From the NCBI GenBank assembly GCA_025336725.1, contig GCA_025336725.1_3647.1: a stretch of 64,000 nt of DNA; one strand, written 5' to 3'. The notes beneath the pieces are model-generated. The model saw only the letters and a list, made by a program, of their open reading frames with translations. It made no database searches and was not told the DNA's origin. Made by a program: the position numbers and the translations under genes. This DNA is from Escherichia coli (GTDB lineage Bacteria > Pseudomonadota > Gammaproteobacteria > Enterobacterales > Enterobacteriaceae). Positions 1-64,000 of this stretch are shown here, piece by piece (positions within the stretch are counted from its first letter, which is position 1; every line of letters starts with the position of its first letter).

Positions 1-158
1 TTGCACATACCAATCGCCATCATCATTACGTAAAAAATATCCGGTGTATGCCGTGTAATCCTCAACCTCCTGAGGAGTCAGCTCCTTGGTCTCCTTGTTG
101 GTGTAGTATTCGCCAGATCCCGGTTGGTAAAGTTTAAACTCTTGAAGTATTTTCATGC
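1..158 (-). CDS. hypothetical protein, 5' part only (continues beyond window start)
   Basis: ATG at 156-158 (minus) preceded by GGAGGA 7 nt upstream; frame stays open to the window edge. Not in the ORF track because it is truncated. Confidence 0.45.
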
Positions 159-170
159 TAGTCCTCCGAT

Positions 171-956
171 CTATGCATAATTAACAGTGATCCATTGACC
201 ATTTACAAGTTTTTGTAAAGGTCCTGCCCAGTAGGTTGAACCACGCATCTCTTTTTTGTCACCGAAATGCCAGCCTGTGACAACGTAGCCGTTGCGGATT
301 GGAGATTCAGAAACGCCGTCCACAAGTCTTGCACCGATTCTGATGTCTTGCACACCTGTCTGCGGGATAGTGATCGTTACATCACCGTTACCGTTAGCCG
401 TCACTCCGTTCACAGAGCGAACCACATTTCTGTTACCTACAACACAGTGCTGGCTTCTTACAACCATACTGTCACAACTTGCACCACCATTAACATATAC
501 TGACCCAGCCGTCAACTGACTGGCAACATTACAGTTGGTGAATGTTGCTGTATTGCTGATAGTAAGGTTATTGCACCTCATGTTATCGACAACTTCAACA
601 TTGCCTACCACTTTCAACAGCGCACGGTTAGCCGTGATCGCGTTAAGGTACATCAAAGTGAACTCTGGATTAATATCCGGCTGAGTTGGCTGGAATCTCC
701 AACGAAACGCATCTACTGTAGATGTGCCACCATCATCAAACGCCCCAGTGTTATCACTTAACCCAAAGTCGAGAGTTGTCTTATCTGGACCGATAGTTGT
801 CTCTATCCAAGCCTTATCTGTCTCGGCAGCTTTAAAGTTGATACGCTGCAAACCTAAGGGGCCTGTCATTGTATCGCCTGTAACTTTTACATACCTGGCG
901 TCTGCCTCTTCCTTAGTAATAATCCCAAGGTTTCTACGGGCAACAGGAATGTTCAA
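171..956 (-). CDS. tail fibre protein (short)
   Basis: 261 aa; N-terminal VTGDTMTGPL motif typical of phage tail fibre shafts; Gly/Asn/Thr/Val-rich beta-type sequence; sits in the fibre cluster. Track start is TTG with no clear RBS, so the true start is uncertain. Confidence 0.5.
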   Translation of the reverse strand: MNIPVARRNLGIITKEEADARYVKVTGDTMTGPLGLQRINFKAAETDKAWIETTIGPDKTTLDFGLSDNTGAFDDGGTSTVDAFRWRFQPTQPDINPEFTLMYLNAITANRALLKVVGNVEVVDNMRCNNLTISNTATFTNCNVASQLTAGSVYVNGGASCDSMVVRSQHCVVGNRNVVRSVNGVTANGNGDVTITIPQTGVQDIRIGARLVDGVSESPIRNGYVVTGWHFGDKKEMRGSTYWAGPLQKLVNGQWITVNYA

Positions 957-971
957 AAATCGCTCAGGTTA

Positions 972-990
972 TTATCACGTATTGTGATAA
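972..990. promoter_or_regulatory. perfect inverted repeat TTATCAC-N5-GTGATAA in intergenic gap
   Basis: Seen directly in the 62-nt gap between two fibre-cluster genes; 7-bp arms. Function unknown (operator-like site or RNA hairpin). Confidence 0.3.
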
Positions 991-1018
991 CGGCCCTCTG
1001 TAAGGTGGGATCTGCTCG

Positions 1019-1213
1019 TCAGCAATATATTTTGCCCAAGTCCCGGAGCATATTGAAAATATAGTTAAGTTCTTCACATGACGGCTTTTGACCAAGATCC
1101 CAACCTTTTCTCCACAAATCATCAATCGGGCGTAGCCTGTTCTGTCTGTGGGTGTTAGGCAGAACCTGATCCTCCTCTGCCCAAATCTCTAATGGAAAAC
1201 TAGGTTTTGACAT
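1019..1213 (-). CDS. hypothetical small protein
   Basis: 64 aa ORF; ATG preceded by AGGAG 5 nt upstream; start overlaps the stop of the upstream gene (translational coupling). Confidence 0.45.
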   Translation of the reverse strand: MSKPSFPLEIWAEEDQVLPNTHRQNRLRPIDDLWRKGWDLGQKPSCEELNYIFNMLRDLGKIYC

Positions 1214-1225
1214 TTTATCTCCTGA

Positions 1226-3298
1226 TTATGAGAAGTCTGGCGGGACAACATCTTCTACATACCCTTTCAGAGCAACCTGCCCCATATGAAGCACGGTAGA
1301 ATCTCTGGCGGTAACAGTGATGCTGTCAGACATTACTTGCGGGTATGCCCACACATACTGTTTTACCTCAGGGTATCTATACTCTATGGTTGCCATGTTC
1401 CCGCAGATACATCTCCATAAAAATTCTTGGTAATTCCTGGTTGGGTCGTAGCCATATACCGGAGCAAGCTCTTTGCTAGGAACGAACCCTGCAAGGTATT
1501 GTATTTCAGACGGTTGCCAACCTAACTTAACGATAGGTATGTTTACAGACTCTTTTGCCTTTTCAATACCACCCTGCATCACCCAATCGTAGCACTCAGT
1601 GCAGAAGAAATCAAGAGCACCTGCTTCCTTTTTATATTGGTCAGCAAGGTTCAGCTTTTGCGTAAGCTCGGTTTCCATAATGGTCGGAAAAAACAGCAAA
1701 GCTGTCATCTGAGCCGATGCAGCGTGTGCTTTTATTGCCTTTGAAATAGCTGCAATACGAGCGCCAAGCTTACCACGACAAAATGCTACATACTTGTCAT
1801 AAACACCACCAGTTTTAGGATCGTCAATAGTCCCAATATCTAATGCATACTCGCCTGTCTCATCATAAAACGCCTGTTTTGTAGGGTAATCATAAATACA
1901 AGGTCTACGAGTATCGGTATTGTACCACCACCATGGTTCACCAACCTGCATAATCACTGGCAGGTTGTTTCTCATAGCGGCTGATGCAAAATTCTTAAAT
2001 ACTGCAGTAAGGAAATTCATACCCTCTTCAATGGTTGGAGACAGGAGGTAGCTACAAGGTGTATACCCTGTTTTAGCGTAGTTATCGTTCCAGTCTCTTT
2101 GGGTCCATTCCAACGGACAGGCATCGCTGAAAAGCTCAAAACTTACAGATTGCATAACGTCGAAGTTATGTCGTTTGGCATTGTACATAAAATCATCATG
2201 CCATTTATAAGCTGCAGCGTTTAGAGCTCCTGTTTTGTTTATAGACCATTGGGTTCCTGACCATGTGTAGTCATAATAATGGCTCATACCAACATAATGG
2301 TTTATGGTTCCTGTATAGCCCAGACGCTTGATATTGCTCAACACCCTTAAAGGGGATACGTTCCACATATCGTCATATGCGGTGCAGATCCCAACGTCAT
2401 GCTCTTTCACTTGAATATTGTTAAGTTGCATCATTTTCCAACCTGTGTCTGGCTGAAGCAGATCTAGGCGCAACTCACACTCTACATTTTCCGTTCTTGG
2501 GTCTGTGCTATTGCTTACCCAATCTTTAGGCATAAGCGGTATTAAAATCCTTCTCACCTGTCGAGGATCAACACCCATCATGTTGTTGTTCTGGTCCATC
2601 CCGACGCAGTCCTCGAAATCAATATGAATTTCTGCAACATTCTTATCCTCTGAGATGCTGACAGCATATTGAGCTAAAGGAACATAGATGATTGTGCCAT
2701 CAACAAGGTCTACAGTCATAATCATCTTTTCAGGGGTGGAGAAGTTGCTGGCATTAGTTATTGACATTCTGAACCAAAGCTTGGTGTTTCTCATCTCATA
2801 GTGATCATCAAATCCAATGCCGAAATGGTCATACTTGTCAACTGTTTCCCAAATGCACCCAGCCATGCCTCCATATGTTCTTGACACTAAACGGTTAATA
2901 CAGCAGTTATTATCCGCAACAATACAGGTGCTTTCAGTCTGCTGTGTGTTTGTAACCCAATATCTTGGGTGAAACATTCTCTCCTCAACGGTATCCCAAG
3001 ATATTCTGTCAAGATTCTCATCTGAAACTATTGTACATTTTGCTCTTTGTGTTCCAATCATAACCCCTTGGGAGTTTGATGAAAACTCCATAAAGAAGCT
3101 TCTTGGCAACCTGTTTGGCAATTTGTCAACAATTTCTACAGGAATCTCAATACTGGTTGCCCCAACCGGGATAGTTACATCGCCCTCAACATGATCATAA
3201 TCCCTACCTGGAACGGCAGTATCTTGAACTGTGCGATAATGAAACCGTGCAGCCATTGTAGAGTAATCACGGTAAGGTTTAAAAACAGCTATTGCCAT
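1226..3298 (-). CDS. tail fibre/tailspike-like protein with Calx-beta-like N-terminal motif
   Basis: 690 aa; N-terminus contains GRDYDHVEGDVTIPVGATSIEIPVEIVDK resembling Calx-beta repeats; large Trp/Tyr-rich C-terminal domain; located between an I-like baseplate gene and a short fibre gene. Confidence 0.4.
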   Translation of the reverse strand: MAIAVFKPYRDYSTMAARFHYRTVQDTAVPGRDYDHVEGDVTIPVGATSIEIPVEIVDKLPNRLPRSFFMEFSSNSQGVMIGTQRAKCTIVSDENLDRISWDTVEERMFHPRYWVTNTQQTESTCIVADNNCCINRLVSRTYGGMAGCIWETVDKYDHFGIGFDDHYEMRNTKLWFRMSITNASNFSTPEKMIMTVDLVDGTIIYVPLAQYAVSISEDKNVAEIHIDFEDCVGMDQNNNMMGVDPRQVRRILIPLMPKDWVSNSTDPRTENVECELRLDLLQPDTGWKMMQLNNIQVKEHDVGICTAYDDMWNVSPLRVLSNIKRLGYTGTINHYVGMSHYYDYTWSGTQWSINKTGALNAAAYKWHDDFMYNAKRHNFDVMQSVSFELFSDACPLEWTQRDWNDNYAKTGYTPCSYLLSPTIEEGMNFLTAVFKNFASAAMRNNLPVIMQVGEPWWWYNTDTRRPCIYDYPTKQAFYDETGEYALDIGTIDDPKTGGVYDKYVAFCRGKLGARIAAISKAIKAHAASAQMTALLFFPTIMETELTQKLNLADQYKKEAGALDFFCTECYDWVMQGGIEKAKESVNIPIVKLGWQPSEIQYLAGFVPSKELAPVYGYDPTRNYQEFLWRCICGNMATIEYRYPEVKQYVWAYPQVMSDSITVTARDSTVLHMGQVALKGYVEDVVPPDFS

Positions 3299-3984
3299 TA
3301 ACCCTCCTGTCTAGTTGCGTTTACTGTAATACTTTCACAATAAATAGTTGTGGTGTCCCAATCAGGTCTTACGTCAGGAACATACAGCAAAGTAGCCAGC
3401 CCACCAACTCCGAACTGGTTTTCTTCCCATACTGATCCGAAGCCAAGAGCTGTGGAGTCTCCTTCAAAACCAAAAGCTTGCCCTTGCGATTCTGTAAGAC
3501 GCAAATGACAAGGCAATGGCAGCATATCTAAGATCTGATCGATGGACTGCAATATGTCAAAGCAGGTTTTTCTAATGTTTATGTCAAATCTAAAGTTGTC
3601 ACCTTTCCACGTATCGAAATTATCTCTTCCGAACAATTGTCGCAAGGTTGAGATGACATCTTCACGAGTCCCGCCCCTCGATGCTGCTGCCTGCTGAATA
3701 ATTAGGGTAGCACGAAAATCAGCATCTGAAAGCCCATTCCGAAGAATACCGAGTTGATTACCAACTTCGTCAAGGTATCTTCCGCTGGCATTGTTAAGCA
3801 ATCTTCCTTCAGCTAAGCCTACCAGCATCTTATCAACATTCTCCAACCTTTTAAGGTACACGGTTAAGAATGTGACTAAATTAACCTTCTCAGCCAGAAA
3901 ATCTCCAGGTAGGTAGTCAAGACCTCCCTGAACAAAATCTGGCAGAGTGTGGATGTGGTTGACATCCGACTTAATCTCTGCCAT
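3298..3984 (-). CDS. baseplate protein (P2 gpI / Mu gp48-like, DUF2313-type)
   Basis: 228 aa; central region LENVDKMLVGLAEGRLLNNASGRYLDEVGNQLGI...ATLIIQQAAASRGGTREDV fits the conserved pattern of I-like baseplate proteins; lies directly downstream of a J-like gene as in P2/Mu. Confidence 0.4.
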   Translation of the reverse strand: MAEIKSDVNHIHTLPDFVQGGLDYLPGDFLAEKVNLVTFLTVYLKRLENVDKMLVGLAEGRLLNNASGRYLDEVGNQLGILRNGLSDADFRATLIIQQAAASRGGTREDVISTLRQLFGRDNFDTWKGDNFRFDINIRKTCFDILQSIDQILDMLPLPCHLRLTESQGQAFGFEGDSTALGFGSVWEENQFGVGGLATLLYVPDVRPDWDTTTIYCESITVNATRQEG

Positions 3985-3995
3985 ATCTCGCCGCC

Positions 3996-5516
3996 TTAAA
4001 TAGTTTGTTGGAAAGTTATATTACTTTCGTCGAGGTCAAACACTTCGGTCATGTTTGCAACAACATCGTTTGTAGTGTAAGCTTCGTCAGAGGCTCCCAC
4101 AGGTTTAACTTGAATTACAAGTCTGTTAAATCTGCCTATTGACACAGCAGCCGATGCAGCGCCAACTAATTGGATATTATACAACGTGTCTGCAACATCC
4201 AAGCCGTTAACAACCTGCAAAAGAGCCTCTGTAATGGCATCTTTTTCGGTAGTGGAAAGTGCAGCACCCGAGTAAGTAATTCTCATATCCAAGCGGTAAG
4301 TGTTTGCCTTAGAATAATAAATCCTTTCAGTCTGACCGTCTGATGTGGTAATATCGTAGAAGATATTCCCATAAGTTCTGTTTGTGCAAGCTATGGTTTG
4401 ATACAGCGCTTGACAAATATCCTCTGTTGCACCACCAAACACTACCACTTGAAATTTGTAAGGTGGTATACCTTTCGCATCCGTTTTATCGGTGTTGTTA
4501 GAGAACACTCTTACTTTCTCAACACCTTTCACTTCGCTTACAGCGCTAAGGATTGCAGGGCGGGTAGCTTTAGATGTCAACTGTTTAGTGCTGGAGGCTC
4601 TTAGGCGGTACTCTGAGTCTTTCTCAACATCTCTGCCCTCATTGAATCTTTCTCGGTTGGTAAGCTTGATAAATCCGCTGGGGGTAGGTGACATTGTTGT
4701 TACAGTTTCTGCCTCTCTTGACAGCTCGCCTGCCTCATTAGCAATAACATCCAAAGTGATAGTTCTTTCCCCTACAATCGGGGATACTCTGAAATCTACT
4801 CTACTATTAAGTCCAACTTGATCAAGATTTGAATTGTACCCTATCCACAACGTTCCTGTCAACATATCGATCTGAATCAAATCGTCGTTCAACAGGGTTG
4901 TATTATCGACAATGAATTGCTTAATCTCTCCGTAAAAGCTTGGCAAATCAGAAGAGTCCAGAGACTTATCTGTTAAAACCAGACTTTTTGTTTTGATACT
5001 TCCATCTGTCTGGTTGGTAATTTGAAAGTTGTATTTCCCAATTCTTAGATCTGGAGCATTTATTCTGTGAGCAATAAGATTCCCTGCTACTTGCACATCA
5101 TTGCTAAGAACAAAGTTGCCACTATCCAGCGTATAAGTTTTGGAATCGTAAATCATATTGTACGGCACAGTTGTGTTGATCGTCAACTGGCAGGTACCTG
5201 ATGATTTAGAACGGCCTCTTCGGTAAATACCCTGTCTTCCAAGAAGTTCGTCTAGGTAAATACCTTCTGCCCCATACAGCGTCTGTGATGCGTATACAGA
5301 TGCTGCCATAAGAATAAGTTGATACTCTCGCTCGTTGAAGATAGTGGTCAGCTTATCCGCAACGGAGTTACTCTGTACGTTGAAGTTTTCGCCAAAAGCA
5401 CGGATCAGGCTTTGCTTAGTTTCAACGATTAGGTCATTTAGGGTTGGTATAACGAAACCAGCCTCTGTCAATCCATACTTAGCCACGTCACTCCTCCGGT
5501 ATGAAAATCTATACAA
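3996..5516 (-). CDS. baseplate wedge protein (J-like)
   Basis: 506 aa; gene order V-like ... J-like, I-like, fibre matches the P2/Mu baseplate module. Assignment by position and size only. Confidence 0.35.
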   Translation of the reverse strand: MYRFSYRRSDVAKYGLTEAGFVIPTLNDLIVETKQSLIRAFGENFNVQSNSVADKLTTIFNEREYQLILMAASVYASQTLYGAEGIYLDELLGRQGIYRRGRSKSSGTCQLTINTTVPYNMIYDSKTYTLDSGNFVLSNDVQVAGNLIAHRINAPDLRIGKYNFQITNQTDGSIKTKSLVLTDKSLDSSDLPSFYGEIKQFIVDNTTLLNDDLIQIDMLTGTLWIGYNSNLDQVGLNSRVDFRVSPIVGERTITLDVIANEAGELSREAETVTTMSPTPSGFIKLTNRERFNEGRDVEKDSEYRLRASSTKQLTSKATRPAILSAVSEVKGVEKVRVFSNNTDKTDAKGIPPYKFQVVVFGGATEDICQALYQTIACTNRTYGNIFYDITTSDGQTERIYYSKANTYRLDMRITYSGAALSTTEKDAITEALLQVVNGLDVADTLYNIQLVGAASAAVSIGRFNRLVIQVKPVGASDEAYTTNDVVANMTEVFDLDESNITFQQTI

Positions 5517-5552
5517 GGTATTTTACCAAATTTTGTAACAATAGTCAATCTG

Positions 5553-5582
5553 AGCATAAAAATAAACCCCGCCGAAGCGGGG
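5553..5582 (-). terminator. rho-independent terminator
   Basis: Minus-strand hairpin CCCCGC-CGAA-GCGGGG (5567-5582) followed by UUUAUUUUUAU on the transcript; lies between the large fibre gene and the J-like gene. Confidence 0.7.
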
Positions 5583-5591
5583 CTTTAAAGG

Positions 5592-6144
5592 TTAGTCGTG
5601 AGACTCGTTCCAAGGTCCCTGGAAGCTTGAGTTAGAACGGCTTACCACAACAGTAGGACAGGATATTGCGACCCCTGTTACAGAAGACGTTGACCATGGT
5701 GTGTAGATTTCAACAACAATATCTATGGTTTGTTCACCAAGACCTGTTATCCCTACCGCACACATGCCGTTGTTGTCGTTTCCGTATTTCTTACCTGCAA
5801 GGATTTGATGTCCGGCTATCCAAACGTTGAGCTGGGGTTTCGGCAAGAGTAGCCATTCAGTTTAAAGAAGAATGTTACGTTCTTACCCTGACCTGAAACG
5901 TTATCTACGTATCTCCACCTCCAACGGCAAACCCTTTGCTTGGGAGTTATATACTGGAGCACAATCCCCGTAAGTCCCTGTGTGTGCAACAATTGCACCG
6001 AACTGGTTAGCACGGATAACAGAAGCTTCTACACGACCACGGAAGGTATCTCCGGTTGCATCTATGGTGCCTCTAAAGCTACCATTATTGGCATAAATAT
6101 CCCCACGGAAGGTACCACTAGTGGCGTTAACTGCCCCCGTGAAG
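5592..6144 (-). CDS. C-terminal continuation of the large tail fibre gene, split over shifted frames
   Basis: Just past the stop of the 1199-aa ORF, a shifted frame reads ...SGNFTGAVNATSGTFRGDIYANNGSFRGTIDATGDTFRGRVEASVIRANQFGAIVAHTGTYGD... and continues into the track ORFs 5816-6013 and 5592-5846; no intergenic signals in this stretch. Confidence 0.45.
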
Positions 6145-9100
6145 TTACCAGAACTGGCGTTGAGCGTTGCCTTTCACCCACACATCCATAAATTGGGGCG
6201 TGCCCGTTCTTGTTAATATACCAACCGTATTTATGGTACTTCCGTTGCCATCGTAGTTGTTTGACGAAATCTCCTGTGCAATCTTGGCTGAAGAGATCGT
6301 GCCATTTTCTATGAAGGCATCTTTCAAGAACGCTTGGTTGTTCTTGATTGCGAAAGCAAGGGTTGCTGTTCCGTTTCCAGGGTTATATACCGCAAAATTG
6401 TTTGCACTAACCATAAAGTAGGATTGAACTTGGCCCCCAGACCCTTCCATCCCCAACTGGATACCTGCAACATATTTATTCCCTGCGGAGTCCACCTGTA
6501 TTTTTGTGCCCCACTGAGCGTTTACTTTACCCTCTAAGTCGGTTACAGCCTTAGATGTTGTAGCTACTGCAGCCCTGATCTCGGACACATCTCCAACATC
6601 ATCAATGATCTCCTGCTTAGCAACAGCAAGTTCTTGACGAATAGCTGACGCTGTTCCGTTAATCAGGTCAACAGTGGCCTGATTAGTTTCAGAAATATTT
6701 GCAGACAAATCTTTCTTAGCTTGGGTAAGCTTATTATCCAACCCCGTAATATTGTTGGTGTTGGTTGTAATCTGCCCTTTAGCAGAGGTTAATTGTTCAG
6801 ATAAGGCTGCAGTTTTCTGATTCAGCAGGTCCGTTGTGGCCTTGTTGGTGGTAGAGATCAATGTATTGAGATCAGATTTAGTGGTGTTGATCTTGCCATC
6901 TAGAGTGGTGTAGTTTTTAGATACCGTGGCGTTAGTCTGGCTAATCTTCTGGTCAAGAGTCTGAGAAGTTCTATTCAGCAAATCCACAGTGGCCTGATTG
7001 GTGCTCAGAATGCTTGCATCCAGCTCAGATCTCTGAGTATTCAACTTACCTTCCAGGCTCTTATCTCCAGCCAGATATCCTTTTTCAACATCACCGATCT
7101 GCTCGGTTAGCTCACCTTGTGCAGCAACCAGTTTTTCATCCAACGCATCTGTTTTCTTGTTAAGAAGATCAGTGGTGGATTTGTTGGTTGTCTCAATCAA
7201 CGACGACAGTTTGGCACTCTCATTATTCAAGTTGTTGGTCAACTCACCTTTCGTTGCCGTCAGCTTATTGTCCAGTGCCTCGGTTTTCCGATTAAGGAGA
7301 TCTGTAGTCGTCTTATTGGTTGATACAATCAGAGAGTTCAGCTCAGAGCTTTCCTGTGCTAAAGCATCTTCCAACTCCCCCCTTGTTGAAACAATCTTCT
7401 CGTCCAAAGCTTCAGTTTTCTGATTTAGCAGATCGGTTGTAGCTTTGTTAGTGGTCTGGATTAGAGAAGTCAGCTTGCCACTTTCTTTAGAAAGATCATC
7501 TGCAAACTTGTTCTGAGTGGCTACCAGTTTCTGGTCTAGAGTGGTAAGCGTTCCATTAACGTCCTGGAAGTTGTCGTGGGTTTCTTGGATGAATATTCCA
7601 ACCCTATCCCCCAACTGAGCATACAGCTTGTCTACTCTAGAGAACTCACCTTCCATGTGGTCAAAAGCCTCGTCAACTCTACCATCCATGTACCTGTTAA
7701 GTTCTGTGACACGATTTTCAACCTCTTCAATAGAGGAATCCAAAGTGCTCATCAACTCTTTATAAGTTTCTGTCTTTTTGAATTCAGCATCTATCTGAGG
7801 CATCAAATCCTCGATAGAGGTGTAGCAGCGTGCAGCGCATTCTACAAACTGAGAGCTACCAAAAGCGTTTGTGGTTCGAATATACCAATAATAAACCTTA
7901 TCGTTCTGCAGGCCTTCAGATGTCCAAGTTGAACCAACACCCATACGGGTGGCGTTTGAAGTAACGGTTGCATCGCTGGTGTCGGGCAACCTTGTCATAC
8001 CAGATGTCCAAAAGTCATACTGGGTGCTTACACTTGCTAAATCCCTGCTGTGTGGAATCAAGGTGATAGCAAAGTATCCCTGCTTAACCTCTACAGAAAC
8101 AGGAGCTTCAGGTGCCTGAATGTTAAACTCGCAGTACGCTTCTGGAGATACACCACCTTTATAAGATGTTGCAACCACGGTTGCTGTGTATGATCCTTTG
8201 GTCAAGCCTTCTACTCGGACAAACTGCTCAACTGTCTGTGCTGTCCAAACAATCTCTCCGTTCTTTCTTACCTGCACAATATTTTGAGCGTAAGTTCCAA
8301 CGTTGTCCCAAGCCAAAACACCGTGAGTTACTTCCCCGGCTTGGAGAACGGAATACCTGAAGTTTTGCGGTTGAGCTACACCAGATGGAGATATCGGAAT
8401 ATCTACATTACCAGAGTCCGGAAGTTGTCCTGTGGCATCATTCCACTCTTTAGCATCTTGACGGAGTTTTACCTTGACACCACCCTTTTTAGTAAACTCC
8501 CATTCAAGAACCCTCATTTCTTGGCCCACTATACCAATACTTGGGAGGTTCATTGTAACGTAACGACCAGGTTTAAATTTAAAACCTCGCATATTGCAGG
8601 TGACTTCAATAATCCTGCCAGCTCTAGCGCGTCTTAAGAAGATTGCAGAAACACGCTGGGCTTGATAAGGGCTGGTAACAAAGCGATAGTCTATATCGAT
8701 TATCTTTCTTTCTCCATCCTTCTCTATCCACTCTGGGACAAACACTGATGGAAAATCTGTTTCAGAATATCCTTTGGTCGGGCTAGTGAATCTGCCAGTT
8801 ATTGTGTTGGATCTTTTGTCAAACGAGGCTTCCGGATAGATCTTAACCTCACCACAGACACAGTCCTCACTCAGTGTCATTGTTGCAGGGCCATAGTATG
8901 CACCAACCAGCAAACCATACTTACCAGCAACATAACTAAGATCTGCACCACAGGCTTTCAGCATTTCTGCCATAATACTTGCTGGGGCCTCATCCATGTC
9001 GAACTCACCGTTAATTGTGTAACGTCGCTCACTGGTTCCGTCAGCGTTTTTTACCGCCTCGTCGCATATGTTGGCAGCCTCCTTGAAGGACTCCCAGTTG

Positions 9101-9744
9101 ATGGTCTCGTCAGGACATTTAAGGTACGTTCTTAAATAGTCTAGGATCACCAAGGCAGCGTTATTGGTATACACCTCTTTACTGATACGAGGATCATAGC
9201 ATTTTTTACCAACCTTGACGAGTGTGACGTTTGGCAACCCAAAAGGAAACTTGTTAGGGTCAAACTTGAAGCTGGCACGTAGCCAACTGATCCCTCTACC
9301 TATCATGTCTGGTGACCAAGATGGGCAGTGTGTCCCCATGAAAGGATCAGCTGTTTTTCTGTCGTTATGTAGCTCCCACGATACCAAATCTCCATACGAG
9401 GAAATAGGATTACCATCGATAAGTATATCTTCTATACCTTCCAGAGGGTGATTGGCAAGAACAATAGCACAATGAAGAGTTTTGTCTCTATCCTGCTCCA
9501 AAAACGCAAGCAATCCGGATGTGCGTGTCTTACCATACACTACAGAGCAAGGTGCAGCAGAAGATCTGAGAAGCTTTTGTCTATCTTGCTGACTTCTGTA
9601 AGATTTGTTGCCCTCAAAAATCTTATCCAGAGTTCTGGTGGTAACAGTGTTCAGGCTGTCAGCCAGAGCTGCCTTGGATGCGTTCCAGTCATAACTTGAA
9701 GATCTTGCAGAAGCAACGATGTTATCAATCATTGCAATTGGCAT
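6145..9744 (-). CDS. large tail fibre / host-specificity protein (lambda gpJ-like C-terminal domain, coiled-coil repeats)
   Basis: 1199 aa; central ~40-aa repeats (xLxSLIxTTNKxTTDLLNxKTxALDxKL) predicted coiled coil; fibronectin-III-like segment; C-terminal YFMVSANNFAVYNPGNG...AFIENGTISSAKI as in gpJ-type fibres. The ORF is truncated by a frameshift at about 6145. Confidence 0.6.
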   Translation of the reverse strand: MPIAMIDNIVASARSSSYDWNASKAALADSLNTVTTRTLDKIFEGNKSYRSQQDRQKLLRSSAAPCSVVYGKTRTSGLLAFLEQDRDKTLHCAIVLANHPLEGIEDILIDGNPISSYGDLVSWELHNDRKTADPFMGTHCPSWSPDMIGRGISWLRASFKFDPNKFPFGLPNVTLVKVGKKCYDPRISKEVYTNNAALVILDYLRTYLKCPDETINWESFKEAANICDEAVKNADGTSERRYTINGEFDMDEAPASIMAEMLKACGADLSYVAGKYGLLVGAYYGPATMTLSEDCVCGEVKIYPEASFDKRSNTITGRFTSPTKGYSETDFPSVFVPEWIEKDGERKIIDIDYRFVTSPYQAQRVSAIFLRRARAGRIIEVTCNMRGFKFKPGRYVTMNLPSIGIVGQEMRVLEWEFTKKGGVKVKLRQDAKEWNDATGQLPDSGNVDIPISPSGVAQPQNFRYSVLQAGEVTHGVLAWDNVGTYAQNIVQVRKNGEIVWTAQTVEQFVRVEGLTKGSYTATVVATSYKGGVSPEAYCEFNIQAPEAPVSVEVKQGYFAITLIPHSRDLASVSTQYDFWTSGMTRLPDTSDATVTSNATRMGVGSTWTSEGLQNDKVYYWYIRTTNAFGSSQFVECAARCYTSIEDLMPQIDAEFKKTETYKELMSTLDSSIEEVENRVTELNRYMDGRVDEAFDHMEGEFSRVDKLYAQLGDRVGIFIQETHDNFQDVNGTLTTLDQKLVATQNKFADDLSKESGKLTSLIQTTNKATTDLLNQKTEALDEKIVSTRGELEDALAQESSELNSLIVSTNKTTTDLLNRKTEALDNKLTATKGELTNNLNNESAKLSSLIETTNKSTTDLLNKKTDALDEKLVAAQGELTEQIGDVEKGYLAGDKSLEGKLNTQRSELDASILSTNQATVDLLNRTSQTLDQKISQTNATVSKNYTTLDGKINTTKSDLNTLISTTNKATTDLLNQKTAALSEQLTSAKGQITTNTNNITGLDNKLTQAKKDLSANISETNQATVDLINGTASAIRQELAVAKQEIIDDVGDVSEIRAAVATTSKAVTDLEGKVNAQWGTKIQVDSAGNKYVAGIQLGMEGSGGQVQSYFMVSANNFAVYNPGNGTATLAFAIKNNQAFLKDAFIENGTISSAKIAQEISSNNYDGNGSTINTVGILTRTGTPQFMDVWVKGNAQRQFW

Positions 9745-10181
9745 TAATACCTCCAGACATCAACAACGATAGAATCTTTCATGTCGAACATAAAGACCCC
9801 TTTATCACCTTTCGCCCAAATCTGGTTGTTCCAGAACACACCAGCGGTGAGCCCGTTCAGACCTTCGAAAATAACAATATCTCCACGCTGAACCTGCTTA
9901 GGAGTGTCCAGTCGAGTCATAAAGAAATCAAAAATAGTAGGCAGGTGTGTAGTTTTGAAACGAAGCATGCACCATCTTTTGCTTTCCAACTCTGTTTTAT
10001 ACGTCCCTTCGAAGTTAGAAAGAAAATCTGTTCCGTATTGGGCATCAACACACTTAGCTGCAAAGGTGCAACAATCGTGGAATCCCCATTCAAAAGGTAT
10101 GGTGGCCTCCTCGTCAAACACTTTCCACAATCTTTCTTGCCAATCCACTAAACGAGGGTGTGTGCTCATTAAACCTCCCAA
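9744..10181 (-). CDS. tail-associated protein with Cys/His motif (possible NlpC/P60-like or assembly factor)
   Basis: 145 aa; FEWGFHDCCTF...QRGDIVIFEG motif; directly upstream of the large fibre gene and translationally coupled to it. Confidence 0.3.
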   Translation of the reverse strand: MGGLMSTHPRLVDWQERLWKVFDEEATIPFEWGFHDCCTFAAKCVDAQYGTDFLSNFEGTYKTELESKRWCMLRFKTTHLPTIFDFFMTRLDTPKQVQRGDIVIFEGLNGLTAGVFWNNQIWAKGDKGVFMFDMKDSIVVDVWRY

Positions 10182-10735
10182 ATGATCGGGCGGCTCGCCA
10201 CCTGATCCACATATTTAAAAAATCTGTCGTTATCGTTTCTTGAGCTGTGGCTTTCCTCCGTGTACCGATAAGGAAAACCTCTTAACCAGCTGTTGAAGAT
10301 GGAAGAGATGGATATGGACAAAGCGCTATTCTCTCCTGTCTGAATAGCCATATCTGTTATAAGGCCGTCAAACAAGCCATTAGTTGTGACAGGCAGACCA
10401 TTCTCCATAGCGGTAATGTACAACGTGGCACGACAACCAGAATACTCCGTCTTCAGCAGATCACCCACATACTTAGGATCAAACCCGTTTAATGTTGCTA
10501 CCACAGATCCGAAGTTGGTGGCATCTTTCTCAGACACAGCAGTTAATGTTGCTGATCCACCTATCCCTATAAAATGTTGCCCCTCAATTACTACAACACC
10601 AGTGCCTGAGCACACCCTAACAGTTCCTGTCGGTAGCTCCAGCTTTGCAGCAATTAAGATCTCAACACCATCAAGCTCCAGCTTTTCAAGAAATAAATTA
10701 TCTAATGGCGCTCTGATCATCTTAGAAATCCTCAA
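10169..10735 (-). CDS. hypothetical tail/baseplate-associated protein
   Basis: 188 aa ORF inside the tightly packed fibre cluster; no recognisable motif. Confidence 0.35.
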   Translation of the reverse strand: MRISKMIRAPLDNLFLEKLELDGVEILIAAKLELPTGTVRVCSGTGVVVIEGQHFIGIGGSATLTAVSEKDATNFGSVVATLNGFDPKYVGDLLKTEYSGCRATLYITAMENGLPVTTNGLFDGLITDMAIQTGENSALSISISSIFNSWLRGFPYRYTEESHSSRNDNDRFFKYVDQVASRPIIWEV

Positions 10736-11312
10736 AGAAGTTGATAACTATATTATCACCTTTTTGCATAGCATCGACTTTTTGCTTAATTTTATAAATA
10801 TCTCTGATATGAAACCTACCCTTCGGGGATTGAGTTATTATCTTCATAGTGTCCCCTGCGGCAATAGGTTTTCTAAGTCTTGGAGATATGCTTATAACAG
10901 CAGACCCAACACCATCGCTACGCACTGGAGCTGTTACCACTTTCAATTCATCATTGACAGATATTTTATCCCCAGCTCTGGCTATGTCTCTGTTTGGCTC
11001 CCACCCAACCGTCCTCAAAAAATCATCGTTACCAGTAGGCCCAAGGGCGATTGGCTCATTAGCTGTTACTGAGTGACCGTAAGTTTTAATAAGAAAGATG
11101 TTTCCATCTTTATACACCTGATCAACAAAGCTCTTAAGCTCTAGCAACTGTGACTCGCTGATATTGGAAACCGTCAAAGTGCCTTTCCAGTTAGGTGTGG
11201 CATAGGTTACTTTTTGCGTTTTACCTGTAAACGGACTTTTAAACGTAACAATATCTGCCAGTAGCTCCAATCTAATATCTGGAAGGTATCTAGGCCTTTC
11301 CCATAAAAACAT
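10722..11312 (-). CDS. hypothetical tail/baseplate-associated protein
   Basis: 196 aa ORF in the fibre cluster, overlapping its neighbour by 14 nt. Confidence 0.35.
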   Translation of the reverse strand: MFLWERPRYLPDIRLELLADIVTFKSPFTGKTQKVTYATPNWKGTLTVSNISESQLLELKSFVDQVYKDGNIFLIKTYGHSVTANEPIALGPTGNDDFLRTVGWEPNRDIARAGDKISVNDELKVVTAPVRSDGVGSAVISISPRLRKPIAAGDTMKIITQSPKGRFHIRDIYKIKQKVDAMQKGDNIVINFFEDF

Positions 11313-11369
11313 TGTGCCTCCAGGTTAAACAATCATGATAGTTATTTTACCAGATTTTGAGTTAATACG

Positions 11370-11404
11370 CAATACAAACAAAAAGCCCCCGCCGAAGCGA
11401 GGGC
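11370..11404 (-). terminator. rho-independent terminator
   Basis: Minus-strand hairpin GCCCUCGC-UUCG-GCGGGGGC followed by UUUUUGUUUGUAUU, immediately after the stop of the 1269-aa fibre gene. Confidence 0.7.
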
Positions 11405-11411
11405 AAAACAG

Positions 11412-14400
11412 TTACTTCAGTTTCTCTTGCAACCCAGTAACAACCTCTGTCAATTTTTTAACCTGCTCCTCAAGGGCGGTTATTTTATCATCCTGTTCCC
11501 TGCAAACCTGGACAAGCAAGCCTGTAACAGCTGCGTAGTCAACGTTATAGAACCTTTCCTCGGTCATCAGAGGAATACCGTCTTGAGTAGGACCTTCTAT
11601 TTCCTTCCTTTTCACGAAAGACCCTACTGCCTCTGGCAATGCTTCCATAACCTCTTGAGCAATCACGCCTGCATAAGGCATACCATTCTCTTTCAAGGTG
11701 TAGGTATAGCCTTTCATCTTTCTAATTGCTTCCAGAGCGTTAGGTATGACCTCTATATTATCCTTCAGGTCACGGTCAGAACTTTGACTAACAGTGGTGC
11801 ACTCTACCGTGCCGTTGACAGCAAAATATCTTGATTTAGCCTCATCTGCCTTAGCTCCACAGTGGAATACCCAGCTGGCGGCTGTTGAGTTATCACTTAT
11901 CTGAAGCTCCAGCACACTCTTCCTATCCGCGCCATTACCCCAATAGAATAATCTAGCATTATCAGCAGGTAGGTTACCGTTGTTGCTGGGATCTTCAGAA
12001 CCACCAACATGAATGCATAGCTCTTTATCTGTTTCATCAACATTTCGATTCGGGCGTAACTGGATAGCTTTACCAGAATCATGCCGCCAAACTTCCCACA
12101 TATAAGTGGAGCCAGTTCTATCCATGTTACCAACACGCGTGTATCTGTCACCAAAACGTGTGATGTACTCCTGTACGCATCCTTTCGGATTGTTTGCATT
12201 GTTCTGGTAAACAATCAGAGTACCAGCGTACGGTGCTGGGTAATGTCTTTCAGATGTCGAGTTGGCATCAAGATGTTGGTGATAGATGCCCTCACAAGTA
12301 CCATCGTAAGTGTTTAGGTCTGTAGATTCAAGACCTGCACCTCTGTGTGAGAAGATCTTGTTCCACGGTCTGTGAGCACCACCCTCAATAGATCTGGTAT
12401 ACAACCTATCAAGGCGACCAGCTATCTGGAAAGCATAATTCCCAGAAAATGCCACAGACAGACCGCCAACAACCATCGAACCTTCCGGCCCGTTGACATT
12501 GCCAGCCATTATCTTGGAGGGGTTTGTATTACCAAACTGATTGTTCCAGTCAGCACCTGTCTGGCAAACATAGCCTCCCGGAGGGAAAAATGTGCCGTCT
12601 TTGTTGAAATTGTAGAACTTATGAGCTGTACCTACAACATCGCGAACGATAACTTGACCAGCTTCCGGAGTAGATCTGAACTCTGCCTGGCCTTGCAGTC
12701 TTGCACCATTACCACATTTAGAGGTAAAGGTGTTGTTGATCAGATCCTCTGTTCCTTCCGATGCAGCCTGGAACCCTGCATTAGAGAACAGTGCTTTTCG
12801 AGTAGTCTGACTACCTGGGCAGATGTAGTTAAGACCGTTGCACCATAACTCTGTCAGGCCAAACTCTGTTTTATTGGACAGGAAATATCTGTCAGAAGAC
12901 CCACGATACATCCACTGATTGGTGTAGAAACCTGTTACACCATTAAATTCAGCCAGAGGTCGAGTGTTTGTTACATTGTCACCTTTGATTGCTAGATTCA
13001 AGTCAGCAGATGCTAGAGGTGCACAGAATTTAACACCGTCTTGGTTGTTTGTTACATTGCCAACCTGCCAGTCTTCCTCTCTTGTTGACACCTCTATTAC
13101 GTCAGCGCTGGCATACACTGTTACAGGGAAGGCACGTGCCTCCACATAGAACGCAACATACTCTTGTTTACCCCTTGTTGGAGCAACGCACCCAAGTATC
13201 GCCTTCTCATTCTGGTAGAAATTTATCGACCCGGTAAAGAAGTCACCACGATCAGTCCAGCCACCAGTTCTGTAGTGGCACTGCAGTGTAGCACAGTTCA
13301 TAGGATCGTTGCCAGAAGAAGATCTGGTAACGATGGTTAAATCTGTCCCGATTGTTGGCGCATGGTTAGGATCGGTTCTGACAATAATCGGATAATACTT
13401 GCCATCCTGCATCGCTGCAGTTCTAGGCAGGTTTATATATGGTCTGACACCTGCTGCAAGAGGGATTCTGAATTGTGCCTGGGCATCTCCCACAGTCCTA
13501 GCACTGGTGCCACCGCAACCTATCGGCAAAGGTTCCCATTTAGCCTTGCGGTTGTTATAAACACCCCATTCCAGAGTACCATTACCGGATTCATCCATCC
13601 CTCCATCCCAGATTACCATTTTTGCGGCTTTCTTGGATCCCCAGAACCCTCTTTCTGCTCCTGAACTACGGATCCATTCTCCAAGACCCCAGTTTGTCAG
13701 CTGACCAGTAAGATCCCCAACCTGCATGTATTTAGGGCAGTCTAACACGCCATCTTCGCGGAAACCTAAATATCTATGAGTTTCAGATCCTTTTGCGCCT
13801 TTGTGCAGGTGGAGTGTCAACCAAGCCTTATTGTCGTTTCTTACCTCAGAGTAGATCCTATACCCATGCTCAAGGACACCGTCAGCGCTGTATTTGTCCC
13901 CGTTAACAATACCTGATGCTGACTTAACATCTCCAGAGTATTGAGCTAAGTAAAGGTGCCCGAAGGCTGGTGAGTTGTTTTTACCAAGGCCGATATGAGA
14001 TCTGAAGGTATCATCGTTACGAGGTCTGACCATCGGCTGCCATGCAGTCCACTGATTTGTGTTGGCCTGATAGGTTCTCAAATACCAAACATCTACGTTA
14101 GAGAATGGATAGTATTCCTGACGACAACCTGTACCGCCGTTAGCGTTGTTCTGCCAAACAATCAAGTGACCAGCACCAGAACCTGCAGGGTAACCATTTG
14201 CCTCAGTTGCATAAGCAGTCATCGGCTGGTAGTATATACCATCCTGATTACCAGTCAAGTTATTGATATTGAAATTTGGCTCAAGGGCTGCACGTTGCTT
14301 ATAGAAAGCACCGATATTGGTACGGATTCCAGCGGCATCTCTAGCCCCTGTGCCGCCCTGCTCTATAGCAAGAGGCTGCCAAGAAGCTGTTTGTTGGTTC

Positions 14401-15221
14401 CACATACCCCAACGGCCTGTTGCATCAAGCTGCAAGTACCCTGCCGTGTTTAAATCATCTCCAGCACGGATAACTGTTCTTGTTGGGTTGTTTGCCTCCA
14501 GGCGTTTAAATTCGTCACGAAGTGCTATTCTTTTTGTTGTTGCTACACCGTTGGTTACTGCAATGGTATACATGGCTCCAGAGGTAGCGCCACGGAAAAT
14601 GCCATCAACAGTTGTAGTATCACGACGAGATACCACACCGTTCAGAAATTTTTCACCAGCCGCTTCAGAAGGGTAATTAGTAGTTCTTCCCTCTTCAATA
14701 ACTGCAGGACCAACAAAGTTGACAAGGTGAATAACATCGCCTACAGTATGCACTGTGCCAAAATCTACCCGCTGTGCAAGTGCTTTAGCATCGTTGGCTG
14801 TCTGAACAGTAACATCCATTACATCCTGGACAGACTGCCCTTCGGCTGTCATGATCATAGATGCGCCAATGGTAGACTCCAGCTCCTCCCTTAAGGACGG
14901 ATCTGTATATACCATCCACGCAGCGTCAGTAATCCCACCGTCAGAATATGGTGAAGACAGTGCAGGGACAGTGTGTGGAAATTCGCCTTTCCAACGCAGG
15001 TATAGATCTTCCTCTTCGAAGTAGGCAAAATCCATTGGGCCGTTTAACTTACCACCTTCCTTAAAGGAGATTACATGAGAAACAGTCCCATCCACATGGA
15101 CAACATCGCCAATTTTTACACGACGGGTCAGGTCTGGTTGTTGAACAACCAGGTAATCATCCTCTGTCACTGCGGTAGTGGCAGGAAGAGATTCAATTCT
15201 GACAACTTTAATATCAGCCAT
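11412..15221 (-). CDS. tail fibre/tailspike with C-terminal intramolecular chaperone (peptidase S74-type) domain
   Basis: 1269 aa; N-terminal anchor region similar to the 17856-18524 product; IEQGGTGARDAAGIR fibre motif; C-terminus ...SSDRDLKDNIEVIPNALEAIRKMKGYTYTLKENG...ITALEEQVKKL matches the auto-cleaving chaperone domain of endosialidase-type fibres. RBS AGGAGAAAGA before ATG. Confidence 0.7.
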   Translation of the reverse strand: MADIKVVRIESLPATTAVTEDDYLVVQQPDLTRRVKIGDVVHVDGTVSHVISFKEGGKLNGPMDFAYFEEEDLYLRWKGEFPHTVPALSSPYSDGGITDAAWMVYTDPSLREELESTIGASMIMTAEGQSVQDVMDVTVQTANDAKALAQRVDFGTVHTVGDVIHLVNFVGPAVIEEGRTTNYPSEAAGEKFLNGVVSRRDTTTVDGIFRGATSGAMYTIAVTNGVATTKRIALRDEFKRLEANNPTRTVIRAGDDLNTAGYLQLDATGRWGMWNQQTASWQPLAIEQGGTGARDAAGIRTNIGAFYKQRAALEPNFNINNLTGNQDGIYYQPMTAYATEANGYPAGSGAGHLIVWQNNANGGTGCRQEYYPFSNVDVWYLRTYQANTNQWTAWQPMVRPRNDDTFRSHIGLGKNNSPAFGHLYLAQYSGDVKSASGIVNGDKYSADGVLEHGYRIYSEVRNDNKAWLTLHLHKGAKGSETHRYLGFREDGVLDCPKYMQVGDLTGQLTNWGLGEWIRSSGAERGFWGSKKAAKMVIWDGGMDESGNGTLEWGVYNNRKAKWEPLPIGCGGTSARTVGDAQAQFRIPLAAGVRPYINLPRTAAMQDGKYYPIIVRTDPNHAPTIGTDLTIVTRSSSGNDPMNCATLQCHYRTGGWTDRGDFFTGSINFYQNEKAILGCVAPTRGKQEYVAFYVEARAFPVTVYASADVIEVSTREEDWQVGNVTNNQDGVKFCAPLASADLNLAIKGDNVTNTRPLAEFNGVTGFYTNQWMYRGSSDRYFLSNKTEFGLTELWCNGLNYICPGSQTTRKALFSNAGFQAASEGTEDLINNTFTSKCGNGARLQGQAEFRSTPEAGQVIVRDVVGTAHKFYNFNKDGTFFPPGGYVCQTGADWNNQFGNTNPSKIMAGNVNGPEGSMVVGGLSVAFSGNYAFQIAGRLDRLYTRSIEGGAHRPWNKIFSHRGAGLESTDLNTYDGTCEGIYHQHLDANSTSERHYPAPYAGTLIVYQNNANNPKGCVQEYITRFGDRYTRVGNMDRTGSTYMWEVWRHDSGKAIQLRPNRNVDETDKELCIHVGGSEDPSNNGNLPADNARLFYWGNGADRKSVLELQISDNSTAASWVFHCGAKADEAKSRYFAVNGTVECTTVSQSSDRDLKDNIEVIPNALEAIRKMKGYTYTLKENGMPYAGVIAQEVMEALPEAVGSFVKRKEIEGPTQDGIPLMTEERFYNVDYAAVTGLLVQVCREQDDKITALEEQVKKLTEVVTGLQEKLK

Positions 15222-15236
15222 TCTTTCTCCTGAAAG

Positions 15237-15253
15237 GGGGCAAACAGCCCCCT
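15237..15253 (-). terminator. intercistronic hairpin (attenuator or weak terminator)
   Basis: GGGGGC-N5-GCCCCC hairpin between the tailspike stop and the next fibre gene's RBS; weak U-tract (UUUC). Confidence 0.35.
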
Positions 15254-15256
15254 ATG

Positions 15257-17854
15257 TTAAAGGTACAATCCACGGTATTGAGCATAAAGTCCCAGACCGC
15301 GAAGGATTTCGCCAGAGTGATAGCCTACCGGATCAGAAACTGCCCAGCAGCCGTTTAAAACATTATCCCCGTTAATGAAGTGGTGCTTTTGCAGTAACTT
15401 CACACAGGCTTCTACAACAATATCTATTTGGGGTATTGTCTCTGAATACCCGCACAGACCTAGCCAGCAGCAACCTGCAAGCCATTCACCAACCACCCAC
15501 ATCCTGTCTCCTCTGTCTTGATAAGAATATCCCCCAGAGGTGTTAAAGTCTGTAGGCAGATTTCCTGAATGAGATGACTGGAATCTGTTGAGGAACCATG
15601 CCCATTTCTGGCAGAACAGGAATAGTCTTTCATCAACAGGTTCTTTATGTTTCTTGAGCTCATATATTGTTCGGCACGCAGCAACAAAAGATCTTGACTG
15701 GAGTTTAGAGTTATCTACCATCTCCCACCAACCAGTCAATCCTTCATTACCTCTCTGCCATACATAACGTGAGGCAACTGGACCCTCTGTCTTAAATGTA
15801 TTATTATACCAGACTTGAGCGTCATACAGAAAGCCTATTGTATTTGACAATCTATGGCGATCTATGTTTTCTGCACCCATGCAGTAGACTGCTGGGTATT
15901 GCATACCAGGGTATGGCCAATTTGGCTTTTCCTCTAAGAGATAGTTTTCCTTATCTATCACCTTTCCGGCAGGGAACACACCCGGTGTGTGCCTGTATGC
16001 ACCTTGCTTGTAGTTTCTGACATAGCAATCACCAACCTTAGCGGTTGATTCTGTCTTGCTTGCCATCCACACGCTAAACCATATTAGATAAGCATCCCTA
16101 TCTGCAATATAGAACTGCGGCAGCGTGTTTACGCAGTACAGATCAAACAAGCCATTACCTATCTGCCTGTCGCTTAGACTGAAATCTACAGAGGTGAGCC
16201 CTTTAGGATTAGCAAAGAAAGGTTTAATCTCTTCTTCGGTGTGATGAGGTTGTGTCGGATCTAGTTTGAAATCTCCTAGAGTAAGAGTTTCTGTTATCCA
16301 TTGTCCATTAGTGGCATATAGATCAGCATACCATAACCACCTATCTTTGTCAAGAAATTTGACCCTTACCATCTCATCATCTGACCGATAAGTTACTGAA
16401 TTTAAAGAAATCTCTCTCCCAAAATTGAAAGTTACTTTACCTCTTGCTATATTACAACGGGTGAAGTTGTCAGAGTGGTTGTAAATGTCGGTATCATACT
16501 GCATACTAACACTAGCGCCACCGCTTACGACAATGTTTTCCTCTTTAGGTAAGAGATACGGATTACCGTCTTTACCAACTACCTCTACGAAATCAGTGAC
16601 CTTGGCAACTGTCTCTGTTACCTCTGACCCTCCAAAAGGGACCCCTATCCTATACTGTTTTTTGTTATTGTTGCCATCATTAAGGATGAAATGTGGCTGG
16701 AACAGAACTCCTTCTCCTCCGAAATTCATAACAATTTCAGCATCTCTGCCGATCTTGTATGTGGTCCCTTTTTGGATTATTTCACAAGGCTGGCGTGCGT
16801 TCATTCTAAAATTGATATACCCGTCGCTGTCCCTACTCATGACAGGAACTGTTCCTGCAACGAGACAGGCTCCATCTGTGAACGGTGCCTTAATCAACGT
16901 GGTCTTTCTAAACAACTTGTCGTAGGCATTTATATCACTGAAATTAAGCAACTTGTTGTAAGACTGTTTAAACGCGGTGTAATACTTTTCCTCACCTGTC
17001 AAGGTGTAGAGTTGATAACAAGCGTCGCACCACATTTCTTCCCCGTCCAACTCTGGGGCTTGATTATCTGCAACCACATTTATAGGATTTACAATTACAG
17101 GGGATCCAGCAGGTATCACCGATCCACCCTGCTCTTGTGGCAATCTCACACAGTAGGTTACCTTGTGGCTGCCTGTAACACCCTTATCCTGCAGTTGGAT
17201 TGTGCCGAACTCTGCAGACGTATGACCACTATCGGCTATGCTACCGTTGGCCCAATAGCGGTTACCGTCCCATGCTATATACCACTCAACCCACCAACTT
17301 AATCCAGATGTTGTCCAATTTGGGTTAGCATCTGTGCCGCCGTAAACATCAGAGTCTACAGTGTTTCTTCCTAACACACCGTTATACGCTTGGAATGCCT
17401 TGTCCAGGTATTCCCCCCATGTTGGAGATCCAGCTGGGATTTTTCCTCTACCGTTGGTAAAAGACACCACCACATCTTTAAACCCACCGTGTGATGGGAC
17501 CCCATCTGTGGATAGAGGGTAGTGGGACAATCTTTGCATTTTACTTTCTACGGCATATGCACCCAGAAGATGACTATTGTACGCTTCCCAAGCATCTTTT
17601 GCCCTATCCAGATAGAAATAGCTTTTCGATGCCCTGTATGCTTCAATGTATCCCAGAATCAACACAGCTTGGGACTCATGCATTGCCCAATCATTATTTA
17701 TCTTACTCCCTGACCAACCTGACGCTATAAGTCCATCTTGGTTTACCAGCTTGTTCTGCGTAGGAAGATTGGTAATACCTGTGTTGTTATCGAGGCACTT
17801 CCTGTGCCCCTCAATCATCTGGAATACGTTATCAATGTTGTGTTGAATACGCAT
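15257..17854 (-). CDS. tailspike-like receptor-binding protein with probable enzymatic domain
   Basis: 865 aa, Trp/Tyr/Gly-rich; translationally coupled (GGAG in the upstream gene's end) to the anchor-like gene; catalytic domain type not assignable by eye. Confidence 0.4.
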   Translation of the reverse strand: MRIQHNIDNVFQMIEGHRKCLDNNTGITNLPTQNKLVNQDGLIASGWSGSKINNDWAMHESQAVLILGYIEAYRASKSYFYLDRAKDAWEAYNSHLLGAYAVESKMQRLSHYPLSTDGVPSHGGFKDVVVSFTNGRGKIPAGSPTWGEYLDKAFQAYNGVLGRNTVDSDVYGGTDANPNWTTSGLSWWVEWYIAWDGNRYWANGSIADSGHTSAEFGTIQLQDKGVTGSHKVTYCVRLPQEQGGSVIPAGSPVIVNPINVVADNQAPELDGEEMWCDACYQLYTLTGEEKYYTAFKQSYNKLLNFSDINAYDKLFRKTTLIKAPFTDGACLVAGTVPVMSRDSDGYINFRMNARQPCEIIQKGTTYKIGRDAEIVMNFGGEGVLFQPHFILNDGNNNKKQYRIGVPFGGSEVTETVAKVTDFVEVVGKDGNPYLLPKEENIVVSGGASVSMQYDTDIYNHSDNFTRCNIARGKVTFNFGREISLNSVTYRSDDEMVRVKFLDKDRWLWYADLYATNGQWITETLTLGDFKLDPTQPHHTEEEIKPFFANPKGLTSVDFSLSDRQIGNGLFDLYCVNTLPQFYIADRDAYLIWFSVWMASKTESTAKVGDCYVRNYKQGAYRHTPGVFPAGKVIDKENYLLEEKPNWPYPGMQYPAVYCMGAENIDRHRLSNTIGFLYDAQVWYNNTFKTEGPVASRYVWQRGNEGLTGWWEMVDNSKLQSRSFVAACRTIYELKKHKEPVDERLFLFCQKWAWFLNRFQSSHSGNLPTDFNTSGGYSYQDRGDRMWVVGEWLAGCCWLGLCGYSETIPQIDIVVEACVKLLQKHHFINGDNVLNGCWAVSDPVGYHSGEILRGLGLYAQYRGLYL

Positions 17855-17855
17855 C

Positions 17856-18524
17856 TTAGATAGCTCCTGCGATAATCAGTGCTCCGTACCAAGTTAACCC
17901 GTTGTCGTAGGTTTCCAACTTGAAAATGTCTGTTGCACCAGCTGTAAATGTCAGGATAGGATCTCTTCCGTATGCCCATTTAACATTATCAGGCCAATAG
18001 ACTTTGTTACCGCCAGAGGTCTGAGTAATGCATACGGTTATAGTTCTCGCCACACCTTCAAGACCTTCTGTTTGATTTTCAAAAGAGATTGTGGTGTTTG
18101 AAGTTAGTCGAACTTTAAAAGTGTCAGCAACTTCAAGATCCATATCAAGCTGACCACCAATAGATCCGTAATCAACTATTCTGCCAGAAGAAGTTGCAGC
18201 AAGCTCACCAAAAACAGACCAGGCTTTTGCAGACACACCCCCAGCACCCTCTACAGTGGAGTCTGGGAGGATTATTTTAGGATAATCCCCGTTCCACGTG
18301 TAGTAGCGCTTAGTTTCTGGGTCATAAGCAAAGTCCTTCTTGCTCTTAAGATAACCACCCTCTGTGAAATAGACTATCTTAGTAATGCTAAGATCGTTGA
18401 CAACATCGTCAATCTTAGCCTTTCTTGTCCCATCAGTCTGGTTGACAACCAAGAAGTCATCACTCAGGACTGTTTCTGCATCTTCAAGATCTGGAATTGG
18501 TATTGTAGGATAAGCTACAGCCAT
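17856..18524 (-). CDS. fibre/spike N-terminal anchor-like (adaptor) protein
   Basis: 222 aa; residues ~20-60 (LVVNQTDGTRKAKIDDVVNDLS...FTEGGYLKSKKDFAY) parallel the N-terminus of the 1269-aa fibre (LVVQQPDLTRRVKIGDVVHVDG...FKEGGKLNGPMDFAY). Confidence 0.5.
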   Translation of the reverse strand: MAVAYPTIPIPDLEDAETVLSDDFLVVNQTDGTRKAKIDDVVNDLSITKIVYFTEGGYLKSKKDFAYDPETKRYYTWNGDYPKIILPDSTVEGAGGVSAKAWSVFGELAATSSGRIVDYGSIGGQLDMDLEVADTFKVRLTSNTTISFENQTEGLEGVARTITVCITQTSGGNKVYWPDNVKWAYGRDPILTFTAGATDIFKLETYDNGLTWYGALIIAGAI

Positions 18525-18533
18525 GATTTCTCC

Positions 18534-19118
18534 TTAGTTAACATCAATAGCACGACCAGACTGGTTGGCAATAGCCTCATCATTGGAGGTAGCAATAACA
18601 CCAGAGTATTCGCGCTCATCTGGAGCAAGCGTCCAGGTATTGCGGTTAATGGTTTGTTCTGCCTCAGTCATCAGCAGATCTTTATCCTGAGTCAACAGAG
18701 AGCCTACAGGGATCGGGTTTTCCATCTCAGGACCAGCATACTGGTTCCACCATGTGGCATCTCCGGTTCTAGGCAATCTGAAGTTGATCAGGTAGTACAG
18801 TTTATTAGCCCACTTAATCCAACCCTCATCATCACAGAGAGAGGTTGTCCCAGAATCAGGCTGTGGGTAGGTGAACTGATCAAGACCTACGAAAGCCAGC
18901 CTTACAATCTCGTTCTCTTTGGTAACAACCTCAAAGAACGCTTGGTATGTTCTAGATCTTCGATCCATGGTAGACTGGAAGTTTATGATGTTTAGCACAT
19001 CCGGCTCTTGTCTTGCCACTTCCATAATCTTGTTATCAAGAACAGTCTTCATGACCTTCTTGCTGAGAAAGTCCATATAAGGGAGCAAACAGCTCGTCAG
19101 CAGCCAGCTCCCTTCCAC
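18534..19118 (-). CDS. hypothetical baseplate-associated protein
   Basis: 194 aa ORF between the spike gene and the fibre cluster; true start may be an internal Met. Confidence 0.35.
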   Translation of the reverse strand: MEGSWLLTSCLLPYMDFLSKKVMKTVLDNKIMEVARQEPDVLNIINFQSTMDRRSRTYQAFFEVVTKENEIVRLAFVGLDQFTYPQPDSGTTSLCDDEGWIKWANKLYYLINFRLPRTGDATWWNQYAGPEMENPIPVGSLLTQDKDLLMTEAEQTINRNTWTLAPDEREYSGVIATSNDEAIANQSGRAIDVN

Positions 19119-19258
19119 GTATTAAACCTCATCCACAAGCGCTGGCGCAGACTTACCTGGTTTGAATCTATCAACTCAAGACCTTTGTCTATCGCCAAAT
19201 CGCCTGTCTGCGGGTCCATCAATATGTCACTATAAAGCGTAGCCATGAAAGCCCTCTA

Positions 19259-19936
19259 TTAGTGCGGTCCACTTGTCTCGCCATCAGGGCAAGAGTGGGT
19301 ATGACCTTTATATTCTGCATAGAATGAATCCAAATCCACACCTGCAGCAGTTATAATTCTACCAGACGGGTCTATTGTGGCACCATTCATTCTGATATTT
19401 CCATCCACAGCAGCTCGCAAATTGGCAGCCCCGTTAGTAAAAGAGAACTCCCCGCTGCTGTCGCACCGTAGTGTCCCACCAGGTGTTTGAAGCTCAAAAT
19501 CTCCAGAAGGTGTCAGTTTAAAATAAACCCTATCATTCCATAACTCTACGTTATCAGGATCGATCTGTAAAGCGTTTGAGTCTGAATGAACAGAGGTTAT
19601 TGCCCACCCAGGAAACAGACCGTGAGTTTGTTGATCGTCGTTATTGTTTTCATTTCTCTCTGAAAACTGCAATCCTACAACATCTCCAGCCTTAATAGGG
19701 AGTGTTAACCTTGCCTTTCCGCTGTTTGCAGACATCACCTGAATTGGAACATCATAGATAAGGGGATACCTCTCTACATCCCCGTCATCAAACATGGTTT
19801 CGGCTATTGGTTGCACGGCTGCAGAGGGGATACTATAATCTACACTGACAACTCTGGCCCTAATACTGGTGTGGTAGTCCCTCATTATTTTTTCTATAAA
19901 GGATCTTACAGCAGCATCTTTCCTGTTTATTGCCAT
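19259..19936 (-). CDS. baseplate central spike protein (P2 gpV / Mu gp45 / T4 gp5-like)
   Basis: 225 aa; N-terminal OB-fold-like segment (DVPIQVMSANSGKARLTLPIKAGDVVGLQF); C-terminal His/Cys motif YKGHTHSCPDGETSGPH consistent with a metal-binding spike apex. Confidence 0.5.
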   Translation of the reverse strand: MAINRKDAAVRSFIEKIMRDYHTSIRARVVSVDYSIPSAAVQPIAETMFDDGDVERYPLIYDVPIQVMSANSGKARLTLPIKAGDVVGLQFSERNENNNDDQQTHGLFPGWAITSVHSDSNALQIDPDNVELWNDRVYFKLTPSGDFELQTPGGTLRCDSSGEFSFTNGAANLRAAVDGNIRMNGATIDPSGRIITAAGVDLDSFYAEYKGHTHSCPDGETSGPH

Positions 19937-20940
19937 TATACCTCCTCAGTTTTGTCAACAACTCCACCCACTGCTTCTCCAAGTCCAAGCTCTGTAATGT
20001 AATCACCACCTTCGATGGTGCCTTTGTGGTGCACCGTGATCACCTTGTAGAAGCCTGTGTATTGTCTACTCTTAAGATAGATGGTGGACTCTGGAAGGAT
20101 AGCCCCGTTAAGGCATGTGGTCACGGTAAGACCAACGTCCTCTTTCGGGTTTTTCTTTTTCTTTTTAGATGTTGAACCGCCTTTTGCAGCAGCTTTAGCT
20201 TTTCGTTTTCTAGCAGGCTCTGGGTTTTTAGGGGTGGGCGATCCATGCATCCCAGACTCTACACTGATTTCAAATACAGAGTCCTTGAACCTTTTTCCAA
20301 CTTTGGTCCAATACAAAGCCCCGTCCTGAACGCTAAATGTTGAGTTGGTCAGTCTTGCAAACCTGCGGAGGTTCTCTGCAGTGTTTCCAGAGAAAGCCAT
20401 AGAGTATTGCAAAGTCTGGTTTCCAAAACCCACAACCCTACCTTTTGGCAAGTTCATATCCTTCAGTAGGTCATTAAGCACAGAGTTCAGAGGTGTGCCT
20501 TTCTGATAAGATCTTGTGCTTTGGCACTTAATGATGTTCTCAGTACCATCCCCAAAGATGAACTTAGTTTTTCTGGTAGGACCTTCCCATCTGTCTTCAA
20601 CAAACTCCACAGTTCCGGAGAATATCAACTGGTTCTCATTATCATAGCCAGCCTCAAACATCACTGCAAGAGCATCAGCTTGGTGCATGTCCAGATAGTT
20701 AACCGTATCGTCAGACAGGTTGTAAACTATCACATAGCCTTTGTTTGGCTCTTTGGTATTGTCCTTTTGTATGTCAAACTCTATATTGGCAGCACCTGTG
20801 TCTGAGCTAACCTCATAAACGCCAGAATCACTTTCTCCTTTCTTTTCAACAGATTTTGGGATATTGGTTTTTGATTTTCCGCCATGTTCTACAGGGCGAC
20901 CAAACAATAATCGCCATGTTCTACGTCTATACTCTGCCAT
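19936..20940 (-). CDS. hypothetical baseplate protein
   Basis: 334 aa; contains a Lys-rich low-complexity patch (KRKAKAAAKGGSTSKKKKKNPKED); position within the baseplate module. Confidence 0.35.
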   Translation of the reverse strand: MAEYRRRTWRLLFGRPVEHGGKSKTNIPKSVEKKGESDSGVYEVSSDTGAANIEFDIQKDNTKEPNKGYVIVYNLSDDTVNYLDMHQADALAVMFEAGYDNENQLIFSGTVEFVEDRWEGPTRKTKFIFGDGTENIIKCQSTRSYQKGTPLNSVLNDLLKDMNLPKGRVVGFGNQTLQYSMAFSGNTAENLRRFARLTNSTFSVQDGALYWTKVGKRFKDSVFEISVESGMHGSPTPKNPEPARKRKAKAAAKGGSTSKKKKKNPKEDVGLTVTTCLNGAILPESTIYLKSRQYTGFYKVITVHHKGTIEGGDYITELGLGEAVGGVVDKTEEV

Positions 20941-21320
20941 TATGCTAACCCTTGCTGTTCCTTGTAAAGATCAACTGGGGTGCCGTATACAAGTTGTAGC
21001 TCAGATCTGGCCCCAAGGTTGTATCTTCCAACCCTGCCCCAATATTGATCGTCTTTAAACGACAGAGCCATCAGCCTACCCTTCGGTAAATCGTCTCTGT
21101 AATGCAGCCCGTCTAAAATGTCTTGACAAGCTGTTACTTTTCTGGTTACTAAAGGACTGTCGCCTACTGGACCAAGGGATAACCACCAGGACTCATCCCT
21201 CTCGTTCCATTGCATACGCATTTCATAGGTTTCATTATCTAAAACCACACGCATGGTCTGATCAGGAAAGCCGTCAATGTCCCACACAAAGGTGATTATG
21301 CACCAATCTTTAAGCTCCAT
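20940..21320 (-). CDS. small baseplate protein (possibly gpW/gp25-like)
   Basis: 126 aa; size and position next to the spike gene only. Confidence 0.3.
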   Translation of the reverse strand: MELKDWCIITFVWDIDGFPDQTMRVVLDNETYEMRMQWNERDESWWLSLGPVGDSPLVTRKVTACQDILDGLHYRDDLPKGRLMALSFKDDQYWGRVGRYNLGARSELQLVYGTPVDLYKEQQGLA

Positions 21321-21332
21321 TACACGCTCCCC

Positions 21333-21878
21333 TTATTTTCCGTTAACTTTGTTGTAGTTCCCCTGCTCAGATGGGACTATGGTGGAAGGTCTTCCATATT
21401 CCTGATAATACCAATCTGCAGCCGATTGGGTAACACCGTTTTCATCTGTCCACATCATGGATTTGTATGGCTGCCACTCTTCTGCAGCATTTGTGGACGC
21501 GGTGTCTGCAAATGCCCCTGTGTCTCTCTTGTTACCTACGTTACTACCATTCTTGCAATCGTTGACAGCCCCTTTTTGCTGGGTCTTGCCGACCTTCTTG
21601 GGGTTGCTGTATACAGTTGCATTAACAACCTTGTTCAAGTAGAATGTGCGGAATTCTGTAAGTTCCACATCAAACACCATTGCAGCACCCTCACCAACAG
21701 ACTTGTTGGCAGAAAGACTGGTTATAATGTAGTTTTCAAGGAGTCTCTCTTCAGTAACTAAAGAAACCAACTGCCGCTTATTAATGATCTCGTCAAAGTT
21801 TCCAGTGCAGCGCCGCAAGTCGCATAGACGCTGCAGGGTTTTTAGAGTCAGTATTCCTGTCAATGTAGTTTTGCTCAT
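21333..21878 (-). CDS. hypothetical structural protein
   Basis: 181 aa ORF; its first 86 nt overlap the upstream ORF in another frame, so either the start is downstream or the two form one frameshifted gene. Confidence 0.35.
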   Translation of the reverse strand: MSKTTLTGILTLKTLQRLCDLRRCTGNFDEIINKRQLVSLVTEERLLENYIITSLSANKSVGEGAAMVFDVELTEFRTFYLNKVVNATVYSNPKKVGKTQQKGAVNDCKNGSNVGNKRDTGAFADTASTNAAEEWQPYKSMMWTDENGVTQSAADWYYQEYGRPSTIVPSEQGNYNKVNGK

Positions 21879-22218
21879 AGATTATATGTGGTGATGTATT
21901 TACCCTACCAGTAAAAGAAAATACACCATCTTTAATTACAGCGTGGTCTGACAGGGTAGATTTATCTTCCACCGCAAACCCAGTCTTATCAACAGAATGT
22001 TTGAAAGAATAGTTCTCAACCTGGTCGAAGATAATGGCAAGATCGTTAGTAAAGTTTTTACCCTTCATCTCCGTATTGCGACCACCATAGTTAAGACCGC
22101 TGACAAACATAGTATACTTTACATCGCTTTCAGTTTGCTGCTCTGCCTTTTCAGCCTTTGGAGATTTAACCTCTTGAGGCTTGTACAGGTCTTTTTCATC
22201 AACTATATTGCTTGGCAT
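21793..22218 (-). CDS. hypothetical structural protein
   Basis: 141 aa ORF; overlaps the following ORF by 86 nt in a different frame. Confidence 0.35.
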   Translation of the reverse strand: MPSNIVDEKDLYKPQEVKSPKAEKAEQQTESDVKYTMFVSGLNYGGRNTEMKGKNFTNDLAIIFDQVENYSFKHSVDKTGFAVEDKSTLSDHAVIKDGVFSFTGRVNTSPHIIYEQNYIDRNTDSKNPAASMRLAALHWKL

Positions 22219-22282
22219 AACCTCTCCAGGACACTCCTATACCATCTAGATATTGTATCATAAACAGCTACGTTTTTACAAC

Positions 22283-22312
22283 ACCGATAAAATAAAGGGG
22301 GCCGGAGCCCCC
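22283..22312 (-). terminator. rho-independent terminator
   Basis: Minus-strand hairpin GGGGGC-UCCG-GCCCCC followed by UUUAUUUUAUCGG; separates the tape-measure region from the baseplate genes. Confidence 0.7.
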
Positions 22313-22637
22313 TGCACAGTTTATTACCAAAGGTCGGTAGACATGAAGTTGATATCTTTATTGTTCTCCCACTCAAGTTTTGCATCAAATATTTTGTTAA
22401 ACTCGCCCTCATCTATTGAAATCGTGATTTTCCCATCACTGATCTCTAAAGGTAGCATTTCCATAGTTCTTAATTGAGAAGCAAAACCGAGGCCACCCCG
22501 GCAACGGAAAATCCCGCCCCATTAAGGTGTCCAAAGGATTAACAAACCCGTTACCTCAAATGAAAGTATCTTTGCGAATCATATCGCTGATAGCATCCAG
22601 CTGCTGATTTCTTTCACTTAGTGGGTTGTAACGGTCA

Positions 22638-23099
22638 TTAAATAATTCCGGCGCTTAGTATTATACCGATAATGCCCAGCTTACCGAGCAGACCAACTTT
22701 GCCACCAGGTGTCTTGAGGCCACCCCCACCTTTTCCTGCCGGAGCTCCACCACCAGATCCTTCTGTAGTAGCGGCACCAGCTGCTGCTGCTGCTCCAGCT
22801 GCACCCCTTAGAGAGTTAAGGAATTTAAAGGTTTTTACAAGCATGGATGCCATGACAAAACCTTTTGTTAGGGCGTTGACTACCAGCATGATGGCAGCAG
22901 CAAACCCTGCCCATTTAGCATAGCTAAAGGTGTCATGAAGCTCTTCAGAATATTCCTTCGTCTTAGCTGTTATGAATCCCCATTTAATCCCCCATTCAAG
23001 GAAAAACATGCGGATCTTGACTATAGTGTTGTTTAGTTCACCAACTACCCAGTTAAGGCCTCTCACAAACCCGCTAACAAAATCACCAGAGGCATCCAC
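22638..23099 (-). CDS. probable C-terminal fragment of the tape measure protein (hydrophobic, Gly-rich)
   Basis: 153 aa; hydrophobic segments plus GAAGAAAAAGAATTEGSGGGAPAGKGGGG...GIIGIILSAGII, as at tape-measure C-termini; lies downstream of the 415-aa helical ORF in another frame. Confidence 0.35.
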   Translation of the reverse strand: MDASGDFVSGFVRGLNWVVGELNNTIVKIRMFFLEWGIKWGFITAKTKEYSEELHDTFSYAKWAGFAAAIMLVVNALTKGFVMASMLVKTFKFLNSLRGAAGAAAAAGAATTEGSGGGAPAGKGGGGLKTPGGKVGLLGKLGIIGIILSAGII

Positions 23100-23161
23100 A
23101 CAAATTACGGGGAGTCTCGCCAGTGCGAATCAGTGTATAATGAACTCTGTTAATTCATCGC

Positions 23162-23371
23162 TTAACGGGTGAACAGCTTCTGACAGGATAATTCGATGAA
23201 GGTTTTCAGTCTGTTTTCTGCCAATGCGTTAGACTTCTGCATTCTTTCATAACCGGCTGCAGATGCCTCGTTCATATACTTAGCCACATACTTCATGATC
23301 TTGGCTGTCTTAACCTCACCTTTCTTCATCATGTCCATGAACTGATCCATGGACAGTTCAGAAAAGACCAA
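23162..23371 (-). CDS. short ORF between tape-measure fragments (possible frameshifted segment)
   Basis: 69 aa ORF (TTG start; first ATG is internal at MDQFMDMM) between the 415-aa and 153-aa tape-measure-like ORFs. Confidence 0.25.
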   Translation of the reverse strand: MVFSELSMDQFMDMMKKGEVKTAKIMKYVAKYMNEASAAGYERMQKSNALAENRLKTFIELSCQKLFTR

Positions 23372-23414
23372 AAGCCTCTTTGGTGGCTTTGATAAAGGTT
23401 ATGCGGGCAATGCT

Positions 23415-24662
23415 TCAGCAAGTTGTTGCTTCAGTTCTTCGGACATTACCTGTCCTTTCCCGAGCAATTTGCTGGATTGCCATGATACCACGCTGGTATT
23501 TTACCTCATCGGCACCATAAGCAGCAGCATACTGTGAGTATGCAGAAAACAGCTCATGCACTTCCTGATTTGTCATCTGGTTTTTGGCGTTTACCGACAT
23601 CTGGGCGTAACCTTGAAGACCAGATTTGAGATCAAAACCAAGACGCATAGCCTCTTGCTGGACAAACGCAACCTCACTGTTGGCTTTGTTTGGATCTCCA
23701 GTAACAGCAGTAAGAGCAGCACTTGCCCCCTCCATCATGTGACCAGATCTGTTCACAGCAGTAAATCCAGAGAAAGCCGTATACGCAGCTGTTGCATTAA
23801 TAACAGACCTACGTAAGTCTCTCATGGCATCACCAAGTGTAAGCGTTTGGCTGGTGGCGCTTTTAAATCCAGACTGCAGAGCTGACAGGTGGGCGTTAAA
23901 GGTTGACTTTTTCATCTCCCCGCGAGCAAACCTGGACTCTAACTCTGAGTATCCAGGCAAGCTTCCACGGAATCCGGCTCCATACTTGGCAGAAAGTCTT
24001 ATCGCAGAGTTGTAGAGGTGGGTTCTCCTTGCCTCACGATCCGACATAAGCCTATTATCCATGCCAGCTTTACTGTCCCTTCTTAGCTGTCTATGATAAC
24101 GATTCATAGCAGCTGTCTGAGCTTTCACAAGGTTAGGGTCGGAAGCCACACCACCCATATTAGGGTTACCAGGGATATACTTGAAAGATTTGGCATTAGC
24201 CAAAACTCTTGCCTTAGGTGCCTTATAACCGCCGTAAGACACTGGTGTAGATTTGGCAGCCTTTTTGGCCTCTTTAGCTTGCTGCTGGTAGAACTTACGC
24301 ATCCTAGCCATTTCTGGATTTTTAGCGGTAAGATTGCCTACAGCTTGTTTACGTCTCGCGTTCTCCCTACGTTCTATTGCGGCCCTTACTGCAGCCTCTT
24401 TCTTGGCTTGTGCTACGCTCTCCCTGTGCAGTTTAGCATTTGCCTGAGATTGCTGTCTGGCAACCCGCTGCATTGTTTGCTGGGTTTTAACAGCCACTGC
24501 CTGCCATCTACTCATCGGGTTGGCTGAGTTAAAATCCTCGCCAAGTTTCCTGAACTCCCTCCCAATACTGCGAATTTTCTCTACAGCTTTTTTGTAGGAG
24601 GAGTTCTCTATCTCAAAGCCAATCTTGTTGACTGTTGTGGCAACTATTTTGTTTGTAGCCAT
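23415..24662 (-). CDS. tail tape measure protein (N-terminal and central part)
   Basis: 415 aa, Ala/Lys/Arg/Gln-rich helical sequence; canonical position after the chaperone pair and before the baseplate genes; RBS GAGGAAAG before ATG. Confidence 0.45.
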   Translation of the reverse strand: MATNKIVATTVNKIGFEIENSSYKKAVEKIRSIGREFRKLGEDFNSANPMSRWQAVAVKTQQTMQRVARQQSQANAKLHRESVAQAKKEAAVRAAIERRENARRKQAVGNLTAKNPEMARMRKFYQQQAKEAKKAAKSTPVSYGGYKAPKARVLANAKSFKYIPGNPNMGGVASDPNLVKAQTAAMNRYHRQLRRDSKAGMDNRLMSDREARRTHLYNSAIRLSAKYGAGFRGSLPGYSELESRFARGEMKKSTFNAHLSALQSGFKSATSQTLTLGDAMRDLRRSVINATAAYTAFSGFTAVNRSGHMMEGASAALTAVTGDPNKANSEVAFVQQEAMRLGFDLKSGLQGYAQMSVNAKNQMTNQEVHELFSAYSQYAAAYGADEVKYQRGIMAIQQIARERTGNVRRTEATTC

Positions 24663-24670
24663 GCTTTCCT

Positions 24671-24711
24671 CATAATAAAAAGGGCCAGATCCCAGAAAAG
24701 GAATCCGGCCC
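24671..24711 (-). terminator. terminator-like hairpin between chaperone and tape-measure genes (possible attenuator)
   Basis: Imperfect 12-bp stem (GGGCCAGATCCC / GGAATCCGGCCC) with 6-nt loop, followed by UUUUUAUUAUG and then the tape-measure RBS. Confidence 0.4.
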
Positions 24712-24716
24712 TTAGA

Positions 24717-24965
24717 TTATCCTCTCCTGCGCTTAGCTTTCGCAGCAGCTGCGGCAGCCTTCTGCTCCCGCTCCATTTCCCTGTTTTGGACGGTATCTAG
24801 GAATTCTTCGATATCAAGATACTCACAGAGCTTCAGGAAATACGCCATATCTGCAAGATTTAGCGATTCAAAATTTTCCCCTTTGAAATTCTTGAGCACC
24901 CTGCACCAAAGAAAGTCGAACCAGTTAAGTGAACTGTTCTTGGCTGCCCACTCACTGGCCCTCAC
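24717..24965 (-). CDS. possible frameshift-extension ORF of the tail assembly chaperone
   Basis: 82 aa ORF (GTG start) in the +1 frame, overlapping the end of the 157-aa ORF by 13 nt; this frame stays open upstream across the overlap. Confidence 0.3.
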   Translation of the reverse strand: MRASEWAAKNSSLNWFDFLWCRVLKNFKGENFESLNLADMAYFLKLCEYLDIEEFLDTVQNREMEREQKAAAAAAKAKRRRG

Positions 24966-24976
24966 AACAACCTTGC

Positions 24977-25450
24977 TTATTCCTGCTCTTCCGGAGTCTG
25001 ATCCAGATTGTTCACCTGCTGGATCATACCCATCTGCTGTAACATCTCCAGAAGGCTTCCTAAACCGTCTTGTGTGAAAAAACAGCCGTAGTTAACCTCC
25101 AGAACCTTACCTGCCAGCTTAATCATCTCCAGCAGATGCCCTGCAAACACAACATCAGGGTTAAGCTTATCCACACCATCCACGGTAATATCTTCGAACA
25201 AGATTTTAAATAACTCTTCAATAGAGTTATCATCAAGTTCCTGGAACAGGTAAGCTAGGGCTGTAGGAAGGACCTCTGCCATATTCTGACCGCCTGAGAG
25301 AATAGATCCACCGATAGCACCTAGCGGGACAGCCACAATCTTACCGATTTTAGGCATGTTTTTCATTGCTTTCATCGGCCCCCAGTGAGTGATCACAAAG
25401 TTGTGCCCTGCTAAATCAATCTCTGTTGTAGGTCTAAAGTTTATAGCCAT
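24977..25450 (-). CDS. tail assembly chaperone
   Basis: 157 aa, acidic C-terminus; located between tube and tape measure, the conserved chaperone position. Confidence 0.4.
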   Translation of the reverse strand: MAINFRPTTEIDLAGHNFVITHWGPMKAMKNMPKIGKIVAVPLGAIGGSILSGGQNMAEVLPTALAYLFQELDDNSIEELFKILFEDITVDGVDKLNPDVVFAGHLLEMIKLAGKVLEVNYGCFFTQDGLGSLLEMLQQMGMIQQVNNLDQTPEEQE

Positions 25451-25523
25451 TTTATAGCATCCTTATTAGTCATGTTGTGCACCATATTTGTGTATTTTAC
25501 CATGATTATAGCGCATTGTCAAT

Positions 25524-26762
25524 TTAACCTTTCAACCAATCCAAGTATGCAGGATCATTTTTACCTTCATCGCTGTGCCATTCGAAGCGAGAGTTGCCGC
25601 TGTTTTCAAGGATATAGCAGCCTGCATTTTTAGCATTCCACTCTTGTGTTTTCTCAGGATCGTATAAGGACTCGTCCAACCCTAAATGCTTCAGTGTCTC
25701 TTGGATGTTTGACTTCCACCAAGCCTGTCTTGGCATTCTGCCACCACGGTAGCTCCAGAAGCTGGTAGATACCTGATCGTCCTCTGCCAAAATCCAGCCA
25801 TCCTCCTCCTTATAGGACACACCTGTGAAGTAATCCCTGTCAAGGAAGGATTGAACATGATCCATCTTAAACTCTTTTTGGATATGCTTAAACAGCTTAC
25901 TACGCCCACCAGGAACGTTACAGCTTGTTGCATACCTTACCATGTCCCACATAACGAAAGGGGTTACCTTTTGATCTCTGTTTTTCAATACCTTAAAACT
26001 CATACAAGCTACCAGCTCACCGTCAGATGTAAACAGACCCTTCTTCACTTCCTTGGCGGGAGCATACCCTTGAATGTGGTTTTTCTCCATAAAGTCACGG
26101 TAAGTTTTATTGTCCACATCCCTAACTGTGCACTTTCTGGCATAGACGGTCTTCTCGTCTTTGACTCCTAAAGCATTCTTAAGATATCTCTCAATGATAG
26201 GTCTTTTCCGAGCATCCTGCCAATCACAATCCCATATAGACAACATGCGAATACCTTGTTTTTCACAGGCCTTCCTTTTCAGGATGTGGTACCATTTCCC
26301 CTTACTATCCACGGAGTGCCAATAGGCACCATTATATTCCACAGCAAGCTTAAGCTCCGGGATATAAATGTCCAGCTCCATCTTTTTCTTGGAAGGATCT
26401 TTAAAGTTGTCCAGAATCCGCACGTTCTCTTCAATATCTCCGCTATAGACACTTTTAATGAACGTCAGGATCTCTTTTTCACCATTAGACTGATTGCGAC
26501 AGCAACGAGGGCATCCTTGTCCTTTCCCGTAATGGAATTCAGGACGCTGCATGAAGATATTCCCACACTCTTTGTGGCGCATCATCATAGGCGTTGAGGC
26601 GTTCACATAAGAGTCTTCAAAATACTCATAATCCCCACCATGAACTTCTACACATCTCTCAACTATTTCTTGGAAGCTAGGAACTTTTTTCACAGAAACA
26701 GACCTTGCTGCGCAAGTCTTGCACCCTTGCCCAGATAAATGCTTGCTGGGTTTCTGATACAT
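25524..26762 (-). CDS. homing-endonuclease-like protein (Zn-ribbon N-domain plus restriction-endonuclease-like core)
   Basis: 412 aa; N-terminal VHGGDYEYF...C...GQGCPRC zinc-ribbon; then GEKEILTFIKS...LDIYIPELKLAVEYNGAYWHS resembling Vsr/DUF559-type nuclease folds; inserted between tail genes. Confidence 0.45.
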   Translation of the reverse strand: MYQKPSKHLSGQGCKTCAARSVSVKKVPSFQEIVERCVEVHGGDYEYFEDSYVNASTPMMMRHKECGNIFMQRPEFHYGKGQGCPRCCRNQSNGEKEILTFIKSVYSGDIEENVRILDNFKDPSKKKMELDIYIPELKLAVEYNGAYWHSVDSKGKWYHILKRKACEKQGIRMLSIWDCDWQDARKRPIIERYLKNALGVKDEKTVYARKCTVRDVDNKTYRDFMEKNHIQGYAPAKEVKKGLFTSDGELVACMSFKVLKNRDQKVTPFVMWDMVRYATSCNVPGGRSKLFKHIQKEFKMDHVQSFLDRDYFTGVSYKEEDGWILAEDDQVSTSFWSYRGGRMPRQAWWKSNIQETLKHLGLDESLYDPEKTQEWNAKNAGCYILENSGNSRFEWHSDEGKNDPAYLDWLKG

Positions 26763-26849
26763 TATTCTTCCGCACGTTTTGCAATGAATCTCAACCTTAT
26801 CCCAGAGGTCTTGCTTACTACATGGCTATGACCATACTTTTCAGCATTT

Positions 26850-27149
26850 TCAAGGATATCTTTTTAATACCTTTTTGATCCACTCCTCGGTAGTGCACCT
26901 GTTACCACGCTCATGTGGGAATTTCTTACCCTTTCTTGATTTTGCAGATCTCTCAGCTCCACAAACAGGGCATCCTCTTTTTAGATTTATATGGTTATCA
27001 GGTGTCTGGTTGAAGTGGTTACCGCAGGTATTGCAGACTATTTCTACCTTATCTTTGCATGTTTTGTATTCTATAAGAGAATAATCGTACTTATCTCCGT
27101 GAACCCTACGAGCTTTTTCGATAAACCTTTCTGCACTCAATTTAGCCAT
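26850..27149 (-). CDS. Zn-ribbon protein paralogous to the N-domain of the adjacent endonuclease-like gene
   Basis: 99 aa; ARRVHGDKYDYSLIEY...CNTCGNHF...GCPVC parallels the N-terminus of the 25524-26762 product. Confidence 0.45.
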   Translation of the reverse strand: MAKLSAERFIEKARRVHGDKYDYSLIEYKTCKDKVEIVCNTCGNHFNQTPDNHINLKRGCPVCGAERSAKSRKGKKFPHERGNRCTTEEWIKKVLKRYP

Positions 27150-27199
27150 AACTGTCTCCTCCTTTATTGTAGGATACTAAAAACAAACAAATATGTCAA

Positions 27200-27237
27200 A
27201 ACCCTAAAAGCAAAAAAGCCCCACCCGAAGGTGAGGC
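27200..27237 (-). terminator. rho-independent terminator
   Basis: Minus-strand hairpin GCCUCACC-UUCG-GGUGGGGC followed by UUUUUUGCUUUUAGGGUUUUG, immediately after the tail tube gene. Confidence 0.65.
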
Positions 27238-27255
27238 TTATACTAAAGTGTGCCC

Positions 27256-27729
27256 TTAGATAATACCTGCAAGACCTGCGAGGCCAGTGAGAGCACCAGT
27301 GATGTTGTCACGGTTGAGCCATGCATCCAGAATACCGATATCCCAGTCCAGTTGACCTACTTCGGTTCCGTAAGTCAGGTCAGGCTGTTTCTGGATCCAA
27401 CCGATTGTAGAAATACCAGGGCCTTGGCTACCTTCCAGCAGAACCGGGAAGAATACCAGACCAGTAATCGATGCCTGTTTCTGCCAGTCGGAAAGGTAGG
27501 CGTTCCATACAGAAGTGTTCTGCAAAGATACAGTCATAACACCGGATTGGTTACGAGACAGAGCCGCAGACATTTCGCCATCCACACCAACGTGAGGGTA
27601 GATGTTGTCTTCATTTCTTGAAACAACGATCTTGGTGTCAGCAGCGAAGCCAGTGACACGCTGCTGCATCAGATACAGTTTGACCTTTTTAGGGTCATAC
27701 GCATAAGGAGTTAAAATTTGAGTTTCCAT
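27256..27729 (-). CDS. tail tube protein
   Basis: 157 aa; directly downstream of the sheath-like gene; size typical of myoviral tube proteins. Confidence 0.5.
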   Translation of the reverse strand: METQILTPYAYDPKKVKLYLMQQRVTGFAADTKIVVSRNEDNIYPHVGVDGEMSAALSRNQSGVMTVSLQNTSVWNAYLSDWQKQASITGLVFFPVLLEGSQGPGISTIGWIQKQPDLTYGTEVGQLDWDIGILDAWLNRDNITGALTGLAGLAGII

Positions 27730-27739
27730 CTAGTATTCC

Positions 27740-29116
27740 TTATTCAGTCATTGCAACAGCATTGGTGGATTTAGAACCAACTTTGTCCAGAAGAACGTTG
27801 ATCCGGATACGAACGAAGTGCAGAGCGTTGTTATACACCAGTTCTACTTTCACACCTTCCAGAACACGAGCAGCCAACTGGTTGGTCGGGATTTCTGCAC
27901 GTTTTGGAACTGTAATGATCGGGTCGTAGAATACATTGTTGTCTTCGTCAAAACCTGTCAGGATAGCACCGTTCTTAATGCCCGTATTGATCGGGTTGTT
28001 CATCAGAACAGACTTGATAACTGGCAGATCATCATCAGACATCTTCATGCTCAGGCCCATATTAGAGCGGCGGTGCATATATCCGAACATGGACTCTTCA
28101 GATCTAAACTTAATCCAGTGAGCGAAGCGGATAGCATCTGCATACTGACCAGAGGCACATTTACCTTCCCAGAAAGCACCAACACCGTTGATTGTTCTGT
28201 AGAAGTTAATGTTGTTCTCCCAAATCGCCATGCGCTGGGTCAATGTCAGTGATGGTGCAAGCACACCAGGCATCTGTTTTAAGTGTAAGCTGTCTCCGTA
28301 AGATGGATCGTTGGATGCCATAGCACCGATAATACCGCCCTCTGGGAAGTCTTTGTCGGCGCGAGGGTCGTACATACCAACACTGTCATATTTTGCAGCT
28401 TTCAGTTTAGCGGCGATGTTGCTGTCTTTACCAGTTACATCTTCTGAAGTAGAGTAGACATGTAACTTGTAGTTAGCCTGAGCCCACTTAGCACACGCCT
28501 CAATGTCTGTGTGGTCTTCATGACACAGGAAGTACCAATTGTCCCGCTCAGCATTGATCTTGTCAATTACTGTAGAAGGTTTTTCAGCATTGGCGATATT
28601 TTTGATTGTATAGTTACCAGTATGATAACCAACAGTGCAGTCACCAGTGATGGTGAGAACACCTTCAGAAGCCTCTACAGTGATATCGTTCAAGCTATCA
28701 TCTGCTTCAATTTTAGTCTTCATTGACTCTGCAATCTGAGTTGCACCTGTTCCACCAGAAACAGGGACTATCAAGGCAGTATTGTAGTCACCTTTTGCAA
28801 TAGTCATTACGACATCGGTATCAGCTGCAGCAGCAATGCCTTTGAAATCTACAGTGGTTTTTTCTTTGGCTTGTCTGCCGATCATAACATATTGTGGAGG
28901 GAATACACCACCAAAAGCTTTTGCTGCAAACTCATATGCTGCAGAGCCTTGTGCGAAACCATCTTCCACCATCTGGTCCAGCTCAGCATATACGCGAGCT
29001 CGCTCAGTAAAGTTATTGTGGATAGCGATGAACAGGGGAGTTTCGAAACCTACAGTGTCAATAGGCTGGGTTCCGAGGTTAACTGTAACATCTACCACTT
29101 TATCTAAATATGGCAT
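27740..29116 (-). CDS. tail sheath protein
   Basis: 458 aa; paired with a 157-aa tube gene and followed by chaperones and tape measure, the canonical contractile-tail order. Confidence 0.5.
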   Translation of the reverse strand: MPYLDKVVDVTVNLGTQPIDTVGFETPLFIAIHNNFTERARVYAELDQMVEDGFAQGSAAYEFAAKAFGGVFPPQYVMIGRQAKEKTTVDFKGIAAAADTDVVMTIAKGDYNTALIVPVSGGTGATQIAESMKTKIEADDSLNDITVEASEGVLTITGDCTVGYHTGNYTIKNIANAEKPSTVIDKINAERDNWYFLCHEDHTDIEACAKWAQANYKLHVYSTSEDVTGKDSNIAAKLKAAKYDSVGMYDPRADKDFPEGGIIGAMASNDPSYGDSLHLKQMPGVLAPSLTLTQRMAIWENNINFYRTINGVGAFWEGKCASGQYADAIRFAHWIKFRSEESMFGYMHRRSNMGLSMKMSDDDLPVIKSVLMNNPINTGIKNGAILTGFDEDNNVFYDPIITVPKRAEIPTNQLAARVLEGVKVELVYNNALHFVRIRINVLLDKVGSKSTNAVAMTE

Positions 29117-29188
29117 TTGTTTCCTCTTAATATCTGTGCACGGATATCAAACACGCAGTGTAATCATTACACTACACAATTATAACGA

Positions 29189-29740
29189 TTACTGACCGCT
29201 GTCTGTAACCGCTTGACCAGCATCGGGTGAAGGGAAATGTGTGGTTACTTCAGCCTTTATTCCCTGGAGATCTTCAAAAGCCCCAATGTCTGTCTCAACA
29301 AACCTTACGTTAAATGTCAACATTACAGTGGCTCTATTTTCATACGTCTGCTTATTCAACGGCACCCTTTGAGGTGAGATTGTTGAATTGTTAGAGTAGG
29401 CAAAGCACGATCCCAGAGGGAAATACTTGTCATAAAACATTGGGAGATTTATTGCTTGCAGCACTCTACTCAGTGCAGCATATGCCCTGCCACGATAAGC
29501 TGTTAACAGATAAGTAACAGTGTAACTATGGGTGACGTAAGCATTACCCTCCGCATCTTGAAACTCATTGTCTTCCCAAGTGGTAGGATTGATCGCCAAT
29601 GTTTGTAAAAGTACAAACTCACCTTCCGGCTTCGGTATGGTAGAACTTTCTGCCAGAACCACAGTTCTTCCTGTAGCAACCTTGACGAGTTTAGCAATAG
29701 TGGTTTCAAGATCAGAAAAAACTTTTTCGAAAGCTTCCAT
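29189..29740 (-). CDS. hypothetical head-tail joining / tail completion protein
   Basis: 183 aa ORF between the head and tail modules. Confidence 0.35.
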   Translation of the reverse strand: MEAFEKVFSDLETTIAKLVKVATGRTVVLAESSTIPKPEGEFVLLQTLAINPTTWEDNEFQDAEGNAYVTHSYTVTYLLTAYRGRAYAALSRVLQAINLPMFYDKYFPLGSCFAYSNNSTISPQRVPLNKQTYENRATVMLTFNVRFVETDIGAFEDLQGIKAEVTTHFPSPDAGQAVTDSGQ

Positions 29741-30165
29741 TAGTTTTCTCCTTCAGGCTCTTCTACCACAAAAAATCTATATCTTCCCCCACCAGACGTG
29801 ATATATGCATCACACTTTAAAACGGTAAACCATTTCAAGTCACCGCGGATGTCAGGCAGTTGAATTTGATCAGCCATTGCATACGTTCCTTCATCCGGAC
29901 TATACAACTTGGTTGATGAGTAAACTGTAAAAGCCTCATACTGTCTGTCACCCTCAGGGTTTATTTGAGAGGAGTAATCTTTAGCTGCCCTTCCTGTCAA
30001 CGGCTGCACAACACACTCTAAGACATCAAACTCTTCATATTCAAGTTCTAACCCCTCGTTAGCAAAAGGCCCACCAATTGTTTTGTTATACACTCTGTGG
30101 CGACCTTTGAATGTTTTACGAGGTATTAGCCTGTTCTTTCCTATCAGCCTATAACCTGCTGCCAC
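29740..30165 (-). CDS. hypothetical head-tail joining protein
   Basis: 141 aa ORF between the head and tail modules; start overlaps the upstream stop. Confidence 0.35.
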   Translation of the reverse strand: MAAGYRLIGKNRLIPRKTFKGRHRVYNKTIGGPFANEGLELEYEEFDVLECVVQPLTGRAAKDYSSQINPEGDRQYEAFTVYSSTKLYSPDEGTYAMADQIQLPDIRGDLKWFTVLKCDAYITSGGGRYRFFVVEEPEGEN

Positions 30166-30174
30166 TCAACCCCC

Positions 30175-30651
30175 TTATTTTTGCTGTCCAATTTTAAAGG
30201 TTGCAGATTCAAGCAGCACATCGTAATGCCGCATAGCTTCGTTGAAGCCCTTCTCTTGTGCCCACTGCTCACTAACCGTAGGATTACTAAACTGCCCCGC
30301 CTCAATAACAAACTGGATAGCTTTAGCCCCTGTATCCCCCATCTGCTTAAGAATAGCCTCTGCACTTGATCCTCTAGCCATAGCTCTCAACAATTTTTCT
30401 GTCAAGGTCTGCAGTTGCGTGCTGTGAAATGCAAAGGCCGTCTCCATGAAATTGCGAACAGGCAGCCCGTTCCAACCGAAGTTGTGAATAGCTGCCAATG
30501 TTGCCATATTTAAGCCTGACGGGTGAGGTTCATCATAAAAGCCGTAGGTTATTGTTTTGCTTTCTAGTTTCACAAGGTCTTTGTAAAAGCGATCTAAACG
30601 CTTTAGGTTGAACCTGGTTTGACATCTAACCTTTAGCATTATATTCCTCAC
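30175..30651 (-). CDS. hypothetical head-tail joining / neck protein
   Basis: 158 aa ORF between the head and tail modules. Confidence 0.35.
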   Translation of the reverse strand: MRNIMLKVRCQTRFNLKRLDRFYKDLVKLESKTITYGFYDEPHPSGLNMATLAAIHNFGWNGLPVRNFMETAFAFHSTQLQTLTEKLLRAMARGSSAEAILKQMGDTGAKAIQFVIEAGQFSNPTVSEQWAQEKGFNEAMRHYDVLLESATFKIGQQK

Positions 30652-30692
30652 TAATGTATTTTACCACAAAGATACATCAAAAGCAACAATTT

Positions 30693-31313
30693 TTAAAAAC
30701 TGCGTTTGCGTCTTGGGTGGCGAGGAGGTTGGTTATTTAGACCACTGATAGGTGTAATCCCCTGGACATCGAACGGTCCGTTGCTGTTTTCATTAAATTT
30801 AACCCGAATTCCTTCATCTACACGAACACCCCCAATGATAATCATTCTGCTGTAAGCATCTAGCTCAGAATCTACATAGTCTGGGTTTGCCAGCAACCAA
30901 TCAAGGAAATCTTTCCATTGGGCGTAGGAAGATCCACCACGAATCTCTATGGTCTCATCACCTATTTTTTCCAGACGGGAAGTTATACTTGCATTACCGC
31001 TGGACACTTCCTGCATCATCAGCCACCGCACAAGCTGCACAAGCACATTGTACTTAAGTAGGGGAAGCTTATCAGGGTCTGCCGGATAATTTAATTTCAA
31101 CTTTTCCATGTCAAGGAATGTTTTAATTACCTCATCAGGGAGGGTTTCCTCATCAACATTGCCAAGCAACAACCTCATAATATTAATAAGAGGTTGGTCT
31201 GGATCAGGTTCCGGAGGTACAGGATCTTCTTTTGGTGGTTCTTCTGGGGTATCGACTACACCATCATGGTTAGGCGGGGACGGGATAATCTCTTCATCTT
31301 CATACCATGCCAT
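30693..31313 (-). CDS. hypothetical structural protein (Pro/Glu-rich N-terminal linker)
   Basis: Track ORF 30693-31370 reads through the upstream hairpin; likely start is ATG at 31311-31313 (MAWYEDEE) with GAGG RBS; contains PPKEDPVPPEPDPDQP linker. Confidence 0.4.
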   Translation of the reverse strand: MAWYEDEEIIPSPPNHDGVVDTPEEPPKEDPVPPEPDPDQPLINIMRLLLGNVDEETLPDEVIKTFLDMEKLKLNYPADPDKLPLLKYNVLVQLVRWLMMQEVSSGNASITSRLEKIGDETIEIRGGSSYAQWKDFLDWLLANPDYVDSELDAYSRMIIIGGVRVDEGIRVKFNENSNGPFDVQGITPISGLNNQPPRHPRRKRSF

Positions 31314-31326
31314 TTGAAAATACCTC

Positions 31327-31362
31327 GTAAAAATAAAGCCCCATTCCTGATTTGGAAGGGGC
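31327..31362 (-). terminator. intercistronic hairpin / weak terminator
   Basis: GCCCC / GGGGC stem with 15-nt loop followed by UUUAUUUUUAC on the minus transcript. Confidence 0.35.
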
Positions 31363-31372
31363 CTTAACAAAA

Positions 31373-32188
31373 TTATGCCAGTGCAGCCTCAAAATCTTTC
31401 ATCATATTTTGGAAAGTTTTTGCCTTACTTAAGGTAACACCGTGCTCTTTAGCGAAGGTTTGGAGTGCATCTTTTGAACCACTTTTGTCATCTTCGTTGT
31501 TAAGAGCTGCGGCCTGTTTAAGGATTTCATCCTTATTCTCAACAGCTGCAGATGCGAAAGAGGCTACAGTCACATCTTGTGGATCTGCTACAGGACCTTC
31601 ACCGTCACCCTCAAGAGGTGGTTCCGGAACTTCAGGTTCAGGCTCTGGGGCCACTGTAGAGGTCAGCCCAAGATTTACAACCTGAGAGCGTTTCTTAGGC
31701 CATTCGATGGTGAAAGTTTGGGTATCTTCTTCATAAACAATGTTGCATTGCTCATCGTTTATGGTCACTTTCTTAGGCATACCTTCAGGGTCCCACAGAT
31801 GGCCCTCTGCAACGGAAACTTGGAAAGCAGCATCTACTTCTTTAAATACTGACGGGGTGAGTGTGATATTGACATCCCCACTTTGCAGTGTTAAAGTGCT
31901 TTCATCAAGGTTTTCTGTGAAGAACAGAAGAATAACACCCATACGGATAGTTGAAATACCAGTATCAATTGGCAGGCCTGTGTGTTTTGCAATCTTCTGG
32001 AAGAAGTCTACAATCGTTCTACATGGATAGTGAACACTGCCAATAACGAATTCTGTTGGGGGCAGCAGAGCTGATAAACCAACATTGATTTCTGGATTGT
32101 ATTGTGCTAAAAATTGATAAAAACTTAATTGATTGTTGAAAACTCTTAATAGAGGATCATACTCAACTGGATATACGGCTCTCTTCAC
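31373..32188 (-). CDS. hypothetical head-associated protein
   Basis: 271 aa; immediately downstream of the capsid gene; contains PEPEPEVPEPP linker. Confidence 0.35.
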   Translation of the reverse strand: MKRAVYPVEYDPLLRVFNNQLSFYQFLAQYNPEINVGLSALLPPTEFVIGSVHYPCRTIVDFFQKIAKHTGLPIDTGISTIRMGVILLFFTENLDESTLTLQSGDVNITLTPSVFKEVDAAFQVSVAEGHLWDPEGMPKKVTINDEQCNIVYEEDTQTFTIEWPKKRSQVVNLGLTSTVAPEPEPEVPEPPLEGDGEGPVADPQDVTVASFASAAVENKDEILKQAAALNNEDDKSGSKDALQTFAKEHGVTLSKAKTFQNMMKDFEAALA

Positions 32189-32267
32189 GGGACACTCCTG
32201 TTAAACCCTAATAAAATAAAAAAGGGGGGGAGAACCCCTCCCCATATGGGATGAATCACCTTAGTGA

Positions 32268-33278
32268 TTAGCCACCGTTTTTCAGAGTTACTTTAACAAC
32301 CAGCTCTGGACGGGTGTTAACTGCCAGCATAGAAGTTTCAGATTCAATCTTCTCTTCACGCAGGTATGCAGAGTGTTTATACCACATATACAGTTCCTGT
32401 GCTGGGGTATTTGCTTCGTTAACATCGTCTGCCGGAGCAAAGTGCAGCTGGAACATCTGATCAATACCCATCGGCAGAATGCGAGCTTCTTTCGTAGGAA
32501 TATTGCCAGAGATATCTTCGATAAAGGTGATACCTTTATGCTCAAACACACGGTATACGCTGTCTTGACCGCCAGCACCAAGACGGCGACGCAGAGGTTC
32601 CTGAGCAGAGCCGTAATAGGTGTATGCCAGTTCTACCAGAGGGTGATGGGTAATAGCACTGAAGAACTCCGGTGAGCACAGAGCTACAATACGATAGCCA
32701 GCTGCGTTATCGCCAGCTTGCAGCGCGATGTGCAGACGAGCTTCTTCCAGAACCTCCATCGGATCCTGATCTGCTTTTGCAGGGTCGATCTCAACAGATT
32801 TCTGAGACACACCCCACAGAGTGTAGTAGTCATACTGACAAGTTGTGTCGCCAGGTGCATAGGATTTACCCAGAATAGCCTGGAACAGCGCTTTCTCACG
32901 CAGTGCTTCATGAGAAACACGGATACGGCGAACAACGCGGGTTACTACGTCCTGAACAGTTTTCGGAGCATCAGGGGTGAAGTAACGACGGAAGTTCTGA
33001 ACATCTGCGGCAGTGATGCCTTTATCCAGAGGGAAGAACGGGATGTTCAGGTTTTTAACCTGGGCACGTTCACTACCAACGTAGTTACGCTCACCACCAC
33101 GACGGCGTGCCGGAATGTCGGTTACAACTTCATCAACACGCTCGATCTGAGCAATTGTTGAGGTGCCGAGACGGGTTTCGAACAGATCCATACCAGTGAT
33201 CAGTCGGAATTGGCGCGGAACAAGGTCCAGAGTAGCACCTAAATCAACAATGCCAAATTCATCTTTACGAGTAATCAT
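32268..33278 (-). CDS. major capsid protein (lambda gpE-like)
   Basis: 336 aa; directly downstream of a decoration-like and a scaffold-like gene (portal-scaffold-D-E order as in lambda); size matches gpE-family capsid proteins. Confidence 0.6.
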   Translation of the reverse strand: MITRKDEFGIVDLGATLDLVPRQFRLITGMDLFETRLGTSTIAQIERVDEVVTDIPARRRGGERNYVGSERAQVKNLNIPFFPLDKGITAADVQNFRRYFTPDAPKTVQDVVTRVVRRIRVSHEALREKALFQAILGKSYAPGDTTCQYDYYTLWGVSQKSVEIDPAKADQDPMEVLEEARLHIALQAGDNAAGYRIVALCSPEFFSAITHHPLVELAYTYYGSAQEPLRRRLGAGGQDSVYRVFEHKGITFIEDISGNIPTKEARILPMGIDQMFQLHFAPADDVNEANTPAQELYMWYKHSAYLREEKIESETSMLAVNTRPELVVKVTLKNGG

Positions 33279-33328
33279 TTATTTCTCCAAAGTAAAACTT
33301 AAATATTTCCCGAACAATTTAGGGCTTA

Positions 33329-33715
33329 TTATTCACCAATAGTCTGGACGTGAACTTTGTTACCTAAAGCTTCCAACTTATCCAGAATTCTTTGGTCTGC
33401 TTTAGCTCCGTCTGCACCTAACAGCATATCTTTTGCAAAGGTAACACCGTGGACGGCAACAACCAGGTTATAGGACTGACCCACTTCTAATGGTTTTGCA
33501 AGATGAACTTTTCCTGCATCTTTGACAAGAGCACGGTCAACAAGAACGCCGTACACATCAGAACCGTCTGCGTTAGCGATAGTCCCAGTTTTTGTTACAA
33601 CAGTGCCAGCGTGGTGATGCTCTGTCAGTGTTACCTTGATCTCTTTAAAATTGTAGCCAGCATCGCTAGAATCAACTTTGCCGAGCACGATATCAGAATA
33701 TTGAGCGGTAATCAT
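33329..33715 (-). CDS. head decoration protein (lambda gpD-like)
   Basis: 128 aa; position immediately upstream of the capsid gene; Gly/Val/Ala-rich beta-type sequence. Confidence 0.45.
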   Translation of the reverse strand: MITAQYSDIVLGKVDSSDAGYNFKEIKVTLTEHHHAGTVVTKTGTIANADGSDVYGVLVDRALVKDAGKVHLAKPLEVGQSYNLVVAVHGVTFAKDMLLGADGAKADQRILDKLEALGNKVHVQTIGE

Positions 33716-33735
33716 TTATTTCCCCCGTTAATGTC

Positions 33736-34209
33736 TTATTTGTTAGATTCTGCACGTGCACGAGCAAGTGCTTTTGCAACGTTTTCAGCAAGAATTTCTT
33801 CTGCGGATTTTGCAATATCATCCACAACAGGTTCGCCATCATTACCATGTTCAGTGGTGGCAAACTCTTCTTTGGTTTTATGCACCTCTGCTTCCAGCTC
33901 TTCAATTTTTGCTTGAGCTTTCTCCAGCATAGCTACGATAGGTTCGTTAGCTTTTTCCAGCATGAAGTCAACCAGGGTTGCATGATCTTCTTCACCAACA
34001 AAGCTTAAAGCTTGAGCTTTAGCCAGCATTTTAGCTTTTTCAACTTCAACCTGGGCCTTGATGATTTCTTCAGCTTTACTCTGGGTTGCTTTCAGCTCTT
34101 CTACTTGCTTCAGCAGATCCAGATACTCTTTAGTTTTGGTTACGTCCACCGGATTCTCCTCGGTATTTGCGGATTTTGCAACATCATCCACCTCGGTAGT
34201 TTTATCCAC
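33736..34209 (-). CDS. scaffolding protein
   Basis: 157 aa, highly charged and helical (EELKATQSKAEEIIKAQVEVEKAKMLAKAQ...KIEELEAEVHKTKEE); located between portal and capsid genes. Confidence 0.5.
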   Translation of the reverse strand: MDKTTEVDDVAKSANTEENPVDVTKTKEYLDLLKQVEELKATQSKAEEIIKAQVEVEKAKMLAKAQALSFVGEEDHATLVDFMLEKANEPIVAMLEKAQAKIEELEAEVHKTKEEFATTEHGNDGEPVVDDIAKSAEEILAENVAKALARARAESNK

Positions 34210-34229
34210 CTCAGCAGGTTCCTGTCTAC

Positions 34230-34715
34230 TTAACAGATCAGGTTCCCTTCTTTATCGAAGAGATCAGCGGTTACTTGTTCAAAAATCTGTTGTGTTTTTA
34301 ACGAACTGCTCTGATCTACCACGTTAAGCTGCTTGCCTTCTTTTGCAGCTTTATGAATGGTCACGTTATCACAACGCTCTTCCAGCCATGCAATGCAAGA
34401 CTCTGCGTCAGCTTGCGCCCATTCCCAATCAGGATGCTCTTTAGCCCAAGCTTCCTCTTCAATCTCAAAACCAAGCATGTGTGCGAGTGCTTTGGCATCG
34501 TCATACCACATATCGAAGAAACGACGCAGGTATTCTTCAAAACTCAGCTCCACAGTAACTTGGCGAAGTGCCTTAACAATATCGTCTGTTAACTGCTCAG
34601 GCTGAAGATCACTCTTCATCAAAAGAGATACAGGTCTGTTGTTAGCGCTATAGCCTTGCGCCTTATGGCACAGGGCAATCCCCTTCTCTTTAATAGTGAT
34701 TGTTTTTTCAGACAT
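34230..34715 (-). CDS. hypothetical head morphogenesis protein
   Basis: 161 aa ORF in the head module. Confidence 0.35.
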   Translation of the reverse strand: MSEKTITIKEKGIALCHKAQGYSANNRPVSLLMKSDLQPEQLTDDIVKALRQVTVELSFEEYLRRFFDMWYDDAKALAHMLGFEIEEEAWAKEHPDWEWAQADAESCIAWLEERCDNVTIHKAAKEGKQLNVVDQSSSLKTQQIFEQVTADLFDKEGNLIC

Positions 34716-35134
34716 TATTCATTGCCCTCTTCTACAACACTGATCCCGAAATTTACATTGGTAATTTCGCCCGTCTCTTCATCAACATTACCTGTTGCCT
34801 GAATGCTTAGGCCACCAACAATGCCAGCCTTCTTAGCTTCCCATAATTCAGGATTATTGTATTTAACTTTAGCAACCCAAGAGCCAGCCTTGATGACCTG
34901 CTCAGTACCAATTACTACAACATCAAACTCTTCTTGAATCCACGTCTTTTCAATAGTGAAAGCATCTGTAGAGGTCAAGTGAAAAAGGTTTTCAGAAACT
35001 AGGCCTGCGGCGTATGCTGCGTCCCAATTATCTTTAGCCTTTTTGATAGTGTCTTTACTCATCCACTCACCGTGAGCATCTTTAGTGTCAGGTTCGTAGA
35101 TGATTTCGTAGGAAATCATTTCTTCCTGTGGCAT
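34715..35134 (-). CDS. hypothetical head morphogenesis protein (possible prohead protease)
   Basis: Track ORF 34715-35290 overlaps the portal gene by 88 nt; likely start is the internal ATG at 35132-35134 (MPQEEMISYEI). Function by position only. Confidence 0.3.
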   Translation of the reverse strand: MPQEEMISYEIIYEPDTKDAHGEWMSKDTIKKAKDNWDAAYAAGLVSENLFHLTSTDAFTIEKTWIQEEFDVVVIGTEQVIKAGSWVAKVKYNNPELWEAKKAGIVGGLSIQATGNVDEETGEITNVNFGISVVEEGNE

Positions 35135-35201
35135 CTTATTCCCCATGTGGATTATTTTATCACGCCAAAGGAGGTTTTGCAACCCCCTGTGTTGATAATT
35201 T

Positions 35202-36758
35202 TTAATTTTCCATGTTAGATATGGAATTATCTCTGGTTGATGACATCTTAGAAGTGCCGTTGCCAGTGGATCCTGCAGCCATACCATCACCAGCTCTACT
35301 GATGTCCTGGCCCAAGAGTTTCATTAGCTCTTCCTGATCCATGTCCTCGTCAAATCTTTCATCAAACCCGCCTACTTCAAGAATCTTATTAATTACTGCA
35401 GGAGTTTTTGGCAAGTAACCTACAGCACCGATCCTCTGGACAAACTTGGAGAAGCTCTCCATGTCCACTTCTTCAATCAGACCGGGTTTCAGTTTAGGCA
35501 TATCATCATCTTCAAGGATGATACCATTCAATGCCAGAAGCTGTGGAATAAGATCTTTATTGAAGGCCTCAGTGATAATATCTATATCACGCTGAACAAA
35601 ATGCCCATGGATAGACTGTTTTGACTCAGACAGGGAGAAGGATCCAACGTTATCGTTACCGAGGTTAATAAATCCAGCACCGAAACGGTCAAGAATCGCC
35701 TTCTTACGGGCATCAATCAAATCTTTAGTTGAATACTGCTTACCCATGCCGTCAACACCCTTCAGGGTCATGGAGTAAAGCTCTTTACCAGACTTATCTC
35801 TATCAGACGGAAGTATAAAGAAACTTTGCTCCCCACTGTGGGCATTTGCTGCGTCAAGCATAAGATCTGCAACCATTCTCCCTTCCATTGAATTCGGGTC
35901 AATACTGGCCTTGTTCAGAATATTGGAAGGAATTTTCAGCTCAAGCACACCACCAAGGTCTTTGGAGCAGCCAACAACCTCAAGGTTTTCAATCAGAACT
36001 TTCTCACGGAAAGATCTGTAGCAACCTATCATCGGTGACACACCTGCAGGATTAGACTCTGTTCCTGACAAGGTCATGAGCATAAGCTTCTTGGCAGGGA
36101 TGAAAATTTCAGGCTCATTAAAGCCTTTTGAAGGCATTGCAGCAAGAGGACCAGCCCAGCGTGCATTCTGCGTGTTTAGAAATGCATTAGGTGATTGATA
36201 AATACCTGTCAGTGTTCTACTATTCTTGTCAAAGACAAACGGCTCTGATCTGGACAAACTGGCCTGAGGTCGGAATGCAATTTTATCAATAAGAAGCATC
36301 CCGGCATATTTACCTTCTTTCTCTCTGCGGTATACTTTCTCAAACAGTGAAAAACCATACTCGTTAAAGGTAGCTGCGCTTCTTGCAATATCTCGAAGAG
36401 TTTGCTGGTTTGCCAAATTACGCAAAGAATACTCTATAAGCTCGGCAGCTTTCCTAGAGTCTTCACTTTTAACATTATAAAGGATCTTAAAATCATTAAA
36501 TGCTTTCGTGATGAAAACATATTTTGTATCTAAGGCAGTAGCAACTGTGGAATCACATTTCATAGTCTCCACTGTGGCAATCAGCTGAGGCCAACGCAAT
36601 TCCTCAACCATCATAGATTGTGATTCTGCCATAATTTGGGAAAGTGCGCCAGAACCGATCTCACTCATACGAACATTATGAGTTGGTGCGCCTGCGTTCC
36701 CAGATTTATTCACAGTTTTGGCTGTGGCGTTGTGTTTCCTGCGGTTCTTTTTGGACAC
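35202..36758 (-). CDS. portal protein
   Basis: 518 aa; immediately downstream of the terminase gene; acidic C-terminus; GTG start with GAGGGG RBS (an internal ATG start is also possible). Confidence 0.6.
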   Translation of the reverse strand: MSKKNRRKHNATAKTVNKSGNAGAPTHNVRMSEIGSGALSQIMAESQSMMVEELRWPQLIATVETMKCDSTVATALDTKYVFITKAFNDFKILYNVKSEDSRKAAELIEYSLRNLANQQTLRDIARSAATFNEYGFSLFEKVYRREKEGKYAGMLLIDKIAFRPQASLSRSEPFVFDKNSRTLTGIYQSPNAFLNTQNARWAGPLAAMPSKGFNEPEIFIPAKKLMLMTLSGTESNPAGVSPMIGCYRSFREKVLIENLEVVGCSKDLGGVLELKIPSNILNKASIDPNSMEGRMVADLMLDAANAHSGEQSFFILPSDRDKSGKELYSMTLKGVDGMGKQYSTKDLIDARKKAILDRFGAGFINLGNDNVGSFSLSESKQSIHGHFVQRDIDIITEAFNKDLIPQLLALNGIILEDDDMPKLKPGLIEEVDMESFSKFVQRIGAVGYLPKTPAVINKILEVGGFDERFDEDMDQEELMKLLGQDISRAGDGMAAGSTGNGTSKMSSTRDNSISNMEN

Positions 36759-36775
36759 AAGCTTTACCCCTCAAA

Positions 36776-36810
36776 ACAGTATAACAAAATAGCCCTCGTG
36801 TCAGAGGGCT
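36776..36810 (-). terminator. terminator/attenuator hairpin between terminase and portal genes
   Basis: Hairpin AGCCCUC-N6-GAGGGCU followed by AUUUUGUUAUACUGUUUUG on the minus transcript. Confidence 0.45.
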
Positions 36811-36860
36811 AGTATCTCCGATTACTCTATTCTACCACATCTAATTAAGATTGGCAACAC

Positions 36861-38003
36861 TTAGATAAAACGCTTGAACATAGAGGGTGATGAGATTGAT
36901 GGAATCACACAAGGCAGCGCTACCTCCTCTTTCTCCAGGAAATTAATCGCAGAAGCTACACAGTCGGCCCAGTCGTCTTTTCTGTTAAATGTTGATCTTT
37001 CCCCGTTGAATTTTTCAAGTTCAGTCAGAAATGCTTCCAGAGTATCAGGATGAAAACTGGATTTTACAATCCTCACCATCCCTTGTTGGGCAAGATTGGC
37101 AAAAGGTGAGAACCTTGTCAGTTTAGATTTGTTGGAAGGCATTGGGTCTTCTTCAACCCTGAACCCTTCGGCGAGCAAGGATCTGGATGAGGTTAAGAAC
37201 TCACTCTTACCTGCCTGACCAGGGTCCACAGAAAATACGATTATGCAATCATCTCCATCAAACTGCGCCTGTTTTCTGATGATCACATCTCGTTCCCCAG
37301 CCTTTTTACAGAACTTGCCTTCCAGACCTGTGGAATACCTCCCGTCATCCACGTTCTCAGGACAATAGTCCCCAGATAGGTAATAAAAGCCGTCGCTATC
37401 TTTACTTACCTTAACACTGGCGGTAAAGTCAGGAAATTTATTACCGGAAGTTCTCTCGGTTCCTGCCTTATCCCATGCCCTGCAAGATACTGATCCAAGA
37501 GGTACTCTATCGGCATCACGAAGGAAAGATCTTTGGAAATAGTTTGCACCCTCAGGTTTGGCAAACCAGTTGCCATGAAGAAGCTGGGCTTTTTCCAGCT
37601 CTGGCAGACCTTCAAGGAAAGCAAGGTATTCTGGGTTGTCTCTCAGGCATACAGGATTATCGAAAATTGTTGCGCCTATAAACGAGAATGACAACGGTCT
37701 TGGCTTGATTTCCACACCTAGTCCATTGACCGTAGTGTATTTCTCTATTAACTCCTCTTTAGAGTCTCCCCAGATAAACTCACCGTCGCGTCGGATAAAA
37801 TATCTTTTCTTACCACATTTCTCCGGATCTGGATACCCTTCATCGTCCAACCACCACCTAACCAGTTTGGCAAGCATGTGTTCTGAGTCGGGGTTACAAC
37901 TGATAACCATTCTTGATGGATACTTTGACTGAGATCGCAGACGAGACATCAAATAGTCTATCTGCTCCCATTCGAATTGCGTGCCTTCATCGAAGCAAAC
38001 CAT
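36861..38003 (-). CDS. terminase large subunit, C-terminal portion (Walker B plus nuclease domain)
   Basis: 380 aa; starts ...MVCFDEGTQF (hydrophobic run plus DE = Walker B). In the same reading frame as the upstream 125-aa ORF, separated only by TAA at 38031-38033. Confidence 0.6.
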   Translation of the reverse strand: MVCFDEGTQFEWEQIDYLMSRLRSQSKYPSRMVISCNPDSEHMLAKLVRWWLDDEGYPDPEKCGKKRYFIRRDGEFIWGDSKEELIEKYTTVNGLGVEIKPRPLSFSFIGATIFDNPVCLRDNPEYLAFLEGLPELEKAQLLHGNWFAKPEGANYFQRSFLRDADRVPLGSVSCRAWDKAGTERTSGNKFPDFTASVKVSKDSDGFYYLSGDYCPENVDDGRYSTGLEGKFCKKAGERDVIIRKQAQFDGDDCIIVFSVDPGQAGKSEFLTSSRSLLAEGFRVEEDPMPSNKSKLTRFSPFANLAQQGMVRIVKSSFHPDTLEAFLTELEKFNGERSTFNRKDDWADCVASAINFLEKEEVALPCVIPSISSPSMFKRFI

Positions 38004-38030
38004 GGTGTATTCAAGTCCTTGATGGTTAGT

Positions 38031-38408
38031 TTATCTTGGACATACTCCATGTGGCAGTATTTTACAACGGCCTCCTTTTTTGCTCCTGTCCCACTTGCCA
38101 GTGCTCGGATCAAACCGTGGAAAAATAAACTTATGATCCTTCTCTCTGAACTTTGGTTTAATGTTTTCAGGCAGATCACTGTAAATAGCTACTGCTTTAG
38201 GCCATAGCCCACCCTCACCTTCCAACTGTGGAGTTGTTCTTCGGAACATAACCACAGAGCTGTGTGGGTCATCAATAATTTTAAGTGGCATTAGCTGCAA
38301 GAGGAACGACTTGCCAGAACCGGCTGCACCTCCGATCACCAAAATATCTGCATCGTTCTCAAGGATCATCTTCTGCTTTTCAGAACACGGTCCGTAAATC
38401 TTAGACAT
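38031..38408 (-). CDS. terminase large subunit, N-terminal ATPase portion (Walker A)
   Basis: 125 aa; Walker A VIGGAAGSGKSF; ends at an in-frame TAA 27 nt before the Walker-B ORF. Confidence 0.6.
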   Translation of the reverse strand: MSKIYGPCSEKQKMILENDADILVIGGAAGSGKSFLLQLMPLKIIDDPHSSVVMFRRTTPQLEGEGGLWPKAVAIYSDLPENIKPKFREKDHKFIFPRFDPSTGKWDRSKKGGRCKILPHGVCPR

Positions 38409-38695
38409 TAACCTCTCTCCTTTGGAAACAGTGTTCTTATATAGTCTTGCAAAATGATCAATTTAGCTCTATCATTACTACAAGACAGGTTATTATCCCT
38501 CATAATGCCAGAATTCACCGCATCTGGCGCACCTTTCTTCAAAGGGATAGCTTTAGCAGGTGGTTTCATAGCACCCTCGGGAGGTTTAACAATCAACCTT
38601 CCTACATCAGGAGGGTCAATCTTATATTCTTTTTCGACACTTGTCGCACATCCGCACAGCAGTAAGCAAGCAACTAACAATACGGTGGCTCTCAT
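38408..38695 (-). CDS. o-spanin (Rz1-like outer-membrane lipoprotein)
   Basis: 95 aa; signal peptide with lipobox-like LLLCGC; Pro-rich mature region (PPDVGRLIVKPPEGAMKPPAKAIPLKKGAPD); overlaps the i-spanin gene end by 4 nt. Confidence 0.5.
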   Translation of the reverse strand: MRATVLLVACLLLCGCATSVEKEYKIDPPDVGRLIVKPPEGAMKPPAKAIPLKKGAPDAVNSGIMRDNNLSCSNDRAKLIILQDYIRTLFPKERG

Positions 38696-39090
38696 CTACC
38701 CTCCTGATTTATACTCTCATTATAAATCTCTATAAGCTGATCAGGGAGTGTTGACTTCTTACCCTCAGGAGACTGGAGGTAAATAATCTGCTTTTCTTTA
38801 CCTGCCTTCTCAGCTATACTTAATTTATCCTGCAGGTCAGAAAGGGATTTTTCAAGGTTTTTAACCTCCTCTGCGTGACCCATTTTAATCCTGTCCGCTT
38901 GCTTTTGTTGCTGATCAAGGATCCGTTCCCACTTCAACTCTGTTGCTGTCACACCTTCCTGGTAAGCAGTGTCAAGCTTAGAATTAAACCAATATACGGC
39001 ACCAAGATAGGCTATACCAAGAGTTGCTGCAAAAACTAAACCTTTTATGACCCCTTTATACCTGCCCAGTCCTGTTAAAACTGAAATCAT
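38692..39090 (-). CDS. i-spanin (Rz-like)
   Basis: Likely start ATG 39088-39090 (MISVLTGLG...) with GGAG RBS; N-terminal transmembrane helix then coiled-coil periplasmic domain (QQQKQADRIKMGHAEEVKNLEKSLSDLQDKL). Confidence 0.5.
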   Translation of the reverse strand: MISVLTGLGRYKGVIKGLVFAATLGIAYLGAVYWFNSKLDTAYQEGVTATELKWERILDQQQKQADRIKMGHAEEVKNLEKSLSDLQDKLSIAEKAGKEKQIIYLQSPEGKKSTLPDQLIEIYNESINQEGR

Positions 39091-39195
39091 TTTACGGCTC
39101 CAGAAACGAAAAAACCCCGCAGCCATACAGCTAACGGGGCGGGTTAAAATTGAGTAACCTAAATAGATCGAAACTAACTAAAAGGAGACTAATAC

Positions 39196-39465
39196 TTATC
39201 GAGGCACTCGGTGGATGATTCTAACAGTAACTGCATTCTCATTCATCAAGTAAGCATCCACATCTCTGTAAATATAAAACTTCTGCTCGCTATCAACAAC
39301 ACAAGCTACTGCCCCTTCAGAGTTGTCTTCAAAGAAGACCACTACTGCATCGCAGCTTAGTTCATGATACGACTCTCGAAGATTTACAGCAAGAGGGTTG
39401 AAATCGTCACGAAAATCTACAGTATGGGTTGGATTTACACGTTCTACAATTTTAAGTGTATACAT
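39196..39465 (-). CDS. hypothetical protein
   Basis: Track ORF 39196-39621 runs into the tRNA-Pro gene; realistic start is ATG at 39463-39465 (MYTLKIVERV...) with AAAGGAA RBS; 89 aa. Confidence 0.4.
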   Translation of the reverse strand: MYTLKIVERVNPTHTVDFRDDFNPLAVNLRESYHELSCDAVVVFFEDNSEGAVACVVDSEQKFYIYRDVDAYLMNENAVTVRIIHRVPR

Positions 39466-39508
39466 TTTTAGGATTCCTTTTGTATATATGTTTAAGGTAT
39501 GGTGAAAT

Positions 39509-39585
39509 TGGTCTCCACGGAGTGATTCGAACACTCGACCTCCTGATCCCAAATCAGGCGCTCTACCAAGCTGAGCTACGCGGAG
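39509..39585 (-). tRNA. tRNA-Pro (anticodon UGG)
   Basis: Manual cloverleaf: 7-bp acceptor (one G-U), D-stem GCTC/GAGC, anticodon loop UUUGGGA, T-loop TTCGAAT, encoded CCA; 77 nt. Confidence 0.8.
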
Positions 39586-39594
39586 TTTATAATT

Positions 39595-39669
39595 TGGTGG
39601 CCCTGGGTGGAATTGAACCACCGTCTGGCGATTATGAGTCGCTTGCTTGAACCTTCCAGCTACAGGGCC
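39595..39669 (-). tRNA. tRNA-Met or tRNA-Ile2 (anticodon CAU)
   Basis: Manual fold: acceptor GGCCCTG/CAGGGCC, anticodon loop CUCAUAA, T-arm GGTGG-TTCAATT-CCACC, encoded CCA; D-stem only 3 bp; 75 nt. Confidence 0.65.
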
Positions 39670-39670
39670 A

Positions 39671-39746
39671 TGGTGCTGATGGCAGGACTCGAACCTGCAA
39701 CCTATTGATTACAAATCAATTGCACTACCAATTGTGCTACATCAGC
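39671..39746 (-). tRNA. tRNA-Thr (anticodon UGU)
   Basis: Manual fold: perfect 7-bp acceptor GCTGATG/CATCAGC, D-stem GCAC/GTGC, anticodon stem ATTGA/TCAAT, loop UUUGUAA, T-arm GCAGG-TTCGAGT-CCTGC, CCA; 76 nt. Confidence 0.8.
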
Positions 39747-39751
39747 AAAAA

Positions 39752-39850
39752 GGTGCTAGGCGATGGAATCGAACCACCTATGTATTCAACGACTACTTCG
39801 TCTATTTTCAGGATTAAAAATCCTCGCCCTTGCCAAAGGGCCTACCTAGC
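39752..39850 (-). tRNA. aberrant tRNA-like element (Lys-UUU-like anticodon loop, ~30-nt extra segment); possible pseudo-tRNA
   Basis: Good acceptor (GCTAGGT / GCCTAGC), D-arm (GCCC-N8-GGGC) and T-arm (GGTGG-TTCGATT-CCATC), but the anticodon stem is only 4 bp (loop UUUUUAA) and ~30 nt separate it from the T-arm; no encoded CCA; 99 nt. Confidence 0.3.
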
Positions 39851-39948
39851 ATATTATGCGAATCATGCTGCTAGTCGGCGATGACGACTGTAACATTTGT
39901 TAATCCGGTTCTGCTTCCGGAGCTCGCTTAATTTCATGATCCACGATC

Positions 39949-40038
39949 TGGCAGAGAGTAATGGAATCGAACCATCATCGAGGATATCTCAACGGGACGG
40001 TTTTCAAGACCGCTTGAGCACCATGCTCCCTACTCTCT
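39949..40038 (-). tRNA. tRNA-Ser (anticodon UGA)
   Basis: Manual fold: acceptor AGAGAGT/ACTCTCT, anticodon stem-loop GCGGT-CUUGAAA-ACCGT, ~20-nt variable arm with small hairpin, T-arm GATGG-TTCGATT-CCATT, CCA; 90 nt (type II). Confidence 0.7.
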
Positions 40039-40150
40039 TTTTATAAACAACACTGATAATGACACTGATTTTCGAACAGTTAGTGACTAGTATAAACGAC
40101 GATAAACATCAATGTCATTATCTATGTTATTTATCACAAATATGTAATTT

Positions 40151-40237
40151 TGGTGGGGAGTGATGGAGTCGAACCACCCGAGTCGCAATGACAATAGATT
40201 TACAGTCTACACCGCTACCCCTACGGTATAACTCCCC
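40151..40237 (-). tRNA. tRNA-Tyr (anticodon GUA)
   Basis: Manual fold: acceptor GGGGAGT/ACTCCCC, anticodon loop CUGUAAA, 15-nt variable arm hairpin (GTC-ATTGC-GAC), T-arm GGTGG-TTCGACT-CCATC, CCA; 87 nt. Confidence 0.75.
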
Positions 40238-40241
40238 GATT

Positions 40242-40316
40242 TGGCACCCCGTACTGGACTCGAACCAGTGTCAACGGCTTAGAAGGCCGCTGCTTTATCC
40301 ACTAAGCTAACAGGGC
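40242..40316 (-). tRNA. tRNA-Arg (anticodon UCU)
   Basis: Manual fold: acceptor GCCCTGT/ACGGGGT (two G-U pairs), D-stem GCTT/AAGC, anticodon stem GCGGC/GCCGT, loop CUUCUAA, T-arm ACTGG-TTCGAGT-CCAGT, CCA; 75 nt. Confidence 0.7.
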
Positions 40317-40374
40317 ACTGGGTGGCTTTCTTTTACACCTGAGCCGCCAGAAAAGGTGGGAGACCATGTTTATA

Positions 40375-40403
40375 ATATTACACTGTTAAGCAAAGTTTGT
40401 CAA
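40375..40403 (-). promoter_or_regulatory. sigma70-like promoter upstream of the tRNA cluster
   Basis: On the minus strand: TTGACA, 17-bp spacer ending in TG, then TAATAT; about 60 nt upstream of the tRNA-Arg 5' end. Confidence 0.5.
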
Positions 40404-40412
40404 GAAAATATT

Positions 40413-40606
40413 TTAACTGTTGCTAACAGGCTGTATTTCGGTGGTAAACGGCATAAAAGGTGCTGGTTTTTCAGCCTCTTCTACTACCACCTCTTCTTCC
40501 TCTTCACCAAACATCTCATCATATTCTTCCTGCATTCTGTCTGCCTTGTCAAGGACATACTCTGCAATGCTTTGACGAATATTTTGTTTGGTTTTCGGAT
40601 CCAACA
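40413..40606 (-). CDS. hypothetical acidic protein (may extend into the assembly gap)
   Basis: ATG at 40604-40606 (MLDPKTKQNIRQ...), Glu-rich C-terminus; the track ORF extends through the N-run, which cannot be trusted. Confidence 0.35.
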
Positions 40607-40607
40607 T

Positions 40608-40708
40608 CNNNNNNNNNNNNNNNNNNNNNNNNNNNNNNNNNNNNNNNNNNNNNNNNNNNNNNNNNNNNNNNNNNNNNNNNNNNNNNNNNNNNNNNNNNNN
40701 NNNNNNNN
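40608..40708. other. assembly gap (run of N)
   Basis: Unresolved bases seen directly in the sequence. Confidence 0.99.
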
Positions 40709-40716
40709 AAACAACC

Positions 40717-40959
40717 TCATTGTAAAGCACAAATAAATAAAACATACTTAATTTGTTTGTTATCGGGCTCAGGGTAGAAGTAGAAGATCTTGCTATCACC
40801 AATCTGAACACCACCATCCCAACAACATAAACCATAACCCGTATTCATACAAGCTAAGTCGTTGGCAAAATCTATTGCATCATCTAGTGCACGAAATTCA
40901 CCTTCATCTTCTAAATAATCCTCATTCATGGAGCGGAAAACGAGCTTAACCTTAAACAT
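40717..40959 (-). CDS. hypothetical protein
   Basis: 80 aa ORF; ATG with AGGTAA 6 nt upstream; stop lies just before the N-run. Confidence 0.4.
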   Translation of the reverse strand: MFKVKLVFRSMNEDYLEDEGEFRALDDAIDFANDLACMNTGYGLCCWDGGVQIGDSKIFYFYPEPDNKQIKYVLFICALQ

Positions 40960-41035
40960 AGCATTACCTGTAGACCTCGTAAGTTAAAATTGCATCACAT
41001 CATATTGCAGATCTTATCAGGTAACACTGTTTTTG

Positions 41036-41224
41036 TCAACAGATTCCGGCCTTATCCTTCCTGTCTGCGTACTCTTTAATCGCAATCTCATCTGCATTGA
41101 GGGCCAAGCCTTCAAAGTAATCCTCAAGCTCCTCGTCAATATCAGGAGACCAGCTCTTTTTCCTGTCAGTGTGAATTGCAGACTTGTTGAACTTATTACA
41201 GTTCTTTGCTACCGGATTGTTCAT
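41036..41224 (-). CDS. hypothetical protein
   Basis: 62 aa ORF; ATG preceded by GAGGAG RBS. Confidence 0.45.
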   Translation of the reverse strand: MNNPVAKNCNKFNKSAIHTDRKKSWSPDIDEELEDYFEGLALNADEIAIKEYADRKDKAGIC

Positions 41225-41244
41225 TAGCTCTCCTCAGCGTTCAT

Positions 41245-41480
41245 AGTAAATTTTATTTAACATTACCTCATTCTTTGCAGAAAGAATACCGAGATATGCA
41301 TCACCGAACCTACCTGCAACAACCTCTGCATGATACATCACTTCGTTAATATCGTCAAGAGTGATAACTGGATGACCGTATCTCTCTGAATATTGTCTTA
41401 GAGTGCGATGTAGAGAGTCGTCATCGTAGGCAGACTTTTTAATATCGCAAACACGACGAATAGCCTTGATGTCGAAAAAC
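41245..41480 (-). CDS. open frame without start codon; probable frameshifted C-terminal continuation of the upstream gene
   Basis: About 75 codons open in a shifted frame (...GFFDIKAIRRVCDIKKSAYDDDSLHRTLRQYSERYGHPVITLDDINEVMYHAEVVAGRFGDAYLGILSAKNEVMLNKIYYER) directly after the stop of the 41492-41812 ORF; no in-frame ATG until the last 35 codons. Confidence 0.3.
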
Positions 41481-41491
41481 CCTGTGCGATA

Positions 41492-41812
41492 CTAACCAAA
41501 GGAAAGTGTCTCATCAGTATCAACATCTACATCAATACTAGCAAGAACCTTATCTACAAGATAGCTGTCATCCTTTGGACTAGCTTCCTTAGTGCGAATG
41601 TAGTTGCCATCTTTCCCTGGTGACAACTCCTTCTCATCACCAACTCGCATGTCATCGTTTGGCGGTGTTAACCACTTATCTGGATGCTTACGATCACGAG
41701 CGTCCGAATGATTGCGCTGGAAACCTGGCTTCCACTTGAAAGTTTTCCCCATCTGTTCTTCATCCTGATAACGTTTTGCAATCTTTTCTCGGTCATGTTT
41801 GCGTGAGCTCAT
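41492..41812 (-). CDS. hypothetical basic protein
   Basis: 106 aa ORF; ATG preceded by GAGGAG RBS. Confidence 0.45.
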   Translation of the reverse strand: MSSRKHDREKIAKRYQDEEQMGKTFKWKPGFQRNHSDARDRKHPDKWLTPPNDDMRVGDEKELSPGKDGNYIRTKEASPKDDSYLVDKVLASIDVDVDTDETLSFG

Positions 41813-41934
41813 AGCTGACTCCTCTTCAGGTTATAGAAAAACTCACTGTATCGCTTTGTAACAAGCTTTTCTATCAATCTGGTGTGATTGCCTTACCTAA
41901 TGTAGTTCACACAGCTGTAGAGCGATTTAGAGGC

Positions 41935-42180
41935 CTTCTTGCCAGTTTCCACACATAAACTTTAAACAAACTCGCGCGGGAGACTCTCAACCGACTCCTT
42001 ACGGCGCTTGCAAGCTTTCGTCGGCGGTCCACATTAGTGCTCGGCCTTTGGCCTGCGCTATAGCTTCGCTACCACACATGTGAACAGTCATGCATGTATG
42101 CACGCCTGTTATTGTGTGCACTATGGAGGCCCGGCATCTCGCCCCTCATAGGCGAGTGCCAATGAAGGGCCGACACTATA
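41935..42180. other. GC-rich non-coding island with nested inverted repeats (candidate structured RNA or cis element)
   Basis: No ORF of 60 aa or more on the minus strand; visibly GC-richer than flanks; perfect palindrome GCTTGCAAGC; hairpins GGCC-TTT-GGCC and CTCGCC-N7-GGCGAG nested within GGCCC...GGGCC. Confidence 0.3.
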
Positions 42181-42315
42181 CCAGTAAGTAATAAATTTAA
42201 AACATAATACTTTAGATCTAGTATATTCTACATAAGTTAAGTATATGTACTTTAGTACCATAAGTACTAGATCTTTTATTTTTTATTATTTAGTTATTTT
42301 AGTTATATTCTTTAT
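42181..42315. promoter_or_regulatory. AT-rich region with 10-bp inverted repeat pair (possible DNA-unwinding element)
   Basis: Highly AT-rich; AGATCTAGTA (42214-42223) and its reverse complement TACTAGATCT (42265-42274); lies directly beside the palindrome array. Confidence 0.3.
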
Positions 42316-42398
42316 GTGTCCGTATCACGGACAGTTAGTGTCCGTATTACGGACAGATGTGTCCGCGTGGCGGACAGTAGTGTCCGTCTCACGGACAG
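42316..42398. repeat. array of four tandem 17-bp palindromes TGTCCGY-N3-RCGGACA at 21-22 bp spacing (iteron/operator array)
   Basis: Four units start at 42316, 42338, 42359 and 42380: GTGTCCGTATCACGGACAG, GTGTCCGTATTACGGACAG, GTGTCCGCGTGGCGGACAG, GTGTCCGTCTCACGGACAG; each core is a perfect inverted repeat with 7-bp arms and 3-bp spacer. Confidence 0.8.
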
Positions 42399-42419
42399 TT
42401 GGTAATCTTTGTGCTGTTG

Positions 42420-42448
42420 TGGACATAAAACATACATACCTTTATAAT
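42420..42448 (+). promoter_or_regulatory. sigma70-like promoter adjacent to the palindrome array
   Basis: TGGACA (42420-42425), 17-bp spacer, TATAAT (42443-42448); the -35 overlaps a DnaA-box-like TTGTGGACA; it would fire antisense to the winged-helix gene. Confidence 0.4.
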
Positions 42449-42472
42449 ACAAATATTTAAGTTTTTACTGGT

Positions 42473-42823
42473 CTAACCAGTTGTCGACATGTGAATCACT
42501 TCTTCTGGTGGTAAAACTTTAGAAAATGTGCATCTTTTCCCTCTCCCTTGTGTGGAAGTTTCAACTATCCCAGCACACTCTAAAGTTCTAACGCATTCTG
42601 CTGCTTTCGTTTTCTTAATCCCTGTATCAGCTGCAATTTTCCTTGTGCTTGGTGTGAATCGTGAATTTCCTCCAAGCTTATACCAGTTGTGCAGATAGCA
42701 GTATACTACCTTGTCATACAGATCAAGAATAACCACCTCTCCTGTTGTAGTATTCAAAACTTTCGACAGAGAAAGTATCCCAAGCGGGACTTTAAGATAG
42801 GGCAGCTTATCCTCATCTTTCAT
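42473..42823 (-). CDS. putative winged-helix DNA-binding protein (candidate iteron/operator binder)
   Basis: 116 aa; C-terminal half PSTRKIAADTGIKKTKAAECVRTLECAGIVE looks like a helix-turn-helix/winged-helix recognition segment; stop lies 75 bp from the palindrome array. Confidence 0.4.
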   Translation of the reverse strand: MKDEDKLPYLKVPLGILSLSKVLNTTTGEVVILDLYDKVVYCYLHNWYKLGGNSRFTPSTRKIAADTGIKKTKAAECVRTLECAGIVETSTQGRGKRCTFSKVLPPEEVIHMSTTG

Positions 42824-42870
42824 ATCTCCTGATTCTCCTTGTGTGGATATTTTCTTTAATATAGCAGGGA

Positions 42871-43425
42871 TTACTCCCTGCTGTCAATATCAAAACCCAT
42901 TGCAAGGCCGTATGCCTCTTCTAGCGGTAACAGTCTCCCCCACACATCCCAACCAACATCCAACTGCCTGCCAAATAACTGTTGTGTGGTTCCGTGAGCA
43001 TGACCAAACAGTTGAACTGATCCGTGGGGCTTTCTGTTCCACGTTGCAAACTGGTAATGGCTCATACAGATCAGATTCTTGTTGTGGCGAAGCTCGTAAT
43101 AATCTACAACCTCATGACAGAACTCTTTCATAATTCTGACAGTCGTCCTTGTGTCATGGTTACCACGAACAAGAATAATATGTCCGTTCAGCATATTTAG
43201 AATTTCAGGCAGTAAGTTGTTGATATTCTTATCCTTAGTGCATGCAATGTCTCCCAAGTGGAACACGGTGTCCCATGGTGACACAATTGAGTTCCACTTG
43301 TCTATGATCCCTGCATTCATGCTATCAAGATCGTGGTTATACTGCGATCTGTGCTTTTGACAAGAATCGAACTCCATAACACGCTGGTGGAGAAAGTGTG
43401 TGTCACTTGTTATAAAATATTTCAT
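42871..43425 (-). CDS. calcineurin-like metallophosphatase (candidate RNA 3'-phosphatase)
   Basis: 184 aa; metallophosphoesterase motifs ITSDTHF, GD (HLGDIA), VRGNHD, and a His cluster (HAHG); adjacent to a P-loop kinase and divergent from an Rnl1-like ligase. Confidence 0.6.
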   Translation of the reverse strand: MKYFITSDTHFLHQRVMEFDSCQKHRSQYNHDLDSMNAGIIDKWNSIVSPWDTVFHLGDIACTKDKNINNLLPEILNMLNGHIILVRGNHDTRTTVRIMKEFCHEVVDYYELRHNKNLICMSHYQFATWNRKPHGSVQLFGHAHGTTQQLFGRQLDVGWDVWGRLLPLEEAYGLAMGFDIDSRE

Positions 43426-43432
43426 ACTATCC

Positions 43433-43843
43433 TCATTTAAGTTTAATACAGTTTTTCAGTTCACGTTCCATACGATCCACAACCCTTTCTGGAACATTGT
43501 GGATACTTTTGTTACCGTGGCGATTCTCCACCACGATTACGGTGTAATTATACCCATTACGGATCGCCATGTCAATATACTCTTGCACATGCTTTTCTTT
43601 TGTGAATGTGTTGCTTACCACGACACGGTCGTATCCCATACGCATCATATCTTCTATATTATCTTTGCACCATTTTGCAGCAAGTGTGACTTTACTTGCA
43701 TCCCAGTTGTAATTTCCATCATCGTCGTACCAGAACATGTCGTTCTCAAAATGTGGATACAGACCTTCTAAAGATAGCGCATTTGCCAGTGTTGATTTGC
43801 CAGACCCTGGTAGACCACGCACGATATACAGCATTTTAGACAT
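43433..43843 (-). CDS. polynucleotide-kinase-like P-loop kinase
   Basis: Likely start ATG 43841-43843 (MSKMLYIVRGLPGSGKST...) with GGAGGG RBS; Walker A GLPGSGKST and VVVSNT segment resemble the T4 Pnk kinase domain. Confidence 0.55.
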   Translation of the reverse strand: MSKMLYIVRGLPGSGKSTLANALSLEGLYPHFENDMFWYDDDGNYNWDASKVTLAAKWCKDNIEDMMRMGYDRVVVSNTFTKEKHVQEYIDMAIRNGYNYTVIVVENRHGNKSIHNVPERVVDRMERELKNCIKLK

Positions 43844-43961
43844 AGCGACCCTCCGTTTTAATTTTAACGACAGTATACCGTGTTCTTTTGAACATTTCAA
43901 GTGTTGACATGATGCTGTTTGTGTGGGAAGATTGTGTAACAAAATGACAAACGAGGAACGT

Positions 43962-44879
43962 ATGATGAAGTATTTTAATGCAGATGATTTAGTGGATAAA
44001 GGTCTTGTAACCAGTCGGTATTATCCAAATCTCGGATTAAAGATCTACAAATATGCCAGAAAAGTATTCTACAACAATTTATGGCATTTGTCTCCGCGTC
44101 TACTGGAGTGCCGAGGCATTGTTGTCGGTAACGAGGGGAATGTTGTGGCATGGCCCTTCACAAAAGTGTTTAACTTAGGAGAAAACTCCACCAACCTACC
44201 TGACAATAAGCTTGTGACGGCTGTAGAGAAAAAGAACGGGTTCCTTGGCGTGGTATCCTCTCATAAAGGTGAACTATTGTTCTCAACGACTGGGTCTCTT
44301 GATTCTCCATATTGTAACCTTGCAAAGGAAACCATCCAGGAGCAATGTGGCAATTTAGATCTTATCAAGAAGGTTATGGGCCATGAAAACATGACATTTA
44401 TGTTTGAAATTTGTCACCCTTCAGACCCGCATATTGTTCATGAGGATCATGGTGCGTATTTGATAGGTTGTAGATACAATGATTCTGGAATAATGCTACC
44501 AGAAGCGGCTTTAGACGGTATTGCCAAGTATCTTGGTGCAAAACGTCCTCACACTGTGCGTGAAATTCCGTTCAGCTATGCAAAAGAATTAGCTGCAGAA
44601 ACAAGAGGTGAAGGGTATATGATTCGTAAGCCTTACTACCCTTATGATCTGCAGCTGAAGATCAAGTCTCCATACTATTTGGCACGGAAGGCCGTAATGA
44701 GGGGTAAAGCTTGGAAGATTTGGGATGATGATATCTTTAAACGTGTTGACGAAGAGTTTTATGGCATGGTAAACTTCATTCGTAGCAATTACACAGAAGA
44801 TGTGTGGAACTGCCTCCTGGAGCAAGAACGTCGTGAGATACTTGACTGCTATTTCCACAACGAGGACTATATGCAATGA
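43962..44879 (+). CDS. RNA ligase, T4 Rnl1-like
   Basis: Shares LECRGI, KVFNLGEN (T4 KFFNLNEN) and nucleotidyltransferase motif I lysine VEKKNGFLG (T4 KEDG); motif IV EGYMIRK and V LKIKSP. Track start is GTG 43923; ATG 43962 has GAGGAA RBS. Confidence 0.7.
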   Translation: MMKYFNADDLVDKGLVTSRYYPNLGLKIYKYARKVFYNNLWHLSPRLLECRGIVVGNEGNVVAWPFTKVFNLGENSTNLPDNKLVTAVEKKNGFLGVVSSHKGELLFSTTGSLDSPYCNLAKETIQEQCGNLDLIKKVMGHENMTFMFEICHPSDPHIVHEDHGAYLIGCRYNDSGIMLPEAALDGIAKYLGAKRPHTVREIPFSYAKELAAETRGEGYMIRKPYYPYDLQLKIKSPYYLARKAVMRGKAWKIWDDDIFKRVDEEFYGMVNFIRSNYTEDVWNCLLEQERREILDCYFHNEDYMQ

Positions 44880-44924
44880 AGAAGTGGAAAGTTCTTTTTA
44901 ATCATTCCAGCTTAAGGGAGCTGT

Positions 44925-45533
44925 ATGAAACTTGTGCATGGTGTTGGTGTTAATGATGCAGACTATCCTGTCAGGGTTTTAGACAAGGATACCGGAAAGA
45001 GAATCATGTGTCCTTTTTATATGACATGGTCAAATATGCTAGGAAGGTGCTACCTTAAAAACAAGAAATTTGAAGCTTATGCTATGGTAGAAGTTTGTGA
45101 AGAATGGAAAATCTTCAGCAACTTTAAGCGCTGGATGGAAAAACAAGATTGGCGGGATAAATTTTTAGATAAAGATATCCTGTTTGAAAATAATCTTATA
45201 TACTGTCCAGAAGCGTGTATTTTTGTTCCTCGTGAAATAAACAACTTCTTTGTAGCAAGGGTACCACAAAGAGGGGAGTGTTTGATGGGAGTAAGAAGAA
45301 AAGGCCCATCTTTTGCTGCCTATTGCAAAGATGGGGTTAATGACACACAGGTTTATCTTGGAACCTTTCCCACGCAGATTGAGGCACATATGAAATACTT
45401 GGAATGCAAACTGCAACTTCTTAGAGACTTGATTAGAACTGTAGATGACAGTAGGTTGCTATTAGGATTACGAAGAATTGAGAGTAAGATAGTTTTAGCT
45501 TTATCTTCAAAAACACCGATAGAAAATTTTTAG
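44925..45533 (+). CDS. homing-endonuclease-like protein with AP2-type DNA-binding domain
   Basis: 202 aa; N-terminal YMTWSNMLGRCY...EAYAMVEVCEEW motif common to phage endonuclease-associated domains; C-terminal VYLGTFPTQIEAHMKY AP2-like segment. Confidence 0.45.
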   Translation: MKLVHGVGVNDADYPVRVLDKDTGKRIMCPFYMTWSNMLGRCYLKNKKFEAYAMVEVCEEWKIFSNFKRWMEKQDWRDKFLDKDILFENNLIYCPEACIFVPREINNFFVARVPQRGECLMGVRRKGPSFAAYCKDGVNDTQVYLGTFPTQIEAHMKYLECKLQLLRDLIRTVDDSRLLLGLRRIESKIVLALSSKTPIENF

Positions 45534-45541
45534 AGGGATGT

Positions 45542-45889
45542 ATGAAAGTCTGGATAGATGATTTGCGTAACCCAGCTGATTACGGACAGGCAGATGCAGT
45601 TTGGTTTAAAACTTCACAAGAGGCTATGGAGTTTCTCAATACTCCTGCTAAAATGTATCGAAGAGTGACAGAGTGGTTTTTTGACCACGATTTGGGTGAA
45701 GACTCTGATCAAGACGGGTATGCTGTTTTATTGCGCCTGGAAGAGCTATTTGTATTTGGCAAGCCACCTGTTGTTGACAACGTGAAGATTTTCGTGCATA
45801 CTTCTAACCCATCAGCAGCTCGTAAATTTATGCTTGCTGCAGATTCGTTCAGAAAGTTTGGAATAGAGATCAAACAGAACATTTACTGA
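45542..45889 (+). CDS. hypothetical protein
   Basis: 115 aa ORF; conserved-looking Asp-rich motifs (WIDDLRNP, DHDLGEDSDQDG); function unknown. Confidence 0.4.
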   Translation: MKVWIDDLRNPADYGQADAVWFKTSQEAMEFLNTPAKMYRRVTEWFFDHDLGEDSDQDGYAVLLRLEELFVFGKPPVVDNVKIFVHTSNPSAARKFMLAADSFRKFGIEIKQNIY

Positions 45890-45897
45890 GGACACCT

Positions 45898-46659
45898 ATG
45901 CGACGACTGATTATTATCTCTGGTGCTGGCTTGAGTGCTGAATCCGGTATCCCCACCTTTCGATCTGGTAGCACTGCAATGTGGGAGAATTTCAGCATCG
46001 ATGAGGTGTGTAACATCCACACCTTTGCCAAGAACTACTATAAGGTGCATGACTTTTACAATGCACGGCGTGTAGCTCTGGGTAGTGTTGAGCCCAATCT
46101 TGCACATCTCCGGATCGCCGAGTGGTATTCTCGCTGGTCTGGTCGTGTAATCAACCTGACCACCAATGTAGATGATTTGCTGGAGCGTGCTGGTGTAAAA
46201 CATGAAGATATTTTACATGTCCACGGGTATTTGCCAGAAATAGTCTATGAGGACGATGAAGGAAGTAATGTCATTAAAGACGTTGGGTATTCGGAGGTAG
46301 ATGCAGGAGAGTATATTTGGGTTAAGCCTAATGTGGTATTCTTCGGAGAAGTTGCTCCAAAGTACACAGACATGTATGACCTATTGACTTCTCTGACAAG
46401 CAATGATATGGTTATCCTTGTAGGGTGCTCAAACACAGTTATCAATTTTAACTGGGAGCTGTTCCCTGCCTGTAACAAGGGCACTAAGCTGTTGATTGTT
46501 AACAAATACGACTCACAGCATTTGGAGGAGAATGGCATTTCACGTAGTGACATTTACCAGTATGAGGATCGCGGCATTCCTGTTTGGTTTAACGGGGCGG
46601 TTGACGCTTTCTCTGATAAAACATTTATTGAAACTGTAGAAAACTTCATGGAACTTTAA
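45898..46659 (+). CDS. Sir2 (sirtuin)-family NAD-binding protein
   Basis: 253 aa; sirtuin Rossmann motif GAGLSAESGIPTFRSG, catalytic-type His (ILHVHGY), VVFFGE and LVGCSNTV motifs; no obvious Zn-ribbon Cys pairs. Confidence 0.7.
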   Translation: MRRLIIISGAGLSAESGIPTFRSGSTAMWENFSIDEVCNIHTFAKNYYKVHDFYNARRVALGSVEPNLAHLRIAEWYSRWSGRVINLTTNVDDLLERAGVKHEDILHVHGYLPEIVYEDDEGSNVIKDVGYSEVDAGEYIWVKPNVVFFGEVAPKYTDMYDLLTSLTSNDMVILVGCSNTVINFNWELFPACNKGTKLLIVNKYDSQHLEENGISRSDIYQYEDRGIPVWFNGAVDAFSDKTFIETVENFMEL

Positions 46660-46672
46660 AAGGAGACCTTTA

Positions 46673-47386
46673 ATGCTGAATACTAAGTTAATTGACAATC
46701 TGGAAAAACTGTCCCAACCTGAAAACTACCTTTGGTCTGCCAACTGGGTGGAAAACTGGAACCGTGTGGCAGCTAAAGTGAAAAAATCATACACACCATT
46801 CGAATTACAGCTTAGCTTCATTGAGGAAGAGTTTAATGAAGTTCTGGAAGAGCTGGAGAAAGGTGATGGTGGAGATCATCTGCTAAAAGAGGCCTGCGAT
46901 CTTCATGTTGTTACAAGCTATGCCGCTTATCTTGTTAATGATAATCATGAAAAGTGGTCAAACCTGTTTGATAATCCGCGAGGTCTTAAGTTTAAGATCG
47001 GTGAGTTCTATGACACACTGATCGCTGCGAAAAACACCTCCAAGCAAAAAGCTTCTGCTTACCGCCTGGCGGAGTTGTCAACAGCTTTGCTATTCCAGCT
47101 TCGCGGTGATGTGTGCGGGATGATGCGGAAGGTTCTCAAATCTAATGACAGCAAGTTTGCACGGGTCAACCATCTACGGTATTCACACGGTGCCAGTGCA
47201 GATATGCCTGCTGAACAACTCGTAGAGTTAGAGATTAAAGATCTTGAGCGACGCTTCGATGGTCGATATGAAGGTTTTGTTGCTAAAGAAGAATTCTACA
47301 ACGGTAATAAGGTTATCATCTTCCTTGACAGCAAAGGTAAGATCATGAAGCCTTCAAGCTTCAAGGATGTAACAGAGTATATTTAA
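46673..47386 (+). CDS. hypothetical protein, possibly MazG-like NTP pyrophosphohydrolase domain
   Basis: 237 aa; N-terminal FIEEEFNEVLEELEKGDGGDHLLKEACDLHVV resembles the MazG/HisE helical EExxE...D motif. Confidence 0.3.
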   Translation: MLNTKLIDNLEKLSQPENYLWSANWVENWNRVAAKVKKSYTPFELQLSFIEEEFNEVLEELEKGDGGDHLLKEACDLHVVTSYAAYLVNDNHEKWSNLFDNPRGLKFKIGEFYDTLIAAKNTSKQKASAYRLAELSTALLFQLRGDVCGMMRKVLKSNDSKFARVNHLRYSHGASADMPAEQLVELEIKDLERRFDGRYEGFVAKEEFYNGNKVIIFLDSKGKIMKPSSFKDVTEYI

Positions 47387-47392
47387 CAACAT

Positions 47393-47418
47393 AGCCGGGG
47401 TTACCCGGCTTTACCTGT
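47393..47418 (+). terminator. rho-independent terminator-like hairpin
   Basis: AGCCGGG-GTTA-CCCGGCT followed by TTACCTGTTGTGG; immediately after the stop of the 46673-47386 gene. Confidence 0.45.
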
Positions 47419-47449
47419 TGTGGAAAGTAGTAAAGTGAGGTAGTTAGTT

Positions 47450-47758
47450 ATGTACAAGCACTCCAGGTATCTTGAAAACGATGCTGTGTTTGGGGATCAG
47501 ATGAAAGAATTGGTTAAACTTATAGGCAGGATAGAGGATAAGTTTGACACTAAGATCTACATCGACAGCAAGGTCTTCAACCACAAAATATGGACAAATG
47601 TGTGTGTTGGACTACATGGGGATAGAGATGTAGTAAATTTAGTTGTAATTAAGTTCATAGTGTGGCAGAATAAGACTATAAGTTATTACGATCCACATCT
47701 GCTTGTTTACCCGATAAAAGATCTATTAGAGAAGGAGGACTGCAATGCCATTATTTAA
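47450..47758 (+). CDS. hypothetical protein
   Basis: 102 aa ORF; GTGAGGTAG RBS-like sequence upstream. Confidence 0.4.
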   Translation: MYKHSRYLENDAVFGDQMKELVKLIGRIEDKFDTKIYIDSKVFNHKIWTNVCVGLHGDRDVVNLVVIKFIVWQNKTISYYDPHLLVYPIKDLLEKEDCNAII

Positions 47759-48011
47759 TCTTGCTAAACCTGTAGAAGCACACCAGTTTGATGGAAGCTC
47801 TTCCTCAGCATCTGATCTGCAACGGTGGATTGATACAGGTGAGTTTACATCGTCACCTGTTCGGACCAGAGATATTCGTCGCATGTGTGAGCTTGTCGAG
47901 CGTTTGGTAACCTGGTCTTTTACAGGGGATTGGTTAGTTGACTTTATGGGAGACTGGCTGGTAATGAGTAAAGAAGAAATGTTTAAAATTTTTAAGGAGG
48001 AGACTGAGTAA
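47745..48011 (+). CDS. hypothetical protein
   Basis: 88 aa ORF overlapping its neighbours by a few nt (operon packing). Confidence 0.4.
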   Translation: MPLFNLAKPVEAHQFDGSSSSASDLQRWIDTGEFTSSPVRTRDIRRMCELVERLVTWSFTGDWLVDFMGDWLVMSKEEMFKIFKEETE

Positions 48012-49312
48012 TGCATCAAATCAAAACACCCCTGTACGCACTAAACAAAGATGGCAGTTACCAGCAGTGGAAAGTATTCACAGATGGTGAAAAGGTTATC
48101 GTAGAGTTTGGCAAGCTTGGCGGTAAATTGCAGTATAAAGAAACAGTATGCACGCCTAAGAACGTAGGTCGATCCAACGAGACTACAGCTGAGCAACAGG
48201 CCGAGCTGGAAGCGATCAGTAAGTGGGAAAAACAAGTTCGCCTGGGGTATGTTGAGAATATGGAAAATTGCGAGCAGGGTGTTGACCTTTTACCCATGCT
48301 GGTGCATGACTACCTGAAGCGTGGCAAGGCACTTAAATTACCTTGCTGGATCTTGCGTAAGTTAGATGGCCTTCGTCTGCTTGTTGTTTTCCAAAATGGT
48401 GAGCCTAAATTTATTTCCCGTGGTAATAAGTCCTACCCTATTCAAGGAAAGCTTTTAGAGCAACTTCGTTCTTTCCATTCTACCACTGGGATTAAACAAC
48501 TTGATGGGGAACTATACATTCATGGTCTTCCTTTGCAGAAAATAGTGTCTCTTGCTAAACGGTGGCGCACACAGGAAGAGATTCAGGCCGAGATCGATAA
48601 AGACTACGAGGCAGATAAAAAACGCCGTCATGCCGCAATTAAGGCAGGCTTATCAACATACAAAAACTTCAATAAGGTAGATATTCCTGTTGATGTTGAG
48701 CCTGTTCGTGATGATTTGCGTTACGGAGGGTATTGTAGCTATGACTTAGAGTATCATATTTTCGACATCCCTAGCGACAAGGTATGGTGGGATCCGGAAA
48801 CAGAATCTGGACGCTGTAAGGATCTTATGGATGCAGAAAATACCATTACCACTCTGATGCTTGACCATATCAAGGTTGTTGACGCAGAACTTGCGTACAC
48901 AGTTGATCATTGCGAAGAATCTGTTGGTGTATTCATGTCCGAAGGGTATGAAGGCACTATCATGCGTAACTTCTGTGGTAAATATGAATACGGTCAGCGA
49001 ACATCTGAAGCGTTGAAATGGAAAAAATTCAACGACACGGAAGCCAAAGTGGTGGATGTAGAAAAGGATAAGAACGATGAGGGTGTTCTTGTCTGTGTTG
49101 ACAAGGAAGGTGTTGTTGTTAAAATGAAGATGAAAGGGACGCACGAGGAGCGTAGTTATGACCGGATGCTGGAGTTGATTGGTAAGTTTGTGACTTTTAA
49201 ATATCAGGCGCGAACAGAGGATAACAACTTCCAGTTCCCGGTGGCTATATGCGTCCGAAATGTTAACCAGACACTTGGGAGGTGCTGGAATAATATAGGG
49301 TTTAGTAGGTAA
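48011..49312 (+). CDS. ATP-dependent DNA ligase (nucleotidyltransferase superfamily)
   Basis: 433 aa; motif I KxDGxR (LRKLDGLRLLVV), motif IV EGYEGTIMR, motif V ALKWKKF. DNA versus RNA ligase not resolved by eye. Confidence 0.55.
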   Translation: MHQIKTPLYALNKDGSYQQWKVFTDGEKVIVEFGKLGGKLQYKETVCTPKNVGRSNETTAEQQAELEAISKWEKQVRLGYVENMENCEQGVDLLPMLVHDYLKRGKALKLPCWILRKLDGLRLLVVFQNGEPKFISRGNKSYPIQGKLLEQLRSFHSTTGIKQLDGELYIHGLPLQKIVSLAKRWRTQEEIQAEIDKDYEADKKRRHAAIKAGLSTYKNFNKVDIPVDVEPVRDDLRYGGYCSYDLEYHIFDIPSDKVWWDPETESGRCKDLMDAENTITTLMLDHIKVVDAELAYTVDHCEESVGVFMSEGYEGTIMRNFCGKYEYGQRTSEALKWKKFNDTEAKVVDVEKDKNDEGVLVCVDKEGVVVKMKMKGTHEERSYDRMLELIGKFVTFKYQARTEDNNFQFPVAICVRNVNQTLGRCWNNIGFSR

Positions 49313-49326
49313 CGGGGGTCAATTGA

Positions 49327-49428
49327 ATGATGGTTTTTCAATTGTCTCCTGCATATGCCCTGATATTCTCACTGTGCAACATAACCATGCTGTGCAGTGT
49401 TGTTGATCGGGTTCGTTATGAGTGAACT
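49327..49428 (+). CDS. tiny hydrophobic ORF upstream of the endolysin (speculative membrane peptide)
   Basis: 33 codons (MMVFQLSPAYALIFSLCNITMLCSVVDRVRYE) with one hydrophobic stretch; G-rich sequence upstream; below the ORF-track size cutoff. Confidence 0.2.
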
Positions 49429-49442
49429 GGAGAGTATGGAAA

Positions 49443-49931
49443 ATGAAACTTGATAAAAATGTTCAACGAAAAGCTTTCTTGGATATGATCGCATATTCAG
49501 AAGGCACAGATAATGGTAGACAACCTACCAAGGATCGGGGATACGATGTCATAGTTGGTGGCAAGCTGTTTAGCGATTACAGCAAGCATCCAGGTGTGTA
49601 CGTTAAGCTAAATTCTAAACTTACCTCCTCTGCCGCTGGTCGTTACCAAGTTTTGGAGAAGTTTGCTAAACACTATATGAAGCAGTTAGGATTGCCAGAT
49701 TTTGGCCCTGACAGTCAGGATAAGATTGCCTTACAGCTAATCCGTGAGTGCAAGGCACTTGATGATATTGATGAAGGGCGTATTCATCAGGCCATTTATA
49801 AATGCCGCAGCCGCTGGGCAAGCTTCCCACCACCACCAGGGGCTGGAAAGCTGTACAATCAGCGAGCAGAAAGTATAGACAAGATGCTGGAGATCTTTAA
49901 GAAGGCAGGTGGAGTTGTTACAGATGAGTAA
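49443..49931 (+). CDS. endolysin, lambda R-like lytic transglycosylase
   Basis: From ATG 49443 (GGAGAG RBS): MKLDKNVQRKAFLDMIAYSEGTDNGRQPTKDRGYDVIVGG...AAGRYQ closely parallels lambda R (NQRKAFLDMLAWSEGTDNGRQ...GYDVIVGG...GAGRYQ). Confidence 0.75.
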   Translation: MKLDKNVQRKAFLDMIAYSEGTDNGRQPTKDRGYDVIVGGKLFSDYSKHPGVYVKLNSKLTSSAAGRYQVLEKFAKHYMKQLGLPDFGPDSQDKIALQLIRECKALDDIDEGRIHQAIYKCRSRWASFPPPPGAGKLYNQRAESIDKMLEIFKKAGGVVTDE

Positions 49932-50607
49932 CGGGATTGACTGGTGGAGTGTCTTTAGATACGATACAGGCACTGGAAGGTTGTTTTGGAAGTCCCCACC
50001 AAAAAACAAACCTCAACTGATGGGAAAGGAGGCTGGATGTACTAACATGGACGGGTACAGGGATATAATCTATCGCGGCGTGCATTACTACAGGCATAGA
50101 TTGGTGTGGGAGATGCATTATGGACCAATTCCAGAAGGGTACGAAGTTGATCACATAAAGCCACTTTTCTATTCCGATGGTGTTGCTGATGACAGGATAG
50201 AAAACCTACAGCTGTTAACACCAGAAGAAAACGCAAAAAAGGCGGCAGATGACGGATGCCTGGCACGCAAGATACCTAAATCTAACACTGGACACTTGGG
50301 TGTATATTTTCATGCTAGAACTGGAAGGTATGCTGCTTTTGGTAAGGTAGGTCATTACTATAAGAAAGACCTAGGAGAATACGATACCTTAGAAGAGGCC
50401 CTTGCTGCTCAAAAGTCTTTTGAAAGTGGCACGTTTGTCAGGGAATATCGTGGACAGCCTTTAGGGAGGGATAAATCTAGAGGTGTCAGATTTGAAGCAG
50501 ATAGGGGCAAATGGAAAGTAACTTTCAGAGGAAAAACGATAGGCAGGTTTGACACCAAAGAGTCTGCTGAAGCGTGTTACGCAAAGGCTCTTGCTGAAAG
50601 ATTGTAA
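49909..50607 (+). CDS. HNH homing endonuclease with AP2 domains
   Basis: 232 aa; HNH motif YRHRLVWEMHYGPIPEGYEVDHI...ENLQLLTPEEN; two AP2-like segments (GVYFHARTGRYAAFGK, GVRFEADRGKWKVTFRGKTIGRFDTKESAEACY). Confidence 0.7.
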   Translation: MELLQMSNGIDWWSVFRYDTGTGRLFWKSPPKNKPQLMGKEAGCTNMDGYRDIIYRGVHYYRHRLVWEMHYGPIPEGYEVDHIKPLFYSDGVADDRIENLQLLTPEENAKKAADDGCLARKIPKSNTGHLGVYFHARTGRYAAFGKVGHYYKKDLGEYDTLEEALAAQKSFESGTFVREYRGQPLGRDKSRGVRFEADRGKWKVTFRGKTIGRFDTKESAEACYAKALAERL

Positions 50608-50615
50608 CAGTATCA

Positions 50616-50644
50616 TTGACATGACCACACGGACGTGGTATTGT
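50616..50644 (+). promoter_or_regulatory. candidate sigma70-like promoter
   Basis: TTGACA (50616-50621), 17-bp spacer, TATTGT; followed by AAGGAGGG RBS and ATG of the 50676 gene. Confidence 0.35.
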
Positions 50645-50675
50645 TTCCTCATAAAATATTAAGGAGGGTTTAACC

Positions 50676-50882
50676 ATGAAAGATTTTCTGTTGGCAATTT
50701 TGTTCATGGTAGCATGTTTGGCCTGTGGTGTCGTATTTGCAGGTGAAACAGCGTACCTTGTCGATGTATATCGAGACAATGGTAAACGTATTTGCCTTTA
50801 TGAAACAAGCCAAGGTGAACTCTATGAGCTTGTGAAACAAGGCGAGGCAGGTTCCTGTCCTCGCACCCATTTCTTTGAATGA
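50676..50882 (+). CDS. small secreted or membrane protein
   Basis: 68 aa; N-terminal hydrophobic signal/TM segment (FLLAILFMVACLACGVVFA); strong RBS AAGGAGGG. Confidence 0.45.
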   Translation: MKDFLLAILFMVACLACGVVFAGETAYLVDVYRDNGKRICLYETSQGELYELVKQGEAGSCPRTHFFE

Positions 50883-50894
50883 GCGGGGGATTAC

Positions 50895-51357
50895 GTGGAA
50901 GACGGTCGTTTAATGAAGTCTGAACGCAGGCTTATTGTGCAGCTGATCCCAGAAACAGCTTGGTATAATAACCTACGAAACGCTGTGAAGAAGAGCGAGT
51001 GGGATAAGATCCGTAAGAAGTGCTACAGAGAGGCCAACTACACTTGTGAGGTGTGTGGCGGTAAAGGTAGCAAACACCCAGAATTAGTGTCATGAACTTT
51101 ACACTTTCGAAGGGGGTGATCGGCTTGTAGGACTGATAGCGTTGTGCCCAGACTGTCACACATCGGTGCATCCAGGGTTAGCAAATATCCGTGGAAAGTA
51201 TGCTCAGGCAGTTAATCAGTTGGCTAAGGTGAATAAGATCACCAAGGGTATGGCAGAGGCCTATTACCGAGACTGCTTTGCAGAGTGGCGTGAGCTTAGT
51301 AAAGTTCCAGAATGGAAGACTGACTTTTCGTGGATAGAGGGTTACCTTGATGGCTAA
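50895..51357 (+). pseudogene. HNH-type nuclease split by a frameshift near 51085-51095
   Basis: ORF 50895-51095 ends ...CEVCGGKGSKHPELVS; the next frame is open from 51088 and reads CHELYTFEGGDRLVGLIALCPDCHTSVHPG...; together they give a CxxC...H...CxxCH...H HNH signature. Confidence 0.45.
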
Positions 51358-51640
51358 GAAACCTGCAAAAGAGAAATTTGATAAGACAGCTTTTGTATTC
51401 GATACACCTTTGGACGATATCATCAGAGGTATGCAAGCCTTGTATCGGAAGTCTGAATCTGAGCAGTTGTCGGAATCAGAGCTTTACTGGTTGGGTTGGT
51501 GGGAGCTTAATCTGCCTAAAGCTGAAAGCTCTAATCTAAAAATCGTTAAAACGTGTGCCCAAGAAAATGCTGCACTTGGGATTTACCACAAAAGAAAAAG
51601 ATCAACAAAAAGCTCTCCAAGAAAGACTAAAAAGTCTTGA
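51347..51640 (+). CDS. hypothetical protein (basic C-terminus)
   Basis: 97 aa ORF ending in a Lys/Arg-rich tail. Confidence 0.4.
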   Translation: MMAKKPAKEKFDKTAFVFDTPLDDIIRGMQALYRKSESEQLSESELYWLGWWELNLPKAESSNLKIVKTCAQENAALGIYHKRKRSTKSSPRKTKKS

Positions 51641-51666
51641 CAAAAGTGTTATTAATCTGATATTAT
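51637..51666 (+). promoter_or_regulatory. candidate sigma70-like promoter
   Basis: TTGACA (51637-51642), 18-bp spacer, TATTAT (51661-51666); upstream of the RBS (AGGAGAA) and ATG at 51700. Confidence 0.45.
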
Positions 51667-51699
51667 CGGTCAGATACATATAAACTAGGAGAACTAGAT

Positions 51700-52008
51700 A
51701 TGCTTAAAATTTTTATTGTTGAAGATAAAGATATTGTCCAGTTGTATGCAAACGAGAATCATAAAGGTATGATTCTGAAGAAGGCAAGCAACCTTCATGA
51801 AAACACAATTCAACCTGGTGATGTAATTAAGATCTGTGGTTATATGATGCCAGACTCCTTGATGAAAATAACCCACCACTGGGGGTCTAATCCGTTCCTT
51901 TTTGAAAAGTATTGGGATGTTGAATCACTTATTGCAGAGAGTGATGATGCATTCCATTACAGCATCCAACCATCTTGCAGAATAACTAACAGGAGGGTCT
52001 TTGAGTAG
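51700..52008 (+). CDS. hypothetical protein
   Basis: 102 aa ORF with AGGAGAA RBS. Confidence 0.4.
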   Translation: MLKIFIVEDKDIVQLYANENHKGMILKKASNLHENTIQPGDVIKICGYMMPDSLMKITHHWGSNPFLFEKYWDVESLIAESDDAFHYSIQPSCRITNRRVFE

Positions 52009-53140
52009 AGAATATCCACTTATTGAGTCCATAGATTGTCTGGCTGATCTTCTTGAACCTGACGCTATAGTTTATTATGACTTCGATCAGGTTGCGTATC
52101 AAGCTGCAGCAAGTTGTGAAAAAAGGACAATTGAGGTAACACACAAAGCCTCCGGACGTAAGAAGATGTTTAAAACACGAACAGAGTTCTGGGGGCGGCA
52201 GAAGAACACCGTTGGTGGTTGGTTAAAAGCTGAGAATACCAACCGTGAAGCTGCATGTAAAAAGGCTGGCAAGGAGTTTATTCCGTGGACACGAGAAGAT
52301 TTCGATGTCTTGGATATCCAAACACCTGATCCTGTAGAGAACTGCTTGCACACAATTAAGTGTAAAGCTAATGCAGTTCTTAATTATCTTGGTATTCCTG
52401 AAGATCGGTGCGTGGGGGTACTTGGAGGCACAGGTAATTTCAGACTAGATCTTCCCATGCCGGAAAGATATAAAGCCAACCGTAACAATACTCTTCGACC
52501 ACTGCTGCTTGGAGATGCAAGACAGTATCTCCAAAAGCAGTATAATGCTCAAGTGATCAACGGTATCGAGGCTGACGACTGGTTAGCTATCCAGCAATTT
52601 GAAGGTTGGAACCACTACCAAAAAACAGGTAAGTTCAACAAGTTTATTATCTCTATTGATAAGGACCAAAGAACACTACCGGGGCTTGTGTTCGATCCCA
52701 TGCGAAACGATAAGGGAGATTTTGTAAGGGAAACCCCTATGCTGATCGATAACGGTATGGGGAACATCTTCATGAAGCCTAATGGAGAGGTTGGTGGTTA
52801 CGGAATGCTGTTCTTCGGATACCAAATGCTGTGTGGTGACTCTGCTGACAACATCAAGCCGTATCAAGGACTTATCGGTAAGGGTAAGTTCGGGGATGCC
52901 TCAGCATTCTACCTGCTGTCTCAGTGCAGCACTCCAAAGGAGATGTGGGTGGCTATTATTGATCAGTACAAGAAGTGGTTCCCGAAAGGTGTTGTTAAGT
53001 ATACTGACTTCAATGGTATTGATCGTAGAATTTCCGTAGGTCAATGGATGAGTATAATTTTTGACTGTTTGTATATGAAGCGAACATTCAATGATCAAAC
53101 AAAACTTGTTAACGTTCTTAGAAATGTTGGAGCAATTTGA
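52001..53140 (+). CDS. 5'-3' exonuclease / flap endonuclease (RNase H-like)
   Basis: 379 aa; motifs IEADDWLA and LCGDSADNIKPYQG typical of FEN/Pol I 5'-nuclease family. Confidence 0.6.
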   Translation: MSREYPLIESIDCLADLLEPDAIVYYDFDQVAYQAAASCEKRTIEVTHKASGRKKMFKTRTEFWGRQKNTVGGWLKAENTNREAACKKAGKEFIPWTREDFDVLDIQTPDPVENCLHTIKCKANAVLNYLGIPEDRCVGVLGGTGNFRLDLPMPERYKANRNNTLRPLLLGDARQYLQKQYNAQVINGIEADDWLAIQQFEGWNHYQKTGKFNKFIISIDKDQRTLPGLVFDPMRNDKGDFVRETPMLIDNGMGNIFMKPNGEVGGYGMLFFGYQMLCGDSADNIKPYQGLIGKGKFGDASAFYLLSQCSTPKEMWVAIIDQYKKWFPKGVVKYTDFNGIDRRISVGQWMSIIFDCLYMKRTFNDQTKLVNVLRNVGAI

Positions 53141-53472
53141 TGACTAAAAATGCTGTAGATAACGCAATTATGGAAGCTGTTTTTGAGGATGACCATACAA
53201 CAGGGACACTTAAAACAAAAAACACATTCGTTGTTGCCACAGGTATGTGGCGGTTGTATGAAGATGACACCATTTCATACATCCTGTACACGGATGATTA
53301 CGCAGATGACCGTGTATGGTCTGCTGTTTTAAAAGAGGATTGTGAGCTGATTGATGGCGAGCGGTTATGCATGTTCACCAGTGTGGAAACCGATGTTAAG
53401 CTTTGCTCTCTCGTCTTGTTCAAAGATAAGGCTTATGCTCCTGATGAAGGAGAGGAGGATAAGGAAGCATGA
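53137..53472 (+). CDS. hypothetical acidic protein
   Basis: 111 aa ORF. Confidence 0.4.
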   Translation: MMTKNAVDNAIMEAVFEDDHTTGTLKTKNTFVVATGMWRLYEDDTISYILYTDDYADDRVWSAVLKEDCELIDGERLCMFTSVETDVKLCSLVLFKDKAYAPDEGEEDKEA

Positions 53473-54096
53473 GAGAGCGTCTATTATCCATAGACCAGTC
53501 GTTGACACACACAGCTTGTGTTGTATGGGACGATGGAAAGCCTGTTCATAAGGTTGTATTACGAACTCAAAGCTCATCTGCAAAAGAGAAGAAACCAGGG
53601 ACGGTTTCTTTTGCAACAGCTGCTGAGCGTATTGACTGGATCTGCAAACAGGTCAGATATTATATCCACACGCACGGAGTTGACACCGTGGTTATGGAAG
53701 GGCTTTCCTTTGGATCACGCGGGGATGCCACACGTGAACTGGCGGGTTGTTTTACGGTCTCGAAGTATGCTTTGGGATGCTTTAGCAGATTGTGAAAATG
53801 ACGGCCTGTTTAAGGTCCACACAGTAACACCGACAACCGCCAAAAAGTTTGCTCGTAGTCATCTTCCTGAAGAACTTGCTTTTGAGGAGAAGAAAAAGCT
53901 TGACAAAAAGACAGGTAAAGAGCATACTGTGAAGAAACCTGTTACGATGGATAAAAAGTTAATGGTTAAGGCCTGTGAAGTATCTGAACCAGGGTTTCTG
54001 GATGGGATCAATTTAAGATACAAGGTAAGGCCGATCTGCAGATGCCTACGGATAGGCAGGGCGCATCTGGAGGGATTATCGCAAAGCGTAAAATAA
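53469..54096 (+). CDS. RuvC-like resolvase-family protein, reading frame shifted near 53770-53800
   Basis: Frame A (53469-53795) has LLSIDQSLTHTACVVWDDG...VVMEGLSFGS (RuvC-like Asp/Glu motifs); frame A then hits stops while frame B continues ...LWDALADCENDGLF... to 54096. Confidence 0.35.
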
Positions 54097-54651
54097 GAAA
54101 GAAAGCTGTCAAAGCTCCCGTTCATAGCGGGTGGCTAAAAGATTCTAAGGACATAGCCAACTTTCGGAAAGAATTGTCAGAAGAGCAGGATGGCCTTGAT
54201 CCGATCTTGTGCGAGCCACTTCGTAAGCCTTGTTTAGATCATGATCATCTGACTGGTCGTTGCAGAGGTGTTTTGTCCCAATGCACTAATACCTTTGAAA
54301 GATATGTGCTTAAATACTGGATGAAATACTGTAGCGAGTATCAGGTGCAGTTTATCAGAGGCGTTGCGCCGGATGGCTGACTATCTGGAGAAAGACTACA
54401 GCGACTTCCCGCTCCACAAAAACTACAGAGACGATATGACAAAGTTCTTGAGGAGATGCTCTAAAGCCACAATTATTGCACGAGCAGAATCGGATCTCGA
54501 TCTTGTCATTAATCCAGAGTACACTAAGCATGAGGCTATTGAAGCCTACATGCAGGAGTTCATAAAGAAAACTGAGGAGAGAGACTTCTATGGGGATGAA
54601 AAAGGTATTCAATCCTTGCGATTCAGTTCTGATCAGGATGAAATACCGTAA
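54042..54651 (+). CDS. endonuclease VII-like resolvase (T4 gp49-like), reading frame shifted near 54365
   Basis: Frame A has QDGLDPILCEPL...CLDHDHLTGRCRGVLSQCTN (T4 gp49: QNGKCLICQREL...LDHDHELNG...RGLLCNLCN); after the stop at 54378-54380 the next frame continues ADYLEKDYSDF... (T4: VDYLEWLENLL). Confidence 0.45.
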
Positions 54652-54811
54652 CTGGAAAGGTGTTGTTGCAGATCGCCGCGTTACTGAACCTAATTTATGG
54701 TTTGGTTCTACAGAGTATCATAAAGAAGAGCAGTGGTTGATGCATGCCTTTGATGTAGACAAGGGCGAATATCGTGACTTCGCTTTAAAAGACATTCTTC
54801 AGTTTTACTAA
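54590..54811 (+). CDS. hypothetical protein
   Basis: 73 aa ORF; overlaps the end of the resolvase reading frame, so its start is uncertain. Confidence 0.3.
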   Translation: MGMKKVFNPCDSVLIRMKYRNWKGVVADRRVTEPNLWFGSTEYHKEEQWLMHAFDVDKGEYRDFALKDILQFY

Positions 54812-54823
54812 GGAATCTTAACG

Positions 54824-55807
54824 ATGATGACAAAGTTAACTCTTGAGCAAATTTTAACACTAAAGCAACAGGGATACACTAATAGACAAATTGCTCGTGA
54901 ATTTTTAGGCCGTGAGTCACGTGAGAGCTGGATCCGACTACAGCTTAAACGTGCACAAGAGAATATGTCAGAGATTGTAGGAGAAGCAACGGAGCGCTTC
55001 CTTGAAGAGCACAAAGGCGCTAAAGTTTGGGTGTATGATACAGAGACATCCCCAACAAACGGCTGGTTCTTTGGGCACTATAAGACCAACATTCAAACCT
55101 GTGGTATTGAAGTTATGCCTTATATGCTAACTTTCGCAGGTAAGTGGTTAGACAGCCCTAGTGTGGTTGACTGCGCTCTTCCCGATTACAAAATGTGGAA
55201 TGAGGATATTCACAATGATCTCGAATTGATTCAGGATTTGTGGTATTATCTGGATAAATGTGATGTCGCAGTAGCCCACAATTCAGGTTTTGACTGTGGG
55301 TGGGCCAACCAACGATTTGCATTTCACGGGTTGCCGCCAACAAGCCCATACAAAGAGGTTGACACCCTCAAAATGATCAAGAAGGCATTCCGTTTGAATG
55401 CAAACACTTTGGAGTATGCATGCAAATACTTCCAACTTGCCAGACAGAAACTGATTGACCACACATTTGAAATGTGGATCAAGTGTGTTCACGGTGATCT
55501 TGAGGCGTTTAAACAGATGCGGGAGTACAATGTTGGTGATATCCTATCTCTGGAAGGCCTGTATTTGCTGGCTCGTCCGTTTGCTAAGCAGCACCCCAAC
55601 ATGTCATTGTACTACCAGGACGAGGAGCCAAAAGTTCGTTGCCCACGCTGTGGTGGAGAACACCTTCACGAGGAAGAAGCTTTGGCGTATACTCAATTGA
55701 GTGCATTTAAAACATACCGCTGCGAAGGTTGTGGATCTGTTGTTCGTGATCGTAACAACATCCGTACCAGAGAAGAAATGAAAAACACCCTGATTCAGAT
55801 AGTCTAA
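54824..55807 (+). CDS. DnaQ-like 3'-5' exonuclease with N-terminal HTH and C-terminal zinc ribbon
   Basis: 327 aa; HTH-like N-terminus (LTLKQQGYTNRQIAREF); DEDD exonuclease motifs VWVYDTETSP and VAHNSGFDCGW; C-terminal CPRCGG...CEGCGS. Confidence 0.5.
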   Translation: MMTKLTLEQILTLKQQGYTNRQIAREFLGRESRESWIRLQLKRAQENMSEIVGEATERFLEEHKGAKVWVYDTETSPTNGWFFGHYKTNIQTCGIEVMPYMLTFAGKWLDSPSVVDCALPDYKMWNEDIHNDLELIQDLWYYLDKCDVAVAHNSGFDCGWANQRFAFHGLPPTSPYKEVDTLKMIKKAFRLNANTLEYACKYFQLARQKLIDHTFEMWIKCVHGDLEAFKQMREYNVGDILSLEGLYLLARPFAKQHPNMSLYYQDEEPKVRCPRCGGEHLHEEEALAYTQLSAFKTYRCEGCGSVVRDRNNIRTREEMKNTLIQIV

Positions 55808-55815
55808 CAATTATA

Positions 55816-55843
55816 GGGAGGCTTGCGCCTCCCTTTTCATTTT
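55816..55843 (+). terminator. rho-independent terminator
   Basis: GGGAGGC-TTGC-GCCTCCC followed by TTTTCATTTT, immediately after the exonuclease gene. Confidence 0.75.
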
Positions 55844-55852
55844 GGAGGCACT

Positions 55853-56671
55853 TTGAGCAAGAAAGAGTCCAACGACAAATATTACACAAACCCTGAGTAT
55901 GCAGAATACCTTGTTGGTAAAGTAAAAGATAAGTATGGGAATTGTGCATACGTTGAGCCTTCTGCTGGAAGGGGTTCTTTTTCAAAACTATTTTCAGAGA
56001 TACTGTCGTACGATTTAGTACCAGATCCTGAATTTGAAGGACCAACACCGTGCATTCAGGCAAACTTCTTGGAGGTGTATCCCAAGGCAGATGTCTTCAT
56101 AGGTAACCCACCATTTGGCAAGAATTCATCCTTAGCTTGCAAATTCTTTAACCATTGTGCATCATTGCTGGAGATTGGAGGAGCTATAGCCTTCATCTTG
56201 CCACGGACATTTGAAAAAATATTTTTTGCAAACAAACTTAACCTGTCGATGCACATTGTCTACAGCGAAAGGTGCCCTAAGAACTCGTTTTTACTTAATG
56301 GCAAACCTTATGACGTGCCATGTGTTTTCCAAATTTGGGAGAAAAAGGCGTGCAATAGGGATCCTGTAGAGGTTGGAGAGAATAAGTTATTTTCTTTTAG
56401 CACTCCAGATGACTACGACTTCTGTGTAAGACGTGTTGGGTATAATGCTGGAAAAGTATTGGAGGAGGATGACCCAAAATCTGAAGAATCAACATATTTC
56501 ATAAAATCTTTAGTTGACGGTGTTGACAGAGTGTTTGCTGAATGCTATTCTTCCTTTCAAGAAGAAGCAGGTAAGACTGCCGGAATGAAGAGTATAGGTA
56601 AGAAAGAACTACAATACATTTTGGAGACTAGGTATGATCAAAAGCATAGACTTGACCAAAGAACTTACTGA
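55853..56671 (+). CDS. DNA N6-adenine methyltransferase (orphan)
   Basis: Motif I-like VEPSAGRGSF and catalytic motif IV NPPF (FIGNPPFG). Track ORF starts at TTG 55823 inside the terminator hairpin; a TTG at 55853 after GGAGG is the more likely start. Confidence 0.6.
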   Translation: MSKKESNDKYYTNPEYAEYLVGKVKDKYGNCAYVEPSAGRGSFSKLFSEILSYDLVPDPEFEGPTPCIQANFLEVYPKADVFIGNPPFGKNSSLACKFFNHCASLLEIGGAIAFILPRTFEKIFFANKLNLSMHIVYSERCPKNSFLLNGKPYDVPCVFQIWEKKACNRDPVEVGENKLFSFSTPDDYDFCVRRVGYNAGKVLEEDDPKSEESTYFIKSLVDGVDRVFAECYSSFQEEAGKTAGMKSIGKKELQYILETRYDQKHRLDQRTY

Positions 56672-57092
56672 TGCAAAAGCTTTTGGTGAGACAGCGGTAC
56701 AAAGGGGGCAGGCGATGGGACTGGCACTACCTTTCGTCTTAAAAGAGCACTTTACAGATTTTCAACTTATCAAGGGTGATAAGGGAATGCTTATTCTGGA
56801 GCATAAGTTGAGTAAGAAACGCTACAAAGTTGTTTTTAATTCTAAAGCCCCAACAAAACTAGGATTCAGAACTTACAATCTCAACCCATCCTACACCAAG
56901 GGTGTTGGAAGGGTAGAACAACAACATTTCAGTGCCAGAGCTTCTTTAGCCCCTTTGATGCTAAATTTCTCAGGGGTGGCTTTAGGATACCTTGATAAGA
57001 AAAGAGTTCTTCATGTTCGTTTCACAGACTTTGTAACGCTTTTAGCTAACAACGAGGTTGATGAAAAGGGACGTGTAAAAACAAACTTCTAA
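56634..57092 (+). CDS. hypothetical protein
   Basis: 152 aa ORF directly downstream of, and overlapping, the methyltransferase gene. Confidence 0.4.
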   Translation: MIKSIDLTKELTDAKAFGETAVQRGQAMGLALPFVLKEHFTDFQLIKGDKGMLILEHKLSKKRYKVVFNSKAPTKLGFRTYNLNPSYTKGVGRVEQQHFSARASLAPLMLNFSGVALGYLDKKRVLHVRFTDFVTLLANNEVDEKGRVKTNF

Positions 57093-57107
57093 TAACGCAT
57101 AGTATGA

Positions 57108-57311
57108 TTGGAGGCCACAATGACACTAAAGTTAACAATTCCAGACAGCTTTTCAGAAAACTTTATCCCAGAAATGATGGATAAGATGCGATCATTGCTT
57201 GATCAGATCGAGGAAGCTGTTTGGGAAGACGATGCTGTAGTGGCTAACGAGCTGGTAGATAAGTGTAAAAGTATTATTGATGCAGTTGAAGAATACCACG
57301 GAGGTTTTTGA
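57108..57311 (+). CDS. hypothetical acidic protein
   Basis: 67 aa ORF with GGAGG RBS. Confidence 0.4.
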   Translation: MEATMTLKLTIPDSFSENFIPEMMDKMRSLLDQIEEAVWEDDAVVANELVDKCKSIIDAVEEYHGGF

Positions 57312-58879
57312 TGGATATTATTGTTCTTAATGCACCACCGTGCTGCGTCCCGAGTGGTACAGAGTTCCTCACCAAATCCGGGTGGAAAAGTATAGAAGAT
57401 TTTGATAATGATTTCGTGGCGGTGTGCGATAAATTTGGGGCAATGCATTGGGAGATACCTGAATTTATTGAAGGCAATACTCCAGTTTTTGAAAAGGGCG
57501 TTTTTGCCACATGGTCTATGGTTTTAACACCTAACCACAAAGTTCTGTATGAAAACAGAAGAGGATCAAGAATTGCTAGAGAGTGGTCAGAGATAACTTT
57601 GGAATCCAAAACTGGCTACGATGGATATATACCTGCCACCTTCCATCAAGAGTCTGGAGAGGATGTGGACGATTTTGACCTGCTTAGAGTTGCAATCCTA
57701 GCAGACTCTTCTGAGGTTAAAAACCGAGAAGGTGTGTTAATGTTTAATATTAAAAAGGACCGTAAAAAGGAGAGGCTGCGATACTTATTTAAAAGAACTG
57801 GAGTAACCTTTTCCGAAAAAGAGTTTGAGAGTATGCCTGGTTACACCCGTTTTTTCATTCACAACAGCCCTTTCATGAAGAAAGATGGTATACCTAGCCA
57901 CTGGTGGAATCTCTCTTCCAAGGCCAGTGAAAAACTACTAAACGAGATGCTGAAATGGGATGGGTGCGAGAAATACAAATCTTTCTCAACCACTTCTAAA
58001 GAGGAGGCAGATCTATTTCAGCTTTTAGCAGCAAAATGTGGGAGAAAGGCCAAAATTGAAATAGATAACTACAAAAGGGAGTGTGATGAAGAGAGCAGAA
58101 CTCGTAGCGTTTGCTATGCGGTAAAAATTCTAAAGTCAGACTCTTATTCGATGCGTAAAAGTGGCGGATATGATAATCCCGATAAAGCTTTTCAACCTTA
58201 CAAAGAGGAGTTACCTGGGGGTAAGTGTTACTGCTTTACCACAACAACCGGATTTTGGGTGGCAAGACAAAACGGTATGGTGTTTTTAACAGGTAACAGT
58301 GGAAAAGACCATATTGCAGATCTCTTGTTGGAAGCTATTCCTAACTCACACCACCGTGAGGTTAAGGAGATGCTATTCAGTGTGGCAATTAAGGCAGCTG
58401 GTGTAACTCCTCAGCTCTGGAATGCACTTTATGACCGCCACTACAAAGAAGAGCCTTGCCCTTTCTTAATGATAGACGGCAAGCATGTTTCTCCGCGAGA
58501 ATGGATGATCCATTGTAGTGAAAATCTGATTAAACCTATCTTTGGTGAAGATGCTTTCGGTAAAGCCGCAGTCGCATCTTTGAAGAAAGATTTCCCTGAA
58601 GGTAAAGGGGTTATTGTTTACTCCGATGGTGGATTCAAAGAGGAGCTGGCATGCCTTAGTGAGTACGCATACAGCACAGGTGGAGATCTGTTGTTGTTCC
58701 GTATTCACCGTGTCGGATATGACTGGGGAAATGATTCCAGAACCTATCTAAGTCTGGAAAAGAACGGAATAAAAGGGATTGAGTTTGATGTTGTAAACCC
58801 TGAAGGTGCACCTTGGGAATGTGCATCGGAGATTGTGTGCAAGTATATTGATGCTAAAGAGGCACAAGAAGAATGTTAA
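57311..58879 (+). CDS. dNMP-kinase-like P-loop kinase interrupted by an intein
   Basis: ATG 57311 after GGAGG. Exteins MDIIVLNAPPC + SGKDHIADLL... reconstitute a T4 gp1-like P-loop (T4: MKLIFLSGVKRSGKDTTADFI); the C-extein (193 aa) has further kinase-like segments. Confidence 0.5.
   Translation: MDIIVLNAPPCCVPSGTEFLTKSGWKSIEDFDNDFVAVCDKFGAMHWEIPEFIEGNTPVFEKGVFATWSMVLTPNHKVLYENRRGSRIAREWSEITLESKTGYDGYIPATFHQESGEDVDDFDLLRVAILADSSEVKNREGVLMFNIKKDRKKERLRYLFKRTGVTFSEKEFESMPGYTRFFIHNSPFMKKDGIPSHWWNLSSKASEKLLNEMLKWDGCEKYKSFSTTSKEEADLFQLLAAKCGRKAKIEIDNYKRECDEESRTRSVCYAVKILKSDSYSMRKSGGYDNPDKAFQPYKEELPGGKCYCFTTTTGFWVARQNGMVFLTGNSGKDHIADLLLEAIPNSHHREVKEMLFSVAIKAAGVTPQLWNALYDRHYKEEPCPFLMIDGKHVSPREWMIHCSENLIKPIFGEDAFGKAAVASLKKDFPEGKGVIVYSDGGFKEELACLSEYAYSTGGDLLLFRIHRVGYDWGNDSRTYLSLEKNGIKGIEFDVVNPEGAPWECASEIVCKYIDAKEAQEEC
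57344..58297 (+). mobile_element. intein (Hint domain with LAGLIDADG-like endonuclease segment) in the kinase P-loop
   Basis: Starts CVPSGTEFLTKSGWKSIEDF (Hint block A), has TPNH (block B), LAGLIDADG-like LLRVAILADSS and FQLLAAKCG, ends ...MVFLTGN followed by Ser +1; 318 aa. Confidence 0.5.
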
Positions 58880-59466
58880 TCGGAATTGATGTAGATTTGA
58901 CACTGGTAGATTCAGGAACAGCATGGTGGGAGTGGTTGGAGCGTTTGTATGGTCCAGCCAGTAAGACAGTCGCTAAACCTTCTAACGGACTGATGTATTA
59001 CGATCTGTCAAAGTATTGGCCTGATCGCCCCAAAGAAAACATCATAGGGCCTTTTGATTTTTGGAGTGACCCGTTCCTCTACGACTTTCTTAAGCCTGAA
59101 GAGGGGGCTATTGAGGTTATGAAAGATTTGGTGGCTCGTGGTCACAAGCTTGCATTTATCTCGGTATGCAAGAAAGGTCACCTTGCATCTAAATCAAGGT
59201 TCTTAAAGCGTTGGACCAGTGATTTTATGGATCTTGACGATCACACCCAGGGCCACGGCTTCTACGCCACACATTTCAAAGGAAATGTGGCTGTAGATGT
59301 TATAATTGACGACAGGCATGAATACCTAAACCAATTCGCTTCACGACCTGAAGTTATTAAAATCCTAAAAGATACGCCTTATGAGCAATTCGAGGAGTTA
59401 AAGGTCAGTGTTGACTATACCGCTAATAGCTGGTATAAAATAGGAAAGTTTTTAGAAGGTATTTGA
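58873..59466 (+). CDS. HAD-superfamily phosphatase (probable 5'-deoxynucleotidase)
   Basis: 197 aa; N-terminal HAD motif I IGIDVDLTLVDS (DxDxT) and later Asp motif VIIDDR; sits among nucleotide-metabolism genes. Confidence 0.55.
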   Translation: MLIGIDVDLTLVDSGTAWWEWLERLYGPASKTVAKPSNGLMYYDLSKYWPDRPKENIIGPFDFWSDPFLYDFLKPEEGAIEVMKDLVARGHKLAFISVCKKGHLASKSRFLKRWTSDFMDLDDHTQGHGFYATHFKGNVAVDVIIDDRHEYLNQFASRPEVIKILKDTPYEQFEELKVSVDYTANSWYKIGKFLEGI

Positions 59467-59467
59467 A

Positions 59468-59668
59468 ATGGGCAGATGTTCTAAAGGTGGCGATCCTGTA
59501 GTCAGATACGGTGACTGGCTAGAGGTGTATGATCTGGGAGGTAAGCTGGTGTATGCCTCCAGGATCACCCAAGACATGTGCTCCGATATGTTCAACAGAT
59601 ACCTTGCATTTAAGGCCAACATAAACCCAGACGAAATTTCCAAAATTAAAACAAGGAGAGCTAAATAA
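59468..59668 (+). CDS. hypothetical protein
   Basis: 66 aa ORF between the phosphatase and thyX. Confidence 0.35.
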   Translation: MGRCSKGGDPVVRYGDWLEVYDLGGKLVYASRITQDMCSDMFNRYLAFKANINPDEISKIKTRRAK

Positions 59669-60651
59669 TGCTAAAACTGTGCACTGCAAAGATCATTGCT
59701 GACAGCATTTCCGAGAAAGGTAAGCGCATCACCACTTTTGAGCTAGAGTATCCTCGAATTATTCACTCAGAGCTTATGACGCATCGAGTATTCAGCCGAA
59801 ACGCCATGTCTTCCCGTGCAGTTCCTGTCGGCAAGATGCTGCAACAGATTGTGGAGAATCCTGCAATGCCAGTTCGCTTCGGTGCAAATAAGCGAGGGAT
59901 GGAAGATGGTGGGGAACACGATCAAAAGATCCGTGTAGAGTACACTGACATGGAGTTAACTCCTGAAGAATTTTGGAAAGAAGCTGCAAAAAACGCCGCT
60001 TGGCATGCAGAGAAGTTCGCACTTGCTGGTTACCATAAGCAAGTATGTAACCGCTTAGTGGAGCCTTTTCAACGCATGAAAACAGTTGTAACAAGCACCG
60101 AGTGGAATAATTTTTTCCACCTCCGTTGCTGGCACGATGCGGATCCTACGATTCAGATGTTGGCTAATTGTATGTGGGAAGCTCTTGTGAATAGCACCCC
60201 TGAGATCCTTAAACCAGGTCAATGGCACACCCCATATGTAGAGCACGTTTATTTGGACGGAGAGTTTAACTACGCTGTACGTGACACAGAAGGAAAGCTC
60301 TGCATCCTCGATACTAAAGAAGCTCTGTCTATCAGTGCTAGTTGCTGTGCACAAGTATCTTATCGAAATATTGACAGCACGTTTGAAAAGGCAGACAGTG
60401 TGGCTAAAAAATTGATTGGTGGGGATCGTATTCATGCAAGCCCTTACGAGCACCAGGCAACACCTATGGATCACGATAACGCAATGGAACGTTTAAACTA
60501 CTATCTATCTTCATGTGAAATCACACAAGACAGCTGTGTTTGGCAGGAAGGTGTAACCCATCAAGACCGTGATGGTAAATTCTGGTCTGCCAACTTTTGT
60601 GGGTGGGTTCAGCACAGACAACTGCTTAATAACCACTTCGTGAAAGGTTAA
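59668..60651 (+). CDS. thyX: flavin-dependent thymidylate synthase ThyX-like
   Basis: 327 aa; TFELEYPRIIHSELMTHRVFSRNAMSSRA matches the ThyX signature region (..[30 protein letters not shown] in T. maritima); longer than typical ThyX. Confidence 0.6.
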   Translation: MLKLCTAKIIADSISEKGKRITTFELEYPRIIHSELMTHRVFSRNAMSSRAVPVGKMLQQIVENPAMPVRFGANKRGMEDGGEHDQKIRVEYTDMELTPEEFWKEAAKNAAWHAEKFALAGYHKQVCNRLVEPFQRMKTVVTSTEWNNFFHLRCWHDADPTIQMLANCMWEALVNSTPEILKPGQWHTPYVEHVYLDGEFNYAVRDTEGKLCILDTKEALSISASCCAQVSYRNIDSTFEKADSVAKKLIGGDRIHASPYEHQATPMDHDNAMERLNYYLSSCEITQDSCVWQEGVTHQDRDGKFWSANFCGWVQHRQLLNNHFVKG

Positions 60652-60680
60652 TCCTATCACAGCGATAGGTAACTTCTGTG

Positions 60681-60709
60681 TTGACTAATACTATCAGATA
60701 ATCTATAAT
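60681..60709 (+). promoter_or_regulatory. near-consensus sigma70-like promoter
   Basis: TTGACT (60681-60686), 17-bp spacer, TATAAT (60704-60709); preceded by hairpin CCTATC-N5-GATAGG. The -10 abuts the first ATG of the downstream ORF. Confidence 0.5.
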
Positions 60710-60710
60710 A

Positions 60711-61211
60711 ATGGCTCACTTTGTTGGTGAGCCAGAAATGGAGACAGATATGAGTAATGTTATGATTCCTAAAAAGACATTTATTTCAGTTACTTTAGAT
60801 TTTCTATCTACCGTTCCCGGGTTTAACGTTCGCACACGAAACGGTCTCCGAGCTGCACTCTTTGCCATAGGGTTTGATTTAAAAAGTATTGATGTTCTTC
60901 GTGGAAAAAACGTTCGATGCAGAAATAAGCCAACACATTATCGAAAGACAGATGTATTTGCTGGTGTCATGCGTGCAGACTTTAGATACCCACAAATGTA
61001 TAACGGTGTAGATATTTTAGATGTAGATAAAGCACCCGGTGAGGCAATGCTTGTTCAAGATCTTCCGTATGATATCCCTGTAGAGGATCGTGTTAATGTA
61101 AGAAAGTATACAAAACAATCTGAAAAGGCTGAAGATATTCATATTGTTGATGAACCTTTCAATTTTGAAGATCTGCATCGCCTGGAAAAATTATTCGGTA
61201 TTGAAAGCTAA
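60711..61211 (+). CDS. hypothetical protein (start probably at internal ATG 60738 or 60750)
   Basis: 166 aa ORF; first ATG lies one nt after the -10 hexamer, so a downstream start with GGAG RBS is more plausible. Confidence 0.4.
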   Translation: MAHFVGEPEMETDMSNVMIPKKTFISVTLDFLSTVPGFNVRTRNGLRAALFAIGFDLKSIDVLRGKNVRCRNKPTHYRKTDVFAGVMRADFRYPQMYNGVDILDVDKAPGEAMLVQDLPYDIPVEDRVNVRKYTKQSEKAEDIHIVDEPFNFEDLHRLEKLFGIES

Positions 61212-61221
61212 GGTGGTGAAG

Positions 61222-61452
61222 ATGAGTCATAACTCCAAGTGGAAGGATCTTGGTTTTGCAAGTCGGGCAGAATATGTTGGTTGGCTTTGGTTCAACGGTC
61301 TGACAAACGATATTAAAATGTATGATGATGTTTATTATGACGAGTATACAGGTAAAATTATAAATATCTCTGTAGAAGAGGATACCTTTACTCGGCAAGA
61401 TACTGATACCTGCCTTGATAAATACGTGGATGAAGTGGAGGAAGCAAATTGA
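61222..61452 (+). CDS. hypothetical protein
   Basis: Track ORF 61144-61452; likely start ATG 61222 (MSHNSKWKDL...) with AAGGTGG RBS; about 76 aa. Confidence 0.4.
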   Translation: MSHNSKWKDLGFASRAEYVGWLWFNGLTNDIKMYDDVYYDEYTGKIINISVEEDTFTRQDTDTCLDKYVDEVEEAN

Positions 61453-63764
61453 TCACCAAAGTAATTAAAAGTAACGGATGTGAAGTTGAATTCGATCCAG
61501 AACGTTTAAATAAGGCAGCTATTTTCGGTGACGACGGTAACGGCAATTGGTCACATATTGCAATGGATGCATACAAACGTCTGTATGATGGATGCACAAC
61601 CAAAGAAGTTAACCAAGCTATTATAGATTCATGTGTTAGCCGTAAAGACGAAGCACATTCCCGTATGGCTGGTCGTGTTCTTATTGGTCAGATCTATAAA
61701 GAGGCTTTTGGAGGGTTTACAAAGATCCCTTCCTTACCATCATTCTACAATACCATGGTTGAGAAAGGGTATTGGGAGGATATGGGTTATAGCTTTACTG
61801 AGTTAAACACTTTAAACACTGTTATTGATCACAGTAAAGATCTCGGTTATGGCTATGCAGTCCTTAAACAGTTTCGTGACAAATACGGGATCAAGGATAC
61901 TCTTAAAGACACCCTGTTTGAATCTCCCCAGATGATGTTTATGGGGATAGCAATGGCTGTAATGAAGAATATGCCTAAAGAACGCCGTATTAACGATGTT
62001 GTAAAATTATACACTTATCTGTCAGACTTAAAGATCAATGCCCCGACACCGTACTTAAACGGTCTACGCACAGGCAAGACAGGGTATGCATCTTGTTGCG
62101 TAATAAAAGCTGACGATACAGCAAAGTCTATTGGTGTGGCACGTGAAGTTGCTTACACAATGACGGTTAACCAAGCAGGCATTGGCTACTATTTATCGTC
62201 AAGATCTGCAGGTGATGGTGTTCGTGGTAACACGATTAAACATATGGGAAAGCTCCCATATTATCGTGGTATTGATGCTGGGGTTAAGGAGAATAGACAA
62301 CAATCCCGTGGTGGTTCGGCAACAGTGTCATTCCTTGCACTGGATCCTCAGATTGATGAGCTAATCCGTTTGAGAAACCCTATGACTGTTGCTTCAAAAA
62401 GAATCAACACTATGGATTATTCCATAGGTATTAATAGGTCGTTTATCAACCGTGTGGCTAAAAATTTAGATTGGATGCTTGTTTCTTATAAGCACGCACC
62501 TCAGCTGCATGAAGGCATCTTCACCATGTCTATGGAGGAGTTTGATGCAGAGGTTGATCGGATCGCTAAAGATGACAGTATTCCTAAAACATGGATCCGT
62601 GCTAGAGATCTTGCTGCTGAACTTATCACGCAGCGTACTGAGGTAGGAAGACTGTATGTATACTGGACAGACGAGATGAATAGGCATACACCTTTTAAAG
62701 ATGTAATCTATTCAAGCAACCTGTGTGCAGAGATAGCCCTTCCGACAAAAGGCTATTCAGATATGCGTAATATCTTCAAGTATGATGCTGATGATGGTGA
62801 GGTTGCATTGTGCTTCCTATCATCTCTTGTAGCTGGGAGGGTTACCCCAGAGGAGTATGAGGACGTTGCATACTACACGGTGCTTATGATTGACAATGTT
62901 ATGGAAATCATGACATATCCGTATGAAAATATGGAGAGCACTGTTAAAAAACGCAGATCCATCGGGGTTGGCCTTACCAATGTTGCACATTTTATTGCCA
63001 GCCACAAGGTTACTTACGGATCTCCTGAAAGTAAACAGCTTGTTCACGATCTTGCAGAACTCCACAGCTACAGCTTGCATAAGGCAAGTTTACGGTTGGC
63101 AAAAGAGCGTGGTGTCTGCGAGTGGATGCATAAAACAAAATATCCAGAAGGTTGGTTACCAATCGACACCTATAACAAAGAGGTCGATAGCGTGGTGAAA
63201 GATCCTTCTCTTAAACAGGATTGGGAAGGGTTACGTAAAGAAATAATTGAAAATGGTGGGCTACGTAATAGCGTTCTTGAAGCATATATGCCTAATGAAA
63301 GCTCTTCGCTGGCAACAAACACCACTAACGGGGTTTATCCTGTCCGTGAGCACATTATCTTTAAAAAGTCGCCACAAGGGCAGGTGCTGTTTATCGTTCC
63401 TGACTATGATGAGTTGAAAGAGTATTACACTTCGGCTTGGGACGTTGATACTAACGACATGATCGATATGTATGCTGTGATTCAAAAATTCACAGGTCAG
63501 GCAATCAGCGCGGATTTATACATCGACTACACCAAGTTGAAAGATGGTAAAATTTCAATGAAGGAGCAGCTGGGTTACCTTATCCGTGCTACTAAATTCG
63601 GGATGAAGACATGGTATTATTTAAACTCCAGGGTTGGTGCTGGTGACTCCTTGGCAGAGGAACTTCATGCCAAGAAACAGGCTGAAGATGAAACCAGAAA
63701 GAACTATCCTTTGATTGCAGATAGTTCAGTTGAAGATCCGTATTGCGAAAGCTGTGCACTATAA
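61449..63764 (+). CDS. nrdA: ribonucleoside-diphosphate reductase alpha subunit (class Ia)
   Basis: 771 aa; active-site SNLCAEIALPT...EVALCFLSSL as in E. coli NrdA (SNLCLEIALPT...EIALCTLSAF); N-terminal ATP-cone-like segment; C-terminal CESC pair. TTG start with GGAGG RBS. Confidence 0.9.
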   Translation: MITKVIKSNGCEVEFDPERLNKAAIFGDDGNGNWSHIAMDAYKRLYDGCTTKEVNQAIIDSCVSRKDEAHSRMAGRVLIGQIYKEAFGGFTKIPSLPSFYNTMVEKGYWEDMGYSFTELNTLNTVIDHSKDLGYGYAVLKQFRDKYGIKDTLKDTLFESPQMMFMGIAMAVMKNMPKERRINDVVKLYTYLSDLKINAPTPYLNGLRTGKTGYASCCVIKADDTAKSIGVAREVAYTMTVNQAGIGYYLSSRSAGDGVRGNTIKHMGKLPYYRGIDAGVKENRQQSRGGSATVSFLALDPQIDELIRLRNPMTVASKRINTMDYSIGINRSFINRVAKNLDWMLVSYKHAPQLHEGIFTMSMEEFDAEVDRIAKDDSIPKTWIRARDLAAELITQRTEVGRLYVYWTDEMNRHTPFKDVIYSSNLCAEIALPTKGYSDMRNIFKYDADDGEVALCFLSSLVAGRVTPEEYEDVAYYTVLMIDNVMEIMTYPYENMESTVKKRRSIGVGLTNVAHFIASHKVTYGSPESKQLVHDLAELHSYSLHKASLRLAKERGVCEWMHKTKYPEGWLPIDTYNKEVDSVVKDPSLKQDWEGLRKEIIENGGLRNSVLEAYMPNESSSLATNTTNGVYPVREHIIFKKSPQGQVLFIVPDYDELKEYYTSAWDVDTNDMIDMYAVIQKFTGQAISADLYIDYTKLKDGKISMKEQLGYLIRATKFGMKTWYYLNSRVGAGDSLAEELHAKKQAEDETRKNYPLIADSSVEDPYCESCAL

Positions 63765-63771
63765 TTTTAAA

Positions 63772-63790
63772 GGGGCTTCGGCCCCATTTT
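63772..63790 (+). terminator. intercistronic hairpin between nrdA and nrdB (attenuator or weak terminator)
   Basis: GGGGC-TTCG-GCCCC followed by ATTTT, then the nrdB RBS AGAGGTAGAATA. Confidence 0.4.
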
Positions 63791-63801
63791 AGAGGTAGAA
63801 T

Positions 63802-64000
63802 AATGGCTGTATTTAATGCTGAGAACACCGCTCATAAAACTGGTGACTATCCGCTGTTTCTGGGACAGCAAATGGGCATGTACGACTCTATCAACAAAAA
63901 ATATCCACAACTGTTTGAACTATACAAAAAACAAAAAGAGCAAGATTGGGCAGAGGATGAAGTGGATTTGTCGCAATCTATTTCAGATTTTGTAACATGC
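63802..64000 (+). CDS. nrdB: ribonucleoside-diphosphate reductase beta subunit, 5' part (continues beyond window)
   Basis: N-terminus MAVFNAENTAHKTGDYPLFLGQQMGMYDSINKKYPQLFELYKKQKEQDWAEDEVDLSQS parallels E. coli NrdB (..[44 protein letters not shown]). Confidence 0.8.

Follow-up and report, generated by a model that had tools for sequence, protein, structure and literature searches.

A Probable LAGLIDADG Intein in the Walker A Loop of a T4 gp1-like dNMP Kinase Gene

The window, a stretch of 64,000 nt from an Escherichia coli assembly (GCA_025336725.1, contig GCA_025336725.1_3647.1), very probably carries a T4 gp1-like dNMP kinase gene, from an rV5-like E. coli phage, that is interrupted, inside its Walker A loop, by a full-size intein with a LAGLIDADG homing endonuclease. 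The intein lies between the variable fourth residue of the loop (Cys11 here) and the serine of S-G-K-D. It is recognized by an exact insertion, its motifs and folds, selective constraint, and a population signature of transfer. It is a genuine element of an ordinary kind, and its dNMP kinase host, though undescribed, is not unique.

The Interrupted Gene

The insert is a natural presence/absence polymorphism and not a chance resemblance. Among 120 related Vequintavirus records, JEP1 alone has the segment of 954 nt (57344–58297); the other 119 lack it, and each of them aligns in two pieces, 1547 nt against 2501 nt of the query. Protein and DNA alignments agree on these limits, which are precisely those proposed for the insert in the initial annotation of this DNA. 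The insertion is in-frame, its removal restores A-P-P-x-S-G-K-D, and three independent occupied alleles all keep the frame open for 522 codons. An intein start at Cys11 was rejected because it would make the Walker A loop one residue shorter than in all 79 homologues. No second copy of the intein was found elsewhere in the window.

The gene begins with an ATG at 57311, and its stop codon ends at 58879 (Table 1). The TGA stop of the upstream ORF overlaps the start codon (TGATG). The ORF had previously been described as 523 aa long; the ORF itself stands, but that length counts from a TTG at 57308, and the product is 522 aa when counted from the ATG. All sequence features quoted at that time are present, namely MDIIVLNAPPC, CVPSGTEFLTKSGWKSIEDF, TPNH, and ...MVFLTGN followed by SGKD.

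Table 1. Features of the intein-containing gene in the window. Residues are numbered in the precursor unless given as intein positions; pairs of nucleotide motifs compare occupied with empty alleles.
Feature	Position (nt)	Strand	Description
Ribosome-binding site GGAGG	57300..57304	+	6 nt 5′ of the ATG; read from alignment/ORF list
Whole precursor gene	57311..58879	+	522 aa, 59.5 kDa; N-extein, intein, and C-extein
N-extein MDIIVLNAPPC	57311..57343	+	aa 1–11; β1 and first half of Walker A loop; from alignment with intein-less alleles
5′ flank polymorphisms common to occupied alleles	57338..57343	+	CCG TGC vs CCT AGC/AGT (two empty alleles aligned)
Intein	57344..58297	+	aa 12–329, 318 aa, 36.7 kDa; segment absent from 119 related phages, family profile, fold match
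Splicing block A CVPSGTEFLTKSG	57344..57382	+	Cys1 nucleophile is aa 12
Splicing block B MVLTPNHKVLY	57518..57550	+	Thr73 is B:7, His76 is B:10, Val78 is B:12
LAGLIDADG homing-endonuclease domain	57626..58180	+	~aa 106–290; AF2 fold, Foldseek, dN/dS
LAGLIDADG motif 1 LLRVAILADSS	57680–57712	+	Asp132
LAGLIDADG motif 2 LLNEMLKWDGC	57935–57967	+	Asp217
Splicing blocks F and G GGKCYCFTTTTGFWVARQNGMVFLTGN	58217..58297	+	Cys308 is F:4, Arg319, Thr327 is G:5, Gly328 is G:6, Asn329 terminal
3′ flank polymorphisms common to occupied alleles	58298..58312	+	AGT GGA AAA GAC CAT vs AGT GGC/GGT AAG GAT CAC (two empty alleles aligned)
C-extein	58298..58879	+	aa 330–522; Ser+1, GKD, second Walker A half, kinase body, stop codon

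The Host Kinase

Removal of the insert gives a 204-aa product of 22.8 kDa that begins MDIIVLNAPP-C-SGKD; the predicted peptide across the ligated junction is ...VLNAPPCSGKDHIADLL.... This product matches PHROG 139 dNMP kinase over residues 1–199 of 204 (4.9e-43) and scores higher (148.8 bits) than the precursor (133.5 bits), of which aa 329–517 match the same family. The insert is missing in all 79 kinase homologues of ~200 aa.

In the model of a homologue that is 94% identical (P0153, pLDDT 91.2), the insertion site falls between β1 (residues 2–7) and helix 1, the first residue of which is 14. The top PDB match of this model is the T4 dNMP kinase 1DEK (E 5.9e-6, TMq 0.60), with adenylate kinases next. 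Together with the PHROG 139 match, these results bear out the initial proposal of an insert in the Walker A loop of a T4 gp1-like dNMP kinase. The spacing said to equal that of T4 gp1 does so: 1DEK starts MKLIFLSGVKRSGKD and the spliced product starts MDIIVLNAPPCSGKD.

Both proteins belong to PHROG 139 and share the P-loop kinase fold as well as an N-terminal β-strand followed by x-x-x-x-S-G-K-D at the same distance from the start codon. However, their identity is ~14%, the vequintavirus kinase is shorter (204 aa vs 241 aa in T4), and its Walker A motif starts with Ala instead of Gly. A kinase-family profile did not reach 1DEK among PDB sequences; its marginal match to an Argonaute PIWI segment (E 5.8e-4) is regarded as spurious. 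The host is named a dNMP kinase from family annotation and fold, and its activity is presumed from these.

The residue before the intein is Ser in empty alleles (NAPP-S-SGKD) and Cys in occupied ones (NAPP-C-[intein]-SGKD). Across the kinase family this position is variable and can be S, K, Q, Y, L, M, G, E, or R.

The Splicing Domain

The initial claim of an intein is upheld by the exact in-frame insert, Cys1, the block B T-x-x-H, the terminal Asn, Ser+1, and a fold match to PI-SceI and the VMA inteins. These positions are strongly conserved in an alignment of 153 family members. In block A, Cys1 is found in 150 members, Thr17 in 153, Glu18 in 152, and Trp25 in 153. The block B His is present in 152, B:7 is Ser, Thr, or Cys, and B:12 is Val or Ile but never Trp. 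In blocks F and G, where the block-F register is set by spacing and motif and not by a solved structure, the Cys is kept in 152 members, the Arg in 153, the Thr in 145, the Gly in 145, and the Asn in 152. Asn329 is followed by Ser330 as the +1 residue, a position held in the family by Ser (75), Cys (62), or Thr (15).

The last 30 residues of the intein contain no His, such that neither a penultimate nor a block-F His is available to aid Asn cyclization. The Gly-Asn terminus noted in the initial annotation is indeed formed by Gly328 and Asn329, and the absence of a penultimate His is the family norm, with Gly at G:6 in 145 of 153 members. Penultimate Gly has been documented in phage inteins: the Bethlehem RDF intein harbors this residue and splices completely and efficiently, and its G-to-H change slows splicing (PMC5050341). 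A penultimate Gly is compatible with splicing. The His usually found at this position is common in class 1 inteins but not essential. Inteins that lack it can splice (Chen et al. 2000, as cited in PMC4031507).

The AF2 model of the intein has a mean pLDDT of 62.9, with residues 44–97 and 265–291 of the splicing domain below 50. Its best Foldseek matches are PI-SceI (2.3e-8), the Tli and Pho VMA inteins, PI-PfuI, and I-DmoI. The best PDB sequence match of the family profile is likewise an intein, 6zgq, which it matches weakly (E 1.1e-3) across blocks A and B. Pfam and NCBIfam scans (Hint, Intein_splicing, LAGLIDADG) of the precursor, the intein, and the spliced extein gave no meaningful match, and a phmmer search of PDB sequences with the precursor was negative.

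The Endonuclease Domain

The LAGLIDADG segments reported initially belong to a recognizable endonuclease domain. Its two motifs, ILAD132SS and LKWD217GC, are 85 residues apart, compared with ~85–100 for monomeric two-motif enzymes, and retain both Asp residues, which are conserved in 150 and 151 of 153 family members, respectively. Intein residues 110–262 are modeled as two αββαββα repeats with pLDDT of 77–91, and the Foldseek match to I-DmoI has a target TM of 0.60 with an rmsd of 4.1 over ~168 columns. The comparison with Pfam Hint and LAGLIDADG models suggested at the outset was less productive, as the window protein has no match; LAGLIDADG_3 (PF14528) matches 9 of the 64 sequences scanned (the window protein and relatives), with a best value of 1.5e-7.

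Of 57 columns that are strongly conserved in the family, 14 hold a residue other than the consensus in the window intein. In the endonuclease, G133S (directly after the first LAGLIDADG Asp), K192D, Q205A, and R254Y affect positions at which ≥80% of the family agree. Because of these departures, the activity or specificity of the endonuclease could be altered.

The Intein Family

A profile search places the window intein in a mostly phage-borne family of 9,874 cluster representatives. These match all 314 profile positions and reside inside unrelated host proteins of 337–1542 aa. Their junctions are conserved as C...TGN↓(S/C/T), where the arrow marks the splice or insertion point, with nearly all members ending in Thr-Gly-Asn, and the insertion site is mostly G↓(S/C/T)GK in Walker A loops. 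This architecture recurs in thousands of relatives that reside in essential genes, such as those for helicases, RNR, terminase, and RecA. The primase intein of mycobacteriophage Bigfoot gp50 (...AEGE↓CLRGD...VTGN↓CDT) shows detectable homology. In public metagenomes, at least five further dNMP-kinase lineages have the intein at the site used in the window gene.

The JEP1 orthologue is annotated as a hypothetical protein, as are all occupied alleles seen. Automated annotation thus misses an intein family of about 10^4 cluster representatives, unseen by Pfam and NCBIfam.

Selection and Transfer

Both the splicing and the endonuclease parts of the intein are under purifying selection. The dN/dS of the intein is 0.048 between the window and JEP1 and 0.081 between the window and L004, and the endonuclease domain, at 0.05–0.08, is as constrained as the splicing domain. 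For the C-extein, the window and JEP1 give a dN/dS of 0.03. The dS between the same two alleles is 0.11 for the intein and 0.60 for the C-extein.

Occupied alleles have six flank substitutions in common, of which the 3′ flank differences are four silent changes. Over the 126 nt of the joined flanks, identity to an empty allele reaches 94.4% at most. A second lineage offers a further comparison: the occupied L004 reads PPC↓...↓AGC GGT, whereas its empty relative L005 reads PMK↓TCG GGC. Two genomic backgrounds and two kinase lineages show such short common flank tracts. Flank polymorphisms confined to occupied alleles, combined with an intein that has diverged less than its exteins, fit recent homing. 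In IMG/VR, a scan for an intein-less allele with Cys at –1 found none, and one empty-site vequintavirus contig was seen only.

Proposed Mechanism

Unable to form a P-loop, the 59.5-kDa precursor should be inactive. Splicing would begin when Cys12 (intein residue 1), with the help of the block B residues Thr73 and His76, forms a thioester with the N-extein, which would then pass to Ser330 (+1). Cyclization of Asn329 would free the 36.7-kDa intein, and an O-to-N shift would yield the 22.8-kDa product with the loop A-P-P-C-S-G-K-D, a presumptive kinase.

The empty-site sequence of the intein-less allele is ...AACGCCCCACCTAGCAGTGGCAAGGATCACATT.... In a co-infecting phage, the endonuclease domain is predicted to cleave such an allele at ...CCACCTAGC↓AGTGGCAAGGAT..., and repair on the occupied allele would copy the intein along with a few flanking bases.

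Alternative Readings

Class 3 inteins are defined by the lack of Cys, Ser, or Thr at position 1 and by a WCT triplet of Trp at B:12, Cys at F:4, and Thr at G:5 (PMC2807308). An assignment of the window intein to class 3 was rejected on two of these defining features, as it has Cys1 and, with Val78 at B:12, forms a “VCT” triplet with Cys308 and Thr327. Tori and Perler are said to have described, in 2011, class 3 inteins having Cys1 or Ser1. It is quite unlikely that splicing follows a class-3-like or mixed route, in which Cys308, polarized by His76 and Thr327, attacks the N-terminal junction or relays the N-extein and Cys1 is not the sole first nucleophile. Such a route is suggested by the near-invariance of two of the three signature residues (F:4 Cys in 152 of 153 members, G:5 Thr in 145) and by the 21 residues between Cys308 and the terminal Asn, the same distance as Cys320–Asn341 in the class 3 Bethlehem DnaB intein (PMC2807308). 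Moreover, neither a penultimate nor a block-F His is present, a trait of the class 3 AceL NrdHF intein with its “MCT” triplet (PMC7891396), the structure 6zgq that the family profile matches best, and the phage origin and P-loop preference of the family are shared with class 3 inteins at large, which are phage-derived and mostly P-loop inserted (PMC2807308; PMC4031507). However, Cys1 is kept in 150 of 153 members, which would not be expected were it dispensable, and B:12 is Val or Ile in place of the class 3 Trp, never seen among the 153. In addition, Cys at F:4 is the second commonest residue among inteins generally (PMC4031507), and the block-F register invoked by this route is assigned from spacing and motif.

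The “C1...VCT...TGN” family has retained Cys1, has lost both assisting His residues, and has an invariant Cys in block F and an invariant Thr in block G. It has been considered, as an unlikely but more general proposal, that this phage family may bridge class 1 and class 3; it would then splice via two thioesters (Cys1 to Cys F:4 to +1), represent the P-loop-homing ancestral stock of class 3, and carry an endonuclease lineage that tracks G↓(S/C/T)-G-K DNA. Such tracking, if true, would explain the spread over unrelated genes, e.g., that for SAM synthetase (GGGAF↓SGKD) and those for small nucleotide kinases.

Two further readings accept the insert but deny it one of its presumed activities. That the intein splices with an inactive endonuclease and is a passenger, moved vertically or by ordinary recombination rather than by homing, is improbable. 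It would account for the four non-conservative endonuclease substitutions described above, for the occurrence of the intein in just 2 of 121 vequintavirus sequences, and for the IMG/VR scan, which found no close intein relative. In contrast, the constraint on the endonuclease equals that on the splicing domain, both catalytic Asp residues are kept, the intein is far less diverged than the surrounding gene, and the flank tracts recur in two genomic backgrounds and two kinase lineages. The deviant residues may instead mean a different target, PP(S/C)↓SGKD and not G↓SGKT. It is extremely improbable that the insert no longer splices and that the gene encodes a defunct kinase or a fusion protein serving another role. 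The missing Pfam Hint match and penultimate His point in that direction, and an unrelated fused domain was the alternative that the initial annotation itself offered. However, the nucleophiles and the family-invariant Cys1, His B:10, Cys F:4, Arg319, Thr-Gly-Asn, and Ser+1 are intact, the frame is open over all 522 codons in the three independent occupied alleles, and the low C-extein dN/dS is unexpected for a dead kinase. Equally, the thousands of relatives with this architecture occupy essential genes. The preferred reading remains an intein that is predicted to splice and home.

Comparison with Known Inteins

The closest described counterparts are the class 1 inteins in TerL, primase, and RDF of mycobacteriophages (Kelley et al. 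2016, PMC5050341). They share with the window intein Cys1, the block B T/S-x-x-H, the terminal Asn, and a +1 Ser, Cys, or Thr, as well as an embedded LAGLIDADG domain, a length of ~317 aa, insertion in an ATP-binding motif, and a penultimate residue that is often Gly, not His. In contrast, the window host is a small dNMP kinase, a protein absent from the hosts named there (the word “kinase” occurs 0 times), and the window insertion lies two residues upstream of the “classic” Walker Lys/Thr site.

PI-SceI, the yeast VMA1 intein, and the archaeal VMA inteins (1ef0, 1vde, 7qsu, 7qst) are the best structural matches (E 2e-8 to 1e-6) and have the bipartite layout predicted for the window intein, a Hint domain split by LAGLIDADG. 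However, identity is 12–14%, and the TM-scores of 0.46–0.53 are against a moderate-confidence model; PI-SceI also differs in its canonical His-Asn terminus and its extra DNA-recognition region.

No relevant paper emerged from a literature search for inteins of Vequintavirus or of dNMP or nucleotide kinases. The inteins in papers on Felix O1, Asgard viruses, and Certrevirus are RNR or helicase inteins. The initial statement that a kinase of this family is not a described intein host holds in that no paper was found, but the same site is occupied in JEP1 and in the metagenomic dNMP-kinase lineages mentioned above.

The known intein hosts thereby come to include a small nucleotide kinase, a minimal P-loop enzyme in which the Walker A hot spot is used and the activity of which must depend wholly on splicing. 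The coexistence of Cys1 with an invariant block-F Cys and block-G Thr poses a cheap, testable question on the evolution of class 3 splicing. The system is also tractable. Both intein-bearing (JEP1, the window phage) and intein-free (rV5, more than 100 relatives) E. coli phages that are easy to grow are at hand, making homing frequency, co-conversion tract length, and any fitness cost measurable in mixed infections.

The kinase gene and the limits of its insert

The window comes from the genome of a Vequintavirus, an rV5-like E. coli myovirus. In a nucleotide search, a 2.5-kb query around the precursor ORF matches 120 phage records at 90–98% identity. Escherichia phage JEP1 (MT740314) alone matches the query from end to end. 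In each of the remaining 119, the match is broken into two pieces with a span of 1547 nt against 2501 nt of query, a deficit of exactly 954 nt. The ORF described in the initial annotation is present, with a ribosome-binding-type GGAGG 6 nt upstream and its start codon overlapped by the stop of the upstream ORF, and alignments with JEP1, Gotham, and Mangalyan return the very insert limits first proposed.

Features of the window (nt; ↓ marks an insertion point here and in the text)
Feature	Position	Strand	Remarks
Precursor ORF	57311-58879	+	ATG at 57311, stop end 58879, 522 aa
Insert	57344-58297 (aa 12-329)	+	protein and DNA alignments with JEP1, Gotham, Mangalyan
PPC↓C	57341-57346		Cys at −1 directly before Cys1
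Block F C-Y-C pair	58226-58234		Cys306, Cys308
197-aa ORF	58873-59466	+	7-nt overlap with kinase stop
ThyX gene	59668-60651		
Cluster of six tRNA genes	39509-40316	-	Pro, Met, Thr, Ser, Tyr, Arg

Empty alleles, which lack the insert, read MDIIVLNAPP-S-SGKDHIADLL, and occupied alleles read MDIIVLNAPP-C-[318 aa]-SGKDHIADLL. A start of the intein at Cys11 was rejected because it leaves the Walker A loop one residue too short relative to all homologues; Cys12 is therefore intein residue 1. The residue before it is the sole non-conserved position of the loop across the kinase family (S, K, Q, Y, L, M, G, E, or R). The PPC↓C junction and the C-Y-C pair are found in the occupied vequintavirus-type alleles, while most members of the intein family have Gly at −1 and Lys in place of Cys306.

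The host kinase

Removal of the insert leaves a 204-aa product whose residues 1–199 match PHROG 139 (deoxynucleoside monophosphate kinase, 4.9e-43), with a higher score than that of the precursor. All 79 kinase homologues from a database search are about 200 aa long and without insert. In the AlphaFold2 model of a homologue 94% identical to the window kinase (pLDDT 91.2, 21 aligned sequences), strand β1 comprises residues 2–7 and helix 1 begins at residue 14, which places the insertion point in the middle of the P-loop. The top Foldseek match of this model in the PDB is T4 dNMP kinase (1DEK, E 5.9e-6, TM 0.60), with adenylate and other small kinases ranking below. After splicing, P0046, a more T4-like metagenomic protein with the intein, matches 1DEK by sequence (E 7.2e-5), aligning MKVILISGKAR↓CGKD with T4 MKLIFLSGVKRSGKD; the loop spacing is thus identical to that of T4 gp1, as originally stated.

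The neighboring genes serve nucleotide and DNA metabolism (exonuclease, N6-adenine methyltransferase, NT5C-like nucleotidase, ThyX, and class Ia RNR). The homologue of the 197-aa ORF on L005, a metagenomic phage contig, has a weak Pfam match to NT5C (5′(3′)-deoxyribonucleotidase), from which the dNMP kinase would adjoin a dNMP phosphatase; the two genes are probably translationally coupled. A marginal match of positions 97–191 of the kinase family profile A8 to an Argonaute PIWI region (PDB 5i4a, E 5.8e-4), centered on an S/R-DG-x-F motif, outscored every kinase in the PDB sequence search and is probably spurious.

The intein family

Pfam and NCBIfam profiles leave the window insert unmatched. 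Its PHROG matches fall on those parts of "PhoH-like" (1.6e-20) and RNR families that contain inteins. A tblastn search of phage genomes with the intein returns 165 records, 164 of them with at least 80% intein coverage, in genes for PhoH-like and RecD-like proteins, primase/helicase, RtcB, NrdA/NrdB, terminase, NAMPT, thymidylate synthase, and DNA polymerase. A family profile built from four members and searched against 1.84 billion representatives finds 9,874 proteins, 675 of them below 1e-30. Among the best 150 of the 9,874, nearly all span the full 314 profile positions, in hosts of 337–1542 aa and at varied positions within them. The usual insertion context of the 153 extracted members is G-x-x-G↓[S/C/T]-G-K-[S/T].

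Junction signature of the 153 extracted intein-family members
Position	Residue	Count
Intein position 1	Cys	150/153
Block B:7	Ser/Thr/Cys	153/153
Block B:10	His	152/153
Block F	Tyr-Cys-Phe, Cys	152/153
Block F/G	Arg	153/153
Intein terminus	Thr, Gly, Asn	145/153, 145/153, 152/153
+1	Ser, Cys, Thr	75/153, 62/153, 15/153
−1	Gly	125/153

AF2 models the window intein with moderate overall confidence (pLDDT 62.9), but its central domain, which forms two αββαββα repeats, is confidently modeled (77–91). Foldseek against the PDB places PI-SceI (2.3e-8), the Tli and Pho VMA inteins, and PI-PfuI on top for the intein, and matches the central domain to I-DmoI (target TM 0.60). Both LAGLIDADG motifs (ILAD132SS and LKWD217GC) keep their acidic residues; Pfam LAGLIDADG_3 matches 9 of the 64 sequences scanned. 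Together, the junction signature, fold matches, and acidic motifs uphold the initial reading of an intein with a LAGLIDADG endonuclease. In architecture and predicted mechanism, it resembles any ordinary intein that carries an endonuclease.

P-loops are a well-known intein hot spot (PMC5050341). The same family also resides in MetK (S-adenosylmethionine synthetase) at GGGAF↓SGKD (database proteins P0018, P0036, P0039, P0120, and P0123); all three S-AdoMet_synt domains are matched in 6 of 64 sequences scanned. Since MetK is no P-loop NTPase, what guides the family seems to be the local G↓SGK(D) sequence and not the fold.

Splicing class

The penultimate His is absent, as was first noted, but ending in Gly-Asn is nothing out of the ordinary here. 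It is the rule in this family; in phage class 1 inteins, Gly, Lys, or Ser frequently takes the place of the His, and an intein with penultimate Gly splices completely (Kelley et al., PMC5050341).

The element is filed as a class 1 intein because its family keeps Cys1 and because, among inteins at large, only one residue is more frequent than Cys at F:4 (PMC4031507). It is improbable that splicing takes a mixed or class-3-like route, in which Cys1 would share or lose the role of first nucleophile. The family does combine Cys1 with two of the three class 3 signature residues (Cys F:4 and Thr G:5) and lacks both assisting histidines. Cys308 and the terminal Asn are 21 residues apart, the spacing seen in the Bethlehem DnaB intein, and AceL NrdHF, the closest solved relative by sequence, belongs to class 3, with an "MCT" triplet and without histidines. 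However, Cys1 is conserved, Cys at F:4 is common among inteins, and B:12, which is Trp in class 3 inteins, is Val or Ile in this family (definitions in PMC2807308). Beyond this modest mechanistic question, the intein has practical value for work on homing, since its coliphages can be cultured.

Selection and mobility

Three full-length open occupied alleles are available: those of the window, JEP1, and metagenomic P0001 on phage contig L004. By the Nei-Gojobori method, the inteins of the window and JEP1, which differ by 20 synonymous and 4 non-synonymous changes, have a dN/dS of 0.048, and those of the window and L004 one of 0.081; the endonuclease domain alone gives 0.05–0.08. These low values indicate purifying selection on both the predicted splicing and endonuclease activities.

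Between the window and JEP1, dS is 0.11 in the intein and 0.60 in the C-extein. The window C-extein is 97.6% identical in DNA to that of intein-less Gotham and only 89% to that of JEP1, so one intein occupies two allelic backgrounds. Right beside the insertion, six substitutions are common to the two occupied alleles (5′ flank, CCT AGC to CCG TGC; 3′ flank, GGC AAG GAT CAC to GGA AAA GAC CAT), past which the window returns to Gotham-like sequence. None of the 118 full-coverage empty alleles is more than 94.4% identical to the joined flanks. In a second kinase lineage (66% amino acid identity), occupied L004 reads CCA CCA TGT↓AGC GGT and its empty relative L005 reads CCG ATG AAA↓TCG GGC; between the lineages, inteins are 82% and exteins 66% identical. 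Intein divergence and flank pattern are indirect evidence, of the kind to be expected if an endonuclease had driven gene conversion with short co-conversion tracts.

Other kinase hosts

The literature searched describes no dNMP kinase as an intein host, and inteins of Vequintavirinae are reported only in helicase, NrdA, and NrdB (PMC7344957). The initial remark that this kinase family was not recognized as a described intein host is thus borne out within that literature, although the case is not unique: the PHROG-139 kinases P0002, P0003, P0012, P0017, and P0046 carry the intein at the same loop position, and thymidylate kinase P0134 has the same arrangement. Host gene and site are new relative to that literature; the kind of element is already known. 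The JEP1 copy is annotated "hypothetical protein". By pairwise identity, the inteins of the window, P0001, P0012, and P0002 are nearest mutual relatives, and those of P0003, P0046, and P0017 are closer to inteins of other hosts, which suggests, from identities rather than a tree, that the family invaded dNMP kinases more than once.

Neighboring mosaics

The DNA of the JEP1 C-extein (58298–58879 region) shares only 88–89% identity with the window and with Gotham alike, in surroundings of 96–98%, and may represent a long tract co-converted from a donor that had diverged. The JEP1 kinase stops 4 aa early (...AKEG), without overlapping the next gene. Around ThyX (59500–60500), the window is 97.3% identical to JEP1 and only 90.8% to Gotham; this opposite mosaicism places recombination breakpoints between the kinase gene and that of ThyX. 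NrdD (anaerobic RNR) is split into several ORFs in L004 (7250–9489) and L005 (6299–8630), with HNH_3 endonuclease ORFs between the pieces in L005, which suggests intron or homing-endonuclease invasion of neighboring nucleotide-metabolism genes. Nineteen GenBank "Campylobacter phage" records (MG0656xx, host C. jejuni) are about 98% identical to the E. coli rV5-like phages here, which looks like mislabeling or contamination.
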